Shown here: positions 1 through 64,000 of the stretch, one piece after another
How the letters are laid out: the number at the start of each line of letters is the position of its first letter
How positions within the stretch are numbered: the first letter of the stretch is position 1
Origin: an uncultured Chloroflexia bacterium
Lineage (GTDB): Bacteria > Chloroflexota > Limnocylindria > Limnocylindrales > CSP1-4
Length of the DNA: 64,000 nt
Assembly: GCA_963734535.1 (NCBI GenBank)
Contig: CAVTHS010000010.1
Location: forward strand, 32,001-96,000
Reading direction: 5' to 3'
The notes under the pieces: generated by a model
What the model was told of the DNA's origin: nothing
Seen by the model: only the letters and a program-made list of their open reading frames with translations
Database searches by the model: none
Position numbers and translations under genes: made by a program

Positions 1-834
1 GGTCAGGTAGCCAAGCTCGCTCGCGATGCGGAAGTTCTGCTCCATCGAGCGGCCGATGACGGCGACCTTCCGGTTGAAGCTGGCCGCGGCGTCGAGGACC
101 TGCTGGACGCGGGCGATGTTGCTGGCGAAGGTCGCGACGATCACCCGGCCGTCGAGCGGCTCCATGATCTCGCGGAACGCCTCGCCGACCGTCCGCTCCG
201 ACGGCGTGTAGCCGGGGTTCTCGGCTCGCGTCGAGTCCGAAAGCAGGCAGATCACGCCCTCCTCGCCCAGCTTGGCGAGGATATGGAAGTCCGAGAGCCT
301 GCCGTCCACCGGCGTGTGGTCGAACTTGAAGTCGCCCGTGTGGACGATCGTGCCCACCGGCGTCCGCAGCGCGATCCCCATCGCATCCGGGATCGAGTGC
401 CCGATCCGGAACGGGACGACCGTGAACGGCCCGATGGGGACGACGTCGCCCGGCTCGAGCCCGATCAGCGGGTTGTTGTGGAGCTTGTGCTCCTTGATCT
501 TGTTGCCGAGCAGGCCGCGGGCCAGGGTCGATGCGTAGACCGGGACGCCGGGGAACTCCGGGAGGACGTATGGCAGGGCGCCGACGTGATCCTCGTGGGC
601 GTGGGTGATGAGGAACGCACGGACGTTGGCCCGGTGCTCCTTGAGGTAGGTGATGTCGGGGATGACGAGGTCGATGCCGAACATCTCCTCGTCGGGGAAC
701 ATCAGGCCGCAGTCGATGACGACGATGTCGTCCCCGTACTCGAAGACGTACATGTTCTTGCCGATCTCCCCCACCCCGCCGAGCGGGATGATGCGGAGCG
801 GCGTGTCGTTGGTGGCGGGATTCTGGCTGGTCAT
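1..834 (-). CDS. rnj: Ribonuclease J (N-terminal part; gene runs off window start)
   Basis: Manual translation: MTSQNPATNDTPLRIIPLGGVGEIGKNMYVFEYGDDIVVIDCG...LITHAHEDHVGALP...HSIPD...HTGDFKFD...ATFASNIARVQQ; metallo-beta-lactamase HxHxDH motif and RNase J signatures. Confidence 0.96.
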   Translation of the reverse strand, partial: MTSQNPATNDTPLRIIPLGGVGEIGKNMYVFEYGDDIVVIDCGLMFPDEEMFGIDLVIPDITYLKEHRANVRAFLITHAHEDHVGALPYVLPEFPGVPVYASTLARGLLGNKIKEHKLHNNPLIGLEPGDVVPIGPFTVVPFRIGHSIPDAMGIALRTPVGTIVHTGDFKFDHTPVDGRLSDFHILAKLGEEGVICLLSDSTRAENPGYTPSERTVGEAFREIMEPLDGRVIVATFASNIARVQQVLDAAASFNRKVAVIGRSMEQNFRIASELGYLT

Positions 835-838
835 GGCC

Positions 839-1546
839 TCACGTGAAGAGCGTCAGTTGATCGGTCTCGGATGGATGGGGTGTCGCGTCGGGCGGCTCCT
901 CGGCGACGACTTCAGGTGGCGGTGGGGTTGCCCGAGCGCCGGCCCGGCGCTCGCGGAGCTGGCGCGCCTCGACCAGCGCGGCGGGGATCCGGGCCATGTC
1001 CGCGAAGCTGGTCGCCTCGACGGCCGCCGCCCGCAGCGCGGCCGCCGGATGGTACATGGCGAAGACGCGGGCATTGGCCGCGCCGGTCCCTGGATCGACG
1101 TCGCCGACGCTCCCGTGCGCCCGGCTGATCGTTGTTCCCGGCATGAACCGGCCCATCGAGTGCCGGCCGAGCGTCACCACGAGGGCGGGATCGAGCACCG
1201 CGAGCTGGCGCCGAAGGTACGGCGCGCAGGCCGCGACCTCGTCGGGCTCCGGATCCCGGTTGTCGGGCGGCCGGCACTTCACGACGTTCGTGATGAAGAC
1301 GTCGTCGCGCTGCCAGCCGATCGACCCGAGCAGGCGGACGAGCAGGTCACCCGCCCGCCCGACGAACGGCCGGCCCAGGCGATCCTCGTTCACGCCGGGG
1401 CCCTCGCCGACGAGCACCACCTCGGTCATCGGGTCTCCCTCGCCGGGCACGGCGTTCGTGCGGCCGGCATGGAGCCGGCAGGCAGTGCAGGCCCGAACCT
1501 CCGCCGCGATCGCATCGAGCGCCGCGCGGCGTTCGGGGTCCGTCAC
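839..1546 (-). CDS. udg: Uracil-DNA glycosylase, family 4 (Fe-S type)
   Basis: CTACRL, VGEGPG, PFVGRAG, NVVKCRPPDNR, YHPAAALR motifs; GTG start overlaps asd stop (GTGA). Confidence 0.93.
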   Translation of the reverse strand: MTDPERRAALDAIAAEVRACTACRLHAGRTNAVPGEGDPMTEVVLVGEGPGVNEDRLGRPFVGRAGDLLVRLLGSIGWQRDDVFITNVVKCRPPDNRDPEPDEVAACAPYLRRQLAVLDPALVVTLGRHSMGRFMPGTTISRAHGSVGDVDPGTGAANARVFAMYHPAAALRAAAVEATSFADMARIPAALVEARQLRERRAGARATPPPPEVVAEEPPDATPHPSETDQLTLFT

Positions 1547-2625
1547 GCGGGCGTCTCCGCCTCCGCAGGCCGCGCGCGGCGCGATGCGGGCGCCACCCAA
1601 CCGCGCGCAACCAGCAGCTCGGCCAGCTCCACTGCGTTCGTCGCTGCGCCCTTGCGCACGTTGTCGGAGACGCACCAGAAGGCAAGGCCGCGCCCGTCGG
1701 GGATCGACGGGTCCTGCCGGACGCGACCGACGAAGACCTCGTCCCGGCCGGCCGCCTGGGTGGCGAGCGGGTAGATATGGGAGGCCGGCTCGTCGCGGAC
1801 GACCACGCCCGGCACGTCCGCGAAGAGCGCCCGGGCGGCCGCCGGTGTCACTCGCGCGCGCGTCTCGACGTGGACCGCCTCCGAATGCCCGACGAACACG
1901 GGGATGCGGACCGCCGTGCAGGAGAGGCGAAGGTCCGGCAGGTGGAGGATCTTGCGGCTCTCCGAGACGACCTTCCACTCCTCCTTCGTGTAGCCGTTGT
2001 CGAGGAACGTGTCGATCTCCGGCAGCGCGTTGAACGCGATCGGGTGCGGGTACACAGAGGCTTCCTTGGGAGCGCCCGCCGCGTGCGCGCGGATCTGGGT
2101 CTCCAGCTCCGCGATCGCGTCGGCGCCGGTGCCCGAGACGGCCTGGTAGGTGTCGACCACGACGCGCTCGAGGCCGGGACCGTCGCGCAGCGCCATCAGG
2201 AGGGGGACGAGCTGCATCGTGCTGCAGTTCGGGTTGGCGATGATCCCCTCGTGGGTCGCGAGGTCATCCGGGTTGACCTGGCTCACGACGAGCGGGATCC
2301 CCGCCTCCATCCGCCACGCGCTGGAGTTGTCGATCACCGCGCAGCCGCGTGCGACGGCCTGGGGCGCGAGCTCGCGGGAGACGTCCGCCCCGGCCGAGAA
2401 GAGCGCGATGTCGACGCCCTCGAACGCCTCCGGCGTCGCTTCCATCACCGCGACCGGGCGCCCGGCGACGGGGACCGTCATGCCGGCCGAGCGCCCGGAG
2501 GCGAGGAGCCGGAGCTCCGCCATCGGGAAGGCCCGCTCCAGCAGGACCGAGATCATCGTGCGGCCGACGACGCCGGTGGCGCCGACGACCGCGACCGTGA
2601 GGGGCCGGGGGGTCGTGAGGGACAT
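1543..2625 (-). CDS. asd: Aspartate-semialdehyde dehydrogenase
   Basis: VVGATGVVG, IDNSSAWR, ANPNCST, YQAVSGTG, DNVRKGAATN; alternative leaderless GTG start at 2658. Confidence 0.96.
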   Translation of the reverse strand: MSLTTPRPLTVAVVGATGVVGRTMISVLLERAFPMAELRLLASGRSAGMTVPVAGRPVAVMEATPEAFEGVDIALFSAGADVSRELAPQAVARGCAVIDNSSAWRMEAGIPLVVSQVNPDDLATHEGIIANPNCSTMQLVPLLMALRDGPGLERVVVDTYQAVSGTGADAIAELETQIRAHAAGAPKEASVYPHPIAFNALPEIDTFLDNGYTKEEWKVVSESRKILHLPDLRLSCTAVRIPVFVGHSEAVHVETRARVTPAAARALFADVPGVVVRDEPASHIYPLATQAAGRDEVFVGRVRQDPSIPDGRGLAFWCVSDNVRKGAATNAVELAELLVARGWVAPASRRARPAEAETPA

Positions 2626-2664
2626 GGCTCCGCTGCTCGTGAATGGACTGGCGGGCACGGCGCG

Positions 2665-2670
2665 AGTATA
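2665..2670 (-). promoter_or_regulatory. Candidate -10 element (TATACT) for asd
   Basis: TATACT hexamer stands out in GC-rich DNA; the same TATACTcgcgcc string lies upstream of def. Confidence 0.6.
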
Positions 2671-2742
2671 CCAGCGTGCCCCCGGTCTCCCGGGGGCACG
2701 CGATCGGCGATGCGGGCCGTCCGTGGACGAGCCCGTCGCTGG

Positions 2743-5322
2743 TCAGCTCTTGGCGAGATGCCGCTGCATGGCGGCCTTGCGGGACAGGTTGACCCGGCCC
2801 TGGCGATCGACCTCGGTCACCACGACCATCACCTCGTCACCGACCGAGACCACGTCCTCGACGGAGGGAACGTGATAGTCGGCCAGCTCGCCGATGCGGA
2901 CGAGGCCCTCCTTGCCGGGCAGGATCTCCACGAAAGCGCCGAAGGTCATGAGGCGGGTCACGGTGCCCAGGTACAGGGCGCCGATCTCGACCTCGCGGGT
3001 GAGGGACTCGATCCAGTTGATCGCCTTGCGGGCGTTCTCGCCGGAGACGGCGGCGATCTCGACGGTGCCGTCGTCCTCGACGTTGATCTCCGTGCCCGTC
3101 TCCTCCTGGATCTTCCGGATCATGGAGCCGCCCTTGCCGATGATCTCGCGGATCTTCTCCGGGTTGATCTTGATCTTCGTGATGCGCGGCGCGAAGTCGC
3201 TCATCGTGTCGCGGGCGGTCGGCAGGACTTCGAGCATCTTGTCGAGGATGCTCATCCGCGCGGCGTGGGCCTTCTCGAGCCCCTGCCGGATGATCGCCTC
3301 GCTGATGCCGGTCACCTTGATGTCCATCTGGAGGGCGGTGATCCCATCCCGGGTGCCGGTGACCTTGAAGTCCATGTCCCCGAACGCATCCTCCTTGCCG
3401 AGGATGTCGGTCAGGACCGTGAACGTCCCGTCCGCTTCCGACATGAGGCCCATCGCCGCGCCGGCGACCGGCGCCGTGATCGGGACGCCGGCGTCCATGA
3501 GCGCGAGCGTGGAGCCGCACGTGGACGCCATCGAGGTTGAGCCGTTGGACGTCACGCACTCGGAGACGAGGCGGATGACGTAGGGGAAGTCGTCCGAGCT
3601 GGGGAGCACCGGCAGGAGCGCCCGCTCCGCGAGGTGGCCGTGGCCGATCTCGCGCCGGCCGGGGCCCCGCATCATCTTGTTCTCGCCGGTGCTGTACGGC
3701 GGCATGTTGTAGTGGTGGATGTAGCGCTTCTCGGTCTCCGGGCTGATCGTGTCGATCCGCTGCACGTCGGAGGACGGCCCGAGGGTCGCGATCGTGAGGG
3801 CCTGCGTCTCGCCGCGCGTGAACAGGCCGGAGCCGTGCGCACGCGGGAGGACGCCAACCTCGACCGTGATCGTCCGGAGCTCGTCGACGCCGCGCCCGTC
3901 CATGCGGATCCCCTCGGAGAGGGTCAGCTTCCGGGCAGTCTTCTTGTGGACCAGGCCGAAGAGCGACTTCGAGACGCGGGCCGCTCGGCGGGCCGCCTCG
4001 AGCTTCGCCTTCGCGTCGTCCTTCGACGTGCGGCTGGCACGGATGGAGTCCGCGATCCCATCGGCCAGCGTCGTGAGGCGCCCCGGCAGCTCCGCGGCGA
4101 TCGCGAGGACGAGCGCTGCGGTGGCCTCCGCGTCGGGAAGCGCGCGGTGCGCCTGCTTCAGCTCGATGCCGAAGAAGCGCGAGAGCTCGCCCAGCGTGTA
4201 GCTGGGAAGGTCCGGGTAGCCGTCCCGGGCGAGCGTGAGCGTATCGAGATACGTGCCCGGGCGAACGCGCGTCCCGTCGGCGAGCGCAGCCTCGAGGAAC
4301 GCGATGTCGAACCCGACGGAGTGGCCGACCAGGGTCGCCTCGCCGACGAACGCGAGCGCCTGCCTGGCGGCGTCCGCGGGGCTGGGTGCACCGGCGACGT
4401 CCTTGTCCGTGATCCCGTGCATCTGGTTGCCGAAGATCGATCGGCCCGGGTTGACGAACGTGGACCAGCGGTCGGCGACCTTGCCCTTCTTGATCCGGAC
4501 CGCGGCGATCTCGACCAGGTCGGCCATCTCGGCGTTCGTGCCCGTCGTCTCGACATCAAGCACGACGAGCTCGGCGCCGGCCTTGACCTTCGCGGCGAAG
4601 TCCAGCACGGAGCCGGTGCCGGCCTCGAGGAACGGGATCCGCTTCGTCTTGCCGACGGCCTCCTGGAGCTGGAGCTGGATGTCGACGAGCGGCTGGAGGG
4701 CGCGGTGACCGAACAGGATGGCCTCGGCCATCACCGACTCGGACAGGATCTTGGCGCCCGCCTCGACCATCATGATCGCGTCGCGAGTGCCCGAGACGAT
4801 GAGGTCGAGGTCCGACTCGGCCAGCTCGGACATCGTGGGATTGATCACGAACTCGCCGTCGATCCGGCCGATGCGCACGGCTCCGATCGGGCCGAGGAAC
4901 GGGATCTCGCTGATGGTCAGCGCGGCGGACGCGGCGATGGTGCCGAGGACGTCCGGGTTGTTCTCCTGGTCGGTGGAGAGGACGGTGAGGACGACCTGGA
5001 CGTCGTCCTTGTAGCCCTCGGGGAAGAGCGGCCGGATGGGCCGGTCGGTCAGCCGCGCCGCCAGGATGGCGGCCTCCGAGGGCCGCGATTCGCGCTTGAT
5101 GAAGCCGCCGGGGATCTTGCCGGCCGCATACATCCGCTCCTCGAAGTCCACCGTGAGCGGGAAGAAGTCCAGGCCCGGGCGGGGCTCGGACCGGTTGGCG
5201 GTGCCGAGCAGGACCGTGTCGCCGTACGTGACGGTGACGGAACCACCGGCCAGGCGGGCGAGCTTGCCCGTCTCGATGGTGAGGGGGCGTCCGCCGAACT
5301 CGACGGAAAAGGTGAGGGACAC
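2743..5322 (-). CDS. pnp: Polyribonucleotide nucleotidyltransferase (PNPase) with inserted DEDDh exonuclease domain
   Basis: FFPLTVDFEERMYAAGKIPGGFIKRE, RAHGSGLFTRGETQ, RREIGHG, SNGSTSMAS, EDAFGDMDFKV, KH (IIGKGG) and S1 domains; GTG start after AGAAAGG RBS; follows rpsO. Confidence 0.97.
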   Translation of the reverse strand: MSLTFSVEFGGRPLTIETGKLARLAGGSVTVTYGDTVLLGTANRSEPRPGLDFFPLTVDFEERMYAAGKIPGGFIKRESRPSEAAILAARLTDRPIRPLFPEGYKDDVQVVLTVLSTDQENNPDVLGTIAASAALTISEIPFLGPIGAVRIGRIDGEFVINPTMSELAESDLDLIVSGTRDAIMMVEAGAKILSESVMAEAILFGHRALQPLVDIQLQLQEAVGKTKRIPFLEAGTGSVLDFAAKVKAGAELVVLDVETTGTNAEMADLVEIAAVRIKKGKVADRWSTFVNPGRSIFGNQMHGITDKDVAGAPSPADAARQALAFVGEATLVGHSVGFDIAFLEAALADGTRVRPGTYLDTLTLARDGYPDLPSYTLGELSRFFGIELKQAHRALPDAEATAALVLAIAAELPGRLTTLADGIADSIRASRTSKDDAKAKLEAARRAARVSKSLFGLVHKKTARKLTLSEGIRMDGRGVDELRTITVEVGVLPRAHGSGLFTRGETQALTIATLGPSSDVQRIDTISPETEKRYIHHYNMPPYSTGENKMMRGPGRREIGHGHLAERALLPVLPSSDDFPYVIRLVSECVTSNGSTSMASTCGSTLALMDAGVPITAPVAGAAMGLMSEADGTFTVLTDILGKEDAFGDMDFKVTGTRDGITALQMDIKVTGISEAIIRQGLEKAHAARMSILDKMLEVLPTARDTMSDFAPRITKIKINPEKIREIIGKGGSMIRKIQEETGTEINVEDDGTVEIAAVSGENARKAINWIESLTREVEIGALYLGTVTRLMTFGAFVEILPGKEGLVRIGELADYHVPSVEDVVSVGDEVMVVVTEVDRQGRVNLSRKAAMQRHLAKS
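4090..4575 (-). other. DEDDh/DnaQ-like 3'-5' exonuclease domain inside pnp
   Basis: ExoI LDVETTG, HGITD, ExoII GHSVGFD, LDTLTLAR, ExoIII HRALPDA, all in frame with PNPase. Confidence 0.92.
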
Positions 5323-5425
5323 GAGCGTTCCTTTCTCGCTCGCGTCGGGGATGGACCGCTGCCGGCGTTTCGCGCCGACCTCCGGATGCATGAGGCCGGG
5401 GCGTTACCCCGGTCTCAGCGGGTGC

Positions 5426-5695
5426 TCAGCGGCGCAGGCCGAGCCGTGCGATGACGGCGCGGTAGCGCGGCGCATCCTTCTTCACGAGGTACGCGAGAAG
5501 GCGCCGGCGCTGGCCGACCAGCTTGAGGAGGCCGCGGCGGGAGTGGTTGTCCTTGGGATACTGCCTGAGATGCCCCGTCAGATCCTTGACCCGCTCCGTG
5601 AGGAGCGCAATCTGGACCTCGGGGGATCCGGTATCGCCTTCCCTTGTCGCAAAGTCAGCGACGATCCGGTCCTTGGTTTCCCGCACGAGCGGCAC
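5426..5695 (-). CDS. rpsO: 30S ribosomal protein S15
   Basis: [13 protein letters not shown]...[23 protein letters not shown]; GTG start after GGAGGA. Confidence 0.97.
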
Positions 5696-5754
5696 TCGGT
5701 CCTCCGACACGAAAACTTGTACTAACCGTTCTTGCAAACGTGCGTACCGTAGCA
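5696..5754 (-). promoter_or_regulatory. rpsO promoter (extended -10 TGcTACGGT) and AT-rich 5' leader, possible S15 autoregulatory site
   Basis: TGnTAnnnT at 5746-5754; low-GC leader; rpsO leaders are commonly regulated by S15. Confidence 0.5.
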
Positions 5755-5801
5755 GGGGCGGGCGGTTCCTGCAAACGCGGTCGGCCCCGACCCGCCCACC
5801 T

Positions 5802-6671
5802 TCAGGCCCATCGGACGAACGATACCCGCAGCCGACCGCCCGTCGGGGTCCCGTTCCTGGCGTCGACCCGGAGCGTTCCATCCGTGGACACGCGCACGAC
5901 CGCCCGGCTCGGGCGCGCCCGAGCGCTGCCGGGCGCGATCGCCGCCTCGAGCGTGGCCGCGTACGGCCCCGGCGGTGGGAGCGCGACCGGGACCTCGAAC
6001 GCCAGCGTCGCGCCCCGGCCGTCCATCGACCGATCGGCGATCTGGCCGGTGACCGCGACCCGCCGTCCAAGAAGCTCGCGGGCCGTCGCGAGGTCGCCCG
6101 TGGCGATCGCGGAACGGATCTCCGTGCTGCGCACCTGCCGCCCCCGGAGCTCGAATGGCGGGACGACCACGACCGAGAACCCGTCGCGATCGCCGAGCGC
6201 GGCGAGCGCCTGGGGCGTCCCGCGCCGTTCGTGGCCGAACGCCGCGTCCGGCGTCATCAGGAAGCCCGCCAGGCCGGTCCGCGACTCGATCGACGCGACG
6301 AAGGCGTCGTAGGGCGTCCGGCGGAGGGCTTCGTCGAAATGCTGAACGATTGTCACCTCGACGCCCGCCCGCGCCAGCCGGACCAGGCGCTCGACCGGAT
6401 CGCACAGGAGCGGCGGCGCGGCGCCCGCCATGATCTCGTCGGGGTGGTGATCGAACGTCAGCACGGCCGGGACGGCGCCCATGCGACCGGCGGCCCGGCG
6501 GAGCTCTCGCAGCAGGTAGGCATGCCCGCGGTGCAGCCCGTCGAAGACGCCCACGACGACCAGCAGCGGTCCGTGGCCCGGAAGGAGCGTGCTGACGCCG
6601 TGCAGCACCGACGATGGCCCGGTCGCGCGTCGGGCGACGGCCACCGGCAGCGAGGGAGCCTGCTCAGCCAC
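5802..6671 (-). CDS. ribF: FAD synthetase (FMN adenylyltransferase) with degenerate riboflavin kinase domain
   Basis: [32 protein letters not shown]; position truB-ribF-rpsO; C-terminal part lacks the PTAN motif; start approximate. Confidence 0.85.
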
Positions 6672-7794
6672 GAGGCGCGGCGGCGGCGCGCGGCACGAGC
6701 ACCTTGTCGGGCACGAGGCGGCCGCCGGCCCGCCGGGCGATCGCCGCCAGCGACCCGTCCTCGAGCACGAGCCGAACCCGGTCCGCACCCGCCGACGAGC
6801 CCGCAGCGGCCGAGGACATCGCGCCTGCCACCGGGCCGCCCGCCGGGATCCCGGACGGCGCCGGGAGCCGGCCGCCCTCCCCGATCCAGCCGCCGTGCGC
6901 GACCACGACGACCTCGTCCGGGCGGAGCGTGACGGCGGGAAGGTCGTCGAGGCCGGTGCCGACCGGGATGAGCAGGTCCGCGAAGCGCCCGCTTGCCGCG
7001 GCCTCGCGGGCCACGTCGAGGCTGATCGCGTCGTCGAGCGTGAACGGCCCCGCCGCGGTGCGGCGGAGCGCCCCGAGATACGCCGCGCTGCCGACCGCAG
7101 TCCCGAGATCGCGCGCGAGCGCCCGGACATAGGTGCCCGCGGAGCAGGCCACGTCGATGACCGCGAGCGGACGGTCCGGATCCGTCCCGTCCCACCGCTC
7201 CAGGGAGAGGGCGTGGAAGGTCGTCGCGCGAGCCGGCAGCTCCGGTGAGTGACCGGCCCTGGCAAGGGCGTACGCACGCCGCCCGCCGATCTTGCGCGCC
7301 GAGAACGCCGGCGGAAGCTGCAGGTGCGTCCCGAGGAAGCCTGCCAGGGCGGCCTCGACGACCTCCTGCGACGGGGCCGGCCCCTCGCTCGGCGTCAGCT
7401 CTCCCTCGAGGTCGTCGGTCGTCGACGACGCGCCGAAGCAGACGGTCGCCCGGTACGCCTTCCTGGCGCCGAGATGGAACTCCACGACCCGGGTCCCAAG
7501 GCCCAGGTAGAGCGGGAGGACTCCGGACGCGAACGGATCGAGGGTCCCGCCGTGGCCGATTCGCTTCGTCCCGGCGAGACGCCGCACGAGCGCGACGACG
7601 TCATGCGACGTCGGGCCGACCGGCTTGTCGACCACGAGGATGCCGTCGAGCCCGGCGTCGATCCGGCGCGGCCGCCGCTCACGCACAGGGTCGGCCGTCT
7701 GCGCCGGGTTCCCAGCGGCGGCGGGCAGCTCGTCCGTCATGGGCTCCTCGTCCGCGACTGGCTCCTCGTCCGTCCTGGACCCCCCGTCGCTCAT
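6664..7794 (-). CDS. truB: tRNA pseudouridine(55) synthase
   Basis: VDKPVGPTSHDVV, GHGGTLDPFASGVL, CSAGTYVRALARDLG; ATG overlaps nrnA stop. Confidence 0.96.
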   Translation of the reverse strand: MSDGGSRTDEEPVADEEPMTDELPAAAGNPAQTADPVRERRPRRIDAGLDGILVVDKPVGPTSHDVVALVRRLAGTKRIGHGGTLDPFASGVLPLYLGLGTRVVEFHLGARKAYRATVCFGASSTTDDLEGELTPSEGPAPSQEVVEAALAGFLGTHLQLPPAFSARKIGGRRAYALARAGHSPELPARATTFHALSLERWDGTDPDRPLAVIDVACSAGTYVRALARDLGTAVGSAAYLGALRRTAAGPFTLDDAISLDVAREAAASGRFADLLIPVGTGLDDLPAVTLRPDEVVVVAHGGWIGEGGRLPAPSGIPAGGPVAGAMSSAAAGSSAGADRVRLVLEDGSLAAIARRAGGRLVPDKVLVPRAAAAPRG

Positions 7795-8810
7795 CTCGCC
7801 ACGGCCCGGGCGAAGCGGATTGCCACCGGGAGGACGACGGCCGCGGCGTCGGCGAGCGGGAGGTCGACCGACGCGCCCGCGGCCCGGGCATGCCCGCCGC
7901 CCCCCCACGTTCCACACAGCGCAGTGGCGTCCACGCCGCCGGGCTTCGTCCGCACGGAGACCCGCGTCGCGTTGTCCTTCTCCTTGAGCAGCAACGCCAC
8001 CTCGGCCGTCTCCGACTGGGCGAGCAGGTCGATGATCCCCTCGGAGTGCTCCGAGCCCGCCCCGGTCGCGACCAGGTCGGCCAGCTCCATCGTCGACGCG
8101 ATCACGAGCCCGTCGGCGTGGGACTGGAGCCGCCCCAGGACGCGTCCGAAGAGCGCGAGCTGGGCATCCGGCTTCGTGCGGTAGAGACGCCGGCTGATCT
8201 CGGAGAGTGGCGCCCCCGCCTCCACGAGCGCGGCCGAGACCTGGAGGGTGCGGGGCGTCGCGTTCGGGTGGGCGAAGGTGGCCGTGTCCATCACGATCCC
8301 GGCCATCAGCGCCGCGGCGAGCCGTCCCTTCCCCAGCGTCAGGGGCACGCCGAGCCGGGTGGCGAGCAGCGCGACCATCTCGCAGGTTGCCGCAGCGCTC
8401 GCGTCGATCCAGACGAGGTCACCGGACGCGGCGTTGCTGGCGTGATGGTCGATCGTGAGGACCGGCGTGGCGGCAAACAGCGCGGCGTTCCGGTCGCGGA
8501 TCGCGCCCACACGCGACAGGTCGCCGCAGTCGCACAGGACCACCAGGTCATAGGCGGCGTCCGGCTCCGGGTCCGTCCGGACCGCGTCGGTGCCCTCGAG
8601 GAACCGGTACAGCTCCGGCACCGCATCCGACGCGGCGACGGTCGCCCGCCCGCCGCGGGCGTCGACGATGAGGCCGATGGCGATGGCGGCGCCCAGCGCG
8701 TCCGCGTCCGGGCTCTCGTGGCCGATGGCGAGCACGCGGCGTGCCCCGCGCAGGCGCTCTACCACTGCGTCTGGAACCGCCGTCGCGAGCGGTCGCAGGT
8801 CGATGCGCAT
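7791..8810 (-). CDS. nrnA: DHH/DHHA1 phosphoesterase (NrnA-like nanoRNase/pAp phosphatase)
   Basis: HESPDADALG, IDHH, MDTATF, GGGGHARAAG; usual rbfA-nrnA-truB position. Confidence 0.9.
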   Translation of the reverse strand: MRIDLRPLATAVPDAVVERLRGARRVLAIGHESPDADALGAAIAIGLIVDARGGRATVAASDAVPELYRFLEGTDAVRTDPEPDAAYDLVVLCDCGDLSRVGAIRDRNAALFAATPVLTIDHHASNAASGDLVWIDASAAATCEMVALLATRLGVPLTLGKGRLAAALMAGIVMDTATFAHPNATPRTLQVSAALVEAGAPLSEISRRLYRTKPDAQLALFGRVLGRLQSHADGLVIASTMELADLVATGAGSEHSEGIIDLLAQSETAEVALLLKEKDNATRVSVRTKPGGVDATALCGTWGGGGHARAAGASVDLPLADAAAVVLPVAIRFARAVAR

Positions 8811-9349
8811 CAGGGCTTCCGGCGCGGTCGCCGGGCGCGCGGAATCGGCCGACCGCCCGGCGAGGCGTGGGCGCGGGGGCGGGGGCGGCCGTCGGTTTCG
8901 GGCAGGGCGTCGGGCTCGGGCGTGTCGCCCTCGCGGGGCAGGCGCGCGACCGGTGTCGGCAGGGATTCCCTCACCGGCGCGTCCGCGATCGAGGCCGCCC
9001 GGGGTGCGTCGCCGCGCTCCAGCTCATCGAGGATCTGGAGGACGCGCGTGCCATGCTCCATGGACGCATCGAGCTCGACGTGGAGCGCCGGGATCCTCCG
9101 CAGGTGAAGCCGGACGCCCAGCTCCCGCCGGACGAACCCCATCGCCCGTTCCAGGGCCGCCAGCGTCTCGCGCCGTTCGGCGGTATCGCCGATCACGCTG
9201 ACCCAGACCTTGGCGTGCGAAAGGTCCCGCGTCGTCTCGACGTCGGTCACCGTGGCGAACCCGATGCGCGGGTCCGCGACCTCCCGGGCCAGGATCGCGC
9301 CGATCTCCTGGCGAAGGAGCTCGTCGACGCGATCCGTGCGCTGGCTCAT
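8810..9349 (-). CDS. rbfA: Ribosome-binding factor A with Pro/Arg-rich C-terminal tail
   Basis: RTDRVDELLRQEI...DPRIGFATVTDVETTRDLSHAKVWVS...LRRIPALH. Confidence 0.95.
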   Translation of the reverse strand: MSQRTDRVDELLRQEIGAILAREVADPRIGFATVTDVETTRDLSHAKVWVSVIGDTAERRETLAALERAMGFVRRELGVRLHLRRIPALHVELDASMEHGTRVLQILDELERGDAPRAASIADAPVRESLPTPVARLPREGDTPEPDALPETDGRPRPRAHASPGGRPIPRARRPRRKP

Positions 9350-9358
9350 CGGCGGCCC

Positions 9359-11257
9359 CTACCGGAGGTTCGAGCGGCTGACCGACTGCTGGGTGAACGC
9401 CTCGATGATGTCGCCCTCGGCGAGATCGTGGAACCCGGCGAGGCCGATTCCGCACTCGTACCCCTGGGCCACGTCGCGCACGTCGTCGCGGAAGCGCCGC
9501 AGGGAGTCCAGCTTGTCCGTGGCGATCAGCTTGCCGTTGCGGTAGACCCGGACCCCTGCGGTCCGCGGGATGTGGCCGTCGGTCACGAACGACCCGGCGA
9601 TGACCGTGCTCTTGCCCACCCGGAAGATCTGGCGGACCTCGGCGCGACCCTCGACCTGCTCCACGATCTCCGGCTCGAGCATGCCCTTGAGGGCAGCCTC
9701 GATGTCGTCGGTGAGCTTGTAGATGATGTCGTAGAGGCGGACGTCGACCTTCTCCGCCTCCGCCGTCCGGCGGGCCTGCGGGTCGAGCTTCGTGTTGAAG
9801 CCGACGACGATCGCGTTGGACGCCGAGGCGAGCAGGATGTCGTTGTCGGTGATGTCGCCGGTGCCCTCGTGGAGGACGCTGATGCGCACCTCGTCCGAGA
9901 TGATCTGCCCCAGCGCGTGCGTGATGGCCCCCAGCGAGCCGGACACGTCCGACTTCAGGATGATCCGGAGCTCCTTGGACTGGCCCTCCTGGAACTGGTT
10001 GAAGAGATCCTCGAGGGTCGCCTTCTGGCTGGTGCCCGCCTGCGCGGTTGCCGCGATGCGGGTCTGCTCGACCATGGACCGGGCGGTCTTCTCGTCCGCC
10101 ACGACGCGCAGGATGTCGCCCGCCTCCGGGACCTCGTCGAGCCCGAGCACGAGCGCCGCGGACGAAGGGCCGGCCTTCTGGATCCGCTTGCCGGCCGCGT
10201 TCTCGAGCGCCTTGACCTTGCCGTAGGTCTTGCCCACGACGACGATGTCGCCGATCCGGAGCGTGCCGGTCTGGACGACGACCGTCGCCACCGGGCCCCG
10301 CCCCTTGTCCAGCTCCGCCTCGATGATCGTCCCGACCGCCGGGCGCTTGGGATCGGCCTTGAGCTCCTGGAGATCGGCGACGAGGTTCACCATGTCGAAG
10401 AGGTCGTCGAGGCCCTGGCGCGTCTTCGCCGAGACCTGCACGAGCGGGACGTCGCCGCCGTATTCCTCGATGACGACGTTGGCTTCGGTGAGCTCGGTCT
10501 TGACCCGGTCCGGGTTGGCGTCCGGCTTGTCGATCTTGTTGAGGGCGATGATGATCGGCACCTTCGCCGCTCGGGCGTGGCTGATCGCCTCGAGGGTCTG
10601 GGGCATCACGCCGTCGTCCGCCGCCACCACGATGATCGCGATGTCGGTGACCTTGGCGCCCCGGGCGCGCATCGCCGTGAACGCCTCGTGACCGGGCGTG
10701 TCGAGGAAGACGACCCGCTTGTCGTCCTTGACGACCACCGAGGCGCCGATGTGCTGGGTGATCCCGCCGCGCTCCCCGGCCGCCACGGCGGTGCTCCGGA
10801 TCGCGTCGAGCAGGCTGGTCTTGCCGTGGTCGACGTGGCCCATCACCGTCACGATGGGTGCGCGGGGCACCAGCAACGACGGGTCGCCGTCGACGAAGAG
10901 CGTCTCCTTCGTGGCGGGCGCGGGCGCCTCCGTGCGCTCGTCCTCGGCCGTGACCACCGGCGCTTCCGCCTCGTCGGTCTCGAATCCCAGCTCCGTCGCG
11001 ACGAGGGACGCGGTGTCCCGGTCGATCAGCTGGTTGATCGTGGCGAAGATCCCGCTCTTGATGAGCTCCCGGATGACGTCCGCCGGGTTGACCGCCAGGA
11101 CCTCCGCGAGCTCCTTGACGGTGATCGTGGACGGCAGCACGACGGCTGCGCGCTCGCGCGGCTCGGCAACCGAGACCGGCGTGAACGCGCCGCCCTCGCG
11201 TCGCTGTGGTTTGCGGGGCCCGCGGCGCCCGCGGGTCCCGCTCCTGCTCCTGGCCAT
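9359..11257 (-). CDS. infB: Translation initiation factor IF-2 (short N-terminus)
   Basis: [43 protein letters not shown]. Confidence 0.98.
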
Positions 11258-11571
11258 CAGGCCCCTCCTTCTTGGTCAACGTGGTTCGGCATCGGGGGTG
11301 TCGGGGCTCCGGCCCTGAACGGGTCGAAGAGCCCGGGCGGAATCGGGACGGCGAGCGCACGCCGCAGCGTGCCCTTCGCCATCGCGAGGTCGTGGCACGC
11401 GGGATCGACGCACACGTAGGCGCCGCGACCAGGCGCTCGTCCGGTCGCATCGAGCGCGATCGTGCCGCCCGGCGTCCGCACCACCCGCAGCAGCTCGCGC
11501 TTCGGACGAGCCGTCCGGCAGGCGACGCAGGTCCGGGTCGGGTGCTGTCGCGGAGGCGGGCCGCCGCCCAC
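11257..11571 (-). CDS. ylxR: YlxR/RnpM (DUF448) RNA-binding protein
   Basis: PTRTCVACR...ELLRVVR...GRGAYVC; lies between nusA and infB; start approximate. Confidence 0.9.
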
Positions 11572-11579
11572 GCGCCCCG

Positions 11580-12761
11580 CTACGGTGTCACCTCCGCGGT
11601 CGGAAGGGCCGCCGGAACGTCCGCGTTCGCGGGGGCGCCCTCGTCCGCGACGTCGGCGGCGGGTGACGGCTCGGCGGCGGGAGCGGCCGGCACGGGCGCA
11701 GCAGCCCCAGGGACCGGCGCGACTGCCTCCGGCGCCTGCACGTCGCTGCGGATGTCGATCCGCCAGCCGGTCATCTTCGCGGCGAGTCGCGCGTTCTGCC
11801 CTTCGCGCCCGATGGCGAGCGAGAGCATCTTCTCGGGGACGATGACGCTCGCGATCCGGTGCTCCTCGTCGATGTGGACGGCCACGACCTGCGCCGGGCT
11901 GAGCGCCTTCGCGACGAAGACGGCCGGGTCCTCGTGCCATTCGATCACGTCGATCTTCTCGCCGGCGAGCTCGGCCACGACGGCCTGGACGCGGGCGCCA
12001 CGCTGTCCCACCGTCGCGCCGACGGGGTCGAGGCCCTCCTGGCGCGAGGCCACCGCGACCTTCGAGCGGCTGCCCGGCTCGCGGGCGATCGCCTTGATCT
12101 CGACGGTCCCGGCGTGGATCTCGGGGACCTCGAGCTCGAAGAGCCGGCGAAGGAACCCCTTGTGCGTGCGGCTGACGAGCACCTGCGGGCCCTTCGGGCC
12201 GCGGCGCACCTCCAGCACGAACGCCTTGACGTTCTGGCCGATCCGGTAGTGCTCCACCGGCGACTGCTCGGTGGTCGCGAGGATCGCCTCCGCCTTCCCG
12301 AGGTCGAGGATGATCGCCCGCGGCTCGACCCGGTTGACGGTCCCGGTGATGAGGTCGCCCTCGCGGCTCGCGAACTGGTCGTAGACGACGTCGCGCTCGG
12401 CCTCGCGCAGGCGCTGCAGGACGACCTGCTTCGCCGTCTGCGCACCGATCCGCCCGAATGCATCCTGGCCCAGCTGCTCGGTGACGACCTCCTCGCCGAT
12501 CTCGGCATCGGGCTTGATCGCCCGGGCCTCGTCGAGGGTCAGCTCGGTGAGTGGATCCTCCACGTCCGCGACGACGAGGCGTTCGCGGGTCACGAGCATC
12601 TCGCCGCGCTCCGGGTCGATCCGGACGCGGACGTCCTCGTTGCCGGGGATCCGGCGGTAGGCCGACTCGATGGCGTCGGAGATCGTCAGGACGAGGTGCT
12701 CCCGGGGAACGCCCTTCTCGGCGTTGAGCTGGAGGAGGGCGCCCACGAAGTCGCGGCTCAT
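11580..12761 (-). CDS. nusA: Transcription termination/antitermination factor NusA
   Basis: FGRIGAQTAKQV, VSRTH, LFELEVPEI, AREPGSRSKVAV, LAIGREGQNARLAAK. Confidence 0.98.
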   Translation of the reverse strand: MSRDFVGALLQLNAEKGVPREHLVLTISDAIESAYRRIPGNEDVRVRIDPERGEMLVTRERLVVADVEDPLTELTLDEARAIKPDAEIGEEVVTEQLGQDAFGRIGAQTAKQVVLQRLREAERDVVYDQFASREGDLITGTVNRVEPRAIILDLGKAEAILATTEQSPVEHYRIGQNVKAFVLEVRRGPKGPQVLVSRTHKGFLRRLFELEVPEIHAGTVEIKAIAREPGSRSKVAVASRQEGLDPVGATVGQRGARVQAVVAELAGEKIDVIEWHEDPAVFVAKALSPAQVVAVHIDEEHRIASVIVPEKMLSLAIGREGQNARLAAKMTGWRIDIRSDVQAPEAVAPVPGAAAPVPAAPAAEPSPAADVADEGAPANADVPAALPTAEVTP

Positions 12762-12814
12762 GCGGTCCACCTCTCACACTCGTGTTCGACCGACGGCGGC
12801 CGTCCCGGCCGACC

Positions 12815-12843
12815 GAAAGAAAAACGTGGGGGTCACCCACGTC
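12815..12843 (-). terminator. Leader attenuator hairpin of the nusA operon (rimP/ylxS-leader-like)
   Basis: Minus strand GACGTGGG-TGACC-CCCACGT-TTTTCTTTC: short stem plus U-tract lying between the TATACT -10 (12873-12878) and nusA. Confidence 0.7.
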
Positions 12844-12995
12844 ATGGAGCGGCGCGGTCGAAGTTGCACCGGAGTATACCCCACGCGCGCCGTGCCTCCC
12901 CGCCGCGCCGCGTGACCCCTGCCGGTGCGTCGATGCAACGGCGTGGCGCGCGGACGCACCGCCTGCCGGCGGGCGGGCGATCGTACGGCGTCCGG

Positions 12996-14270
12996 CTACG
13001 CGATTGGCGAGGTCGCCCCGACCCCTGTCGGGACGCTGCCCGGGGTCGGGTAGCGCCGCTCCACGTACTCCTCGAGCAGCCCGATGAAGCGGGCCACGAT
13101 GTCGTCGCCGCGGTACGTGGCGTAGAGCTTGCCGTCGACGAAGACCGGCGCCACGGGCTCCTCGAAGGTGCCGGGGAGGCTGATCCCGATGTCGGCATGC
13201 TTGCTCTCGCCCGGCCCGTTGACCACGCAGCCCATGACGGCGACCCGCAGCTCCTCGACACCGGGGTGGAGCTCCCGCCAGGCGGGCATGCGTTCCTTGA
13301 GGTGGGCGGTGATGTCGCGGGCCATCTCCTGGAAGAAGACCGACGTCGTGCGCCCGCAGCCCGGGCAGGCGCTCACCTGGGGCATGAAGCTGCGCAGGCC
13401 GAGTGATTGCAGGACCTGCTGGGCGACCTCCACCTCGAGCTCGCGGCCTGCGCCGGGCTCGGGCGTCAGGGAGACGCGGATCGTGTCGCCGATCCCCTCG
13501 GACAGGAGGACGCTCAGGCCAGCCGTCGAAGCGACGATCCCCTTCATGCCCATGCCGGCCTCCGTGAGGCCGAGGTGGAGCGGGTAGTCGCACTGCGCCG
13601 CGAGCCGCCGGTAGACGTCCACGAGGTCGCGCACGCCCGACACCTTCGCGCTCACGATGATCCGGTCGTGGCCCAGCCCGGTCTCCTCGGCCAGCTCGGC
13701 GGAGCGGAGCGCCGAGGCCAGCATGGCGTCGATCATCACGTCCCGGCTGTCACGCGGCGCGGCGAGGGCCGCGTTCGCCTCCATCATCGACGTCAGGAGA
13801 GCCGGGTCCAGCGAGCCCCAGTTGACGCCGATCCGGACAGGCCGGTCGTGCTCGATGGCGACTCGCACGATCGTCTGAAAGTTGTCGTCGTGACGCTTCG
13901 CGCCGACGTTGCCCGGGTTGATGCGGTACTTCGCCAGCGCTCGGGCGGCCTCCGGATGGTCCACGAGGAGCTGGTGCCCGTTGTAGTGGAAGTCGCCGAC
14001 GATGGGGGTCTCGAAGCCGAGGTCGCGGACCTTGCGCACCATCTCGGGCACCGCGGCCGCGGCCGCCTCGGTGTTGACGGTCACCCGGACGAGCTGCGAC
14101 CCGGCCGCCGCAAGCCGGACGACCTGGAGCGCGGTCGCATCGGCGTCCGCCGTGTCCGTGTTCGTCATGGACTGGACGACCACTGGGTGGGCGCTCCCCA
14201 CGAGCACGCCGCCCACGTCCACCGACGGCGTGGCTCGCCGGGGCGGGCGCAGGGCGTCCGCGCCGGTCAC
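12996..14270 (-). CDS. ispG: (E)-4-hydroxy-3-methylbut-2-enyl diphosphate synthase
   Basis: [50 protein letters not shown]; GTG start overlaps rseP stop. Confidence 0.96.
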
Positions 14271-15424
14271 GGCGTCCCGCCGCCGCCGACCTGCCGGGCG
14301 ATGTCGAAGTACGTGATCCAGATCAGGAATCCGAACAGGAAGACGAAGCCGACCAGGTACGTCAGGCGCTCCACGGAGATCGCCGTCTGCGTCGAGGGGC
14401 CCCGGCCGCGCACCCCGGCCCGTCGCATGACCGCGGAGCCGCGTCCCAGGAGTGCCTTGAGCAGGAGCACGAGGATGCGGCCGCCGTCGAGCGGCGGGAA
14501 GGGCAGGATGTTGACCAGGGCCAGGTTCGCCGAGAGCAGCCCGGCCAGGTAGAGGGTGAAGATGGGCCCCAGCTGCCAGAAGACGTCGCCGACCTGGACC
14601 GCGATCCCGACCGGGCCGGTGACCGGCGGCGCCTGCGTCGGATTCGACGCGACGGACGAGACGAGCGAGGCGAGGCCGTCGATGATCAGGCGGAATGCGC
14701 TGACCGTCCAGGTCGCGCCGGCACCGATCGCGGTCACCGGGTCGCGGCCGGCATAGGTGCCGGAGAAGCTCAGGCCCGCTCCGCGGATCCCCAGCGCGCC
14801 CTTGTCGACGGCCTCGTCGGGGGGCCGGAGCGTGACCGCCACGTCGCGGACCGCGCCGTCCGCGGCGCGCACCCGGAGCGTGACCGCCTGGCCCGCCCGG
14901 TCGCGGAGGGCAGCGATCGCCGCCTGCCCGGCCTGCGGGCTCGGAAGGAGGTCGAAGGTCGTCCCGTCGATGGCCAGGATCGTCTCGCCCGACCGCAGGC
15001 CCGCAAGGTCGGCCGGGGAGCCGGCCACGACCTCGTTGAACGTGAGGCCGCCCTGCGGCGTGGCAAGCCAGGCGATCCCGGTGAAGATCACGAACGCGAG
15101 CAGGAGGTTCATTCCCACCCCGGCGAGCAGGACCAGCAGCTTCTTCGGGAGGCTCGCGACGACGAACGATCGGGGGTCGTCCGATTCGCCGTCCTCGCCC
15201 TCGAGCCGCACGAAGCCGCCGATCGGCAGCCAGTTCAGCGTATAGAGCGTCTCGCCACGGTCGCGGAGGACCTTCGCCCGGGGCGGGAACCCGATCCCGA
15301 ACTCGTGGACGCGGATCCCGAAGAGGCGCGCCAGCACGAAGTGGCCGAGCTCGTGGATCACGACCAGCGAGCACAGGATGAAGACGAAGAGGAGGATCGT
15401 GATCGCCCCCTGGATGATCGCCAT
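14267..15424 (-). CDS. rseP: RseP/RasP intramembrane site-2 metalloprotease (M50) with PDZ domain
   Basis: [23 protein letters not shown]. Confidence 0.94.
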
Positions 15425-15432
15425 GGCTCCTC

Positions 15433-16659
15433 CTACGCGGGTCGCCCGCCGGCGGTTCCCGGCGAGCTGAACGCGGCGCGGACCTCGCGGTCGAGCGCCA
15501 CGAGATCATCGTACCCCGGCGCCTGCCCGGGACCCGTCCCGAAGCGATCGACGGCCGCCTCGAGGAGGCGCGGAACCCCCGGAAAGTCGAGCGTCCCCTC
15601 GAGGAACCGGGCGACGGCCACCTCGTCGGCGGCGATCAGGGCCGCCGTGGCCCGGGACCCGAGCAGCCCCGCCTGGCGGGCGATCCGCAGGGCGGGGAAC
15701 CGTGCCTCGTCGGGGGCGCGGAAGTCCAGTCGGCCCGCGGCGACGAGGTCGGTGCCGGCGGCCGGCGAGGGTCGACGAGACGGGTACGTGATCGCGTACT
15801 GGATGGGCAGCCGCATGTCCGGGGTTCCGAGCTGCGCCTTCATCGACCCATCGACGAAGCGGACGGCCGAGTGGACCACCGACTGCGGATGGATGACCAC
15901 CTCGATGTCCGGGTAGGCCATGCCGTAGAGCCAGTGTGCCTCGATGACCTCGAGGCCCTTGTTGGCGAGCGTCGCGGAGTCGATCGTGATCTTGGCCCCC
16001 ATGTGCCACGTCGGATGGCGGAGCGCTCTTGCCGGCGTGATCCCGGGAAAGGCCTCGATCGGCGTGTCGAGGAACGGGCCGCCGGACGCCGTCAGGACGA
16101 GCGCGGCGACGCCCGACAGCGCCTCGCCGGCCAGGCACTGCCAGATCGCGGAGTGCTCGGAATCGATCGGACGGAGCCAGCCGAGCGCGCTCGCGAGCGG
16201 GTCCCGCGGGTCGGCCGCGGCGCGCTCCGCGGCACGAGCGTGCGCCTCCGCCATGACCAGGTGACCCCCCGCGACGAGCGTCTCCTTGTTCGCGGTCGCG
16301 ACCACCTTGCCGGCGCGCAGCGCGGCGAGGACCGGCCGGAGGCTCACCATGCCGCCCGTTGCCACCAGGACCAGGTCGACGTCATCGCGGGTCGCGAGCT
16401 CGACGAGCGCGTCCGGGCCACGGACACGGAGCGTCCCGGCCGGAAGGTCGAGCGGCGTGACGTCCGCGAGCGCGACCGCGGCGGGCCGATGCTCGCGGAC
16501 CTGCGATTCGAGGAGCGCAGCCTGCGAGCCGGTCGCGAGCGCGACCACGTGCCAGTCCGCGGCGAGCCCGGCAAGGACGTCGAGCGCCTGCTTGCCGATC
16601 GATCCGCCGGATCCGAGCAGGGCGACCCCGCGCGGCCGGTCAGGCGACGAGGACGACAT
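15433..16659 (-). CDS. dxr: 1-deoxy-D-xylulose-5-phosphate reductoisomerase
   Basis: [55 protein letters not shown]. Confidence 0.96.
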
Positions 16660-17515
16660 ACGCCACCAGGACCGGCGCGGCGAACAGGAACGAATCGACC
16701 CGGTCCAGGACGCCCCCGTGGCCGGGGATCGCGCTCCCGGAGTCCTTCGCGCCCGCAGCTCGCTTGAGCAGGCTCTCGGCGAGATCCCCCGCCTGGGCCG
16801 CGGCGCCGAGAAGCGGCCCGAGGACCAGGGCCTCGAGCGGAGACCGGCCGCTGATCGCGAGCACGCAGCCCACGCCGACCGTCGCGACGACGAGACCGCC
16901 GAGCACGCCCTCGAGGGTCTTCTTCGGCGAGATCCAGGCCATGAACGGGCGGCGTCCGATCGCCCGGCCCACGAGATATGCGCCGGTGTCGAAGCTCCAC
17001 ACGCCCGCGAGCAGGACCAGCACCCAGCGCCGCTCCGGCCAGAAGACCCGGTCGAAGGATGCGGGGTCCGTCCATTGGGTGGTGAGGGTCGCAAGCGCGC
17101 CGAGGAGGCCGACGTAGAGGGCGCCGAAGAGCGTGGCCGACCACGCGGTGAAGGCAGCGGTCGCGTCGCGGCGGGCGAACGCGGCAACGGCCAGGCCGAT
17201 GGCGACCACGCCGACGAGGGTGACGCCGTCCAGGCCGGCAACGCGTCCCGCCAGGTCGACGGCTGCAGCGGGACGGCCAAGCAGGTTGCTGCCGAGGCTC
17301 GCCGGGACGGCCGCCGCGGCCACCAGCACGGCCGCTCCCACGACGACGCCCCGGTCGATGACCTGCTGCCCCGCGAGGCGCAGCAGGCGCTCGGCCTCGC
17401 GCCCGGCCGCGATCGCGAGAAGCACGGCCAGGATCCCGATCCCGATCCCGCCGGCGGCGAGCGCCACGATGACGACGGGGACGATGATGAGCGCGCTGGT
17501 GGTCCGCTCGCGCAC
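16640..17515 (-). CDS. cdsA: Phosphatidate cytidylyltransferase
   Basis: [44 protein letters not shown]. Confidence 0.95.
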
Positions 17516-17526
17516 GGCGTGCCCGG

Positions 17527-18303
17527 TCAGCGCCCGAACCGGCGCCCGCGCCGCGCGAACTCCTCGAGCGCCGTGTCGAACGCCTCGGCGTCGAAGTCCG
17601 GCCAGAGCGCCGGGCAGGAATGGAACTCGGCGTAGGCCGACTGCCAGATCAGGAAGTTGGACAGGCGCTGCTCGCCGCCCGTCCGGATGACGAGGTCGGG
17701 ATCGGGCAGCCCGGCCGTGTAGAGGTGCGCCTCCACGGCGGCCTCGTCGATCTGGTCGGCCGGCGTGCCGGCGGCGACGATGGCCCGGACCGCGTCCACG
17801 ATCTCGGTCCGGCCGGCGTAGTTGAAGGCGATGTTGAGGGTCAGGCGCGTGCCGTCCTCGGTCGCCGCGAGCGCCTCCGTGATCGAGCCGCGGATGTCGG
17901 CGGGCACCTCGGCGAGGCGCCCCGAGACGCGCACGCGGACCCCCTGGCGCACGAGCTCCGGCGTCTCCGCGCGGATCGCCTGGTCGAGCAGCGAGAAGAG
18001 GCCGGCCACCTCGTCGTCGGAGCGCGCCCAGTTCTCGCGGCTGAACGCGTAGAGCGACAGCACCGCGATGCCGCGCCGGATCGCGTGCTCCACGAGCCAG
18101 CGGATCTTGTCGACCCCGGCGGCGTGTCCCTCGAGCTCGGCCACGCCGTGGGCGCGGGCCCAGCGGCGATTGCCGTCCATGATGATCGCCACGTGGACGG
18201 GCCGCGGACCGGCCTCGGGCGAGCTGTCCTCCCCGCCGGACAGCGGCTCCACGTGAGCGGCGCGCCGCGCGTCCGTGGGACGGGCGACCTGGGCGCGGCT
18301 CAC
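17527..18303 (-). CDS. uppS: Undecaprenyl/polyprenyl diphosphate synthase
   Basis: [37 protein letters not shown]. Confidence 0.96.
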
Positions 18304-18861
18304 CTAGACCTCGAGGACCTCGCGTTCCTTGGCCCCGCCCACCTTGTCGACCTCGGCGATCTGGCGATCGGTCACCTTCTGGAGCACTTCCAGCTCCCGG
18401 TGCGCCTCGTCCGTGCCCAGGTCTCCGTCGCGCTCTTCCTTCTTGATCGCGTCGGCCGCCTCGCGGCGCAGGTTCCGGATCTCGACCCGGGCCTCCTCCA
18501 TCCGGCGATGGACGACCTTGACGATGTCCTTTCGGCGCTCCTCGGTGAGCTGCGGGATGTTGAGCCGGACCGCCGTCCCGTCGACGTTCGGGGTCAGGCC
18601 GACGTCGCTCTTGAGGATCGCCTTCTCGATCGCCCCCAGGACGCTCCGGTCCCACGGCTGGATCACGATCTGGTGCGGCTCCGGCACGCTGATCCCGGCG
18701 AGCTGGTTGAGGGGAGTCGCCGCGCCGTAGTACTCGACGAGGATCCGCTCCACGAGCGCGGTCGAAGCCCGGCCGGTGCGGATCCCCTGCAGGTCCCGCT
18801 CCAGGATCTCGACGGCCCGCGTCATCTTCGGCTCGATGGTCCCGATGACCTGGCTGCTCAT
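18304..18861 (-). CDS. frr: Ribosome recycling factor
   Basis: [34 protein letters not shown]. Confidence 0.97.
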
Positions 18862-19667
18862 GCGGGGGTACCTCCGGCGATGCGGGTCCCGACCTGCTCC
18901 CCCATCGCGGCCCGGCGCACGTTGTCGGGCCGATTCAGGTCGAAGACGATGATCGGAAGATCATTCTCCATGCACAGCGAGACGGCAGTCGCGTCGAGGA
19001 CACCGAGCCGATCGGTCAGGACGTCCCCGAACGTGAGCTCCGTGTAGCGGCGGGCGTCGGGGTGGGTCAGCGGGTCGGCCTCGTAGACGCCGTCGACGCG
19101 CGTCGCCTTGAGCAGGACGGAGGCGCCGATCTCCACGGCGCGCAGGGCGGCGGCGGTGTCCGTCGTGAAGTACGGGTTGCCGGTGCCCGCCACGAAGATC
19201 ACGACGCGGCCCTTCTCGAGGTGGCGAATGGCGCGGCGCCGGATGTAGGGCTCGGCCACCTCGTTCATGGCGATCGCGGTCATCACCCGGGTGGGGACCC
19301 CCACACGCTCGAGCGCGTCCTGCAGGGCCAGGCCGTTCATGACCGTGGCCAGCATGCCGATGTAGTCCCCGGTGGCCCGGTCCATCCCGCGTGCGGCGGC
19401 CGCCATGCCGCGGAAGATGTTGCCGCCCCCGACCACGATGCCGACCTGGACGCCGGCCGTCCGGGCGGCCCCGATCTGGCCGGCAATGAACGCGCAGAAG
19501 GCCGGGTCGACGCCGTACTGGCGCTCGCCGAGCAGCGCCTCGCCGGAGATCTTGAGCAGGATCCGGCCGTGGCGAGGCGCCGACGCGGCGCCGGCCGTCG
19601 CCGACGCGGCGCCGGATGTCGCCGACGCGGCGCTGGATGTCGCCGTCCCGGCTGCGGCCTCGCTCAC
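18858..19667 (-). CDS. pyrH: UMP kinase
   Basis: [36 protein letters not shown]. Confidence 0.97.
19581..19643. repeat. Three tandem 21-bp repeats in the pyrH N-terminal extension ([21 protein letters not shown])
   Basis: cgacgcggcgccggccgtcgc / cgacgcggcgccggatgtcgc / cgacgcggcgctggatgtcgc. Confidence 0.85.
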
Positions 19668-20263
19668 AGCTCCTCGCCGAGCGCGTAGCGGGAGAAGCGA
19701 CGGACCCTGATGTTCTCGCCGATGTTGGCGATCGCCCCCGTCACGAGATCGCGGACGGTCAGGTCGGTGTCACGGAAGGGCTGGTCCATGAGGCAGACCT
19801 CGGCGTACCACTTCTTGAGCTGGCCCTCGACGATCTGCGGCCGGATGTGCTCGGGCTTCTTCTGGGTCGCCTCGTCCGCGAGCAGGGCGGCCTTCCGCGC
19901 CTCCAGCTCCGCGGCCGGGATCCGGTCGACGTCCACCCACGTCGGGGCGAGGCCCGCGACCTGGACGGCCAGGTCGTGGACCAGCTTCTGAAACTCGTCG
20001 GTCCGCGCGACGAAATCCGTCTCGCAGTTGACCTCGATGATGACGCCCACGCGACCGCCGGGATGGATGTAGCTCGAGACGAGGCCTTCGCGCGCATCGC
20101 GCCCGGCCCGCTTCGCGGCGGCGGCGAGCCCCCGGTCGCGGAGCAGGGCGATGGCCTTGTCGAGGTCGCCGTCCGACTCCTCGAGGGCACGCTTGCAGTC
20201 CATGAAACCGGCGCCGGTGCGCTCGCGCAGCTCCTTGACGTCGCTCGCGGAGAAGTTCGCCAT
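19664..20263 (-). CDS. tsf: Elongation factor Ts (short form)
   Basis: [30 protein letters not shown]. Confidence 0.97.
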
Positions 20264-20333
20264 GGGTGAGTGTGTCTCCTGTCAGGTTCGGTCGGCCGGG
20301 CGCGCGCCTGGCCGGGATGGGAAGTCGGTGTGT

Positions 20334-21239
20334 CTACTCGGCCGGGATGGCGAGGTCGGTCGCGGGCGAGGCGTCTGCCGGCGCGGCGCTCACCGCTCCG
20401 GGCAGCAGCGCTTCGTCCTCGACATCGGGCTCGAAGGTGAGGGCGCCGCCGGCCGCGAGCTGCGCGACGAGGTCGTCGGCGGATGCCATCTCGTCGGTCT
20501 CGAAGGCGGCGGCCATCTCGGGCTCCGGCTCCGGCTCGCGATCGCTCCGGGCGGCCCGTTCGCGGCTCCCCTCGATGGCCGCGTCGGCGATCAGCGAACA
20601 GAGCAGGCGGATGGCACGGATCGCATCGTCGTTGCCCGGGATGATGTAGTCCAGCTCATCCGGGTCGACGTTCGTGTCGCCGGTCCCGATGATCGGGATC
20701 TCGAGCTTGATGCACTCGGCGACCGCGATCCGCTCGCGCGCCGGGTCGATGATGAAGACCGCCCCGGGCAGGCGCCGCATCTTCCGGATCCCGCCCAGCG
20801 AGAGCTTCAGCTTGCGCAGCTCCTCGGAGAGGACCGCGGCCTCCTTCTTCGAGAGCCGGTCGAAGTCGCCATTGAGCTGGCGGGCCTCGAGCTGCTCGAG
20901 GAGACCAAGGCGCTTCTTGATCGTCACGAAGTTCGTGAGCATGCCGCCGAGCCACCGGCTGGTGACGTACGGCTGGCCCGCCCGCTCGGACTCCTGGATG
21001 ATCGGCTCCTGGGCCTGCTTCTTCGTGCCGACGAAGAGGACCTGCTCGCCGCGGGCCGTCGTCTCGCGGATCGCGTCGAGGGCGAGGTCGAGGCGCTTGA
21101 CCGTCTGGGCCAGGTCGATGATGTGAATCCCGTTGCGCTCCGCGAAGATGAACGGGCGCATCTTGGGATTCCAGCGGCGAGTCTGGTGGCCGAAGTGAAC
21201 GCCGGCCTCGAGAAGCTGCCGCATGGAGACGGTGGGCAC
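20334..21239 (-). CDS. rpsB: 30S ribosomal protein S2
   Basis: [37 protein letters not shown]; GTG start after AGGAGG. Confidence 0.97.
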
Positions 21240-21416
21240 GGGGTGGACCTCCTGTTTCGGTTGTACCTCCGCGGGCCCTGCCCCGGGACCGGGCGACGCT
21301 TTCGCGGCCCGGCACCGACCCGAAGCGTGGTCTGGCGCCGCGTGTGATCTCGCCGGCCTGGTTCTCGGCACGGCGGCAGGCAACCGGACGGTCCGGCGGC
21401 CGGGCGGAGTCTACCA
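21240..21416 (-). promoter_or_regulatory. rpsB promoter (TGgTAGACT) and ~160-nt leader, likely S2 autoregulatory leader
   Basis: Extended -10 at 21408-21416; long GC-rich 5' UTR typical of rpsB-tsf operons. Confidence 0.55.
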
Positions 21417-21445
21417 CAGGCCCCGGGCCGGTCAGCCGATCCCGG

Positions 21446-21864
21446 TCAGCCGATGCCCCGGTGGTGGCGGATCCGCGCCGGCCCGCCCGGCCGCGCCGGT
21501 GGCTCGACCACCACGAGATCCAGGCGAATCGGGAGGTCCGGCAGGTCGATCCCGTCGCGAAGCCGGCCCGACTTCGAGGAGCCGCCCGACGCCAACCCGG
21601 AGATGAAGCAGCTTGCGCCGGTCGACCGTCTCCTCGGGCAGCCCGAAGTCACGCGAGCGACGCCAGCGCACCTCGAGCGACGACGAGGGCCCGCGGCGGG
21701 CCGGGATCGGTGGCCACGAGGTCCAGCTCCGATCGACCGGCGCGCACCCGCCGACCGAGGAGCGTCCAGCCCTGGGCCAGCAGCCGCCGGGCAACCTCGT
21801 CCTCGGCGGCGTCGCCGGCCCGCTGGGAGGGAGTGCGGGTCTCCGTCGGGACGTGCGCGGCCAT
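21446..21864 (-). pseudogene. yraN: YraN family (UPF0102) endonuclease-like protein with two apparent frameshifts (probably sequencing errors)
   Basis: GDAAEDEVARRL..GW..LGRRVR....ELDLVA / EVRWRRSRDFGLPEETVDRRK / IRLDLVVV are spread over three frames; shifts near 21677 and 21568. Confidence 0.8.
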
Positions 21865-21872
21865 GCCCCACC

Positions 21873-22625
21873 CTACCCCGCGGGCATCACCGCGGCCTTA
21901 CCAGGCCAGGGCAGCCACGGGCTCCAGGTCGGGATCGGCCGCGGGCGCGGCCTCGAACGACGGTCCTGCGTCTCGAAGCTGAGCTCCAGCTGCTCGACGC
22001 CGGCGAGCGCCTCGCGGATCGGCGCGAACGAGCGCCGGTGGAACGGGGTCACGCCGAGTGCACGGAGGGCGGCCCGATGCTCCGCGGTCGCGTAGCCCGC
22101 GTTGTGCTCCCAGCCATAGCCGGGGTAGCGCACCGAGAGCCGCGTCATGAGCCGGTCACGCACGACCTTCGCCACGACCGAGGCGCAGGCGATCGAGTAG
22201 ACGAATGCGTCGCCGTCGACGATCGCGTCGTACGGGCCGACGTCGGCCTCGAAGCCCGCGATCGGGAGCCCGTCGACGAGGACGTGGTCGTGTCCGCCGA
22301 GCCGGGCGATCGCGCGCCGCATGGCGAGATGGGTGGCGTGGTAGATGTTGAGCCGATCGATCTCCGCCACGGATGCGGCCCCGACGCCGATCGCCACCGC
22401 CCGCCGCCGGATCTCCGGGGCGAGAGCCTCGCGCTGCGACGCCGAGAGCGTCTTCGAGTCCCGCACGCCGCGGACCTGCCGGCAGTTCGGGCGGACGATC
22501 ACGGCCGCGGCAACGACCGGTCCGCACGTCGGTGCGACCCCCACCTCGTCGACCCCGGCGACACGGCTGACGCCGGCCCTCCAGAGCAGGCGCTCGCGGC
22601 GCAGGGTGGGCACGGGTGGGGCCAT
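21873..22625 (-). CDS. rnhB: Ribonuclease HII
   Basis: AGVDEVG, VRDSKTL, EIDRLNI, LVDG, DGDA..YSIACASVVAKVVRD, HRRSF; usual rplS-rnhB-yraN order. Confidence 0.93.
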   Translation of the reverse strand: MAPPVPTLRRERLLWRAGVSRVAGVDEVGVAPTCGPVVAAAVIVRPNCRQVRGVRDSKTLSASQREALAPEIRRRAVAIGVGAASVAEIDRLNIYHATHLAMRRAIARLGGHDHVLVDGLPIAGFEADVGPYDAIVDGDAFVYSIACASVVAKVVRDRLMTRLSVRYPGYGWEHNAGYATAEHRAALRALGVTPFHRRSFAPIREALAGVEQLELSFETQDRRSRPRPRPIPTWSPWLPWPGKAAVMPAG

Positions 22626-22728
22626 CGCGGGACAGCGTAGGCCATTCACACGCCCGCCGCCGGAATCGATACGGCCCCGCCGGGGCGGGGCCGCGTGCGA
22701 CTGGAGGGCGCCGATCCGGCGCCGCGGC

Positions 22729-23076
22729 TCAGTTCGAGCGCCGCTCGCGAAGGGTGGCCGCCTTGCCGACCCGACGGCGCAGGAAGTAGAGCTTGGCGCG
22801 GCGCGCGACGCCGTGCCGGACGACCTCGATCTTCTCGATCCGCGGGCTGTTCACCTTGAAGGTCCGCTCGACGCCGACGCCGGAAGCGATCCGCCGAACG
22901 GTGAGCGATCGCGTGATCCCGCCGCCGGTCAGGCGGAGGATGGTGCCTTCGAAGACCTGGACCCGCTCCCGGTTTCCCTCGACGACCTTGGCGCTGACCT
23001 TGACGGTGTCGCCGGGCGCGAGGGTCGGGATGTCGGTTCGAATCTGGTCCTTGACGATCTCGTCGAGTACGTTCAC
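22729..23076 (-). CDS. rplS: 50S ribosomal protein L19
   Basis: [39 protein letters not shown]. Confidence 0.97.
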
Positions 23077-23180
23077 CGGGTCGACCCCTGCTGCACTGGG
23101 CGGCCGGGATGGTCCCGCGAGCCGCGATTCTGGGCACGATGGATCGGTCGCGGGAGGGCGACCGACGGCGGAGTATAGCA
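23077..23180 (-). promoter_or_regulatory. rplS promoter (TGcTATACT) and hairpin-containing leader
   Basis: Extended -10 at 23172-23180; hairpin TCGGTCGC-CCTCCC-GCGACCGA in the leader. Confidence 0.55.
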
Positions 23181-23194
23181 CGCGACGACCGCGC

Positions 23195-23980
23195 TCACGG
23201 GTGCGTGGCCTGGTCCCGCGGGGGGCCGCCGATCGCCTCGTGCACCGCCTCGGCAGCGCGCTCCTCGATCACCTCGTCGAGCAGGCGCGCCTCCTCCGGG
23301 CTGTGCGGCCGTCCCTCGAGGAGGTCCGGCCGACGTTCGAGGGTCCGCCGGAGCGACTCGCGCAGTCGCCAGCGGCGGACGGCGCCGTGATCGCCCGAGG
23401 TCAGGATCTCCGGGACGCCGGTCCCCTCGAAGACCGCCGGGCGCGTGTACTGGGGGTACTCCAGGAGCCCGCTCGTGAACAACTCGTCGATGAGCGAGCC
23501 CGGCTCGATGGCGCCGGGGAGCAGGCGCAGGATCGCGTCGCACACGACCAGCGCCGGCAGCTCGCCGCCGGTCAGCACGAAGTCGCCGATCGAGAGCTCC
23601 AGGTCCACCATCCCGCGGATCCGCTCGTCGACACCCTCGTAGCGCGGGCACACGAGGACGAGGTGCGGTCGTGCGGCCAGGTCCTCGGCGCGTCGCTGGC
23701 GGAATGGCTCGCCGGCGGCATCGAACAGGATGACCGTGCTGTCCGGGCGCCGAAGCGCGGCCAGCGCCGCGGCCACGGGCTCCGGCCGGAGCACCATCCC
23801 GGCCCCGCCGCCGTACGGGGCATCGTCGACGCTCCGGTGGCGGCCCAGGCCCCACTCCCGCAGGTCGTGGACCCGGACCGTGGCGAGGCCCTCGTCCTGG
23901 ATGCGCGCGGGGATGCTCGCGGCGAGCGGCCCGGCGAGCATCTCCGGGAAGAGGGTCAGGATCTCGATCTCGAGCGGCAC
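23195..23980 (-). CDS. trmD: tRNA (guanine37-N1)-methyltransferase (in frame with upstream rimM as sequenced)
   Basis: [51 protein letters not shown]. Confidence 0.95.
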
Positions 23981-23991
23981 CCGACCGGCGC

Positions 23992-24682
23992 TCAGCCCGG
24001 GGCGATCCCGGAGTCGGACTCCGGCGCAGGTTGCGACATTCGCGTCCACGACGGGAGCGAGATCCGGGTCGGCGGCCACGGCGCGCGGCTGGCTCACCTC
24101 GCCCTTGCGGGGTCGGGGTGCGCGGGGCGGCCGGGGCGGCCGGATCTGGTCCGGGCGGGGGAGGTCCAGGGCCTCCGGGTCCGCCACGATCTCGCCCCGC
24201 CGGGGCGCGAGGATCCGGACGAACGGGCGCGCCACCGGCAGGTCGAAGGGACCCCGCGGGCCGCCCTCGACCACCAGCATCTCCGCGCCGCCCGAGCGGT
24301 AGACGTCGCGCACCGTGCCGAGCGCCTCGCCATCGGGATCGACGACGGGACAGCCCATCAGCTCGTGCCAGTAGTAGCTGCCACGTGGCAGCACCGGGAC
24401 GAGGCCGGCGTCCGCCTCGAGGTACACCGACAGGTAGGCGGCGGCCGCGTTCCGGGTCGGGATCTCGTGGAACCGGATGATCCATCCCGGCGCCGCGGCC
24501 CAGGCCTCGGCGACCGTCAGTGGCTCGGCGGCGCCCTCGGGGTAGAGGCGGGCACCCGGGGCAAACCGGGCGCCCGGGTCGTCGGTCAGCACCTCGACCC
24601 GGAGCCCGCCGTTGACGCCGTGAAAGCCGCGGACGAGCGCGACCACCAGTCGCTCCGCGCCCGCGCCCGGCTGGCTGGAGAT
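23992..24682 (-). CDS. rimM: Ribosome maturation factor RimM
   Basis: [31 protein letters not shown] barrel; start uncertain (ATC 24682 or GTG 24646); 3' end uncertain (read-through into trmD, or stop at 23992 after an indel). Confidence 0.85.
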
Positions 24683-24915
24683 CAGACGATCTCCAGCTGG
24701 AACTGCTCGCCGTCGCGGGCCCCGACGACCTTGAGGAGCGTGCGGAGCGCCTTGGCGACGCTCCCGTTCCTGCCGATCACCTTGCCCATGTCGTCCTCGG
24801 CGACGCGGAGCTCGATGACGGTCGCGCCCGCCTCCTGGGTGACCACGACCTGGACCTGGTCCGGATGATCGACGAGCGCCTTCGCGACGAACTCGACGAG
24901 CTGGGGAGCGGCCAT
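24682..24915 (-). CDS. khpA: KH-domain RNA-binding protein KhpA (YlqC)
   Basis: [26 protein letters not shown]; order rpsP-khpA-rimM. Confidence 0.93.
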
Positions 24916-24928
24916 CGCGGACCCTCCC

Positions 24929-25183
24929 CTACTTCGCGGCCGGCAGGACGCCGGCGTTGCGGAGGAGGCGCTGGACCGTCTCGGTCGGGAGGGCGCCCTT
25001 GGCGATCCACGCCTTCGTCTTCTCGACGTCGACGGCGAAGTCGACCGGCTCGGTCCGAGGGTTGTAGTGACCGAGGATCTCGATGGTGCGGCCGTCGCGC
25101 GGGCTGCGGCTGTCGGCCACGACGACGCGGTAGGCGGGCTGTTTCGTCGCGCCGACGCGCGTGAGGCGAATGCGAGCTGCCAT
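24929..25183 (-). CDS. rpsP: 30S ribosomal protein S16
   Basis: [35 protein letters not shown]. Confidence 0.98.
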
Positions 25184-25251
25184 GTCCTGGTTCTTCTCCT
25201 CCTGCTTGGTCGTGGGGTGGCCCGACCGGACCGTGACCCCGCCCTTGGCTG

Positions 25252-26997
25252 CTACTTGAACACGAGCACCTGGCGAATGGTGCGCGTGGCGCCCGGCGCC
25301 TTCGTGACGGACGCGAACGCGTCGAACGGCTCGAGGAACGGCTTCACGTCGGTCTCGTACCGGGTCTTCTGGGCTGCCGGCAACATGGCCTCGACCGCGC
25401 CGCGCATCCCGGAGATGTCGACGAAGACATCGCTCACGCCGTCGCCGCCGGCCGCCGAGATCGCGGTCGTGTACGCATGCGACGTCGAGAGCGACGATCC
25501 TGCCGACGTGTCGACGACGTGCTTGACGAAGTCGAGCGTCCCGAGGGCGAAGACGCCCTTCTGGACCGTTGCGGCGATCTCGGGGACCGCCATCCCGGAC
25601 GCCTGCCCGGAGATCGTGAGGACGAGCAGGCTGCCGCCGCCATAGGCTTCGGTGCGGGTCGTGATCCCCGTGCCCGCCCCGCCCAGGGCCAGGGCCGCCT
25701 GGACCTGCGTGAGCGTCCGGGTCGCGGCCGCCTCGTCAGTGGCGATGGCCGCCACGCCCCCGCCGAACGTGCCGCCGTTGTACTCCACGGCGATCGCCGA
25801 GTCGCCCGCCCATCCGAAGAGCGACTCGAGCCCGCCGATCGCGGCGAGCGCCGTGTCGACCTGGTCCAGCGTGCCCTTGATGGATGGATCGCAGGCGATC
25901 CCCGCCTTGACGCCGGACCAGAGCGCGACGAGCGCGGGGCCGGCCCCGCGGCCTTCGAAGGCCACCAGCGTTGTCGCCGGAAGGTGCGCCGCGATCGCGC
26001 TTGGCGTGTCCTTCTGGGTCGCGCCAGGGGCGGCAGCGGCGGATGCCGCCGGGGCGACCAGGTCCATCACCAGGGCAGCGTCGGCCGCGTGGGCGAACCC
26101 GGCCGCCCAGTCCGGGACGGCCGAGGTCGCGCTGTCCATGCACGCCTGCGGGATGCTCGCGCTCGCGCCGCCCATCGCGACGACGGCATCGACGAGCGAT
26201 CGCGTGTCGAGGTAGCCGAAGCCGAGGTAGGCGTTCGGAGCGGCCTTCCGGGCAGCCACGAACGCGCTGGATGCCGCCACGGGGCTGGCGCCCTTCGTGT
26301 CGAGCGCGGCCTTGACGGACGCCTCGGGGCCGAGGAGGAGGACCGTTCCGCGGGTCGCCCACGCGAGGCTGGCGCCGCCCTTGTCGACGGTCGTGATCTG
26401 CCCGTCGCCGTACGGCGTCGTCGTCGGCGTCCCGCCCGCCTGCTTCGCGACCCAGGCCGTGGCCGCGGCCGCGTCCTTGACGCTCGCGAGCACGACCGCT
26501 CCGCGATCGGGCGTCTTCACCGCTGACGGATCCTTCTGGGCCGACGCGGCGAGGTCCAGCAGGTCGCGCGTCACGGCGACGCCGACCTCGCCGGCGACCC
26601 ACGGCTTGAGGTCGGTGGTCCAGCTGATGCCCGACTTCTGGAGGACCTGGTCGAGCGCCTGGTCGATCTTGGTGTCGAGCGAGGCCTGGTCCTTGAAGCC
26701 GGGGAACCTGGCGACGATGTTCCCCACGTTCTGGCGCTGGTCGCCCGGGAGGTCGGCGCGCCCCTCCAGGTAGATCACCGTGCCGGCCGGGATCCAGCCC
26801 TCGACCGTGGATGTCGCGCTGCCCGACGTGAGCATGATCGTGCCGACCGACACGGCCCCCACGACCAGCGCGACCACGACGAGCGCGACGCCCCAGCGGA
26901 GGAGCCCGGCCGGGCGCGCTGGTCGGGTCGGACCCGTCGGGGAACCGTCCTGTTGGGGCATCCCGGTCTCGACCGGGGCGGGCGTGAACTCGGCCAT
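25252..26997 (-). CDS. Membrane-anchored extracytoplasmic protein, probably DUF3352 family
   Basis: ATG after AGGGAG; N-terminal TM helix ([15 protein letters not shown]); '[17 protein letters not shown]' resembles DUF3352; two-repeat-like architecture. Confidence 0.65.
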
Positions 26998-27014
26998 TGC
27001 TGTCTCCCTTGGCC

Positions 27015-28334
27015 TCAGCGGCCGAACAACCCGGGGAGCCGACGGCCCCCGCGGAGCTGCTTCATGAGCTTCTGCATCTCGCCGAACTGCTTGACGAGCC
27101 GATTGACCTCGACGATCGAGGTGCCGGAGCCGGTCGCAATTCTGCGCCGCCGGCTCCCGTTGAGAACGGTCGGATCGCGTCGCTCGACCGGAGTCATGGA
27201 GCGGATGATCGCCTCGGTCCGCCGGAGGTCGCCCCGGTCCACCGAATCCTGCGCCTCGCGCGCCATGCCCCCGAGTCCCGGGATCATCTCCATCACCTGG
27301 CCGAGCGGTCCCATCTTCTTGACCTGCTGGAGCTGCTCCAGCATATCCTCGAGCGTGAAGCTGCCCGACTGCATCTTTGCCGCGGCCTTCTCGGCGGTGG
27401 TGGCGTCGAACGCGTCCTGCGCCCGCTCGATGAGGGTCAGGACGTCGCCCATCCCGAGGATCCGGCCGGCGAGGCGGTCCGGGTGGAACGGCTCCAGGGC
27501 GTCGGTCTTCTCGCCGGTGCCGAGGAACTTCACGGGCAGCCCGGTGACCGCGCTGATGGACAGGGCGGCACCGCCGCGCGCGTCGCCGTCGATCTTCGTC
27601 AGGACGAGGCCCGTGAGCGGGACGGCCGCGGCGAAGGCCTGCGCAACGGCGACGGCCTCCTGGCCGACCATCGCGTCGATCACCAGGAGCGTCTCGACGG
27701 GACGGACCGTCCGCATCAGGTCCGTCACCTCGGCCATCAGGACCTCGTCCACGGTCAGCCGCCCTGCGGTGTCGAGGATCAGCGTGTCGCGGACCTCGTG
27801 GCGGGCATGCTCGATCCCGAGCCGGCCGATCTCCGGCACCGGCGTCCCGGCGGGCGCCGAGAAGACCGGCAGGTCCAGGCTCGCGCCGAGCGTCATCAGC
27901 TGCTCGATCGCGGCCGGGCGGTACGGGTCCGCCGCGACGAGCAGGGGCCGCCGGCCCATCTTCACGATGTGGCGAGCGAGCTTCGCGGCGGTCGTCGTCT
28001 TGCCGGATCCCTGGAGCCCGACGAGGGCGATGACGGCCGGGTTGCCGGACAGGTGGAGCGCCCGGTCGCCGGCCGAGAGGAGCGCGGTCAGCTCCTCGTT
28101 GACGATCTTGACGACCTGCTGGCCGGCGTTGAGGGATGCCAGGACGTCCGCGCCGATCGCGCGCTCGCGGACCCGGGCCGTGAAGTCCTTGACGACCTTG
28201 AAGTTGACGTCGGCCTCGAGGAGCGCGAGCCGCACCTCGCGCATCGCCGTCTCGACGTCGGCCTCGCTGACCCGGCCCCGGCCGGTGAGCGAGCCGAGCG
28301 TCCGACGGAGGCGCTCGGAGAGGGCGTCGAACAT
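27015..28334 (-). CDS. ffh: Signal recognition particle protein Ffh
   Basis: [57 protein letters not shown]. Confidence 0.98.
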
Positions 28335-28491
28335 GGCCGGATGGAGCTCCTGTGGACCGGGGCGGTGACGGCGCGAGGCTGCGACGTCGCGTGGTGCGCG
28401 GGTTCTGGCGACACCGAGGCAAGCGGGAGTGTACCCCACGGGTGGCCGGGACCTCCCGTCCCGCGACGGGAGCAGGGAGGCGGGACGCCCG

Positions 28492-29654
28492 TCAGCCGAA
28501 GAGCGCGCCCACGAACGCCGCCGGATCGAAGGGCAGCAGGTCCGAGACCTGCTCCCCCACCCCGACGAAGCGGACCGGGACGCCGAGCGCCTGCTCGATC
28601 GCGAAGACGATCCCGCCCTTGGCCGTCGAGTCGAGCTTGGTCAGGATGATCCCCGTCAGGCCGGTCGATTCGTGAAACGCCTTCGCCTGGGCGAGGCCGT
28701 TCTGGCCGGTCGTCGCGTCCAGCACGAAGAGGACCTCCGGGACCGCGCCCGGAAGCCGGCGATCGATCACGCGACGCATCTTGGCCAGCTCGTCCATCAG
28801 GTTCGACTTGGTGTGGAGGCGGCCCGCCGTGTCGGCGATCAGCACGTCGACGTGCCGTGCCACGGCTGCGTCCACCGCGTCGTAGACGACCGCCGAGGGA
28901 TCGGCGCCCGGCGCATGGGCCACGACCGCCGCGCCCGCGCGATCTCCCCAGGCCCGGAGCTGCTCGATCGCGGCGGCCCGGAACGTGTCGCCGGCGGCCA
29001 GCAGGACCGACTGGCCCTCCGCCCGGTAGCGGAAGGCCAGCTTTCCGATCGTCGTGGTCTTGCCGGTGCCGTTGACGCCGACGACGAGGATGATCGCCGG
29101 TGAGTCCGGTCCCGCGCGGTGGGGCACCCAGCCGGTCTCGCGCTCGACCAGCAGGGCGCCGAGCTCGGACCGGACGGCGGCGACGGGCCCGCCGCCTTCC
29201 CGTCGCCGGCGAGCTCGATCCACCACCTCGAGCGCCAGTGCCGCGCCGACGTCGCCCGCGATCAGGGTCTCCTCGACCTCCTCCCACGTCGCGGCGTCGG
29301 GGTCGCCCCGGCCGAGGATCCCCTTGAGGCGCGCCATGAAGCCGCCCCGGCTGCGCTCGACGCCGGCCACAAGCGGGGCATCCGGGAGCCCAGGCGGGCT
29401 CGGGAAGACAGGGGGCTCGCCCGCCCGGGCCTCGGCGTCCGCGGCGACCTGGGCGCTGCTCGCTGGTGGCTCCATGCGGGCGCCCCCGGGCTCGGTGGGG
29501 CCGCCCCGGGCTCGGTGGGTGCGACTTCGGCCGTCGGCTCCGCGGCATCCGGCTCGGCGAGCTCGGCCTCGAGCTGCGCCTCGATCTCGGCGTCCGTGAT
29601 CGGGCCGTCGTCCATGGGCAGGTCCGGCTGGGTGGGTCGCCTCCGCCAGAACAT
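28492..29654 (-). CDS. ftsY: SRP receptor FtsY (acidic N-terminal region separated by an apparent 1-nt frameshift near 29498)
   Basis: [39 protein letters not shown]; N-terminus MFWRRR lies in another frame. Confidence 0.93.
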
Positions 29655-29669
29655 CGGTCGCCTCGCTTG

Positions 29670-32600
29670 TCAGCCGGCCGGCGCGGCGTCCGCGGCGGCG
29701 CGCTCGCGCCGCGTGCCGGCGCGCGCGACGCGGTCCGCGATCGCCGTCGCCTCGTCGAGCCGGAGGCTGATCACCCGGCTCACCGCGTCGTCGCCGACCG
29801 TGACCCCGAAGAGGGCGTCCGCGGCCTCGATCGTCCCGCGATTGTGCGTGATCACCACGAACTGCGTGGAGGCGGCGAGACCGCGGAGCGCGTCCACGAA
29901 CCGGCCGACGTTCGCCTCGTCGAGCGCGGCATCCACCTCGTCCAGGACGCAGAACGGGACCGGCCGCACCTCGAGCATGGCGAAGAGGAGCGCGACCGCG
30001 GTCAGGGCACGCTCGCCCCCGGAGAGCATCGAGAGTGCCTGCGCCTTCTTGCCGGGCGGCCGGGCGACGATCTCCACGCCCGTCGCCGCGAGGTCGGTCG
30101 GGTCGGTCAGGCTGAGGTGGGCGAAGCCGCCCCCGAACAGCTGCTGGAAGCGCCGGTCGAACGCGGCCTCGAGGGCCAGGAAGGTGGCCCGGAACTGGGC
30201 GGAGATCAGCGTGTCGAGCTCCGCGATCAGCGCCCGGGTCCGATCGATCGCGCGGTCGAGGTCCCGGCGCTGGCCTTCCAGCTCGTCGAGACGCGCCCGG
30301 ACCGCCGCATGCTCCTCGACCGCGAACGGGTTCGCCGCGCCCATCTCGTGGAAGCGTCGCCGGAGCCCGGCGAGCCGGCCGGCCGGCGGCCCCTCGGCGA
30401 CCGGCGCGGCCGCCGCCCAGCGCTCACCCGCCCGCGCGAGCGCAGCCGCGAGCTGCGCTCCGTCGTCGTCACCAGGGTCCGGGTCCGGTCCCGGGTCCGG
30501 GCGCGCGTCCCGCGCTACCTCTGCCGGGGCGTCGCCGTCCTCGGCCAGCGCCCGCACGCCGAGATCGCCGAGGCCCGCGAGCTCGACGAGCGCCTGCTCG
30601 CGGACGGCGTCGAGGCCCAGGCGCGCCTCGAGCTCATGCACGGTCGCGGCCCGGGCGAGCTCCTCCGCGCGGCGCAGCGCGTCGCGCGCCCCGGCGACGG
30701 CCGTCTCGGCGCGCCGGAGCCGATCGCGGTCGGCGGCGTCGTCGGCAAGGCAGAGGTCGAGCGCGGCGCGGGCCGCTTCCTCGCGCGCGGACGCGGCGGC
30801 CAGGTCGACCTCGCGCGCCGCGCGGCGGGCCTCGAGCGCCTCCTCGCGGACCGCGAGCGCCGTCGCCTCTGCGTCCGCTCGCGAGATCCGCTCCTCTGCG
30901 AGCGTGGCAGCGGCATCCGCGCGCGCGCGCCGATCGTCCGCCGCGCGGCGCTCGAGCTCGCGCCTCGCGCGGTCCGCGGAGAGCCGATCGTGGCGGCCGC
31001 TGAGGTCGGCTACCCGCGCCTCCCAGGCGGCCAGCGCCCCGTCGACGTCACGAGACGGCGCCCCGGCGTCGGGGGCGTCGGCCGCGTTGGAGGCCGCGGG
31101 GCCGGCGGCCGCGGCCGCCGCGCCGGTCGTCGTGGCATCGGCGCCCGGGCCCGGCGCGTCGAGGACTGCGAGGCGCTCGGCGAGGGCCGTGCGCTCGGCG
31201 CCCAGTGCCGCAGCGCGGGATTCGTGCCAGCCCGCCTCGCGGGTCGCCTGCTCCACGTCTCGCGAGGCGCGGCGCTCGGCTTCCTCGGCCGCCCGTCGCC
31301 GCGCGGCAGCCTCGGCCTCCGCGCGTCGCGCGGCATCATGGCCGGCACGCGCCGTCGTGGCGGCTTCCTCGGCTGCCGCGAGCCGCGCGATGGTCGCGGC
31401 GCGTTCCACCTCGGCGGCCCCGACGTCGCGGCCCAGCGACTCGGCCTCGGCGCGACGCTCGAGCTGGGCGTCGGCGATCCCGAGGCCGACGGTCCCCGAG
31501 GCGGTCACGACCGCACCGGTTCGAGCCGCGACGCGCCAGCCGGCGGGAAGCGTCGAGGCGACCTCGAGGGCGTCTGTCAGGGTGGGGACCCAGGCGCATC
31601 GGGCCAGGATCCGCGAAGCGGCCCCGGCGGCGTCGACCCGCACTGCGTCGACGAGCAGGCCGCCCCCGATGCGCTCCACACCGGCGCGCACCGCGGCGAC
31701 CTCCGCGGCCGGCGGCCTCGCGGCACCGGGCCCTGCGGCGTCGCCCAGGACCACGAGGCCCCGCTCCCCGCTCAGGGCGTCGAGGCCGTCGCGTCCAACC
31801 ACGTACGATCGCGCGAGCTCGCCGAGCGCGGCGGAGACCGCCACCCGGAGTGCCGGGTCCACGTCGAGGCCGGCGGCCATCGCGCGGCCGCCCAAGCGCC
31901 GCGCGGCGCGGCCGATGCCCCTGGTCTCGTCCTCCGCCAGGGAGGCCTCGACGGCCGCGAGGCGCCCTCGGAGGGTCGCGGCGAGCGCGCCTGCGGTCGC
32001 CGAGGCATCGGCTGCCGCGAGGCGCGCCGCCTCCGCCGTTGCTGCGACGGCGCGCGCGCCGTCGCGCGCATCCGCCGCAGCGGCCTCCTCGGAACGGGCG
32101 GCCTCTGCCAGCTCCCGGAGCGATCCCGCCTCGCCGCCCAGGTTCGTGGAGCGCGCACCCGTCACCTCGGCGGCAGCGCGCTCGTCGGCCAGGCGGCGGT
32201 CGACCTCGGCCAGCCGCTGCCGCAACCCATCACGTTCGGCGGCGCGCGTGACGCGGGCCCGCTGGAGGGCCGCCGCCGCCTCCGAGCGAGCGATCGTCGC
32301 GACCCGCAGCGCCTGGGCTTCGCCGCGTGCCTCCGCGAGCGTCCGGTCCACGTCCGCCAGCTCCTCGTCGAGCGCCCGGTCCGGCTCGGGCACCGGGAGC
32401 GAGAGCTCGCGTCGGCGGGCGGCGAGCTCGGCCTCGGCGGCCGCACGCTCGGCAGCGAGCCGGTCGCGGTCGCGCGCGATCCCGGCGGCCTCTGCCGAGG
32501 CCCGGGCCGCGTCGAGCTGCAGGACGGCGAGCGACGCCCGGGCGCCCTCGTGCGACGCCCGGGCCGCCTGCTCCACCTCGGCTCGGGCGCCGAGGTCGCG

Positions 32601-33428
32601 TGCCGCGTCGGCAGCGGCACCTTCTGCCGCCTGCAACCCGTCGAGCGCCACGGCTGCCGCTCGCTGCGCACGTCCCAGGTCGAGATCGGCCGCGCGGTGA
32701 CCGGAGGCCGCCACGTGCCAGCGCGTCCCGAGGGCCGCGACCAGCGCGGCGGCAAGCTCCTCGCCGGCGCGCGCCCGGGTCGCCTGCTGCTCTGCCTGGG
32801 CGGCCAGGCGGCGCGCCTGGGGGCGCAGCTCGCCGAGGATGTCCTCGACCCGCGCGATGTTGGCGGTCGCCTCCTCCAGCTGCTCCTCCGCCTTCCGGCG
32901 ACGTCGCTCGTGGCGGCGCACCCCGGCCACTTCCTCGAACAGCGGCCGTCGCTCCTCCGGCCGCAGGGCGAGGGCCTGGTCGACCATTCCCTGCCCGATG
33001 AACAGGAAGGCGTTCTCCGCGAGATGGGCGGCGTCGAGGAGGTCGACCAGGTCGCGGAGTCGCACGCGCTGGCGGTTCACGAGGTAGTCGTTCTCGCCCG
33101 ACCGATAGAGGCGCCGGCCCAGCTCGAGCTGGGCGAAGTCGACCGGCACCAGCCCGTCGGCGTTGTCGAGGACGAGCGTGACGTCCGCCATCCCGAGCGC
33201 CGAGCGGCGCTCGGATCCCGCGAATACGACGTCCTCGGACTTGCGCGAGCGGATGGCGCGGCCCTGCTCGCCGAGGGCCCAGCGCAGCGCGTCGGCGAGG
33301 TTGCTCTTGCCCGAGCCGTTGGGGCCGACGACGGCATTGATCCCCGGCGCGAACTCGACCACGGTTCGCTCGGCGAACGACTTGAAGCCCTGGAGCCGCA
33401 GCGCGACGAGGCGTGCGTTCCGGCTCAC
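29670..33428 (-). CDS. smc: Chromosome segregation protein SMC
   Basis: LQGFKSFA, VGPNGSGKSN, long coiled coils, LSGGERAL, LDEVDAALDEAN, ITHN. Confidence 0.96.
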   Translation of the reverse strand: MSRNARLVALRLQGFKSFAERTVVEFAPGINAVVGPNGSGKSNLADALRWALGEQGRAIRSRKSEDVVFAGSERRSALGMADVTLVLDNADGLVPVDFAQLELGRRLYRSGENDYLVNRQRVRLRDLVDLLDAAHLAENAFLFIGQGMVDQALALRPEERRPLFEEVAGVRRHERRRRKAEEQLEEATANIARVEDILGELRPQARRLAAQAEQQATRARAGEELAAALVAALGTRWHVAASGHRAADLDLGRAQRAAAVALDGLQAAEGAAADAARDLGARAEVEQAARASHEGARASLAVLQLDAARASAEAAGIARDRDRLAAERAAAEAELAARRRELSLPVPEPDRALDEELADVDRTLAEARGEAQALRVATIARSEAAAALQRARVTRAAERDGLRQRLAEVDRRLADERAAAEVTGARSTNLGGEAGSLRELAEAARSEEAAAADARDGARAVAATAEAARLAAADASATAGALAATLRGRLAAVEASLAEDETRGIGRAARRLGGRAMAAGLDVDPALRVAVSAALGELARSYVVGRDGLDALSGERGLVVLGDAAGPGAARPPAAEVAAVRAGVERIGGGLLVDAVRVDAAGAASRILARCAWVPTLTDALEVASTLPAGWRVAARTGAVVTASGTVGLGIADAQLERRAEAESLGRDVGAAEVERAATIARLAAAEEAATTARAGHDAARRAEAEAAARRRAAEEAERRASRDVEQATREAGWHESRAAALGAERTALAERLAVLDAPGPGADATTTGAAAAAAGPAASNAADAPDAGAPSRDVDGALAAWEARVADLSGRHDRLSADRARRELERRAADDRRARADAAATLAEERISRADAEATALAVREEALEARRAAREVDLAAASAREEAARAALDLCLADDAADRDRLRRAETAVAGARDALRRAEELARAATVHELEARLGLDAVREQALVELAGLGDLGVRALAEDGDAPAEVARDARPDPGPDPDPGDDDGAQLAAALARAGERWAAAAPVAEGPPAGRLAGLRRRFHEMGAANPFAVEEHAAVRARLDELEGQRRDLDRAIDRTRALIAELDTLISAQFRATFLALEAAFDRRFQQLFGGGFAHLSLTDPTDLAATGVEIVARPPGKKAQALSMLSGGERALTAVALLFAMLEVRPVPFCVLDEVDAALDEANVGRFVDALRGLAASTQFVVITHNRGTIEAADALFGVTVGDDAVSRVISLRLDEATAIADRVARAGTRRERAAADAAPAG

Positions 33429-34210
33429 GACCCGGCGGGCTCCGCTGGGTCCGCCGGGTCGACGTTGTCCACCTCCTGGCGCCGCCCGAGGGTGGTGCGC
33501 CGCCCGAGCGCGTCCAGGCCGGCCTCCGCGGCGGCGGTCTGCGCGGCCCGCAGCGAGCTCCCGGTCCCGGTGCCGACCACCTCGCCGGCGACCGCAACCT
33601 CGATCACGAACTCGCGGGCGTGGTCCGGCCCCGACGACTGCACCACGCGATACTCCGGCCGCTCGCCGGAGCGCTGGGTCAGCTCCTGGAGCCGGTTCTT
33701 CGGGCTCTTGAAGGTGCCCGCCGGCGCGTCCGCCTCGAGCTCCGGCGCCGCCAGGTCCAGGAGCCAGGCGCGAACGCGGTCCCAGCCACGGTCCAGGAAG
33801 ATCGCCCCTGCGAGCGCTTCGAACGACGACGCCAGGAGCGCCTCCCGTGCGCGTCCGCCGCGCTGCTGCGCCTCGCCCTCGCCGAGCAGGATCGCGTCGC
33901 CCAGGTCGATGCGGCGGGCCAGTCGGGCGAGCCCGCTCGCGCTCACGATGGAGGCGCGGCGGGTCGAGAGGAAGCCCTCGTCGTCGGCCGGATGGCGGGC
34001 GTGGAGCGCCTCGGAGACGACGAGGCTGATCACGGAGTCGCCGAGGAACTCCAGGCGTTCGTTGTGGCCCGGCGTCGCGCCAGGGTGCTCATGGAGCCAG
34101 CTTCCGTGGACCAGGGCTCGCTCGAGCAGGCCAGGGTCGTCGAAGGGAATCCCGAGACGAGCGACGAGCGCCGCGGAGGTGTGCGAGACGGGCGGATCGT
34201 CTCCCGGCAA
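33425..34210 (-). CDS. rnc: Ribonuclease III
   Basis: NERLEFLGDS, FEALAGAIFLD, dsRBD KNRLQE..GPDH. Confidence 0.96.
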   Translation of the reverse strand: MPGDDPPVSHTSAALVARLGIPFDDPGLLERALVHGSWLHEHPGATPGHNERLEFLGDSVISLVVSEALHARHPADDEGFLSTRRASIVSASGLARLARRIDLGDAILLGEGEAQQRGGRAREALLASSFEALAGAIFLDRGWDRVRAWLLDLAAPELEADAPAGTFKSPKNRLQELTQRSGERPEYRVVQSSGPDHAREFVIEVAVAGEVVGTGTGSSLRAAQTAAAEAGLDALGRRTTLGRRQEVDNVDPADPAEPAGS

Positions 34211-34223
34211 TGGCCGGGCGCGT

Positions 34224-34460
34224 TCAGCTGGCGTGCTCGTCGATGTAGTCGGAAGCGTCCTGCACTGTCCGGATCTTCTCGGCTTCCTCGTCCGAGATCT
34301 CGATCCCGAACTCTTCCTCGAGGCTCATGATGAGCTCGACGAGGTCGAGCGAGTCCGCGTTCAGGTCATCGACGAACAAGGCCTCGGGCGTGACCTCCGT
34401 CTCGTCGACGCCGAGCTGCTCGACGACGATCTTCTTCAGCCGCTCGTAGGTGGTCGCCAC
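34224..34460 (-). CDS. acpP: Acyl carrier protein
   Basis: [22 protein letters not shown]. Confidence 0.97.
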
Positions 34461-34996
34461 TTGCCTGCACCCTCCTGGAGTCCTGCGCGTTCGTCGGGGT
34501 CTGGGTTGCGGTTGGGCTCATCGGAGCCACCGGCCGTGGTTTCCCTGGCGACGCGTCCGAGGACACCGTTCACCAGGCGTCGGGCCGGGTCTCCTCCATA
34601 CACCCTTGCCAGCTCGACCCATTCGGCGATCGCCACGCGGGCCGGCGTTGCGGGCGAGTGTAGCACCTCGGTAATGCCCAGACGGAGCAGGACGCGGTCC
34701 ATCCGGGCAAGCGTGACGACGGGGTATTGCGGGGCCGCGGCCTCGATTCGGGCGTCAACCTGCTCCCGGTTCTCGGCGACGGCGCGCACCAGCAGGCGGG
34801 CATGAACGGCCGTCTCCGGGTCGCCCTCCGTCTCCGCGAGATGGCGTTCGAGCACGGTGGCAGCGGTCCGCTGGCCGAACTCCGCCTCGAACAGCGAGGC
34901 GAGCGCGAGGCGGCGCGCCGCATGACGGGCGCGCGGCAGGTCGCCGCGGCCCCCGGTCCGCGCCGTCCGGGCAGCGCGATCGGCGGGACGGCTCAG
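34436..34996 (-). CDS. nusB: Transcription antitermination factor NusB (start codon uncertain, possibly CTG)
   Basis: [49 protein letters not shown]. Confidence 0.88.
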
Positions 34997-35307
34997 GCAC
35001 CGACGCCGTCGACGACCACGCTGACCGCGCCCAACTCCAGGCCGAGCAGGCGCACGATCGCCGTGGCGACGGCGATCCGCACCTCGGCCGCAAGGTCGGG
35101 CAGGGGCTGCGCCGAACGCGCGACCACCACGACGCGCGCGTCCACGACGCCGTCGTGGAGCCGGATCCCGACCGCGCGTCCCGACAGGGCGCGGCGCCAG
35201 GCCGGGCCGCCCCGACCGACCCGCAGGACGCCGGGAACCTCGAGCGCCGCGCGCCGGACCACGTCGCGAACGACGGGGTGGCTCACGGCAAGACCGGGCG
35301 CATTCAT
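34993..35307 (-). CDS. Asp23/Gls24 family protein (YqhY-like)
   Basis: VVRDVVRRAALEVPGV...LAAEVRIAV...LLGLELGAVSVVVDGV; lies upstream of nusB. Confidence 0.8.
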   Translation of the reverse strand: MNAPGLAVSHPVVRDVVRRAALEVPGVLRVGRGGPAWRRALSGRAVGIRLHDGVVDARVVVVARSAQPLPDLAAEVRIAVATAIVRLLGLELGAVSVVVDGVGA

Positions 35308-36416
35308 GCGGGAGTCCCGGCCGCAGGCGGCGGCACCGTCGAGCCAACCGGCTCCGTGGCGACCGCGTCGCGCGGGGCCTCGGCCGCAGCGGGCCGCCGG
35401 AAGGTCTCGCCGATCAGCTCCGGCAAGCGCCCCCGGGCTGACGCCGCGCCGACGGCGATCGCGTGCTTCACCATCCGCCGCTTGGCCCGGCCGTGGGTGA
35501 TGATCACCGTGCCTCGCACCCCGAGAAGCGGCGATCCACCCAGGACCTCGTAGTCGAAGGTGGCCCGGATCCGGGCGATCCCCGGCCGCATGAGGAGGTA
35601 GGCGAGACGGCCGCGCAGACCTCGCGAGAACTCCTTTCTCCACAGGTCGAAGATGAACCCGGAGAGGCCCTCGAAGAACTTGATCGTGACGTTCCCGAGG
35701 ACCGCGTCGCACACGACGACGTCCGCCGGATGGTGAACCAGGTCCTTGCCTTCCACGTTGCCCGTGAAGTTGAGGCCCGACGCGTCGAGGAGCTCGCTCG
35801 CGCCCTGGATCCTGAGGTCGCCCTTCCCCTTCTCCTCGCCGATGGAGAGGAGCGCCACCCGCGGACGCACAACGCCGAGCGCTCGCTCCGCGAACAGCGA
35901 TCCCATGTGCGCGTACTGGAGCAGGTTCTCCGCGGTCGAATCCGGGTTGGCCCCGATGTCGAGCAGCACGAACGGGCCGGATTCGGTGATGAGCTGGACG
36001 GCGAGCGCGGGGCGATCGACCCCGGGGACCCGCCCGAGGCGCAGGACGGCCGCGGCCATCGCCGCCCCGGTGTGACCGGCCGTGATCACCGCGTCCGCCT
36101 GGCCGTGCTTCACGAGGTCGCACGCGACGAGGATCGATGCGTCGCGCTTCTCGCGCAGCGCCATGGCCGGGTGCTCGTGCATCTCGATGACCTGGCTCGC
36201 GGGGTGGAGCGTGACGTTGGCCGGCAGGGCTGGGCCGGCGAGCGCACGCACGCGATCCGCGTCGCCGACGAGGATCAGCTCGTCGTCGGGGCGCTCGGCC
36301 GCGTAGAGGAGGGTGCCCGCAACGACCTCGTCCGGCGCATGGTCGCCCCCCATCGCGTCGATCGCGAGGCGAACCTTCCGAGCGTGCTCGACGCCGCGGA
36401 CGGTCGTGAGATCCAT
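35304..36416 (-). CDS. plsX: Phosphate acyltransferase PlsX
   Basis: AIDAMGGDHAP, AGHTGA, RPALA, LDIGAN, GNVEG, VVCD, THGRA. Confidence 0.95.
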   Translation of the reverse strand: MDLTTVRGVEHARKVRLAIDAMGGDHAPDEVVAGTLLYAAERPDDELILVGDADRVRALAGPALPANVTLHPASQVIEMHEHPAMALREKRDASILVACDLVKHGQADAVITAGHTGAAMAAAVLRLGRVPGVDRPALAVQLITESGPFVLLDIGANPDSTAENLLQYAHMGSLFAERALGVVRPRVALLSIGEEKGKGDLRIQGASELLDASGLNFTGNVEGKDLVHHPADVVVCDAVLGNVTIKFFEGLSGFIFDLWRKEFSRGLRGRLAYLLMRPGIARIRATFDYEVLGGSPLLGVRGTVIITHGRAKRRMVKHAIAVGAASARGRLPELIGETFRRPAAAEAPRDAVATEPVGSTVPPPAAGTPA

Positions 36417-36465
36417 CGGCGGGCTCCGTGGTGGTGGCGCCTGGAAGGTGACGCCGGCCCGGCCG

Positions 36466-36666
36466 TCAGGAGGCGGCCTCGCCGCCCTTCTTCTTGAGCT
36501 CCATCACGACGCGGCCACGGTAGTAGCCGCAGTTCGGGCAGGCATGATGGGAGCGCCGCATCTGGTGGCAGTGCGAGCACTCGACGAGGCTGGGCGCGGT
36601 GAGCGCGAGGTGCGCGCGTCGGTCGCCCTGCCGGGCGTGCGAGACCTTGCGCTTCGGGAGACCCAT
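36466..36666 (-). CDS. rpmF: 50S ribosomal protein L32 (zinc-binding form)
   Basis: MGLPKRKVSHARQGDRR...CSHC...HHACPNCGYY; TACACT -10 at 36772-36777. Confidence 0.96.
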   Translation of the reverse strand: MGLPKRKVSHARQGDRRAHLALTAPSLVECSHCHQMRRSHHACPNCGYYRGRVVMELKKKGGEAAS

Positions 36667-36784
36667 CGGGGTGGTCGCTCCTCTGGTATCGGGCGGCGCG
36701 CGAGCGCGGGAGCCGCCTGGGGCGTCGGGATGTGGACGCGTCATCGCTGCCGCGTGACGGGCCGAAGGCGGAGTGTAGCGGGTT

Positions 36785-37342
36785 TCAGGCCTCCGCGTCT
36801 GGGTGGAAGTCGCGGAGCCCTTCAAGGCGCGGATCGACGGCGTCGTCCGCGTGGGAATGCGGGCCGAGGTTCCGGTCCACGCCGCACAGCGGGCACAGGC
36901 CCAGGCAATCCGGGCGGCAGAGCGGGACGATCGGCGCCGCGAGCTGGATGGCCTCGCGAACCGGCGTCTCGAGGTCCATCTCGTGGTGGTCCGTGAGGCG
37001 CGGGACCTCGGGCTCCAGGTTCCGGTCGAGCGCCTGCCCGGTCCCGATGTCGAGGCTGGGCAGGAACTCCTCCTCGAACGTGAGGTCGAGCGGCAGGCGG
37101 ACAGGCTCCAGGCAGCGGCCGCAGGTATCCGCGAGAGCCGTCGCGACGTGCCCGGTGATGAGGAGGCCCCGGTTCGTCCGCCGGACGTGAGCCCCGCCCG
37201 TGATGGGGTCAGCCTGCACGAGGTCCTCCCCCAGCGAGATCGTGACGTTCTCGAACGTGAGGTCGCGAAACGCGCCGGGCGGGTCCCCCAGCAGTCCGGC
37301 GACGTTGAAGAGGAGCGGCCGGTCGAGGGATCCGACCGTCAC
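36785..37342 (-). CDS. yceD: YceD/DUF177 family protein
   Basis: CGRCL, PLCRPDCLGLCPLCG, DPRL; lies upstream of rpmF. Confidence 0.92.
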   Translation of the reverse strand: MTVGSLDRPLLFNVAGLLGDPPGAFRDLTFENVTISLGEDLVQADPITGGAHVRRTNRGLLITGHVATALADTCGRCLEPVRLPLDLTFEEEFLPSLDIGTGQALDRNLEPEVPRLTDHHEMDLETPVREAIQLAAPIVPLCRPDCLGLCPLCGVDRNLGPHSHADDAVDPRLEGLRDFHPDAEA

Positions 37343-37866
37343 CGAGCCAGGCCGCGGTCGCTCGCGACCACGTCGAGATCCTCGTCGTACGGCTGACCGT
37401 CCGCCGTGTCGGGCACCGGAGCGCGCCGCTCGTCGAGCAGCTCGATGCCGGCACGGATGCTCTGGAGCGCCTTGACAACCTCGCCCTCGAGGTGCACGAG
37501 GACGTCCGCGGCGTACTCGTCAGAGCCGCGCCGGATCTCGGCAGCCTCCGCGAGCGCCTCGTCGACGATCCGTCGCCCATCCGCCTCGGCGGCCTCGGTC
37601 AGGCCCCGCTCGTCGATCAGGAAGGCGGCCTGCTCCTGGGCCTTGGCAACGATCCGCTCGGACTCCTGCTGCGCCCGCTCGAGGATCCGCTCCCCCTCGG
37701 CGTTGATCCGACGGGCGGACTGCACCTCCTCGGGCACCGCGTGGCGCAGCTCGTCCACGAGGTCGAGGGCCGCGGCCTGGTCCACGACGACGTTCGACGT
37801 CAGGGGCAGCTTCCTCCCGTTGGCGATCATCGCCTCGAGGCGCTCGACGAAGAACATGATGTCGAT
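37339..37866 (-). CDS. Coiled-coil protein, SepIVA/Rv2927c (DivIVA-like) family
   Basis: (I)DIMFFVERLE..ANGRKLPLTSNVVVD...LVDELR..VPEE..A heptad repeats; position coaD-X-yceD. Confidence 0.75.
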   Translation of the reverse strand: MDIMFFVERLEAMIANGRKLPLTSNVVVDQAAALDLVDELRHAVPEEVQSARRINAEGERILERAQQESERIVAKAQEQAAFLIDERGLTEAAEADGRRIVDEALAEAAEIRRGSDEYAADVLVHLEGEVVKALQSIRAGIELLDERRAPVPDTADGQPYDEDLDVVASDRGLAR

Positions 37867-37937
37867 GGGACCGCCCTCCGAGCGCGGGCGTGGAGGTCGC
37901 CCGATCTGAGCCGGATCGTCGCCCAGCCTGGTCCCGA

Positions 37938-38456
37938 TTATCGCACGCGGGAGGGCGCTCCCTCGGCCACGGCCGCCGTGACCAGGCGAACGGCGACGGA
38001 CGGCGGGACCATCCCGGTCGGGTCGCCCCCGAAACGGACGATCTCCCGCACGAGGCTGGACGAGAGATAGCCGTATTCGAGAGCCGTCATGAAGAAGACC
38101 GTGTCGATCTCGGGAGCCAGCCGGTGGTTCATGTGGGCCATCTGCAGCTCCGCCTCGAAGTCGCTCACGGCCCGCAGGCCGCGGATGATCGAGCCCGCGC
38201 CGACCTCGCGACAGGCCTCGACGGTCAGGCCGGCGAACGGGCGGACGTCGACGCGCGCGGCGCATTCCGGGAGCGCCTCGCCGACGCCGGAGACGATGGC
38301 ATCGACGCGCTCGGCGACGTCGAGCATGGGCGCCTTCTTCGGATTGACCAACACCGCGACGACGACCTGGTCGAAGACCGCCAGCGAGCGACGCAGCACG
38401 TCCAGGTGCCCGAGCGTGATCGGGTCGAACGAGCCGGGGTAGACCGCGACACGCAT
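37938..38456 (-). CDS. coaD: Phosphopantetheine adenylyltransferase
   Basis: YPGSFDPITLGH, IRGLRAVSDFE, LSSSLVRE. Confidence 0.97.
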   Translation of the reverse strand: MRVAVYPGSFDPITLGHLDVLRRSLAVFDQVVVAVLVNPKKAPMLDVAERVDAIVSGVGEALPECAARVDVRPFAGLTVEACREVGAGSIIRGLRAVSDFEAELQMAHMNHRLAPEIDTVFFMTALEYGYLSSSLVREIVRFGGDPTGMVPPSVAVRLVTAAVAEGAPSRVR

Positions 38457-38469
38457 GGCACGCTCCGCC

Positions 38470-39069
38470 TCAGGCGCCGGATGACGGTGGCACGTCCTCC
38501 GGTGCGGCGCGCCGGTAGAAGACGACCAGGGTCTCGCCGAATCGGCGCTCCCGGGTCGATCCTAGCAGCCCGGCGACCGCCGGCGGAGGTCGCTTGCCGA
38601 ACGCCGTCGCCACCACCACCCCACCCGGGCCGAGTGGACCATCGGCGGCTCCCAGCGCGAGGAGGCACGCCTCTCGGAGGGCGTCGTCCACGTACGGCGG
38701 GTCGAGGATCACGACGTCGAACGGGCCGTCGAGGGCGGCGGCCCCCCGAAGGTAGGCGAGCGCGTCGGCGCGCACGACGCGGGCCCGGTCGGCGACGGCC
38801 GCCCGGCGGAGGTTCTCGGCGATGACCCGGCAGGTCCCCGGATCGTGCTCGACGAGGATCGCGTGCCGGGATCCCCGGGAGAGCGCCTCGATCGCGGCGC
38901 CGCCGCTCCCGGCGCACAGGTCCAGGACCGCGGCATCCTGGAGCGACGGCTCCAGCGCCCCGAAGACCGCCTGCTTCACGCGGTCTCCGAGCGGCCGCGT
39001 GGCGCTGCCCGGGGCGGCCAGCCGGACGCCGCGGGCGGAGCCGGCGATCACGCGCCCCGCGTCCCCCAC
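38470..39069 (-). CDS. rsmD: 16S rRNA (guanine966-N2)-methyltransferase
   Basis: RVIAG.ARG, TRPLGDRVK, LDLCAGSG, EALSRG, DPPY. Confidence 0.93.
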   Translation of the reverse strand: MGDAGRVIAGSARGVRLAAPGSATRPLGDRVKQAVFGALEPSLQDAAVLDLCAGSGGAAIEALSRGSRHAILVEHDPGTCRVIAENLRRAAVADRARVVRADALAYLRGAAALDGPFDVVILDPPYVDDALREACLLALGAADGPLGPGGVVVATAFGKRPPPAVAGLLGSTRERRFGETLVVFYRRAAPEDVPPSSGA

Positions 39070-39071
39070 CG

Positions 39072-41330
39072 CTACGCGCCCGTGGCCGGCTCGCCGGCCG
39101 CGACGTCGCGGAGCCAGCCGTGCTCGAGCTCAGCAGCGAACACCGCCCCGGCCGCGCCGAGTCCGCCGCCCGCGAGCACGAGCGCCTCCGCGTGCCGGCG
39201 CGCGGCCACCGCGAGCTCCCGATGCTCCGGCTTCGTGAGCGTTGCGACCCGGAGCCGCGGCAGGCCGTGCTGGACGTATCCGAGCACGTCGCCCTCGCGG
39301 CGCTGCTCGAAGTCGACCTCGGCGAGCGCGAAGCCGTCGTTGAGCCGCGCCACCGCGGCAAGGCGCACCTGCTCCGGCCCGTCCGGCTCGAGCTCGCCGC
39401 GCTCGAGCGCCGCGGCACGCCGCTCGTCGGCGGGCAGCCGGTCGCTCACGAGGACGCACCATCCCTGGTCGCCGGCGCGCCCCACCCGGCCCCGGAGCTG
39501 GTGGAGCTGGGCAAGGCCGAAGCGGTCGGCGCCCTCGATCACCATCACGCTCGCCGCCGGGATGTCCACGCCGACCTCGACGACCGTGGTCCCGACCAGC
39601 ACGTCCGCCGCCCCGTCCCGGAAGCGCGCCATCGCCGCGTCCCGGTCCGCCGGCCGGAGGCGGCCGTGCACCAGCTCCACGATGAGCTGTCGCTCGAGGC
39701 CGGCGGCCTCGAGCCGCGCCGGATCGTTGAGGAGGGCGCGGAGGCGCACCACCTCGGCCTCGGCTCCGGCCACGTCGTCCGGCGCCTCCTCCGTGTCGTC
39801 CGCCTCGTCGATGTGCGGGACGACCACGAACGTCTGCCGCCCGGCGGCGGCCTCGCGGGCCACGAATGTCCAGAGCCGCTCGAGGTGATCCGGGTGCCGG
39901 AGGCCGGTGCGGATCGGCAGGCGCCCGGTCGGGACGGTGCGCAGGTCGGTCACGTCGAGGTCCGCGTAGAGCACCTGCCCGATCGTGCGCGGGATCGGCG
40001 TCGCGGTCATCAGGAGCACGTGGGCGGCCCCTGCCCGCGTCTTTGCTTCGAGCGCGCCACGCTGCTCGACGCCGAAGCGGTGCTGCTCGTCCACCACCAC
40101 GAGGCCGAGGCGCGCATACGAGACCTTCTCGGAGAAGAGCGCGTGCGTCCCGACGACCACGTCCGCCCGCCCGTCCGCCACGGCCTCCAGGACGCGCCGC
40201 GACTCGGCGCCCGCGAGGGAGCCCGTGAGGAGCTCCACGGCGATGCCGAGCGGCCGGAGCAGGTCGTCGAGGGTGGCCGCGTGCTGGCGCGCCAGGAGAT
40301 CGGTGGGGGCCAGGAGCGCGCCCTGGACGCCCGCCCCCACCGCGAGCGCGAGGGCGTACGCGGCGACCACCGTCTTGCCCGACCCGACGTCCCCCTGCAG
40401 CAGGCGGAGCATGGGGTGCGGGCCCCGGACGTCATCGCGGACCACGTCCATCGCGCGGTGCTGATCGTCCGTGAGCTCAACCTCGCGCCCGAGGCGTCGC
40501 CCCAGCGCAGCGGCGAGCTCGCGCCTGATGTCCGTGTCGCGGGCCGGGGCGCTGTCGATCGAGACCGAGGCCGCCACGGCGCGCTCCCGGCGCCGCCCGA
40601 CCATGCCGACCTGGAGGGCCAGCAGCTCGTCGAAGGCGAGCCGCCGGAGCGCCGCGTCCCGGAGCGCGAACGTGTCCGGGAAGTGGACCTGGGCCAGCGC
40701 CTCCCCGATGCCGACCAGGCCCAGCTCGTCGCGGATGGGGGCGCCCAGGTATTCCTCGTACCCGGGCAGCCGGTCCAGCGCGGCGCGCATCGCCGCCCGC
40801 AAGGTCCGGATCGGCAGACCGGCCGTGAGGCGGTAGACCGGCACGATCCGGCCGACGTGAACGAGGTCGCCTTCCGGCGGCTGGAAGGCCGGGTTGTCCA
40901 GGAGCACGCTCGCGCCGCGCTTCTTGAGCTTGCCCGAGAACAGCAGCTCGTCACCCTCGTGGAGGCGCCGCTCGACGTACTGCCGGCCGTACCACTGGGC
41001 CTCGGCCGTCCCGGTCCCGTCCACGAGGTCGGCCGTGACGACGCGGATGCCGCGACGCGCCGTTCGGCCCGCCCGGACCCGCACGACGGTTGCGCGGGCG
41101 CTCACGATCGTGTCGGGCTCCAGGAAGCGCAGCGCGTGCAGGTCGTGCAGGATCCGCAGGTCGTCGTACCGACGCGGCAGCCAGAGCAGGAGATCGCGCA
41201 CGGTCCGCAGCCCGATCCGCGCTCCGACGCGCTTGAGGACGCTGGCGCCGGGCAGACCGCTCGCCTGGAGCGGAACGCCGAACGGATCGTCCGGCACGGC
41301 CGTCTCGGGCAGCGGCCGGGCGGTCCCCAC
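39072..41330 (-). CDS. recG: ATP-dependent DNA helicase RecG
   Basis: LLQGDVGSGKT, DEQHRFGV, MTATPIPRT, QLHQLRGRVGR. Confidence 0.96.
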   Translation of the reverse strand: MGTARPLPETAVPDDPFGVPLQASGLPGASVLKRVGARIGLRTVRDLLLWLPRRYDDLRILHDLHALRFLEPDTIVSARATVVRVRAGRTARRGIRVVTADLVDGTGTAEAQWYGRQYVERRLHEGDELLFSGKLKKRGASVLLDNPAFQPPEGDLVHVGRIVPVYRLTAGLPIRTLRAAMRAALDRLPGYEEYLGAPIRDELGLVGIGEALAQVHFPDTFALRDAALRRLAFDELLALQVGMVGRRRERAVAASVSIDSAPARDTDIRRELAAALGRRLGREVELTDDQHRAMDVVRDDVRGPHPMLRLLQGDVGSGKTVVAAYALALAVGAGVQGALLAPTDLLARQHAATLDDLLRPLGIAVELLTGSLAGAESRRVLEAVADGRADVVVGTHALFSEKVSYARLGLVVVDEQHRFGVEQRGALEAKTRAGAAHVLLMTATPIPRTIGQVLYADLDVTDLRTVPTGRLPIRTGLRHPDHLERLWTFVAREAAAGRQTFVVVPHIDEADDTEEAPDDVAGAEAEVVRLRALLNDPARLEAAGLERQLIVELVHGRLRPADRDAAMARFRDGAADVLVGTTVVEVGVDIPAASVMVIEGADRFGLAQLHQLRGRVGRAGDQGWCVLVSDRLPADERRAAALERGELEPDGPEQVRLAAVARLNDGFALAEVDFEQRREGDVLGYVQHGLPRLRVATLTKPEHRELAVAARRHAEALVLAGGGLGAAGAVFAAELEHGWLRDVAAGEPATGA

Positions 41331-41336
41331 CCTTCC

Positions 41337-43019
41337 CTACTCCGCGCTGATCAGGTAGCGGTAGTGGGGTTGGAGGCCGGTCCGGACCTCCACGTCGTCG
41401 AGGGCCGGCCAGCGCGCGTGGATCCGCTGGGCGAGCCCCTCCGCCTCCGCCAGGCTCGCGTCCTCGCCGTACCACAGCGTCACGAGGCCGAAGCCCGGCG
41501 TGAACGAGCACAACCCCTCGAGGATGGCGGCATCGCGGTCGTCGCCGACGGCCAGCAGGCCGTCGTCGGGGTCGAGCGCCATGGTCTGCCCCTCGCGGAC
41601 CTGGTGGCCCCCGACGCGGGCGTCGCGCACCGCGGCGGTCACCAGCAGCGTCTGGATCTCCCGGCTCGCGCGCAGCATCCGCTCGGCGTTGCCGCTCGCA
41701 CCGTCCGCGACCTGCAGCGCGAGCACGGCCGCCAGGCCTTCGGCGGCGTTGCGGGTCGGCACGACCCGCGTCGGGCGGTCGGACATCTCGGCAGCCTGCC
41801 CGGCCGCGAGCTTCACGTTGGGGTTGTTCGGCAGGATCAGGATCTCCTCCGCCGGGGAGCGGCCGATCGCCTCGAGGATCTCGCCCGCGCTGGGATTTTC
41901 CGCCTGGCCGCCGCGCACGATCTCCACGGCGACCTCACCGCTGAGGGCCACCTCCTCGAAGTACGGGGTGAACCCATCGCCCGGGACCACCGCGATGATG
42001 CCGAGCGGCACGCGCGCCCCGTCGGCGTCGGCGGGCTGCGCTTCGATCTCCGCGGTCGCGGACGCGCCCAGCCCGGCGCCAGAGCGTGCCTCGCGAACCT
42101 CGTCCGTCTGGTGGTCGAGATCGAGAACCGTGGCGTTCACGATCCGTCCCAGCCGGAGCGCCTGGCGCATGACGAGGTCCGGGCGGCCGTTGTGGACGTG
42201 GATCTTGGCTGCCTTGGCGTCGCCGGCCACGTTCACCGACTCGCCGGTCCGCACGAGGTATTCCGTGATCCGATCGAGATCGAGGAGCTGCCCGGGAAAC
42301 GGCCGGATGAGGTAGACCGTCTCGTACCCGTGGCCCGCGTCGCTGACGGCGGCCCCCGCCGGGACCGGGCTCGGAAAGGCAGAGGGGCGTGCCGCCGGCG
42401 CGGGTGCCTCGCCGCGCAGGAAGCCGAGGGCCCCCTCGAACAGACGCACCAGACCCGCTCCGCCGGAGTCGACGACGCCGGCGTCGCGGAGCACGGGCAG
42501 CAGGCTCGGCGTCTTGGCCAGCGCCTTCTCGGCGGCATCCGTGGCGCTGCTGAGGACGGCGGCGATGTCGTTCTCGCGCTCGGCGGTCGCGACGGCCGCC
42601 GCGGCGGCCTCGCGAATCACGGTCAGCATCGTGCCCTCGACGGGACGGGGCACCGCGCCGTAGGCGGCCGTGCTGGCCGACGCCAGGGCATGGGCAAGGT
42701 CCAGGCCGTTGAAGCGGCGGCGTCCGGCGAAACCCTCGGCGAGGCCGCGCACGACCTGGCTCAGGATCACCCCGGAGTTGCCACGCGCCCCGAAGAGGGC
42801 GCCCTCGCGGAGCCGGTCGGCGACCCCCTCCACGCTGGAATCGTCGCGGACGTAGCGCAGCATCTCCGTGCAGGTCGCCAGCATGTTCGAGCCGGTGTCG
42901 CCGTCCGGGACGGGGAAGACGTTGAGGGCGTTGATCTCGTCGGCGTGCCGCTCGAGGTTCGCGACGGCCGCGCGGACCGCCTCCAGCAGCCCGGCGCCGT
43001 CGCAGGCGAGTCGAACCAC
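41337..43019 (-). CDS. fakA: DAK2-domain protein (fatty acid kinase FakA/YloV family)
   Basis: INALNVFPVPDGDTGSNM, GARGNSGVILSQ, VVDSGG, KIHVH, LPNNPN. Confidence 0.9.
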   Translation of the reverse strand: MVRLACDGAGLLEAVRAAVANLERHADEINALNVFPVPDGDTGSNMLATCTEMLRYVRDDSSVEGVADRLREGALFGARGNSGVILSQVVRGLAEGFAGRRRFNGLDLAHALASASTAAYGAVPRPVEGTMLTVIREAAAAAVATAERENDIAAVLSSATDAAEKALAKTPSLLPVLRDAGVVDSGGAGLVRLFEGALGFLRGEAPAPAARPSAFPSPVPAGAAVSDAGHGYETVYLIRPFPGQLLDLDRITEYLVRTGESVNVAGDAKAAKIHVHNGRPDLVMRQALRLGRIVNATVLDLDHQTDEVREARSGAGLGASATAEIEAQPADADGARVPLGIIAVVPGDGFTPYFEEVALSGEVAVEIVRGGQAENPSAGEILEAIGRSPAEEILILPNNPNVKLAAGQAAEMSDRPTRVVPTRNAAEGLAAVLALQVADGASGNAERMLRASREIQTLLVTAAVRDARVGGHQVREGQTMALDPDDGLLAVGDDRDAAILEGLCSFTPGFGLVTLWYGEDASLAEAEGLAQRIHARWPALDDVEVRTGLQPHYRYLISAE

Positions 43020-43020
43020 G

Positions 43021-43509
43021 CTAGGCAGCCCCGACCGTGGAGCCCGGGCGGGCAGGGTCGGGCGCCGGTGCGGAGTCGGCAGCTGCCGCGGCCACCGGCG
43101 GGTCGATGCGGGCAGCCCTCACGGCCGGCGGCGGAGCCGGCATCGCTGCGGACGAGGCGAAGCGCCGGTTGCTCAAGCCCTGCACGTGGATCGACACCGG
43201 GCCGACCTCCCGCGCGAGCGCCCGCTCGAGCCGGTAGCGGACCGCCGAGTCGACCTGCCGCGCGACCTCCGCGACCGGGACGCCGTAGGCGACCGTCAGC
43301 CAGACCTCGGTCGTGACGGTCGGGTGGAGCGTCACGCGGATCGCCCGGCTCCCCAGCCCCAGCCGCACGCGGCAGCGCGCCAGGAGGGTGGGCTCGGCGA
43401 GGCCGGTGACACCGTAGCTGCCCAGCGCAGCGTCGCGCACGATCTCGCTCAGCGCCCGGCGCGCCACGACGGCCCGGCCCGGCACGCCACGTGTCGGCTC
43501 CTCGGGCAT
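43021..43509 (-). CDS. Asp23/Gls24 family protein (YloU-like)
   Basis: ALGSYGVTG, VAYGVPVAEVARQV, VSIHVQGL; order rpmB<>yloU-yloV. Confidence 0.85.
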   Translation of the reverse strand: MPEEPTRGVPGRAVVARRALSEIVRDAALGSYGVTGLAEPTLLARCRVRLGLGSRAIRVTLHPTVTTEVWLTVAYGVPVAEVARQVDSAVRYRLERALAREVGPVSIHVQGLSNRRFASSAAMPAPPPAVRAARIDPPVAAAAADSAPAPDPARPGSTVGAA

Positions 43510-43550
43510 CGGGATCTCCTCGCGATTCGACGGCTGGACGCGGACGATGT

Positions 43551-43561
43551 GCTAGCATACA
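43551..43561. promoter_or_regulatory. Candidate bidirectional promoter for yloU-like gene and rpmB
   Basis: Plus-strand TGcTAGCAT (hexamer 43553-43558) overlaps minus-strand TATGCT (43559-43554). Confidence 0.5.
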
Positions 43562-43663
43562 GCCTCCCCGGACCCCTTCCGCGGCGGCGCTTCCGCGTGC
43601 CGAGAGGGGCAGATGGGAACGGCGGGCTACCCGCCGACCGAGCACCCTGAACTGAGGAACCTG

Positions 43664-43861
43664 ATGGCCCGGAGCTGCGCGATCTGCGGCAAGGTCTCCA
43701 TGGGCGGCTTCAACCCGCAGTCGAGCGGGATGAACCGCGTCCGTGCGCACCGCCGCTACCAGCCGAACCTGCAGCCGCTCGCCGTCGTCGAAGGCGGCAT
43801 CTCGACCCGCAAGCTCGTCTGCACCCGGTGCCGGCGCACGCAGACCAAGAAGAGCCGCTGA
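43664..43861 (+). CDS. rpmB: 50S ribosomal protein L28
   Basis: MARSCAICGK...RRYQPNLQ...VCTRC; GAGG RBS; divergent from yloU-yloV. Confidence 0.92.
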   Translation: MARSCAICGKVSMGGFNPQSSGMNRVRAHRRYQPNLQPLAVVEGGISTRKLVCTRCRRTQTKKSR

Positions 43862-43942
43862 CCCGTCACCGGGGCGCCCGTCGCCCCGGCTCCGCTGCCG
43901 CCCGACCCGGCCATGTGCCGGGTCGCTGCATATCCGGCGCAG

Positions 43943-44389
43943 TCAGCGATCCGCGCTGTCGAGCCAGATCGTGAACGGCCCGTCGTTCACGATCTCGACC
44001 TCCATCGCCGCGCCGAACCGCCCGCGCTCGACGCCCGTCCCGGTCGCCTCCAGCGCGTCGCAGAAGCGGCGGTAGAGCGTCTCAGCGTGAGCCGGCGCAG
44101 CCGCCCCGGCGAAGCCCGGCCGGCGTCCGCGCCCGAGGTCCGCATAGAGCGTGAACTGGCTCACCGCGAGCACGGAGCCGCCGACGGCGCCGAGGGCGAG
44201 GTTGGTCCGGCCCGCGGCATCCTCGAAGATCCGGAGCTCCACGATCCGGCGGGCGAGCAGATCCGCGGTCGCCTCGTCGTCACCGGGCGCGACACCCAGC
44301 AGGACGAGCAGGCCGCGGCCGATCGCGCCGACGCGCTCGCCGGACACCCGGACCTCGGCGCGGCTGACACGCTGGAGCAGCGCCCGCAC
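43943..44389 (-). CDS. dtd: D-aminoacyl-tRNA deacylase
   Basis: RALLQRV, SQFTL, GRFGAAM, NDGPFT. Confidence 0.96.
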   Translation of the reverse strand: MRALLQRVSRAEVRVSGERVGAIGRGLLVLLGVAPGDDEATADLLARRIVELRIFEDAAGRTNLALGAVGGSVLAVSQFTLYADLGRGRRPGFAGAAAPAHAETLYRRFCDALEATGTGVERGRFGAAMEVEIVNDGPFTIWLDSADR

Positions 44390-44394
44390 CGACC

Positions 44395-45390
44395 TCAGGC
44401 CCCGGGATCGGGCCGCGCGTCCCCCGTCGCGGCGAGGATTCGCGCCCGCCACGCAGCGGCCTCCGCGCATGCCGCGTCGCGTGCCTCCGAGAAGTTGTCG
44501 CGCGCCCAGCCCTCCGCGCTCCGCGGGACCAGCAGGTCGTAGTCGCGGACGCCGTCCGGGTTGATCTGCCCGTCGCCGCGCAGCATGAGCACCGGCACGT
44601 CGCGGAGCTCGATCGCGTCGCGGAGGGGACCCGCCAGGTGCTTCGGCAGCTGCGCAAAACGGACCATCTCGTCACGCGGGCGGGGCGGCACGCCGGCGTT
44701 CAGGTCGTTCGCGAACCCTTCGTCGGCCAGCGTCCGAACCAGGCGCACCTCGCGGGCCTGGTCCCGGCCCTTCATGAAGAGCGCCGTCCCCACCACGAGC
44801 ACATCCGCGCCCAGGCCGCCAACCAGCTCGGCGGTCTCGCGGTTCACTCCGCCATCGACGTGGACCTCGCCGCCCCATGGCTTGTGCGAGAGGAGGTCGC
44901 GTGCCGGGAGGATCTTCGCCTTCGCGACGTCGGCCATGAACGCCTGGCCACCGAAGCCCGGCTCCACCGTCATCACCATCACGATGTCGAGGAGCTCCCG
45001 GTAGGGCTCGAGGGCGGCGAGGGGTGTGCCCGGGCGGAGCGCCAGCCCCGCGGCCCGGCCCGCCGCCCGGATCCGTCGAAGGACCGGCTCGATCGGCTCG
45101 GTGATCTCGACGTGGATCGTGATCGAGTCGCAGCCGGCGTCGAGGAACTCGTCGAGCCAGCGGCCCGGCTGGGCGATCATCAGGTGCGCGTCGAAGGGGG
45201 CCTTGGTGACGGGTCGCAGCGCCCGGATGGTACCTGCCCCGAACGTGAGGTTGGGCACGAAGCGGGCATCCATCACGTCCAGGTGGATCCGGTCCGCGCC
45301 GGCCCGGATGACGCGCCGGACCTCGTACGCCAGGTTGCCGAGGTTCGCGTTCAGGATGCTGGCGGCGATGCGGGCGCGGCCGTCGCCCAT
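44395..45390 (-). CDS. rpe: Ribulose-phosphate 3-epimerase with C-terminal extra domain
   Basis: HLDVMD.RFVPNLTFG, DAHLM, MTVEPGFGGQ, VDGGV, VVGTALF, then ~105 extra aa. Confidence 0.92.
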   Translation of the reverse strand: MGDGRARIAASILNANLGNLAYEVRRVIRAGADRIHLDVMDARFVPNLTFGAGTIRALRPVTKAPFDAHLMIAQPGRWLDEFLDAGCDSITIHVEITEPIEPVLRRIRAAGRAAGLALRPGTPLAALEPYRELLDIVMVMTVEPGFGGQAFMADVAKAKILPARDLLSHKPWGGEVHVDGGVNRETAELVGGLGADVLVVGTALFMKGRDQAREVRLVRTLADEGFANDLNAGVPPRPRDEMVRFAQLPKHLAGPLRDAIELRDVPVLMLRGDGQINPDGVRDYDLLVPRSAEGWARDNFSEARDAACAEAAAWRARILAATGDARPDPGA

Positions 45391-46844
45391 CAGCGACTCC
45401 CCCGCCGGGCCGGACCCGGTGGCCGTCGCCCCGCCGGGCCGCGGCGATCGGGACGCGCGGCGGGACCGAGCCCTGCCGGGCGCGGCGATGGCGGCCGTGG
45501 CGCATCAGCGCGAGCCGCCTTGGGGCCCGTGGCCGCCGGACGCAACGTCGTGGGGCCGGACCCGGGCCGGCGCGGCGTGGGAGGTCGAGGCGTGACGCGG
45601 TCCATGATTGGCCGCACCGAGGCGGCCGGCAGGCCTGGCATCACCGGCTCCTGGCTGCGCTCGCCGGCGAGCGCAGCCGCCGACGCCGCAACGAGCCGCT
45701 CGCGACGGCGCGCGACGGCCACGGCGGTGGGTTCCGCCGACTTCTCCGCGGCGAGCTGGCCGCATGCCGCGCCGACCTCCTGGCCGCGGTTCCGCCGGAT
45801 CGTGACCCCGATCCCCGCCGCCCGCAGGCGGCCGGCAAACGCCTCCATGCGCTCGGCCGAGCTGGCCTGCCACGGCGTGTGGGCAACCGGGTTCATCGGG
45901 ATGCAATTCACGTGGCTGCCGGACCCTGCGATCAGCCGCGCCAGCGCGTCCGCGTCCGCAGCCGTGTCGTTGAGGCCGTCGATCATCACGTACTCGTAGC
46001 TCACCCGCCGGCCGGTCGCCGCCGCGTAGCCGGCCGCAGCGGCGACCACCGCCCGGACCGGCCAGCGCCGGTTGAGCGGGACGAGAAGGTCGCGCAGGGA
46101 ATCGCGCGCCGCATGGAGGCTCACCGCGAGCGTCCACTGCGGACCCAGGGCGGTCAGGCGCTCGATCCCGGGCACGACGCCCGAGGTGGAGATCGTGACG
46201 TGGCGGGAGCCCAGCCCGAAGCGATCGCCGTCGGTGAGAACCAGGGCCGCTCCGATCACGGCGTCGAGGTTGAGGAGCGGCTCGCCCATCCCCATGAACA
46301 CGAGGTTCGTCAGGTGGCGATCGCGAGCCATGAGCCGGCGCCGGGCGTGACGGGCCTGGTCCACGATCTCCGCCACGTCCAGGTCGCGCTCGAACCCGAG
46401 CTCGCCGGTGGCGCAGAACGGGCAGCCGACGGCACAGCCGGCCTGGCTGCTGATGCACAACGTGTTCCGCTCGCGCCGCTCGCCGCGGGCCGGGTAGTGC
46501 ATGAGGACGCTCTCGACGAGCCGTCCGTCCGAGAGGCGATGGAGCGCCTTCTCCGTGGCATCGTCGTCGGCAAGGCGGAGGTCGGTCTCGGCGACGGTGT
46601 CGAAGCGGAGACGCTCGGCCAGGCCGACCCGGAGTGGCCGGGCAAGGGTCGTGACCGCATCCCACGACGCGGCCTCCGAGCGCCAGACGGCGTCGGCGAC
46701 CTGCTGCGCCCGAAAGGCCGGCTCCCCCATCGAGGCAAGCAGCCCCACGAGCTCCGTCGGCTCGACGCCGGACACGCCGGGGCGCGGGTCGCGCGCGAGG
46801 GGCACGACGGGCAGCCCGATGGACGGGACGGTGGGCTCGGTCAT
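45390..46844 (-). CDS. rlmN: Dual-specificity RNA methyltransferase RlmN (radical SAM)
   Basis: CISSQAGCAVGCPFC, FMGMGEP, STSG, SLHA, AACGQL. Confidence 0.95.
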   Translation of the reverse strand: MTEPTVPSIGLPVVPLARDPRPGVSGVEPTELVGLLASMGEPAFRAQQVADAVWRSEAASWDAVTTLARPLRVGLAERLRFDTVAETDLRLADDDATEKALHRLSDGRLVESVLMHYPARGERRERNTLCISSQAGCAVGCPFCATGELGFERDLDVAEIVDQARHARRRLMARDRHLTNLVFMGMGEPLLNLDAVIGAALVLTDGDRFGLGSRHVTISTSGVVPGIERLTALGPQWTLAVSLHAARDSLRDLLVPLNRRWPVRAVVAAAAGYAAATGRRVSYEYVMIDGLNDTAADADALARLIAGSGSHVNCIPMNPVAHTPWQASSAERMEAFAGRLRAAGIGVTIRRNRGQEVGAACGQLAAEKSAEPTAVAVARRRERLVAASAAALAGERSQEPVMPGLPAASVRPIMDRVTPRPPTPRRPGSGPTTLRPAATGPKAARADAPRPPSPRPAGLGPAARPDRRGPAGRRPPGPARRGSR

Positions 46845-46854
46845 CGAGGCACGA

Positions 46855-47778
46855 TTATCCCACTCGCGACCCGGCAAGCCCGGGACGACCGCGCAGGAGC
46901 GCGCCGCCGTCCATCGGGCGGCCGCCGGCCGGCTGCACCTCGAGCAGCTGCAGGCGCCCGTCGGGCGTCGCGATCGCAAGGCCCGCCGCGCCATCGTCGA
47001 CGAGCCGGCCCGGCTCGTCGCCCTCCCGGGATGGCATGACCGCGGCGCGCAGGACCGCGATCCGGCCGCCTGCCGTGTCGACGAACGTGCCGGGCCACGG
47101 GCGAAGCGCGCGGACCTGGCGTTCGAGCGCGGCCGCCGAGCGAGTCGCGTCCAGCCGGCCGTCCTCGCGCCGGAAGGGCCGCGTGGCGCTCACCCCGTCC
47201 GGCGGCTGGGCGGCCGCCGGGAGCGCCCCCTGCAGCCACGGGCCCAGGGTTCGGCGAAGCAAGCCGGCCGCGACGGCTGCCAGCTGTGCCTCGAGCGATG
47301 GCGCGTCCACGCCCCCCGGCAGCGGGACCAGTTCGCTCGCGACGATCGGCCCCGTGTCCATGCCCGCGTCCATCCGGAACAGGGTGACCCCGGTATCCGT
47401 GTCGCCCTCGAGGATGGCCGCCGGGATCGGCGTCGCCCCGCGATGGCGAGGCAGCAGGGATGGGTGCAGGTTGAGGATGCCCTTTTGGGGGAGGTCCAGG
47501 ATGGCTGGCGGGAGGAGCTTGCCGTAGTCGGCAAGGATGCCGATCTCCGGGCACAGTGCGGCCAGCTGGTCGACGAATGCCGGATCCCGGAGGCGGGCCG
47601 GGGCGAGGATCGGCAAGCCGAGCCGTCCGGCTCGGTCCCCCACCGGCGTCGGCGTGACGACCGCGGCACGCCCCGCGGGCCGCGGCGGGGCCGTCACGAC
47701 CGCGACGAGCGTCAGCTCCGGCGCGGCGACGAGCACATCGAGGACCGGGACTGCGAACGCCCCGGAGCCGAAGAAGAT
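46855..47778 (-). CDS. fmt: Methionyl-tRNA formyltransferase (start codon unclear)
   Basis: IFFGSGAFAVPVL, NLHPSLLPRHRGATPI, MDAGMDTGP, PWPG; follows def. Confidence 0.92.
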   Translation of the reverse strand: MFFGSGAFAVPVLDVLVAAPELTLVAVVTAPPRPAGRAAVVTPTPVGDRAGRLGLPILAPARLRDPAFVDQLAALCPEIGILADYGKLLPPAILDLPQKGILNLHPSLLPRHRGATPIPAAILEGDTDTGVTLFRMDAGMDTGPIVASELVPLPGGVDAPSLEAQLAAVAAGLLRRTLGPWLQGALPAAAQPPDGVSATRPFRREDGRLDATRSAAALERQVRALRPWPGTFVDTAGGRIAVLRAAVMPSREGDEPGRLVDDGAAGLAIATPDGRLQLLEVQPAGGRPMDGGALLRGRPGLAGSRVG

Positions 47779-47791
47779 CGCCCGCGCGGGC

Positions 47792-48352
47792 TCAGCCGCG
47801 GGATGCCGCCTTGGCCCGCTCGGGGTCGATCCCGCGCTCCTCGAGCGCTGCGTCCGCGGCCCGGTCCTCCTCGTCGTCCATGCCGCCGCGTCCGACGGGG
47901 ATCAGCTCGTCCGGCGACGCGAGGTAGTCCACGTAGAGCTTCCCCTGCAGGTGGTCCAGCTCGTGCTGGAACGCCCGCCCGAGGAAGCCCGATCCTGCGA
48001 CCTTGAACTTCCGGCCCACGCGGTTCTGGGCAACCACCCAGACCTTCTCCTTCCGCGTCACGTACGCCACGTAGCCCGGAATGGAGAGGCATCCCTCGAG
48101 ATCGCGGTTCTCTCCGTCCTCGCGGACGATCCGCGGGTTCACGAGCTCGAACAGCCGATCCTCGACCTCGACGACGGCGACGTTCAGCGCCTCGCCGAGC
48201 TGCGGCGCGGCGAGGCCGACACCCGGCGCATGGCGCATCGTGTCGATCAGGTCGTCGACCAGCCCGTGGAGGAACTTGTTGAAGGATTCCACCGGCTGAC
48301 CGCGGAGCCGGAGCCGCGGGTCGCCGAGGGTGAGGATGGGCAGGACACTCAT
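47792..48352 (-). CDS. def: Peptide deformylase (likely leaderless mRNA)
   Basis: GVGLAAPQ, EGCLS, QHELDH; TATACT at 48359-48364, 6 nt before ATG. Confidence 0.97.
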   Translation of the reverse strand: MSVLPILTLGDPRLRLRGQPVESFNKFLHGLVDDLIDTMRHAPGVGLAAPQLGEALNVAVVEVEDRLFELVNPRIVREDGENRDLEGCLSIPGYVAYVTRKEKVWVVAQNRVGRKFKVAGSGFLGRAFQHELDHLQGKLYVDYLASPDELIPVGRGGMDDEEDRAADAALEERGIDPERAKAASRG

Positions 48353-48431
48353 GGCGCGAGTATACGAGAGGCGTGGGCCCGGCCCTCACGGCGCGTCCGA
48401 CCTGGCCGCCGCCCACGCCCCCGCCGGGATG

Positions 48432-48833
48432 TCAGGCGCCCGCGCCCTCGTCATCGGACGCGCTCCGATCCGCCGCCGGCCCGGGGCCGTCACCCTTCGC
48501 CGCGGGCTCATCCGCGTCCACGCGGTGCCGCAGCTCCTCCGCGAGGCGCCGCGAACGGTCCGCCACGCGCGCCCCGACCTCCTCGGTCTTCTCGGCGGCT
48601 CGCTTGGCGAAGGGGCCGGCCTTCTCGCCCGCGACGGCCGCGAGCTCGGCCGCCTTTGCGGCCACATCCCTGGCGACGGGGGCGGCGTGCGCAGTGACCT
48701 GGTCGATCATCTGCTGGAGCTGGGCGAGCCATTCGCGGGCCTGCGATGGGGTGCTCCCATCCGGCGGCACGCCACCATCGGCAGCCGGCTGATCGGCCAC
48801 AGGCTCGGTGGGCGGGATCTGCTCGTCGGTCAT
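48432..48833 (-). CDS. Hypothetical small Ala-rich helical protein
   Basis: ATG after AAGGAG; plausible codon usage; fills the priA-def gap. Confidence 0.75.
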   Translation of the reverse strand: MTDEQIPPTEPVADQPAADGGVPPDGSTPSQAREWLAQLQQMIDQVTAHAAPVARDVAAKAAELAAVAGEKAGPFAKRAAEKTEEVGARVADRSRRLAEELRHRVDADEPAAKGDGPGPAADRSASDDEGAGA

Positions 48834-48964
48834 CGGTCGTCTCCTTGCAGCGGGTTCGGGACAATTCTCCCACCCCCGGGAGGGAGCCGGTCATGTGCCG
48901 TCTGTACCGTCCCGTGCCCGGGACGGAATCCACACCTCGACGCGAGCGTCGCATCGGGGCGGGA

Positions 48965-51512
48965 TCAGAGCAGGCTCTCCGGGTCCACGTCCACCGACCA
49001 CGGCGGCCCCGGGTCTCCCCCGAGCAGCGCCAGCGGATCGGCGCCGCGGAGCACCAGGTTGAAGCGCCAGCGTCCCCCCCGGCGTGGCACGTACGCGGGA
49101 GCGGGTCCCGCGATCGAGATCGGCGAGGGCATGCCGGCCGCCCGCGAGCGGAGCAGCTCCGCCATCGTTCGCCCCTCGGCCCGGGCCGCCTCGCGGTCCT
49201 CGGCGCCCACCGTGAGCTTGACCGTCCTCCCGAACGGAGGCGCGCCGAACTGCTCGCGCAGGGCAAGCTCGGCGAGGTAGAAAGCGTCCGCGTCGCCGGC
49301 CACGACGGCCCGGATGGCCGGATGGTCGGGCTGGTACGTCTGGATCACCGCGCGTCCCCGCCGCTCGCCGCGGCCCGCGCGCCCGATCGCCTGGACCATG
49401 AGCTGGTAGGTCCGCTCCGCGGCACGCTCGTCGGGCAACGTCAGCGCGATGTCGGCCGAGACGATGCCGACCAGCGTGACCTCGGGCACGTCGAGGCCCT
49501 TCGTCACGAGGCTGGTCCCCACCAGGACATCGAGCCGTCCTTCGCTGAACGCATCGATCAGCCGCTCGGCGGCGCCGCGGCGCTCCACGACGTCGCGGTC
49601 GAGCCGCCCGACCCGGAGACCCGGGAAGCGCGCCTTCACTTCGCTCTCGAGCCGTTCGGTCCCCCCGCCGAGGAACCGGATCCGGGGCGAGCCACAGGCG
49701 GGGCATCGCGCGACCATCGGGGCGGCGGCGCCGCAGTGATGGCAGCGCAGCGTCATGCCGGCCTGGTGATAGACCAGCGGGCGCGTGCACTCCGGGCAGG
49801 CCTGGACGTGACCGCAGTCGCGACACAGGACCGCCGAGGCGGCGCCTCGCCGGTTGATGACCAGGATCGCTCGTTCCCCCGCTCCCGGGTCCAGGGCCGC
49901 GATCAGGGCGGCGAGGCGCTCGGAGACGAGGCCCCGGTTTCCGGCCGCCAGCTCCGCCCGCAGGTCGACCAGCTCCACGGCCGGTGCGGCCCCCGCCGCG
50001 CGATCCGCCAGGGTGCACCGCCGGTACTGGCCGCGCCGGGCGCGCCCGTACGTCTCGACGGAGGGCGTGGCGCTCCCCAGGATCACGGCGGCGCCCGCGA
50101 GGCGGCCCAACGTCACCGCCAGGTCGCGCGCCTGGATTCGCGGCGTGCGATCGCTCTTGTAGGCCGCGTCGTGCTCCTCGTCCACGATCACCAGGCCCAC
50201 GTCGGGCAGCGGCGCAAGGACCGCGATACGGGTCCCCACGACGACCTCGACGGCGCCGGCGCGAATCCGTCGCCAGGAGTCCGCGCGCTCGCCCTCCCCG
50301 AGGCCCGAATGAAAGATCACGACCTCGGCTCGCAGGTCCGCGCGAAGGCGGTCGACGAGCGGGAGCGCGAGCGCGATCTCGGGCACGAGGATCAGCGCCG
50401 GGCGGCCTGCCTCGAGCGACGCGGCGATCGCCTCGGCATAGACGGCGGTCCTGCCCGAGCCCGTCGGTCCGTCGAGGAGGAGCGGCGTCGGCTCCCGGGC
50501 CGCGATGGCCGCGACGGCGATGCGCACCGCAGCCGCCTGGCTCGGCGTGAGGTCGGATCCCGCCGGACGTGCGCCGCGGCGTCCCGCTCGAAGGCGCTCC
50601 GCAAGCGGATCGCGGTGCATCTCGCGCGTGGCGAGGGCCACGAGGCCGCGCCGCGACAGTGTCGTGGCGACCCCCTGGCCGTGGCGGCCCGCGAGATCGG
50701 GCGCCGGGATGCCCGGATCGTCGAGCGCGAGGCCGGCCAGCTCGCCGAGGAGCGCCCGCTGCCGCGGCCCGACCGGCCGTCCGTCCGGGGGCCGCGAGCC
50801 GCCGACGACCGAGCGCCCGGCGTCGGTGAGGCGGACAAGGCGCTCGTGGCGCGGCCCCGCTCCGGCAGCGCTCAGCGTCCACTCGAGGTGGACCCGGCCC
50901 TCGTCCTCCAGGGCCCGCAGGCGCCGGAGAAGCGCCGCCCGGCCGTCGGACGCGGCCAGGTCCCGGACCGCCCGCGGGCCTCCCGCGAGCGCCTCGAGCA
51001 GGTCCGCGGTCGCGCGATCCCGGCCGCCCGCCGCGGTCGCGCCAGGTGGACTGGTCGCCCCCGGGCGGGCTCGTCGCCCCGGGTGGGTCGAGCGGCGTCG
51101 CCACGAGCTCGAGCTTCTCGAGGAGCCCGGGCGGGAGCATCGCCCTGATCGCGAGCGCCGGCGGCGCCAGGTAGTGCGCCGCGATCTCCCGGGCGAGCGC
51201 CAGCGCGAGCGGTGGCAGGAGGGGCCCGTCAGCGCGCACGCGCGCCCCGAGGGGTCGGGCCGTGGCACTCTCCGGGGCGGGAGCATCGCCGAGCACGATC
51301 CCCACCGCTCGCCGGCGGCCCCATTCGACGAGGACGGGCTCGCCGGCGGCGACATCGGCAAGCTCGTCCGGCACCAGGTAGGTCCAGGTCCGCGTGCCCG
51401 CGACGCCGGCCGCGTCGACCGCGACCTCGACATGCCGCGGGGAGCCGGGAGCGGCGACCAGCCCAAGGTCGACCCGGTCGATCGCCGCGTCGGACGGCGC
51501 GACCTCGCTCAT
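48965..51512 (-). CDS. priA: Replication restart protein PriA (apparent +1 frameshift near 51060)
   Basis: N-terminal TWTYLVP..GEPVLVEWG; GSGRT, LVPEIAL, DEEHD, CRDC/CPEC/CHHC/CPAC zinc region, KGLD, GRAGR. Confidence 0.93.
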
Positions 51513-51516
51513 TGGC

Positions 51517-52185
51517 CTAGACGACGACGCGGCGGTCGGCGTGCTTCGTCCGTTCCGCGCGGATGATCGCGTCGATCTGTTCGGCCGTCCGCTCCACCTG
51601 GCCGTCCTCGTTGAGGACCACCTCGTCGTAGTCGCCCTGCCGGGCGAGCTCGATCGCCGCGTTGCGCTGGCGAATCTCCAGCTCGCCGGCCGACTCCGTC
51701 GCCCGCGAGCGGAGGCGCCGGAAGAGCGCCTCGAGCGACGGCGGCACGACGAACACGAGGAGCGCATCCGGGACGCAGGCCTTGACCGCGGCGGCGCCCT
51801 GCACGTCGATCTTGAGGATCACGTCGTGGCCGGCAGCCAGCGCCCGGCGGACCTCGGCGCGCGGCGTCGCGTAGAGGTTCCCGTGGACCTCGGCCCACTC
51901 GAGAAACGCACCTGCGTCGCGGAGCGCACGGAAGCGCTCGCCGGACATGAAGTGGTAGCTCCGTCCGTCGACCTCCCCCGGCCGCGGGACCCTGGTCGTG
52001 CACGTGACCACGTAGTGATAGTCGCGATCACGCGGCCGGACGCGCAGGGCGTCGATGATCGTGTCCTTGCCCACGCCCGACGGGCCCGAGACCACCACGA
52101 GCAGGGCGCCCGGGGCTCCCTCGCTCGGCGCGCCGAAGAACGGGTCGTCGGTGTCCGGGGCGGACCCCAGGCGCCGCTCGGTCAT
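51517..52185 (-). CDS. gmk: Guanylate kinase
   Basis: SGPSGVGKDT, TTRVPRPGEVDG..YHF, EWAEVHGNLY, IDVQGA. Confidence 0.96.
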   Translation of the reverse strand: MTERRLGSAPDTDDPFFGAPSEGAPGALLVVVSGPSGVGKDTIIDALRVRPRDRDYHYVVTCTTRVPRPGEVDGRSYHFMSGERFRALRDAGAFLEWAEVHGNLYATPRAEVRRALAAGHDVILKIDVQGAAAVKACVPDALLVFVVPPSLEALFRRLRSRATESAGELEIRQRNAAIELARQGDYDEVVLNEDGQVERTAEQIDAIIRAERTKHADRRVVV

Positions 52186-53144
52186 CGAGCGTGACCGAGG
52201 TCGGGTCCGGCGGTCCCCGGCGCGCCGGTGGCGATGGCGCGGAGCAGGTCCAGGACACGGTCCAGCGCCTCCGGGAGCGGCGCCTCGACGCGGACGAGGT
52301 CGCCCGTCCCGGGCGAGGCGAAGACGATCCGCCAGGCGTGCAGGAAGAGCCGCTCCAGGCCGTCCGGGCCGCGGCGCGACGTCCCCGTCCCATAGACCGG
52401 ATCGCCGGCGACGGCGTGGCCCAGCGCGGCGAGGTGGACCCGGATCTGGTGCGTGCGGCCCGTGACCAGGTCGACTTCGAGCAGGGTCCAGCCCCGGAAC
52501 CGCTCGCGGACCCGGTACCCCGTCACGGACGGTCGTCCGTCGGGAACCACGGCCATCCGGGTCCGCTGCCGCGGGTCGCGCCCGATCGGGGCCTCGATCC
52601 GCCCGGCGGCGGCCTCCACGTTCCCGTGCACGAGCGCGAGGTACGTCTTCTTCACGCGGCGCGCCTTGAGCTGGGCCATCAGGCTCGCCTGCGCCGCATC
52701 GGTCTTGGCGACCATGATCAGGCCGGACGTGTCGCGGTCCAGGCGGTGAACGATCCCAGGCCGGGCGACGCCCGCGATCCCCCCGTATTCCGTGTCCCGG
52801 GCCAGGAGCGCGTTGACCATCGTCCCGCTCCAGTGACCGGGCGACGGGTGAACGACGAGCCCGGCTGGCTTGTTCACGACGAGGACGTCCGCATCCTCGT
52901 AGAGGACCTCGAGCGGGATCGCTTCGGGCTCGACGTCGGGCGGCTCCGCGGCGGGCACGAACAGATCCAGCGCATCGCCTGCCCGCACGAGGGATCGGGC
53001 CTTCAGGGTCACCCCGCCGATCGTGAGGTGCCCGTCCGTGATCAGGCGCTGGACCCGGCTCCGCGAGAGGCCCGAGAGGTCGGAGGCGACGCGGTCCACG
53101 CGCCCACCCGAGCCTTCCGGGACGACCAGGCGGAGCTCCGTCAT
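52182..53144 (-). CDS. rluD: RluA/RluD family pseudouridine synthase with S4 domain
   Basis: NKPAGLVVHP, HRLDRDTSG, TGRTHQIRVH, GDPVYG. Confidence 0.93.
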   Translation of the reverse strand: MTELRLVVPEGSGGRVDRVASDLSGLSRSRVQRLITDGHLTIGGVTLKARSLVRAGDALDLFVPAAEPPDVEPEAIPLEVLYEDADVLVVNKPAGLVVHPSPGHWSGTMVNALLARDTEYGGIAGVARPGIVHRLDRDTSGLIMVAKTDAAQASLMAQLKARRVKKTYLALVHGNVEAAAGRIEAPIGRDPRQRTRMAVVPDGRPSVTGYRVRERFRGWTLLEVDLVTGRTHQIRVHLAALGHAVAGDPVYGTGTSRRGPDGLERLFLHAWRIVFASPGTGDLVRVEAPLPEALDRVLDLLRAIATGAPGTAGPDLGHAR

Positions 53145-53686
53145 CCGGCAATCCAGGGGCGGCGGCTCGACGGCCAGAAGGCCATCAGGATCAGCAGGAC
53201 GAGCGCGGCGCTGATCGCCGCGTCCGCCACGTTGTACGTGTAGAACCGAAGGTCGCCGATGCCCATGTTGACGAAGTCGACGACGTAGCCGACCCGGAGC
53301 CGGTCCGCGAGGTTGCCCACGGCGCCCCCCAGGAGCAGCCCCAGCGCGAGGGTCGCGAACCAGCCGTTCGTGACCACCGACCGCCCGTGGAACCAGACGA
53401 TCAGGCCGACCACGCCGATGCTGAGCGCGGCGAACAGGTACGCCTGGTTCCTGAAGAGCCCGAAGAGGGCGCCGCTGTTCTGGACGGGCTCGATCCTGAC
53501 GAAGTCGCCCATGATCGGCATCCGGGCGCCGAACGCGACCGTGGCGAGGACCCACTGCTTGACGAGCTGGTCGACCACCACGATGCCGCCGGCGAGGGCG
53601 AGGAACGCCGCCCAGTGGTGCGAGATGCGGTCCGGTGCCCGGGCCGGGATCTGGCCCGGCTCGACGGACGGGACAGCGTCATGCAT
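53141..53686 (-). CDS. lspA: Lipoprotein signal peptidase (signal peptidase II)
   Basis: DQLVK, NSGALFG, GAVGNLADR, VVDF, YNVAD. Confidence 0.95.
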   Translation of the reverse strand: MHDAVPSVEPGQIPARAPDRISHHWAAFLALAGGIVVVDQLVKQWVLATVAFGARMPIMGDFVRIEPVQNSGALFGLFRNQAYLFAALSIGVVGLIVWFHGRSVVTNGWFATLALGLLLGGAVGNLADRLRVGYVVDFVNMGIGDLRFYTYNVADAAISAALVLLILMAFWPSSRRPWIAG

Positions 53687-56600
53687 TCGCGGGCTCCGGG
53701 CGCTCGACGCGGGCCACGCGGCGGAGCGCGATGTTCGCCTCGCCCCCGGAGAGCTTCACGCTCGCCTGGGCCCAGCCGGCCGGCGGTACGCCCAGCGTGA
53801 CGCCGTCGGCGAGGGTCTCGGCGGCGACCGCGTCGAGGAACGGGCGGATCCGGGCGGCGTCCGGGCCGAGGTCCGCGACCAGCTCGATCCGGTCGGCGAG
53901 CTCGAGCGCCGCATCGCGCCGGAGGTCCTGCACGGCTCGCTGGATCTCCCGCGCGTCGCCCTCGGCGCGCAGCGCAGGCGTGAGCTCGGTGTCGATCACG
54001 ACCACGAGCCCCTCGTCGTGCGCGACCGCGGTGCCCGGCCGCGGCGAGGCGAGAATCTCGACCTCGTCCGGCGCCAGAACGACGCCCGCGAGGGCAACGC
54101 TGCCGTCGGGGCGGACCTCGAAGGCGCCCTCGCGCGCGGCGGCCATGACGGCCGGGATCGCAGCGCCCAGCTTCCTGCCGATCCGCGGCAGGAGCGGCTT
54201 GACGCGCCGCTCCACGAGCTCCGACTCGTCCCCGATCCGGATGACCTCCTTGACATTGACCTCGTCGCCAATGACCTCGAGGAGCGCATCGAGGTCCGGG
54301 TGCGCGGTGCCGGGGAGCGCGATCCACAGCCGCGCGAGCGGCTGGCGCGTCTTCAGCCCGGCCTGCGAGCGGAGCGTGCGAGCCAGCTCGACCGCGCGCT
54401 GAGCGTGGGCGGTCGCGGCCTCGAGGGCCGCGTCCCGCAGCGGAGCGAGCTCCGCTGCGGGCCAGCGGGTGAGGTGGACGCTCTCGGGCGCGTCCAGGCC
54501 AGCCGCCACGACGAGGTTCTGGTGAATCGCCTCGGTCAGGAACGGGAGGAGCGGCGCCATCACCCGCACCAGCCCGCCGAGCGTCGCGTGCAGCGTCGCG
54601 AACGCCGCATCGCGGTCGGCCAGGTCCTCCGAGCGCGAGAAGCGCTTCCGGTTCCGGCGGAGGTACCAGGTCGAGAGATCGTCGATGAAGCCCGAGATGG
54701 TGCTCGCGGCGGCGTCCGGGTCGTAGTTGGCAAGGCGATCCTCGACTCGTTCCGCGACGCCGGCGAGGCGCGAGAGGATCCAGCGGTCGAGCGGCGGCCG
54801 GCCGGCCACGCGCACCGGGTCGGGGGCAGTGGCCTCGTCGGCACCCGGCGACCAGCCCGCCAGCCGCGCGTACGTGACGAGGAACGCGTACACGTTCCAG
54901 AGGACGAGCAGCTCGCGGCGCGCCTCGTCGGCCGCGTGCCAGCCGAAGAGGATGTTGTCGTCGGGACGGGCCTTGGCGTACATCCAGCGCATCACGTCGA
55001 CGCCCATCCGCTCGGCCGCCTCGTCGAACTCGATGGCGTTGCCCCAGCTCTTGTGCATGGGGCGACCATCCTCGCCGAAGAGCGTCGCGTAGCCGAAGAT
55101 CGTGGTGAAAGGGGCCTCGCGGCGCAGGACCGTGCTCATCGCGAGCATCGAGTAGAACCAGTTCCGGAACTGGCCCGGGAAGCTCTCGGTCACGAAGTCC
55201 GCCGGAAACCAGTCCTGCCAGAAGGCCGGGTCCTCGCGGTAGTGGAGCGTGGAGAACGGCACGATCCCGGCGTCGAGCCAGGGGTTCCCCACGTCGAGGA
55301 TCCTCGACACGGGCGCCCCGCAGGTCGGACAGGCAATCCGGACCGCGTCCACGTAGGGGCGGTGGGACGTGTGCCCCTCGAGCTGGTCCCAGCCGTCCAC
55401 GGCCCGCGTGCGCAGCTCCTCCCGGCCGCCCACGACGTCGAAGGTCCCGCAGGCCGCGCAGTCGTAGATCGGGAGGGCCAGCCCCCAGTAGCGCTTCTTG
55501 CTGATCATCCAGTCGTGCATGTTGAGCAGCCAGTCGAGCTCCCTTTCGTACCCGAAGGACGGCAGCCACCGGATCCGGTCCACCACGTCCATGATCTGGT
55601 AGCGCAGGCTCGCGTCCACCTGCTCCTTCGAGAGCTGGTCGCGCGGCACGTCGTAGACCGGGCCCATGCTCACGAACCACTCGTCCACGAGGCGGAAGAC
55701 GAGCGGCGTGCCGCAGCGCCAGCAGTGGGGGTAGCGGTGGACGATCGGCTCGAGCCGGTAGAACAGCCCGTGATGCCTGAGGTGCTCCACGACCGGTTCG
55801 ACGCTGTCGCGGACGTCGCGCCCGGCCAGGAACCCGAAGCCCTCGATGAAGATCCCGCCCTCGTCCAGCGGGGCGAGCATCGGCAGGCCGAGCGCTTTCC
55901 CGAGGGCGAAGTCCTCGGCGCCGCACCCGGGCGCGATGTGGACGATCCCCGTTCCCTCGTCCTCGCCGACCTCGTCCCACGGGATCACCCGGTGCTCGTA
56001 CGGGCCGTCGTCCGGGCGGCGACCCGCGAAGGCGGCACGGACGGCCGGGAGGTCGTCGAACGGCCCCCGATAGCGCCAGCCCACGAGGTCGGAGCCCGGC
56101 CGCTCCTCCACGATCTCGAACGGCCCGACGAGCGCCTGGCGCAGCGTCCCCCGTCCCAGCCAGAGGAGGCTCTCGCCCTGGCGCACCTTCACGTAGCGAA
56201 GCTCGGGGCCGACCGCGGCGGCCACGTTGGAGGTAAGGGTCCAGGGCGTCGTGGTCCAGGCCAGGAGCGCCTCGCCCGGCCGGTCCAGCAGGGGCAGGCG
56301 GACAGTCAGCCCCGGGTCCGTGCGGTCGGCGTACCCCTCGGTCATCTCGTGCTGGCTGATCCCGGTTCCGCAGCGCGCGCACCATGGCATCGTGTCGTGG
56401 CCCTTGTAGAGCCAGCCGCGCCGGTGGCACTCCGCGAGAAATCCCCAGATCAGGTCGTTGTTCTCGTTGCTGAACGTGAAGTACGACCCGCCGAGCTCCG
56501 GCATCCCGAGCCGGCCGACGAGCATCTCGACACGGTCGGTGACGGGTCCCTGCGGTCCGCTGAGGGTCGCCTCCTGCGCGGGATCCGCGCCCAGCAGGTC

Positions 56601-57062
56601 GCGCAGCCGGCGCAGCTCGTCCGGATCGTTCCAGTCCATCCAGTAGCCAAGCCGGATCGACTGCTCCGTCTGGCGCGCCGCGAAGGTGAGCACGCGCTGC
56701 TTGCAGAGACGCACGAACTCCGCGATCCCGTGCTCCTCGATATCACGCTTCGAGGTGAAACCGAGGTCGCGCTCCACGTTGACCTCTACCCACAGGCCCT
56801 GGCAGTCGAAGCCGTTCTGCCAGCGCTGGTCCTCGCCGCGCATGGCGTGGAACCGCTGGAAGACATCCTTGTAGGTGCGACCCCAGGCGTGGTGCACGCC
56901 CATCGGGTTGTTGGCCGTGATCGGCCCGTCGAGGAAGCTCCAGCGCGGCCCGCCGGCGTTCTGGGCGCGCAGACGGGCGAACGTCCGGCGCTCGCGCCAG
57001 AGGGCGAGGATCTCGTGCTCCTGGGCAACGAGGTCGGGCTTGCTGGCGACGGGTGCGAACAT
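53679..57062 (-). CDS. ileS: Isoleucine--tRNA ligase, type 2
   Basis: FLDGPITAN, GFDCQGL, WTTTPWTL, GTGIVHIAPG, YPHCWRC, DWMISKKRYWG, MHKSWGN, WYLRRNR; C-terminus of type 2 (no zinc finger). Confidence 0.95.
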   Translation of the reverse strand: MFAPVASKPDLVAQEHEILALWRERRTFARLRAQNAGGPRWSFLDGPITANNPMGVHHAWGRTYKDVFQRFHAMRGEDQRWQNGFDCQGLWVEVNVERDLGFTSKRDIEEHGIAEFVRLCKQRVLTFAARQTEQSIRLGYWMDWNDPDELRRLRDLLGADPAQEATLSGPQGPVTDRVEMLVGRLGMPELGGSYFTFSNENNDLIWGFLAECHRRGWLYKGHDTMPWCARCGTGISQHEMTEGYADRTDPGLTVRLPLLDRPGEALLAWTTTPWTLTSNVAAAVGPELRYVKVRQGESLLWLGRGTLRQALVGPFEIVEERPGSDLVGWRYRGPFDDLPAVRAAFAGRRPDDGPYEHRVIPWDEVGEDEGTGIVHIAPGCGAEDFALGKALGLPMLAPLDEGGIFIEGFGFLAGRDVRDSVEPVVEHLRHHGLFYRLEPIVHRYPHCWRCGTPLVFRLVDEWFVSMGPVYDVPRDQLSKEQVDASLRYQIMDVVDRIRWLPSFGYERELDWLLNMHDWMISKKRYWGLALPIYDCAACGTFDVVGGREELRTRAVDGWDQLEGHTSHRPYVDAVRIACPTCGAPVSRILDVGNPWLDAGIVPFSTLHYREDPAFWQDWFPADFVTESFPGQFRNWFYSMLAMSTVLRREAPFTTIFGYATLFGEDGRPMHKSWGNAIEFDEAAERMGVDVMRWMYAKARPDDNILFGWHAADEARRELLVLWNVYAFLVTYARLAGWSPGADEATAPDPVRVAGRPPLDRWILSRLAGVAERVEDRLANYDPDAAASTISGFIDDLSTWYLRRNRKRFSRSEDLADRDAAFATLHATLGGLVRVMAPLLPFLTEAIHQNLVVAAGLDAPESVHLTRWPAAELAPLRDAALEAATAHAQRAVELARTLRSQAGLKTRQPLARLWIALPGTAHPDLDALLEVIGDEVNVKEVIRIGDESELVERRVKPLLPRIGRKLGAAIPAVMAAAREGAFEVRPDGSVALAGVVLAPDEVEILASPRPGTAVAHDEGLVVVIDTELTPALRAEGDAREIQRAVQDLRRDAALELADRIELVADLGPDAARIRPFLDAVAAETLADGVTLGVPPAGWAQASVKLSGGEANIALRRVARVERPEPANA

Positions 57063-57164
57063 CGGGCCTCGGAAGCGGGTCTCTGGGCCGGGGGAGCACG
57101 AGCGTCACGTGCCGGCCCGGTCGGCCTTCACAGGGCCTCGGACACGCCCCACGGAGGTTCCCCG

Positions 57165-57171
57165 TATCCTA
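57165..57171. promoter_or_regulatory. Candidate bidirectional promoter for ileS and the LCP gene
   Basis: Plus-strand TATCCT (57165-57170, 7 nt before the LCP ATG) overlaps minus-strand TAGGAT (57171-57166). Confidence 0.5.
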
Positions 57172-57177
57172 CCCGCG

Positions 57178-58971
57178 ATGCAGCAGCAGCAGGAAGCACG
57201 GCCGCGGGCACGCCCGCGAGCACGGTCCGCGTTCACCGCGGCATTCCTGAGCCTCATCTTCCCGGGGCTCGGCCACGCCTATGCCCGTGCGTGGTACCGG
57301 GCGGTAGCGTTCGCGGCGGCCCCGTTCCTGCTCCTTGCCCTCCTCGCCGGCGCGCTGATCAGCTACAACATCGAGGTCCTCGGCGTTGCCCTGCAGCCGC
57401 CGGTCCTCATCGCGATCCTCGTCGGGAACGTCGTCGCGTACGGGTACCGGATCGTCGCCGCGGTCGACGCCTACCGGGTCGTCCGCTACCTGAACCGCGT
57501 GTCGGACGGCGGGGCCGGCCGCCTCGGGCCTGCCCGCGCGAGCCTTGCCCCGATCTCGCTCGCCGGCCTGCTCGCGGTGATCCTGGTGATGGGCGGCGCC
57601 CACGCCGCCGTGGCGTACTACGACCTCCAGGCACTGACCGCGGTCCAGAACATCTTCAATCCGACCGACACGGGTGCGGGGCCCGGCGTTTCGCCGGCAC
57701 CGGGCGCGACGGGAGCCGCCGGTGCCACGGCGAGCCCGGAACCGTCCGTGCCCGCCCCATCGGTCGGGGCGAGCGCGGCGCCGTCCCTCGTCCCGTGGAA
57801 CGGGACCGGCCGCCTCAACGTGCTCCTCATCGGGACCGACAAGCGGCCCGCCGAGGGGACCTGGAACACGGACACCCTGATCGTGGCGAGCATCGACCCG
57901 GCCTCTCACCAGGTCGCGATGTTCAGCCTCCCGCGTGACACGGTGGGTGTCCCCCTGCCGCCGATCCCGGCCCGCTCGACCTTCGGTGCGACGTACAACC
58001 TCAAGATCAACTCGCTCTTCCTGCAGGCCCGGGCACGCCCCGACCTGTTCCCCGGGGGCGGATATGAGGCGCTGAAGGACACGCTCGGGTACCTGTATGG
58101 GATCCCCATCAGCTATTTCGTCGAGGTCGACTTCAGCGGCTTCAGGACGGTCGTGGACGCGCTCGGCGGCGTCACCGTGAACGTCCAGGTGCCGGTCGTC
58201 GACGACTACTACCCCGGGGACAAGGGCACGCTCCGGGTCTATATCCAGACCGGCGTCCAGCATATGACCGGCACCCAGGCGCTGATCTACGCTCGCTCCC
58301 GCCACGGCTCGAGCGATTTCGACCGTGCCTCGCGGCAGCAGCGCGTCCTCCTGTCCCTGCGCCAGCAGGCCGACTTCGCCACCCTGATCCAGCGCCTGCC
58401 CGATCTCGTCCAGAGCACCTCGCGGGCCGTCAAGACCGACTTCCCGATCGCCAAGCTCCCGCAGCTCATCGACCTCGCCAGCCGGATCGACATCGGCAAC
58501 ATCCGGTCGTTCGTCTTCTCGCCGCCGTACTACGGGATCGAGGGGTACCCCGGCGGCATCTACACGCTGAGCCCGAACGTCCCGCGCATCCGGGCCGCCG
58601 TGGGCAGCGCCTTCGACTTCGACCCGCGCGTGGAGGCCCAGCGGCAGTCGGTCGCCCAGGAAGGCGCCCGCGTCTGGGTCCTCAACGGGACGGGCACGAA
58701 CGGGACGGCAGCCGCCGTGGCGGGCTACCTCGACTTCCGGGGCGTGGCGGCATCCGCGCCCAACCAGCGGCCCCCGGCGGGAAGCGTCCCGGCCGCCACG
58801 ATCGTCCGGGTCTACAACGGTGCCGGGGCGAAGATGCCGCTGACGCTGGCCCTGCTCAAGGACGTCTTCGGCGTCGCGGTGGTGCCGGTGACCGACCCCG
58901 CGGTCAAGGTCGACGTCATCGTCACGACGGGAACCCGGACGCCGACGCTCGAGGCGCCCGCCATCCCCTGA
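57178..58971 (+). CDS. LytR-CpsA-Psr (LCP) family cell-wall glycopolymer ligase with LytR_C domain
   Basis: N-terminal TM helices, NVLLIGTD, NTDTLIV, SLPRD, KINS, YARSRH..SDFDRASRQQ, C-terminal VLNGTG. Confidence 0.92.
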   Translation: MQQQQEARPRARPRARSAFTAAFLSLIFPGLGHAYARAWYRAVAFAAAPFLLLALLAGALISYNIEVLGVALQPPVLIAILVGNVVAYGYRIVAAVDAYRVVRYLNRVSDGGAGRLGPARASLAPISLAGLLAVILVMGGAHAAVAYYDLQALTAVQNIFNPTDTGAGPGVSPAPGATGAAGATASPEPSVPAPSVGASAAPSLVPWNGTGRLNVLLIGTDKRPAEGTWNTDTLIVASIDPASHQVAMFSLPRDTVGVPLPPIPARSTFGATYNLKINSLFLQARARPDLFPGGGYEALKDTLGYLYGIPISYFVEVDFSGFRTVVDALGGVTVNVQVPVVDDYYPGDKGTLRVYIQTGVQHMTGTQALIYARSRHGSSDFDRASRQQRVLLSLRQQADFATLIQRLPDLVQSTSRAVKTDFPIAKLPQLIDLASRIDIGNIRSFVFSPPYYGIEGYPGGIYTLSPNVPRIRAAVGSAFDFDPRVEAQRQSVAQEGARVWVLNGTGTNGTAAAVAGYLDFRGVAASAPNQRPPAGSVPAATIVRVYNGAGAKMPLTLALLKDVFGVAVVPVTDPAVKVDVIVTTGTRTPTLEAPAIP

Positions 58972-59043
58972 CCCGGATCGCGCCCGCCGGCGCGATAGGT
59001 TGCCTGCCGCGTCAGGCCCGTGCGCCCGTCGGGGCGCGACCGC

Positions 59044-60030
59044 TCAGCCCGGATAGATGGGCGTGACCCAATGCCGGTAGGCCGGAACGTTGCCGCGCAC
59101 GATCTCGAAGTAGCGATCCTTGACCCGCGCCGTGATCGGACCCACGCCGCCCGAACCCACCTTTCGGTGGTCGACCTCGATGATCGGGCTGATCTGGGCG
59201 CCGGTTCCGCAGAAGAACGCCTCGTCCGCCACGTAGACCTCGGACCGGTCGATCGAGCGTTCCACGACGCGGAGCCCGAGGTCCGCGCAGATCTCCATGA
59301 TCCCGGCCCGGGTGATGCCCTCCAGGATGTCGTCGGAGACCGGCGGCGTGACGAGGATGCCGTCGCGCACGACGAAGATGTTCTCCGCGGAGCCTTCGGA
59401 GACGTGGCCGTCGTCGGAGAGGACCAGCGCCTCGTCGAAGCCGTTGAGCATCGCCTCGCTCTTGCTGAAGGCCGGGTTCACGTACGAGCCGACGATCTTC
59501 GCCCGCGACGGAATCGCCGGGTCGGACGTCCGCCGCCAGGAGACGGTCCCGATTCGGACGCCGACGTTCGTGTCGACGTAGTCGCCGAACGGGAGCGCCA
59601 GGATGTAGTAGCGGTGCTCGAGGCCATGGAGCCTGACCCCGATCGCCTGCGTGCTCTTGTAGAACGACGGCCGGATGTACGCGTCCTCGCGGAACGCGTT
59701 CCGCCGCAGGACTTCCACGACCTCCGACGTCAGCTGCTCGACCGACGGCACGTCGTCCATGAGCATGATCCTGCAGGAGTTGCGGATCCGCTCCATGTGC
59801 TCCCGGACCTTGAGCGCGTAGAGCTGCCCCTGGTCGGCGTTCCAATAGGCCCGGATCCCCTCGAACACGGCCGTCCCGTACATGAACGCGTGGGTCATGA
59901 TGCTGACGTTCGCCTCGGCGAGCGGGACGTAGCGGCCCTCGAACAGGCAGACGCGGGTGGCGAGGTCGGCCGGCTCGCCGGCTGCCCTCTGGGCGGGCGC
60001 CGCCAGGGCGGCGGGCTTCTCGGTGATCAT
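59044..60030 (-). CDS. ilvE: Branched-chain amino acid aminotransferase
   Basis: HAFMYGTAVFEGIRAY, AKIVGSY, EGSAENIF, LEGITR, EAFFCGTG; TATACT at 60090-60095. Confidence 0.95.
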   Translation of the reverse strand: MITEKPAALAAPAQRAAGEPADLATRVCLFEGRYVPLAEANVSIMTHAFMYGTAVFEGIRAYWNADQGQLYALKVREHMERIRNSCRIMLMDDVPSVEQLTSEVVEVLRRNAFREDAYIRPSFYKSTQAIGVRLHGLEHRYYILALPFGDYVDTNVGVRIGTVSWRRTSDPAIPSRAKIVGSYVNPAFSKSEAMLNGFDEALVLSDDGHVSEGSAENIFVVRDGILVTPPVSDDILEGITRAGIMEICADLGLRVVERSIDRSEVYVADEAFFCGTGAQISPIIEVDHRKVGSGGVGPITARVKDRYFEIVRGNVPAYRHWVTPIYPG

Positions 60031-60139
60031 CCGATCGGGCTCCTGGAGCGTGGTCCGGCGGTGACCCGGCGGGCTCGCGGACGATCCCGAGTATACCGTC
60101 CGTCCCGTCGGCGCCGGCTGGGACGGACGATCGCCGGGA

Positions 60140-61186
60140 TCAGGCGGCGGATTCGGCGAGCGCCCGGATCACGAGCAGGAGGTAGCCGACGTAGAAGATG
60201 CCGCCGGCGGCGAGGCCCCGACCCGTGAGGAGGCCCCGGAAGCGGAGCGGCACGAAGATCACCAGGATCGAAAGGATCGCGATCCCCGCCGACAGGAAGC
60301 TGAGCTGCGACTCGGCCCCGATCGTCCAGGCGGCCGGGGCGAAGAGGAGGGCGACCGAGGTCGGGATCGCGCTCTGGAAGACCATCGCCCCGGTGATGTT
60401 GCCGAGCGCGAGCGTGTCCTTCCCCTGCCGGACCCAGATCACGCTGTTGAACTTCTCCGGAAGCTCGGTCGCGATGGGAGCGATGACGAGCGCGAGGAGC
60501 GCCGAGCCGACGCCGAGCGAGGCCGCGAGCTCCTGCACGGCACCCACGAAGAAGACGGCGCCGACCACGATGCAGCCAAGCGACAGCAGCACCTGGACGC
60601 CCACCACCCGAAGCCGTGGCACCGTGTGGTGGCCGCGCCCGCGATCGAGGTGCCGGAGCCGAAGGGGCGCCAGGTCCTCGTCGTGCTCGCCGGCCTCGGC
60701 CTGGAGGTGGCCCCGCACGTACCAGCCGTAGAGCGCGATCAGGACGACGGCGACCCCGACCTTGGCGAGCTCGAAGCCGGGCGGCAGGAAGGCGGCGCCG
60801 ATCGCCAGCCCATATCCCAGGCCGAACCAGCGCAGGTCGTGCAGGAGGACCTTCTGGTCGACCACCACCTCGACCCCCTGGCGCCGCCGGCGGCGGAACA
60901 CGAGGATCGCGATCCCCGTCACGAACATGGCCAGCGTGGCGAGCATGAACGGCGCACCGAGCACCGCCCCGACGCCGACTTCGGCTGCCGCGCTCCCGCC
61001 GCCGAAGATGATCGCGACGAACGGGATCATCGTCTCGGGCAGGGCCGTCCCGACGGCCGCGAGGACGGACCCGACGGCGCCCTCCGCGAGATCCAGCTTG
61101 CGACCGAACCACTCGATGCCGTTGGTGAAGAGCTCCGCCCCGAGGAGGATCACGACAAGCGCGATGACGAGGATGACGAGATCCAT
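60140..61186 (-). CDS. Sodium:calcium antiporter family (CaCA) membrane protein
   Basis: Two alpha-repeats: AAVGTALPE...G.PF and APIATELPE...GNITGA; multiple TM helices. Confidence 0.85.
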   Translation of the reverse strand: MDLVILVIALVVILLGAELFTNGIEWFGRKLDLAEGAVGSVLAAVGTALPETMIPFVAIIFGGGSAAAEVGVGAVLGAPFMLATLAMFVTGIAILVFRRRRRQGVEVVVDQKVLLHDLRWFGLGYGLAIGAAFLPPGFELAKVGVAVVLIALYGWYVRGHLQAEAGEHDEDLAPLRLRHLDRGRGHHTVPRLRVVGVQVLLSLGCIVVGAVFFVGAVQELAASLGVGSALLALVIAPIATELPEKFNSVIWVRQGKDTLALGNITGAMVFQSAIPTSVALLFAPAAWTIGAESQLSFLSAGIAILSILVIFVPLRFRGLLTGRGLAAGGIFYVGYLLLVIRALAESAA

Positions 61187-61189
61187 GGG

Positions 61190-61586
61190 CTACGCCGCCG
61201 GCCGCTGCGCGACGACCACGGCGAGCGCGATGACGATCGAGCACGGCGGCCCCGAGGCCCGCCATCCGCCGCTCGCCCGCGCCAAGGAAGCCGACGACCG
61301 CGGCGGCGACCCGCAGGAGCGGGGTGGCCAGCATCGCCAGGAGACCCAGCCACAGGAACCCCTCCGGGCGGAGGGCGAGGATGTCGGCGGGGATTCGCGC
61401 CGGATCGAGGCCCGGCAGGGTCCGCTCGAGGGGAGATCCGCCCGCGATCGCGAGCAGGGCCACGCCGACCGCGAGGAGCCCGATGCTCAGCAGCGTGCCC
61501 ACCCGGAGGATTCGCGCGATCGACCGGTCCACGGGGGCGGGGCGCGACGCGGCGGTGCCGGCGCTGCTCGCGCCCGACGCGGTCAC
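61190..61586 (-). CDS. DUF1634 family membrane protein (apparent +1 frameshift near 61238)
   Basis: ILRVGTLLS, LGLLAMLATPLLRV; the last TM segment IVIALAVVV continues in another frame to TAG at 61190; follows tauE. Confidence 0.8.
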
Positions 61587-61593
61587 GGGGCCG

Positions 61594-62427
61594 TCATCCG
61601 ATGGCCCGCAGGGTCATCTGGACGGCCGTCAGGGCAAGCACCGCCACGAAGAGGAGACGCAGGAGACGAACGTCGATCCGCTGGGCCACCCGCGAGCCGA
61701 CCATCGCGCCCGCGAAGACGCCGACCGCGGTCGGCCCGGCGACCAGCGGATTGATCCCGTCGCGCATCAGGTAGACGATCGCGGATGCCGAAGCGGTCAC
61801 CCCGATCATCAGGTTGCTGGTGGCGGTCGCGACCTTGAGGGGAACGCGCATGACGAGGTGCATGAGCGGCACCTTGACGATGCCGCCGCCGACGCCGAGC
61901 AGCGCCGAGACGACCCCGGCGAAGATGCTCCCCCCGACCCCCACCCCCAGCCGGATCGGACGGTACCCCGGCCCGGCCAGGGCGGCCCGGAAGGAGGCGG
62001 GCGCCTGCGCCGCGCCGGCAGCATCGTCCGGGTTCTCGATGGAGGGACCGGCGGCGCTCGCGGTGTTCGCGCGTCGTCGCAGCATCGTGACGGCAGTGTA
62101 GACGAGCAGGAGTGCGAACAGGCCGGCGAGCACCCGATCCGGGAGGAGGAAGGCGACGAGGCCGCCGATGAGCGCCCCCGAGGCGGTGAACACCTCCAGG
62201 AGCATCCCGAGGCGCAGGTTGGCGAGGTGGCGCTCCAGGTAGACGCCGGCGGCGGCGCTGCTCGTCACGATCACGCAGACGAGGCTCACCCCGACCGCCG
62301 CGCGGAATTCCAGCCCGAAGCCGAAGGTCAGCAGCGGGACGATGAGGATTCCGCCACCCAGCCCAAGCAGGGACCCGAAGACCCCTGCCCCGAATCCGCC
62401 GCCCGCGAGGAGTAGCAGGACGGTCAC
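61594..62427 (-). CDS. Sulfite exporter TauE/SafE (TSUP) family permease
   Basis: GSLLGLGGGILIVP, ALLGVGGGIVKVP, ATATSNLMIG. Confidence 0.9.
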   Translation of the reverse strand: MTVLLLLAGGGFGAGVFGSLLGLGGGILIVPLLTFGFGLEFRAAVGVSLVCVIVTSSAAAGVYLERHLANLRLGMLLEVFTASGALIGGLVAFLLPDRVLAGLFALLLVYTAVTMLRRRANTASAAGPSIENPDDAAGAAQAPASFRAALAGPGYRPIRLGVGVGGSIFAGVVSALLGVGGGIVKVPLMHLVMRVPLKVATATSNLMIGVTASASAIVYLMRDGINPLVAGPTAVGVFAGAMVGSRVAQRIDVRLLRLLFVAVLALTAVQMTLRAIG

Positions 62428-62466
62428 CCTCCGGCGACCGTCCGCGTCTCCGTCATCGCGGCATGG

Positions 62467-62733
62467 TCAGGGGCGAAGGTGCTGGGGCGCGTACGGCAGC
62501 AGGGCCACCAGCCGGGCCCGCTTGAGCGCCACCGAGAGCTCGCGCTGGTGCGCGGCGCACGTGCCCGTCTTCCGGCGCGGCTCGATCTTGGCGCGCTCGG
62601 AAAGGTAGCGGCGGAGGCGGCTGACCTCCTTGTAGTCGATCTGGACCGTCTTGTCGGCGCAGAACGCGCAGACCTTTCGGCGGCGTCGGTCGCGGTAGTA
62701 GTCATCGCGCTTCTTGCGGGCTGCGGGAGGCAT
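62467..62733 (-). CDS. rpsR: 30S ribosomal protein S18 (zinc-binding form)
   Basis: [37 protein letters not shown]. Confidence 0.97.
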
Positions 62734-62790
62734 GCTGTCAGCTCCTGTGGTCGCGGGCGGCACCGGTACGGCGCATGCCCGATGCGATTG

Positions 62791-63255
62791 TCAGAACGGA
62801 AGATCGTCGATGTCGGAGGGGGCGTCGTCCGCCGCGGCCGGGTCGGGCCGCCGGATCGGCGAGACGGTCGCGCCGGCCGGCCTGGGCTCGCCCGGGAACG
62901 GCGGGGCATCGGCACCTTCCTCACGCGGCCGCCGGTCGAGGTTGGTCACCTGGTTGGCGATGAGCTCGGTCGTGTACCGCTTCTGGCCCTGCTGGTCTTC
63001 CCACTGCCGGGTCTGGAGACGGCCCTCGATGTAGACCTTCATGCCCTTGCGAAGGTGCTCGGCGGAGCGTTCGGCGAGCTGCGCCCAGGCAACCACGCGG
63101 AACCACTCCGTCTCCTCCTGCCAGGCGCCATCCTGGCCCTTGTAGTTGCGGTTGACGGCGACCGTGAACTGCGTCACGGCCTGCCCGCCCGGCGTGTACC
63201 GCATCTCGGGATCCCGCCCGAGATTCCCGATGATCATCACCTTGTTCAGGGACAC
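62791..63255 (-). CDS. ssb: Single-stranded DNA-binding protein
   Basis: LNKVMIIGNLGRDPE, EGRLQTR.W, C-terminal DDLPF. Confidence 0.98.
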   Translation of the reverse strand: MSLNKVMIIGNLGRDPEMRYTPGGQAVTQFTVAVNRNYKGQDGAWQEETEWFRVVAWAQLAERSAEHLRKGMKVYIEGRLQTRQWEDQQGQKRYTTELIANQVTNLDRRPREEGADAPPFPGEPRPAGATVSPIRRPDPAAADDAPSDIDDLPF

Positions 63256-63279
63256 CGGAACGCCCTCCTGGGACCTGGG

Positions 63280-63702
63280 TCAGTCGACCGCGGCCGGAGC
63301 GGCTTCGCTCTCGGACTCGTCGATCTGCTCGCCGGTGGGCTCCTCGTCGTCCTCGACATCAGGTTCGGGAACGAGGTCCCCGATGTCGTCGCCCTTGCCG
63401 CGGACGGCCTTGAGCGGTCGATCGACGCGGATCACGAGGTGCCGGATCACGTCCTCGGTGATCAGGAGGGTCCGCTCGAGGTCGGCGATGGAGTCTGCAG
63501 GGGCATCGAAGTGGATGATGTGGTACGACGCCTCGCGGTACCGGTCGATCTGGTACGCGAGTCGGCGACGGCCCCAGGGTGCCGCCTTGACGATCTGTCC
63601 GCCGGCCCCGGCGATCTGCCGGGTGACCTTCTCCAGGAGCGCCTGGACGCGGTCGTCCGGCGCGTCGGGCCGGATCACGAGCATGAGTTCGTAGCGGCGC
63701 AT
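63280..63702 (-). CDS. rpsF: 30S ribosomal protein S6
   Basis: MRRYELMLVIRPD, WGRRRLAYQI, VIRHLV. Confidence 0.96.
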   Translation of the reverse strand: MRRYELMLVIRPDAPDDRVQALLEKVTRQIAGAGGQIVKAAPWGRRRLAYQIDRYREASYHIIHFDAPADSIADLERTLLITEDVIRHLVIRVDRPLKAVRGKGDDIGDLVPEPDVEDDEEPTGEQIDESESEAAPAAVD

Positions 63703-63709
63703 GGCCGTT

Positions 63710-63796
63710 CGACTCCTTCCTGTGGGGTATGCCCCGCTCGTGGCCCCCGGAACCCGGGCCGCCAGGCGGAGCAGAAAGGGCTCGCGGAGTCTACCA
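63710..63796 (-). promoter_or_regulatory. rpsF promoter (TGgTAGACT) and probable S6:S18-binding leader RNA
   Basis: Leader pairings CCTTTCTG/CAGGAAGG (covers the SD) and GCTCCGC/GCGGGGC; position matches the known rpsF leader. Confidence 0.6.
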
Positions 63797-63870
63797 CGAG
63801 CGTGACTGGACTCCGCGCGCCTCATGTATCCTTCGGGGCGTCCTCATCTCCCACGAAGGATCCTGCAAGC

Positions 63871-64000
63871 GTGCCGTCGAGCACCATCCTTGTCCTCGAG
63901 ACGAACGAGGCCGCCATCGCCGCTGTCGAAGGTCCGCTGACCGGGGTGGGCTACCAGGTGGCCGTCACTGCCGACCCGGACGATGCCGTGCGGCGGGCCG
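63871..64000 (+). CDS. Response-regulator receiver-like protein (5' fragment)
   Basis: VPSSTILVLETNEAAIAAVEGPLTGVGYQVAVTADPDDAVRRA fits a receiver-domain beta1-alpha1-beta2 pattern; AAGGA RBS; TATCCT at 63827-63832. Confidence 0.55.
   Translation, partial: MPSSTILVLETNEAAIAAVEGPLTGVGYQVAVTADPDDAVRRA

Follow-up and report, generated by a model that had tools for sequence, protein, structure and literature searches.

A single pnp gene in the window, the whole stretch of 64,000 nucleotides that was analysed, encodes RNase PH domain 1 (PH1), a PF00929 DEDDh exonuclease, three helices, RNase PH domain 2 (PH2), a KH domain and an S1 domain. We tentatively propose that its product is most likely an active two-chemistry 3'-5' nuclease, that is, a polynucleotide phosphorylase (PNPase) whose helical domain would have been rebuilt around a predicted hydrolytic DEDDh exonuclease. 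PNPase is among the most studied RNA-decay enzymes and, to our knowledge, its PH1-helical-PH2-KH-S1 plan has been treated as invariant from bacteria to mitochondria. The first-pass annotation of this DNA knew of no characterised example of such a fusion, and in the literature searched, likewise, no description was found of a PNPase with a built-in DEDDh exonuclease. Also new here are the single origin of the insert, the reciprocal distribution of DinG, and the finding that the insert is the only PF00929 domain in the genome under study (G000). A lineage-wide PNPase whose every protomer has a second, predicted hydrolytic site would offer a natural way to test three questions: why cells pair phosphorolytic with hydrolytic 3' exonucleases, what purpose the helical domain and side pore of PNPase serve, and how arrangements of an exosome-like ring with a hydrolytic nuclease arose.

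Gene, locus and domain plan

The features of the locus are as follows; residues are those of P0001, the 882-aa form of the protein, and positions in the model and the alignment are given in 859-aa numbering.

5426..5710, minus strand: rpsO (ribosomal protein S15), directly upstream of pnp; TIGR00952, 121.4 bits against a cut-off of 63.65
2743..5322, minus strand: pnp gene, 859 codons plus stop, TIGR03591, probable GTG start at 5322
4630..5322, minus strand: RNase PH domain 1 with RNase_PH_C, residues 24-254; PF01138, PF03725
4567..4629, minus strand: pre-exonuclease linker with one helix, residues 255-275, from the alignment; model helix 237-247 (859-aa numbering)
4111..4566, minus strand: DEDDh 3'-5' exonuclease domain, residues 276-427, from a genome-wide PF00929 search, motifs and fold
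3928..4110, minus strand: post-exonuclease helices, residues 428-488; AF2 helices 394-429, 434-448 and 452-470 (859-aa numbering)
3232..3927, minus strand: RNase PH domain 2, residues 489-720; best Pfam stretch 504-637, phosphorolytic motifs
3007..3180, minus strand: KH domain, residues 738-795; KH_1 PF00013, E 2.5e-12
2776..2991, minus strand: S1 domain, residues 801-872; PF00575, E 7.1e-18

The locus is the rpsO-pnp pair that the first-pass annotation had recognised. One open frame, 2743..5391 on the minus strand, surrounds pnp and runs through the insert without a break, as that annotation had it; from its first ATG (5391) it encodes 882 aa. The start is nevertheless likely to be the GTG at 5322, as first suggested, rather than the ATG at 5391. 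A Shine-Dalgarno-like GAAAGGA stands just before the GTG, 859 aa is the length of 76 of the 120 homologues among the matches listed, and the open frame is only 860 codons long at four pnp loci of the same genus. An NrnA-like DHH gene, weakly scored at 79.5 bits against a cut-off of 350, shares the gene cluster, and an Rfam scan of positions 2500-6000 gave no family at the gathering score. The source of this PNPase is an uncultured soil bacterium.

The Pfam scan returned the expected succession of RNase_PH, RNase_T, RNase_PH, KH and S1, with RNase_PH matched twice (E 5.1e-54) and RNase_T (PF00929) at 94.6 bits against a cut-off of 24 (E 1.2e-26; 97.6 bits in the genome search). The Pfam boundaries of the exonuclease lie close to the ~4090-4575 at first assigned to it. 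The PNPase model TIGR03591 scores 937.7 bits against a curated equivalog cut-off of 525.05, in two stretches split by the insert. PH1 can be aligned to canonical PNPases as far as GKxK(R), and the linker that follows is missing from the canonical PNPases of sister families. A module of ~229 residues with a complete DEDDh exonuclease thus stands where those families, like canonical PNPases at large, have a helical domain of ~70 residues. In the AF2 model, the ExoIII helix extends into one long helix, and two further helices lead back to PH2; it is probable from the model that these represent a remnant or a replacement of the PNPase helical domain. The short, all-helical linker between PH1 and PH2 is lacking, but helices remain on both sides of the insert, and the protein is a variant of the PNPase family rather than an outsider to it.

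In its PH1, PH2, KH and S1 domains, site motifs and locus, the protein agrees with the canonical enzymes of C. crescentus (4aid/4aim), E. coli (7ogl/3gcm) and P. aeruginosa (9qh3). The model superposes on 4aid_A with Z 47.6 and rmsd 3.0 (530 residues aligned, 48% identity), and Foldseek matches it to 7ogl_A at E 9.6e-68. No solved PNPase in the structure-match lists has a DEDDh domain.

Integrity and affinity of the exonuclease domain

That the insert might be an assembly chimera or a mobile element, of an intein-like kind or recently transferred into one genome, is a prospect we regard as negligible; nothing in its favour was found. The insert architecture is carried by all 41 relatives searched and is found in 44 of 401 genomes of the phylum, every one within three families; these copies are full-length and all from one Chloroflexota class. 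Both junctions are bridged by contigs from four runs, which include other studies and RNA libraries. The GC content of the insert (0.69-0.72) shows no shift from the rest of pnp (0.64-0.72), and the frame is continuous. Instead of a Hint domain with splice-junction residues, the insert consists of a nuclease fold flanked by helices, and no Hint or intein family was found in the protein by Pfam at E <= 0.01. The absence of a composition shift and of intein-like features had been read from the DNA at the outset, and bridging of the junctions had been set as a check; all three have held up.

The bridging contigs, from this gene or a relative's, derive from permafrost DNA runs and from ice and wetland RNA libraries, which makes it probable that the enzyme is common in nature. 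RNA-library contigs of two studies cover both junctions, although contigs alone do not prove transcription. One X1 contig, with a depth of 6.5, joins position 3846 to 4834 and so skips 987 bases. We read it as the contig of a relative that matches conserved PH patches only, not as an insert-free allele.

The catalytic motifs of both sites are intact. The six motifs quoted in the first-pass annotation were all recovered, once each: DVETTG (279), HSVGFD (357) and HRALPD (415) in the exonuclease, and RREIGHG (579), SNGSTSMAS (615) and DAFGDMD (668) in PH2. The DEDDh catalytic residues D279, E281, D362, H415 and D420 thus comprise a full set of ExoI D-x-E, ExoII D and ExoIII H-x4-D. None of the five varies in any of the 46 insert-bearing sequences, whose identity over the insert module (query residues 230-500) goes down to 40-45%. 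In the PNPase site, R556, R557, S595, S597, D645, D651 and K653 (859-aa numbering), which we take to be the phosphorolytic catalytic residues, are invariant in 49 of 49.

In six within-genus pairs, dN/dS is 0.087-0.263 for the exonuclease, 0.061-0.192 for PH1 and 0.033-0.155 for PH2; for the linker it is 0.13-0.60. The pair L001-L012, which spans f1 and f4, was excluded from this reading, as its linker ratios exceed 1 and dS is probably saturated. At the level of sequence, then, both catalytic centres are shown to be intact and under purifying selection, with the exonuclease on a par with the PH cores. The exonuclease is modelled with a pLDDT of ~85-95 (whole model 80.1, pTM 0.73). Three copies of the insert module (A1 residues 205-470), folded together, gave a median score of 0.29 against a mark of 0.42, a result that speaks neither for nor against self-association.

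These observations bear on whether the domain is catalytically silent. It might plug the pore of the helical domain, in a structural or regulatory role, or offer partners a place to dock, in which case its conservation would reflect binding. According to PMC2723993, the helical domain whose place it takes is believed to control how NDP and phosphate reach the active site, and inactive DEDD folds do exist; the RNase H-like domain of ESRP1, for example, appears in the fold list with Z 16.0. We consider such a role very unlikely. Five metal-binding and general-base residues have stayed invariant over three families while the linker and helices diverged, which is not expected of a pseudo-nuclease, and the assembly of G000 offers no PF00929 domain other than this one.

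The proposal of an active exonuclease raises the matter of its kind. By sequence and by modelled fold, the insert domain is of the PolC/DinG/epsilon type, not of the RNase T or oligoribonuclease type. The model has an RNase H-like α/β fold and matches PolC (Z 22.0, rmsd 2.1, 180 residues aligned), S. aureus DinG (Z 21.9) and epsilon (Z 20.6), with rmsd 1.8-2.2 and 159-180 aligned residues across the three; RNase T follows at Z 17.7 and REXO2 at Z 13.8. PolC and DinG also give the best sequence E values (1.9e-24 for PolC, 4.7e-19, and 1.4e-15 for DinG), against 4.5e-6 for RNase T, and no RNase T or Orn model is among the best 25 of 66 NCBIfam matches. The domain had been called DnaQ/epsilon-like, which the epsilon match bears out, but RNase T and oligoribonuclease, which were named alongside epsilon as DEDDh enzymes, are not close to it. 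These two, together with REXO2, belong to the same DEDDh superfamily and are only distant by sequence and fold. RNase T and oligoribonuclease are hydrolytic 3'-5' exoribonucleases that finish the leftovers of other RNases, and both are obligate homodimers.

The closest relatives outside PNPase are 40-48% identical and include DinG-like proteins; other DNA-repair fusions also count among the nearest relatives. With PolC (9qpc, 2p1j) and DinG (S. aureus 8zef/9ii8; B. subtilis), the insert shares the DEDDh fold and motifs. In PolC, the exonuclease is likewise nested in another domain (PHP). However, the host in PolC and DinG is a DNA polymerase or a helicase, whereas here it is an RNA phosphorylase, and the inserts form a clade of their own. 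Nor is the protein a DinG-family exonuclease-helicase (TIGR01407), since it has no helicase domain (DEAD_2, Helicase_C_2).

Distribution of the insert and of the DinG helicase

The class sample comprised 401 genomes in families labelled f1 to f5. The full-length insert module is present in 137/137 genomes of f1, 16/16 of f2 and 143/153 of f4. In a tree built without the insert columns, the insert-bearing PNPases form one clade (SH-aLRT 100), and the exonuclease domains of the inserts form one clade too (96-97). The phylogeny shows a single acquisition of the insert, in the common ancestor of these three families of one Chloroflexota class.

The sister families have a canonical PNPase and carry the DEDDh domain on a DinG helicase instead. 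The helicase part of DinG was found in 84/92 genomes of f3 and 2/2 of f5; the counts are 0/137 in f1, 0/16 in f2 and 1/153 in f4 (at 34% identity), and it is not in G000. PF13307 had no match in G000, G007, G025 or G043, with the control G044 positive. In three canonical genomes (G041, G044 and G052), the strongest PF00929 domain lies at the N-terminus of an ORF of ~890 aa, identified as a DinG-type helicase by reading through in G041 and G044 and by a match to the helicase part in G052. It is the single PF00929 match in G044 and G052; G041 has a second one below threshold. In G000, G043 and G077, PF00929 is matched by the PNPase insert and by nothing else. The exonuclease-DinG fusion also occurs in 3/5 outgroup genomes of other classes and, as judged from these sequences, is ancestral. 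Insert gain and DinG disappearance map to one and the same branch.

The idea that the insert is generally the sole DEDDh domain of its genome was considered and rejected, as it fails in 6/9 genomes of f2. By a hand count of the table, it is the sole one in ~124/170 genomes of f1 and 47/52 of f4. Those f2 genomes, and some kin of the same genus, additionally have a stand-alone DEDDh protein of ~180 aa.

The complementary distribution of insert and DinG opens a reading in terms of DNA or R-loops. The nucleic-acid-binding ring of PNPase may have replaced the helicase as carrier of the exonuclease; in that case, the fusion would belong to DNA repair or R-loop processing as much as to RNA decay. 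It is tempting to favour such a takeover of DinG function, given the complementary pattern of insert and helicase over the 401 genomes, the placement of the strongest PF00929 domain on either a DinG-type ORF or PNPase, the ancestral state of the DinG fusion, the shared branch of gain and loss, and the DinG-like proteins among the closest relatives. In addition, PMC12525004 puts PNPase forward as an enzyme that may process the same 3' tails, and the abstract of PMC5379764 implicates it in recombination and repair. Still, a lone gain and a lone loss that share a branch amount to a single evolutionary coincidence, pnp stays in the translation and RNA context of the rpsO-pnp locus, and a helicase to feed the exonuclease site is absent. 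The DinG exonuclease domains of the class fall inside a DinG clade (99) that excludes the PNPase inserts, so direct descent from the resident DinG is not supported; nor is it rejected by the AU test (p 0.254, lnL difference 10.0, 47-row set). On balance, we hold the takeover to be possible but somewhat unlikely. The reciprocal loss of the DinG exonuclease-helicase provides, in any case, a concrete and testable link from PNPase to DNA or R-loop processing.

Proposed mechanism and analogy to the exosome

For the two-chemistry nuclease that we prefer, the following sequence of events may be envisaged. By way of KH/S1 and the central channel, the PNPase trimer would take hold of single-stranded 3' ends, and the PH ring would degrade the captured strands by phosphorolysis. 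Three hydrolytic sites on the far face would then take the 3' ends that phosphorolysis leaves. Candidates are the short limit oligonucleotides that exit the ring, ends at which the PH2 site comes to a halt and, where phosphate is scarce, any ends. According to Nurmohamed et al. 2009 (PMC2723993), the helical domain of solved PNPases occupies the side of the torus that is opposite to S1/KH, and it forms the lining of a side pore that leads into the PH2 active site. By analogy with those structures, the module would occupy the face opposite KH/S1, where the first-pass annotation had placed it.

Which strands the hydrolytic sites would cut is a further matter. The domain is of the DNA-proofreading type, so cutting of single-stranded DNA 3' ends is to be expected too. 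According to PMC12525004, the exonuclease of S. aureus DinG, a near relative, acts on both ssDNA and RNA, but B. subtilis DinG scarcely cuts free ssRNA, which counts against an RNA substrate. That the nearest relatives are exonucleases of DNA metabolism rather than RNases is a point against RNA finishing as well. The role in finishing nano-RNAs that had been suggested for the domain finds no specific support; the NrnA-like DHH gene of the cluster could already do so, its weak score notwithstanding.

A search for RNase II/R (PF00773) gave no match in G000 or in any of 28 further genomes from f1, f2 and f4, so that, within this family, no additional processive hydrolytic 3' exoribonuclease came to light there. 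RNase II/R is also absent from the canonical genomes G044 (f3) and G052 (f5), and is rare phylum-wide (24/251 genomes). We considered this absence as a reason for the insert and rejected it, because of that rarity and because sister families manage without an insert.

In joining a PH ring with an S1/KH cap to hydrolytic 3'-5' nucleases, the enzyme resembles the exosome with Rrp44/Dis3 and Rrp6. Rrp44, which is hydrolytic, sits where the channel ends, at the side opposite to the S1/KH cap, and Rrp6 is a DEDD enzyme on the cap side. The ring of the exosome is catalytically dead, and its nucleases are separate subunits. Here, in contrast, the phosphorolytic sites of the ring have been retained, and every protomer has a DEDDh nuclease nested covalently within it. 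The parallel with the exosome drawn in the first-pass annotation may therefore be kept as regards a ring plus a hydrolytic nuclease, with Rrp44 a closer counterpart than the Rrp6 that was named.

A broader proposal is that the function was relocated: in the ancestor of the three families, the exonuclease would have been built into the PNPase ring as the DinG exonuclease-helicase was lost, giving an Rrp44-exosome-like machine in a single polypeptide. We consider this unlikely, though worth stating for its consequences. PNPase would carry the main DnaQ-type nuclease of the cell (in G000 the only one), strands that pass through the S1/KH-capped PH ring would run into a hydrolytic nuclease at its far side, and RNA decay would have a direct link to the removal of R-loops and DNA 3' ends. 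The likeness to the exosome would in any event be one of analogy, not homology of arrangement; at the level of fold, the modelled PH2 region resembles exosome subunits with Z 19.7-21.5.

The pnp locus and its product

The pnp gene lies directly downstream of S15, farther upstream of which are ribF, truB, an NrnA-like DHH gene and rbfA, and it is followed by asd, a family-4 uracil-DNA glycosylase (UDG) gene and RNase J. The assignments of ribF, truB and rbfA come from reading translations only; the other five neighboring genes were assigned by profile scan.

Features of the pnp region (window positions) and of the pnp product (882-aa frame)
2743..5391, minus strand: pnp open frame, 882 aa counted from the first ATG
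Residues 276-427: RNase_T (PF00929), Pfam, 94.6 bits (cut-off 24)
Residues 738-795: KH_1, Pfam
Residues 801-872: S1, Pfam
7791..8810, minus strand: DHH-family ORF between rbfA and truB, with weak NrnA resemblance
1546..2658, 842..1978 and 1..834, minus strand: asd, family-4 UDG and RNase J (its 5′ portion), downstream of pnp

Pfam also finds RNase_PH twice and RNase_PH_C in the 882-aa frame, so that the domain set expected by the first-pass annotation (RNase_PH, RNase_T, RNase_PH, KH, S1) is recovered; the six motifs it cited each occur exactly once, and GC is steady across the insert, in agreement with the lack of a composition shift noticed earlier. The GTG start at 5322 favored there is most likely the true one: 76 of the 120 homologues listed are 859 aa long, GAAAGGA sits just before this GTG, and the open frame is limited to 860 codons in four same-genus loci. 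The NCBIfam PNPase equivalog TIGR03591 scores 937.7 bits (cut-off 525) in two stretches interrupted by the insert, whose own top NCBIfam models are PRK07883 (“DEDD exonuclease domain-containing protein”), DinG and the PolC exonuclease. Judged from its sequence, the product belongs to the PNPase family (score, domain set, site motifs and locus all agree), and the short helical linker is the one defining PNPase feature from which it departs. The score, motifs and fold of the insert make it a PF00929 DEDDh family member. An assignment of the whole product as a DinG helicase was rejected in the family comparison.

Two neighbors deserve mention. The ORF at 7791..8810 matches NrnA, the bifunctional oligoribonuclease/pAp phosphatase, weakly (79.5 bits, cut-off 350), and it is possibly a nano-RNase candidate within the pnp cluster. 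In the UDG ORF, the domain spans residues 155-334; the long N-terminal stretch, rich in Arg and Pro, overlaps asd in a different frame, and therefore the true start is probably internal.

Reality and distribution of the fusion

In a search of related genomes, as proposed earlier, the pnp protein was found in 41/41 (the genome under study, 24 of its genus and 16 of another family of its order), mostly full-length with the insert and at 68–99% identity. A protein database search with residues 230-500, the insert module, gave 1715 proteins at E ≤ 1e-3 (8000 scored), and PF00929 and PF01138 occur together in all 120 proteins listed. Comparison of Logan contigs from four sequencing runs with window positions 3700-4900 settled the junction check, since contigs of all four bridge both junctions of the insert: in X1, which may be the source sample, record 1 (3733-4731, 5 differences); in X2, records 27 and 30; and in two RNA-library runs from different studies, X15 records 10 and 15 and X17 records 18, 21 and 22, although these contigs are no proof of transcription. 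An assembly artefact is thus excluded. One X1 contig (depth 6.5) matches either side of a 987-base skip, 3846 to 4834; it is probably a relative’s contig that matches conserved PH patches only.

Within the class, end-to-end matches to the 271-residue module and its flanks are restricted to three families (f1, f2 and f4), and the gene was verified over its full length in G043, G077, G049 and G080 of f4 and G025 and G028 of f2. The sister families f3 and f5 have weak module matches only (E 1e-15 to 1e-30), and in each of three genomes inspected the match falls in another protein and PNPase is canonical, with about 740 aa and about 70 residues separating the PH cores.

Insert module and DinG helicase part in the class draw (401 genomes)
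f1: module end to end 137/137; DinG helicase part 0/137
f2: module end to end 16/16; DinG helicase part 0/16
f4: module end to end 143/153; DinG helicase part 1/153 (34% identity)
f3: weak module matches only, 85/92; DinG helicase part 84/92
f5: weak module matches only, 2/2; DinG helicase part 2/2

In a phylum draw, the module was present at E ≤ 1e-35 in 44/401 genomes, namely the genome under study and all those of f1 (23/23), f2 (4/4) and f4 (16/16), and in 0 of the remaining 357. The class tallies include genomes flagged as unpublished (G102, G122, G126, G131, G140, G146, G157, G184, G191, G263, G274, G319, G335 and G402); the pattern is independent of them, and none serves as a named example or locus. 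An f3 genome with 6% contamination, G283, carries an f1-type fragment of insert-bearing PNPase (G283:C380:182-991, E 1.9e-110) beside its own DinG, which is probably bin contamination.

Kinship of the exonuclease and the DinG connection

Among solved structures, the insert is nearest by sequence to the PolC exonuclease (9qpc, E 1.9e-24; 2p1j, E 4.7e-19), followed by S. aureus DinG (8zef, E 1.4e-15), epsilon (E about 3e-9) and RNase T (E just 4.5e-6). The insert is not an enzyme of the RNase T/Orn type. The AF2 model (mean pLDDT 80.1, pTM 0.73; exonuclease part about 85–95) has a core matching PNPase 4aid at Z 47.6, and the ExoIII helix extends as a 36-residue helix, then two further helices lead back to PH2.

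Fold matches of model residues 247-414 (Z)
PolC: 22.0
DinG: 21.9
epsilon: 20.6
ExoX: 18.4
RNase T: 17.7
REXO2: 13.8

When the domain alone was searched against 1.84 billion representative proteins, only PNPase-insert proteins and fragments exceeded about 50% identity; the 40–48% tier includes DinG-like exonuclease-helicases, PolC, FAN1/VRR-NUC fusions, BRCT-linked tandem exonucleases and UvrC-like proteins (architectures by Pfam on 25/150 matches, the others labelled by similarity to those 25). These sequence relations place the insert among the DEDDh enzymes of DNA metabolism. Among the matches, two or three PF00929 copies in tandem occur in P0139, P0188, P0136, P0147, P0148, P0154 and P0157; P0139 has three with a UvrB/UvrC motif, several others have two with BRCT, and P0188 is PolC, with two exonuclease domains within its PHP domain.

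Whole-genome searches for PF00929 found one domain each in G000 (the genome under study) and in G043 and G077 (f4), the PNPase insert. In G044 and G041 (f3) and G052 (f5), the strongest such domain lies N-terminally in an ORF of about 890 aa; reading this ORF in G041 and G044 showed a DinG-type helicase, whose helicase part was also matched in G052, and G041 has one extra, sub-threshold match. The DinG helicase part was not found in G000, and a search for PF13307 recovered it in the control G044 but not in G000, G007, G025 or G043. This complementary pattern of insert and DinG is new here. The exonuclease–DinG fusion occurs in 3/5 outgroup genomes of other classes and is thus ancestral. The outgroup locus G427:C1:1783367-1784725 has the helicase part without an in-frame exonuclease, with separate exonuclease-like ORFs elsewhere; the fusion therefore varies within the phylum.

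In a PNPase tree of 27 rows, built with the insert columns left out and five canonical outgroups, insert-bearing proteins form one clade (SH-aLRT 100), sister to the class’s canonical PNPases (99). One insert gain and one DinG loss therefore share one branch, and the pairing counts as one coincidence in evolution rather than as a statistical association. In the exonuclease tree, the inserts form one clade (96), apart from the DinG clade (99) that contains the class’s DinG domains; a topology uniting the inserts with these domains is 10.0 lnL units worse and is not rejected (p-AU 0.254).

The insert is not universally the only DEDDh domain of its genome: additional PF00929 matches occur in about one in four f1 genomes and in 6/9 f2 genomes (table count), and the five inspected, in five genomes, are all short and weak. 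Some relatives have a short DEDDh protein that stands alone (about 180 aa; 24–58 bits to PF00929; one read through), at L054 1300..2037 (+) in G001 and also in G004, G011, G025 and G210; it was not found in G000, whose assembly is 89.9% complete.

Passages of PMC12525004 describe the S. aureus DinG exonuclease as cutting ssDNA and RNA, and B. subtilis DinG as preferring ssDNA, cutting the RNA strand of hybrids and removing R-loops; its authors there name PNPase as another possible processor of the same 3′ tails. It is tempting to suppose that the insert, now hosted by PNPase, continues what the DinG exonuclease does at R-loops and DNA 3′ ends, although we consider this main rival reading rather unlikely.

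Conservation and proposed activity

In an alignment of 46 insert-bearing and 3 canonical PNPases, all 46 insert-bearing sequences share D256, E258, D339, H392 and D397 (numbered on the 859-aa protein, 23 lower than in the 882-aa frame), and the PNPase-site residues that were compared do not vary in any of the 49. Between f1 and f4, identity is 39–45% in the insert module (query residues 230-500) and 62–65% over the whole protein.

dN/dS by region (Nei–Gojobori, six within-genus pairs)
Exonuclease: 0.087-0.263
PH1: 0.061-0.192
PH2: 0.033-0.155
KH-S1: 0.040-0.140
Linker: 0.126-0.597
Post-exonuclease helices: 0.112-0.397

The exonuclease domain is therefore maintained by selection of much the same strength as that on the catalytic cores. 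A silent insert with a structural role, which we regard as very improbable, is hard to square with the invariance of five catalytic residues.

According to passages of PMC2723993, the helical domain of PNPase is found on the torus face opposite S1/KH and forms part of the pore leading to the active site. We propose, tentatively, that the pnp product is a two-chemistry 3′–5′ nuclease, in which putative hydrolytic sites on the ring’s far face would take ends that phosphorolysis leaves unfinished, namely ends that have stalled, ends met when phosphate is low and limit oligonucleotides; these sites would probably cut ssDNA too. RNase II/R (PF00773) was not found in G000 or in the 28 other genomes of f1, f2 and f4 searched. 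Its absence is context only and does not explain the insert, because it is rare phylum-wide (24/251 genomes vs. 11/14 controls) and missing from canonical class members too.

The exosome is a parallel in working principle only. To that extent the comparison drawn earlier with Rrp6 stands, but the closer counterpart is Rrp44, at the channel exit. A full-text literature search covering the main texts of open-access papers found no description of a PNPase with a DEDD domain, which agrees with the first-pass annotation’s statement that no characterised example was known. Automated database annotation names some of these proteins “polyribonucleotide nucleotidyltransferase” and others “DNA polymerase III epsilon subunit family exonuclease”.
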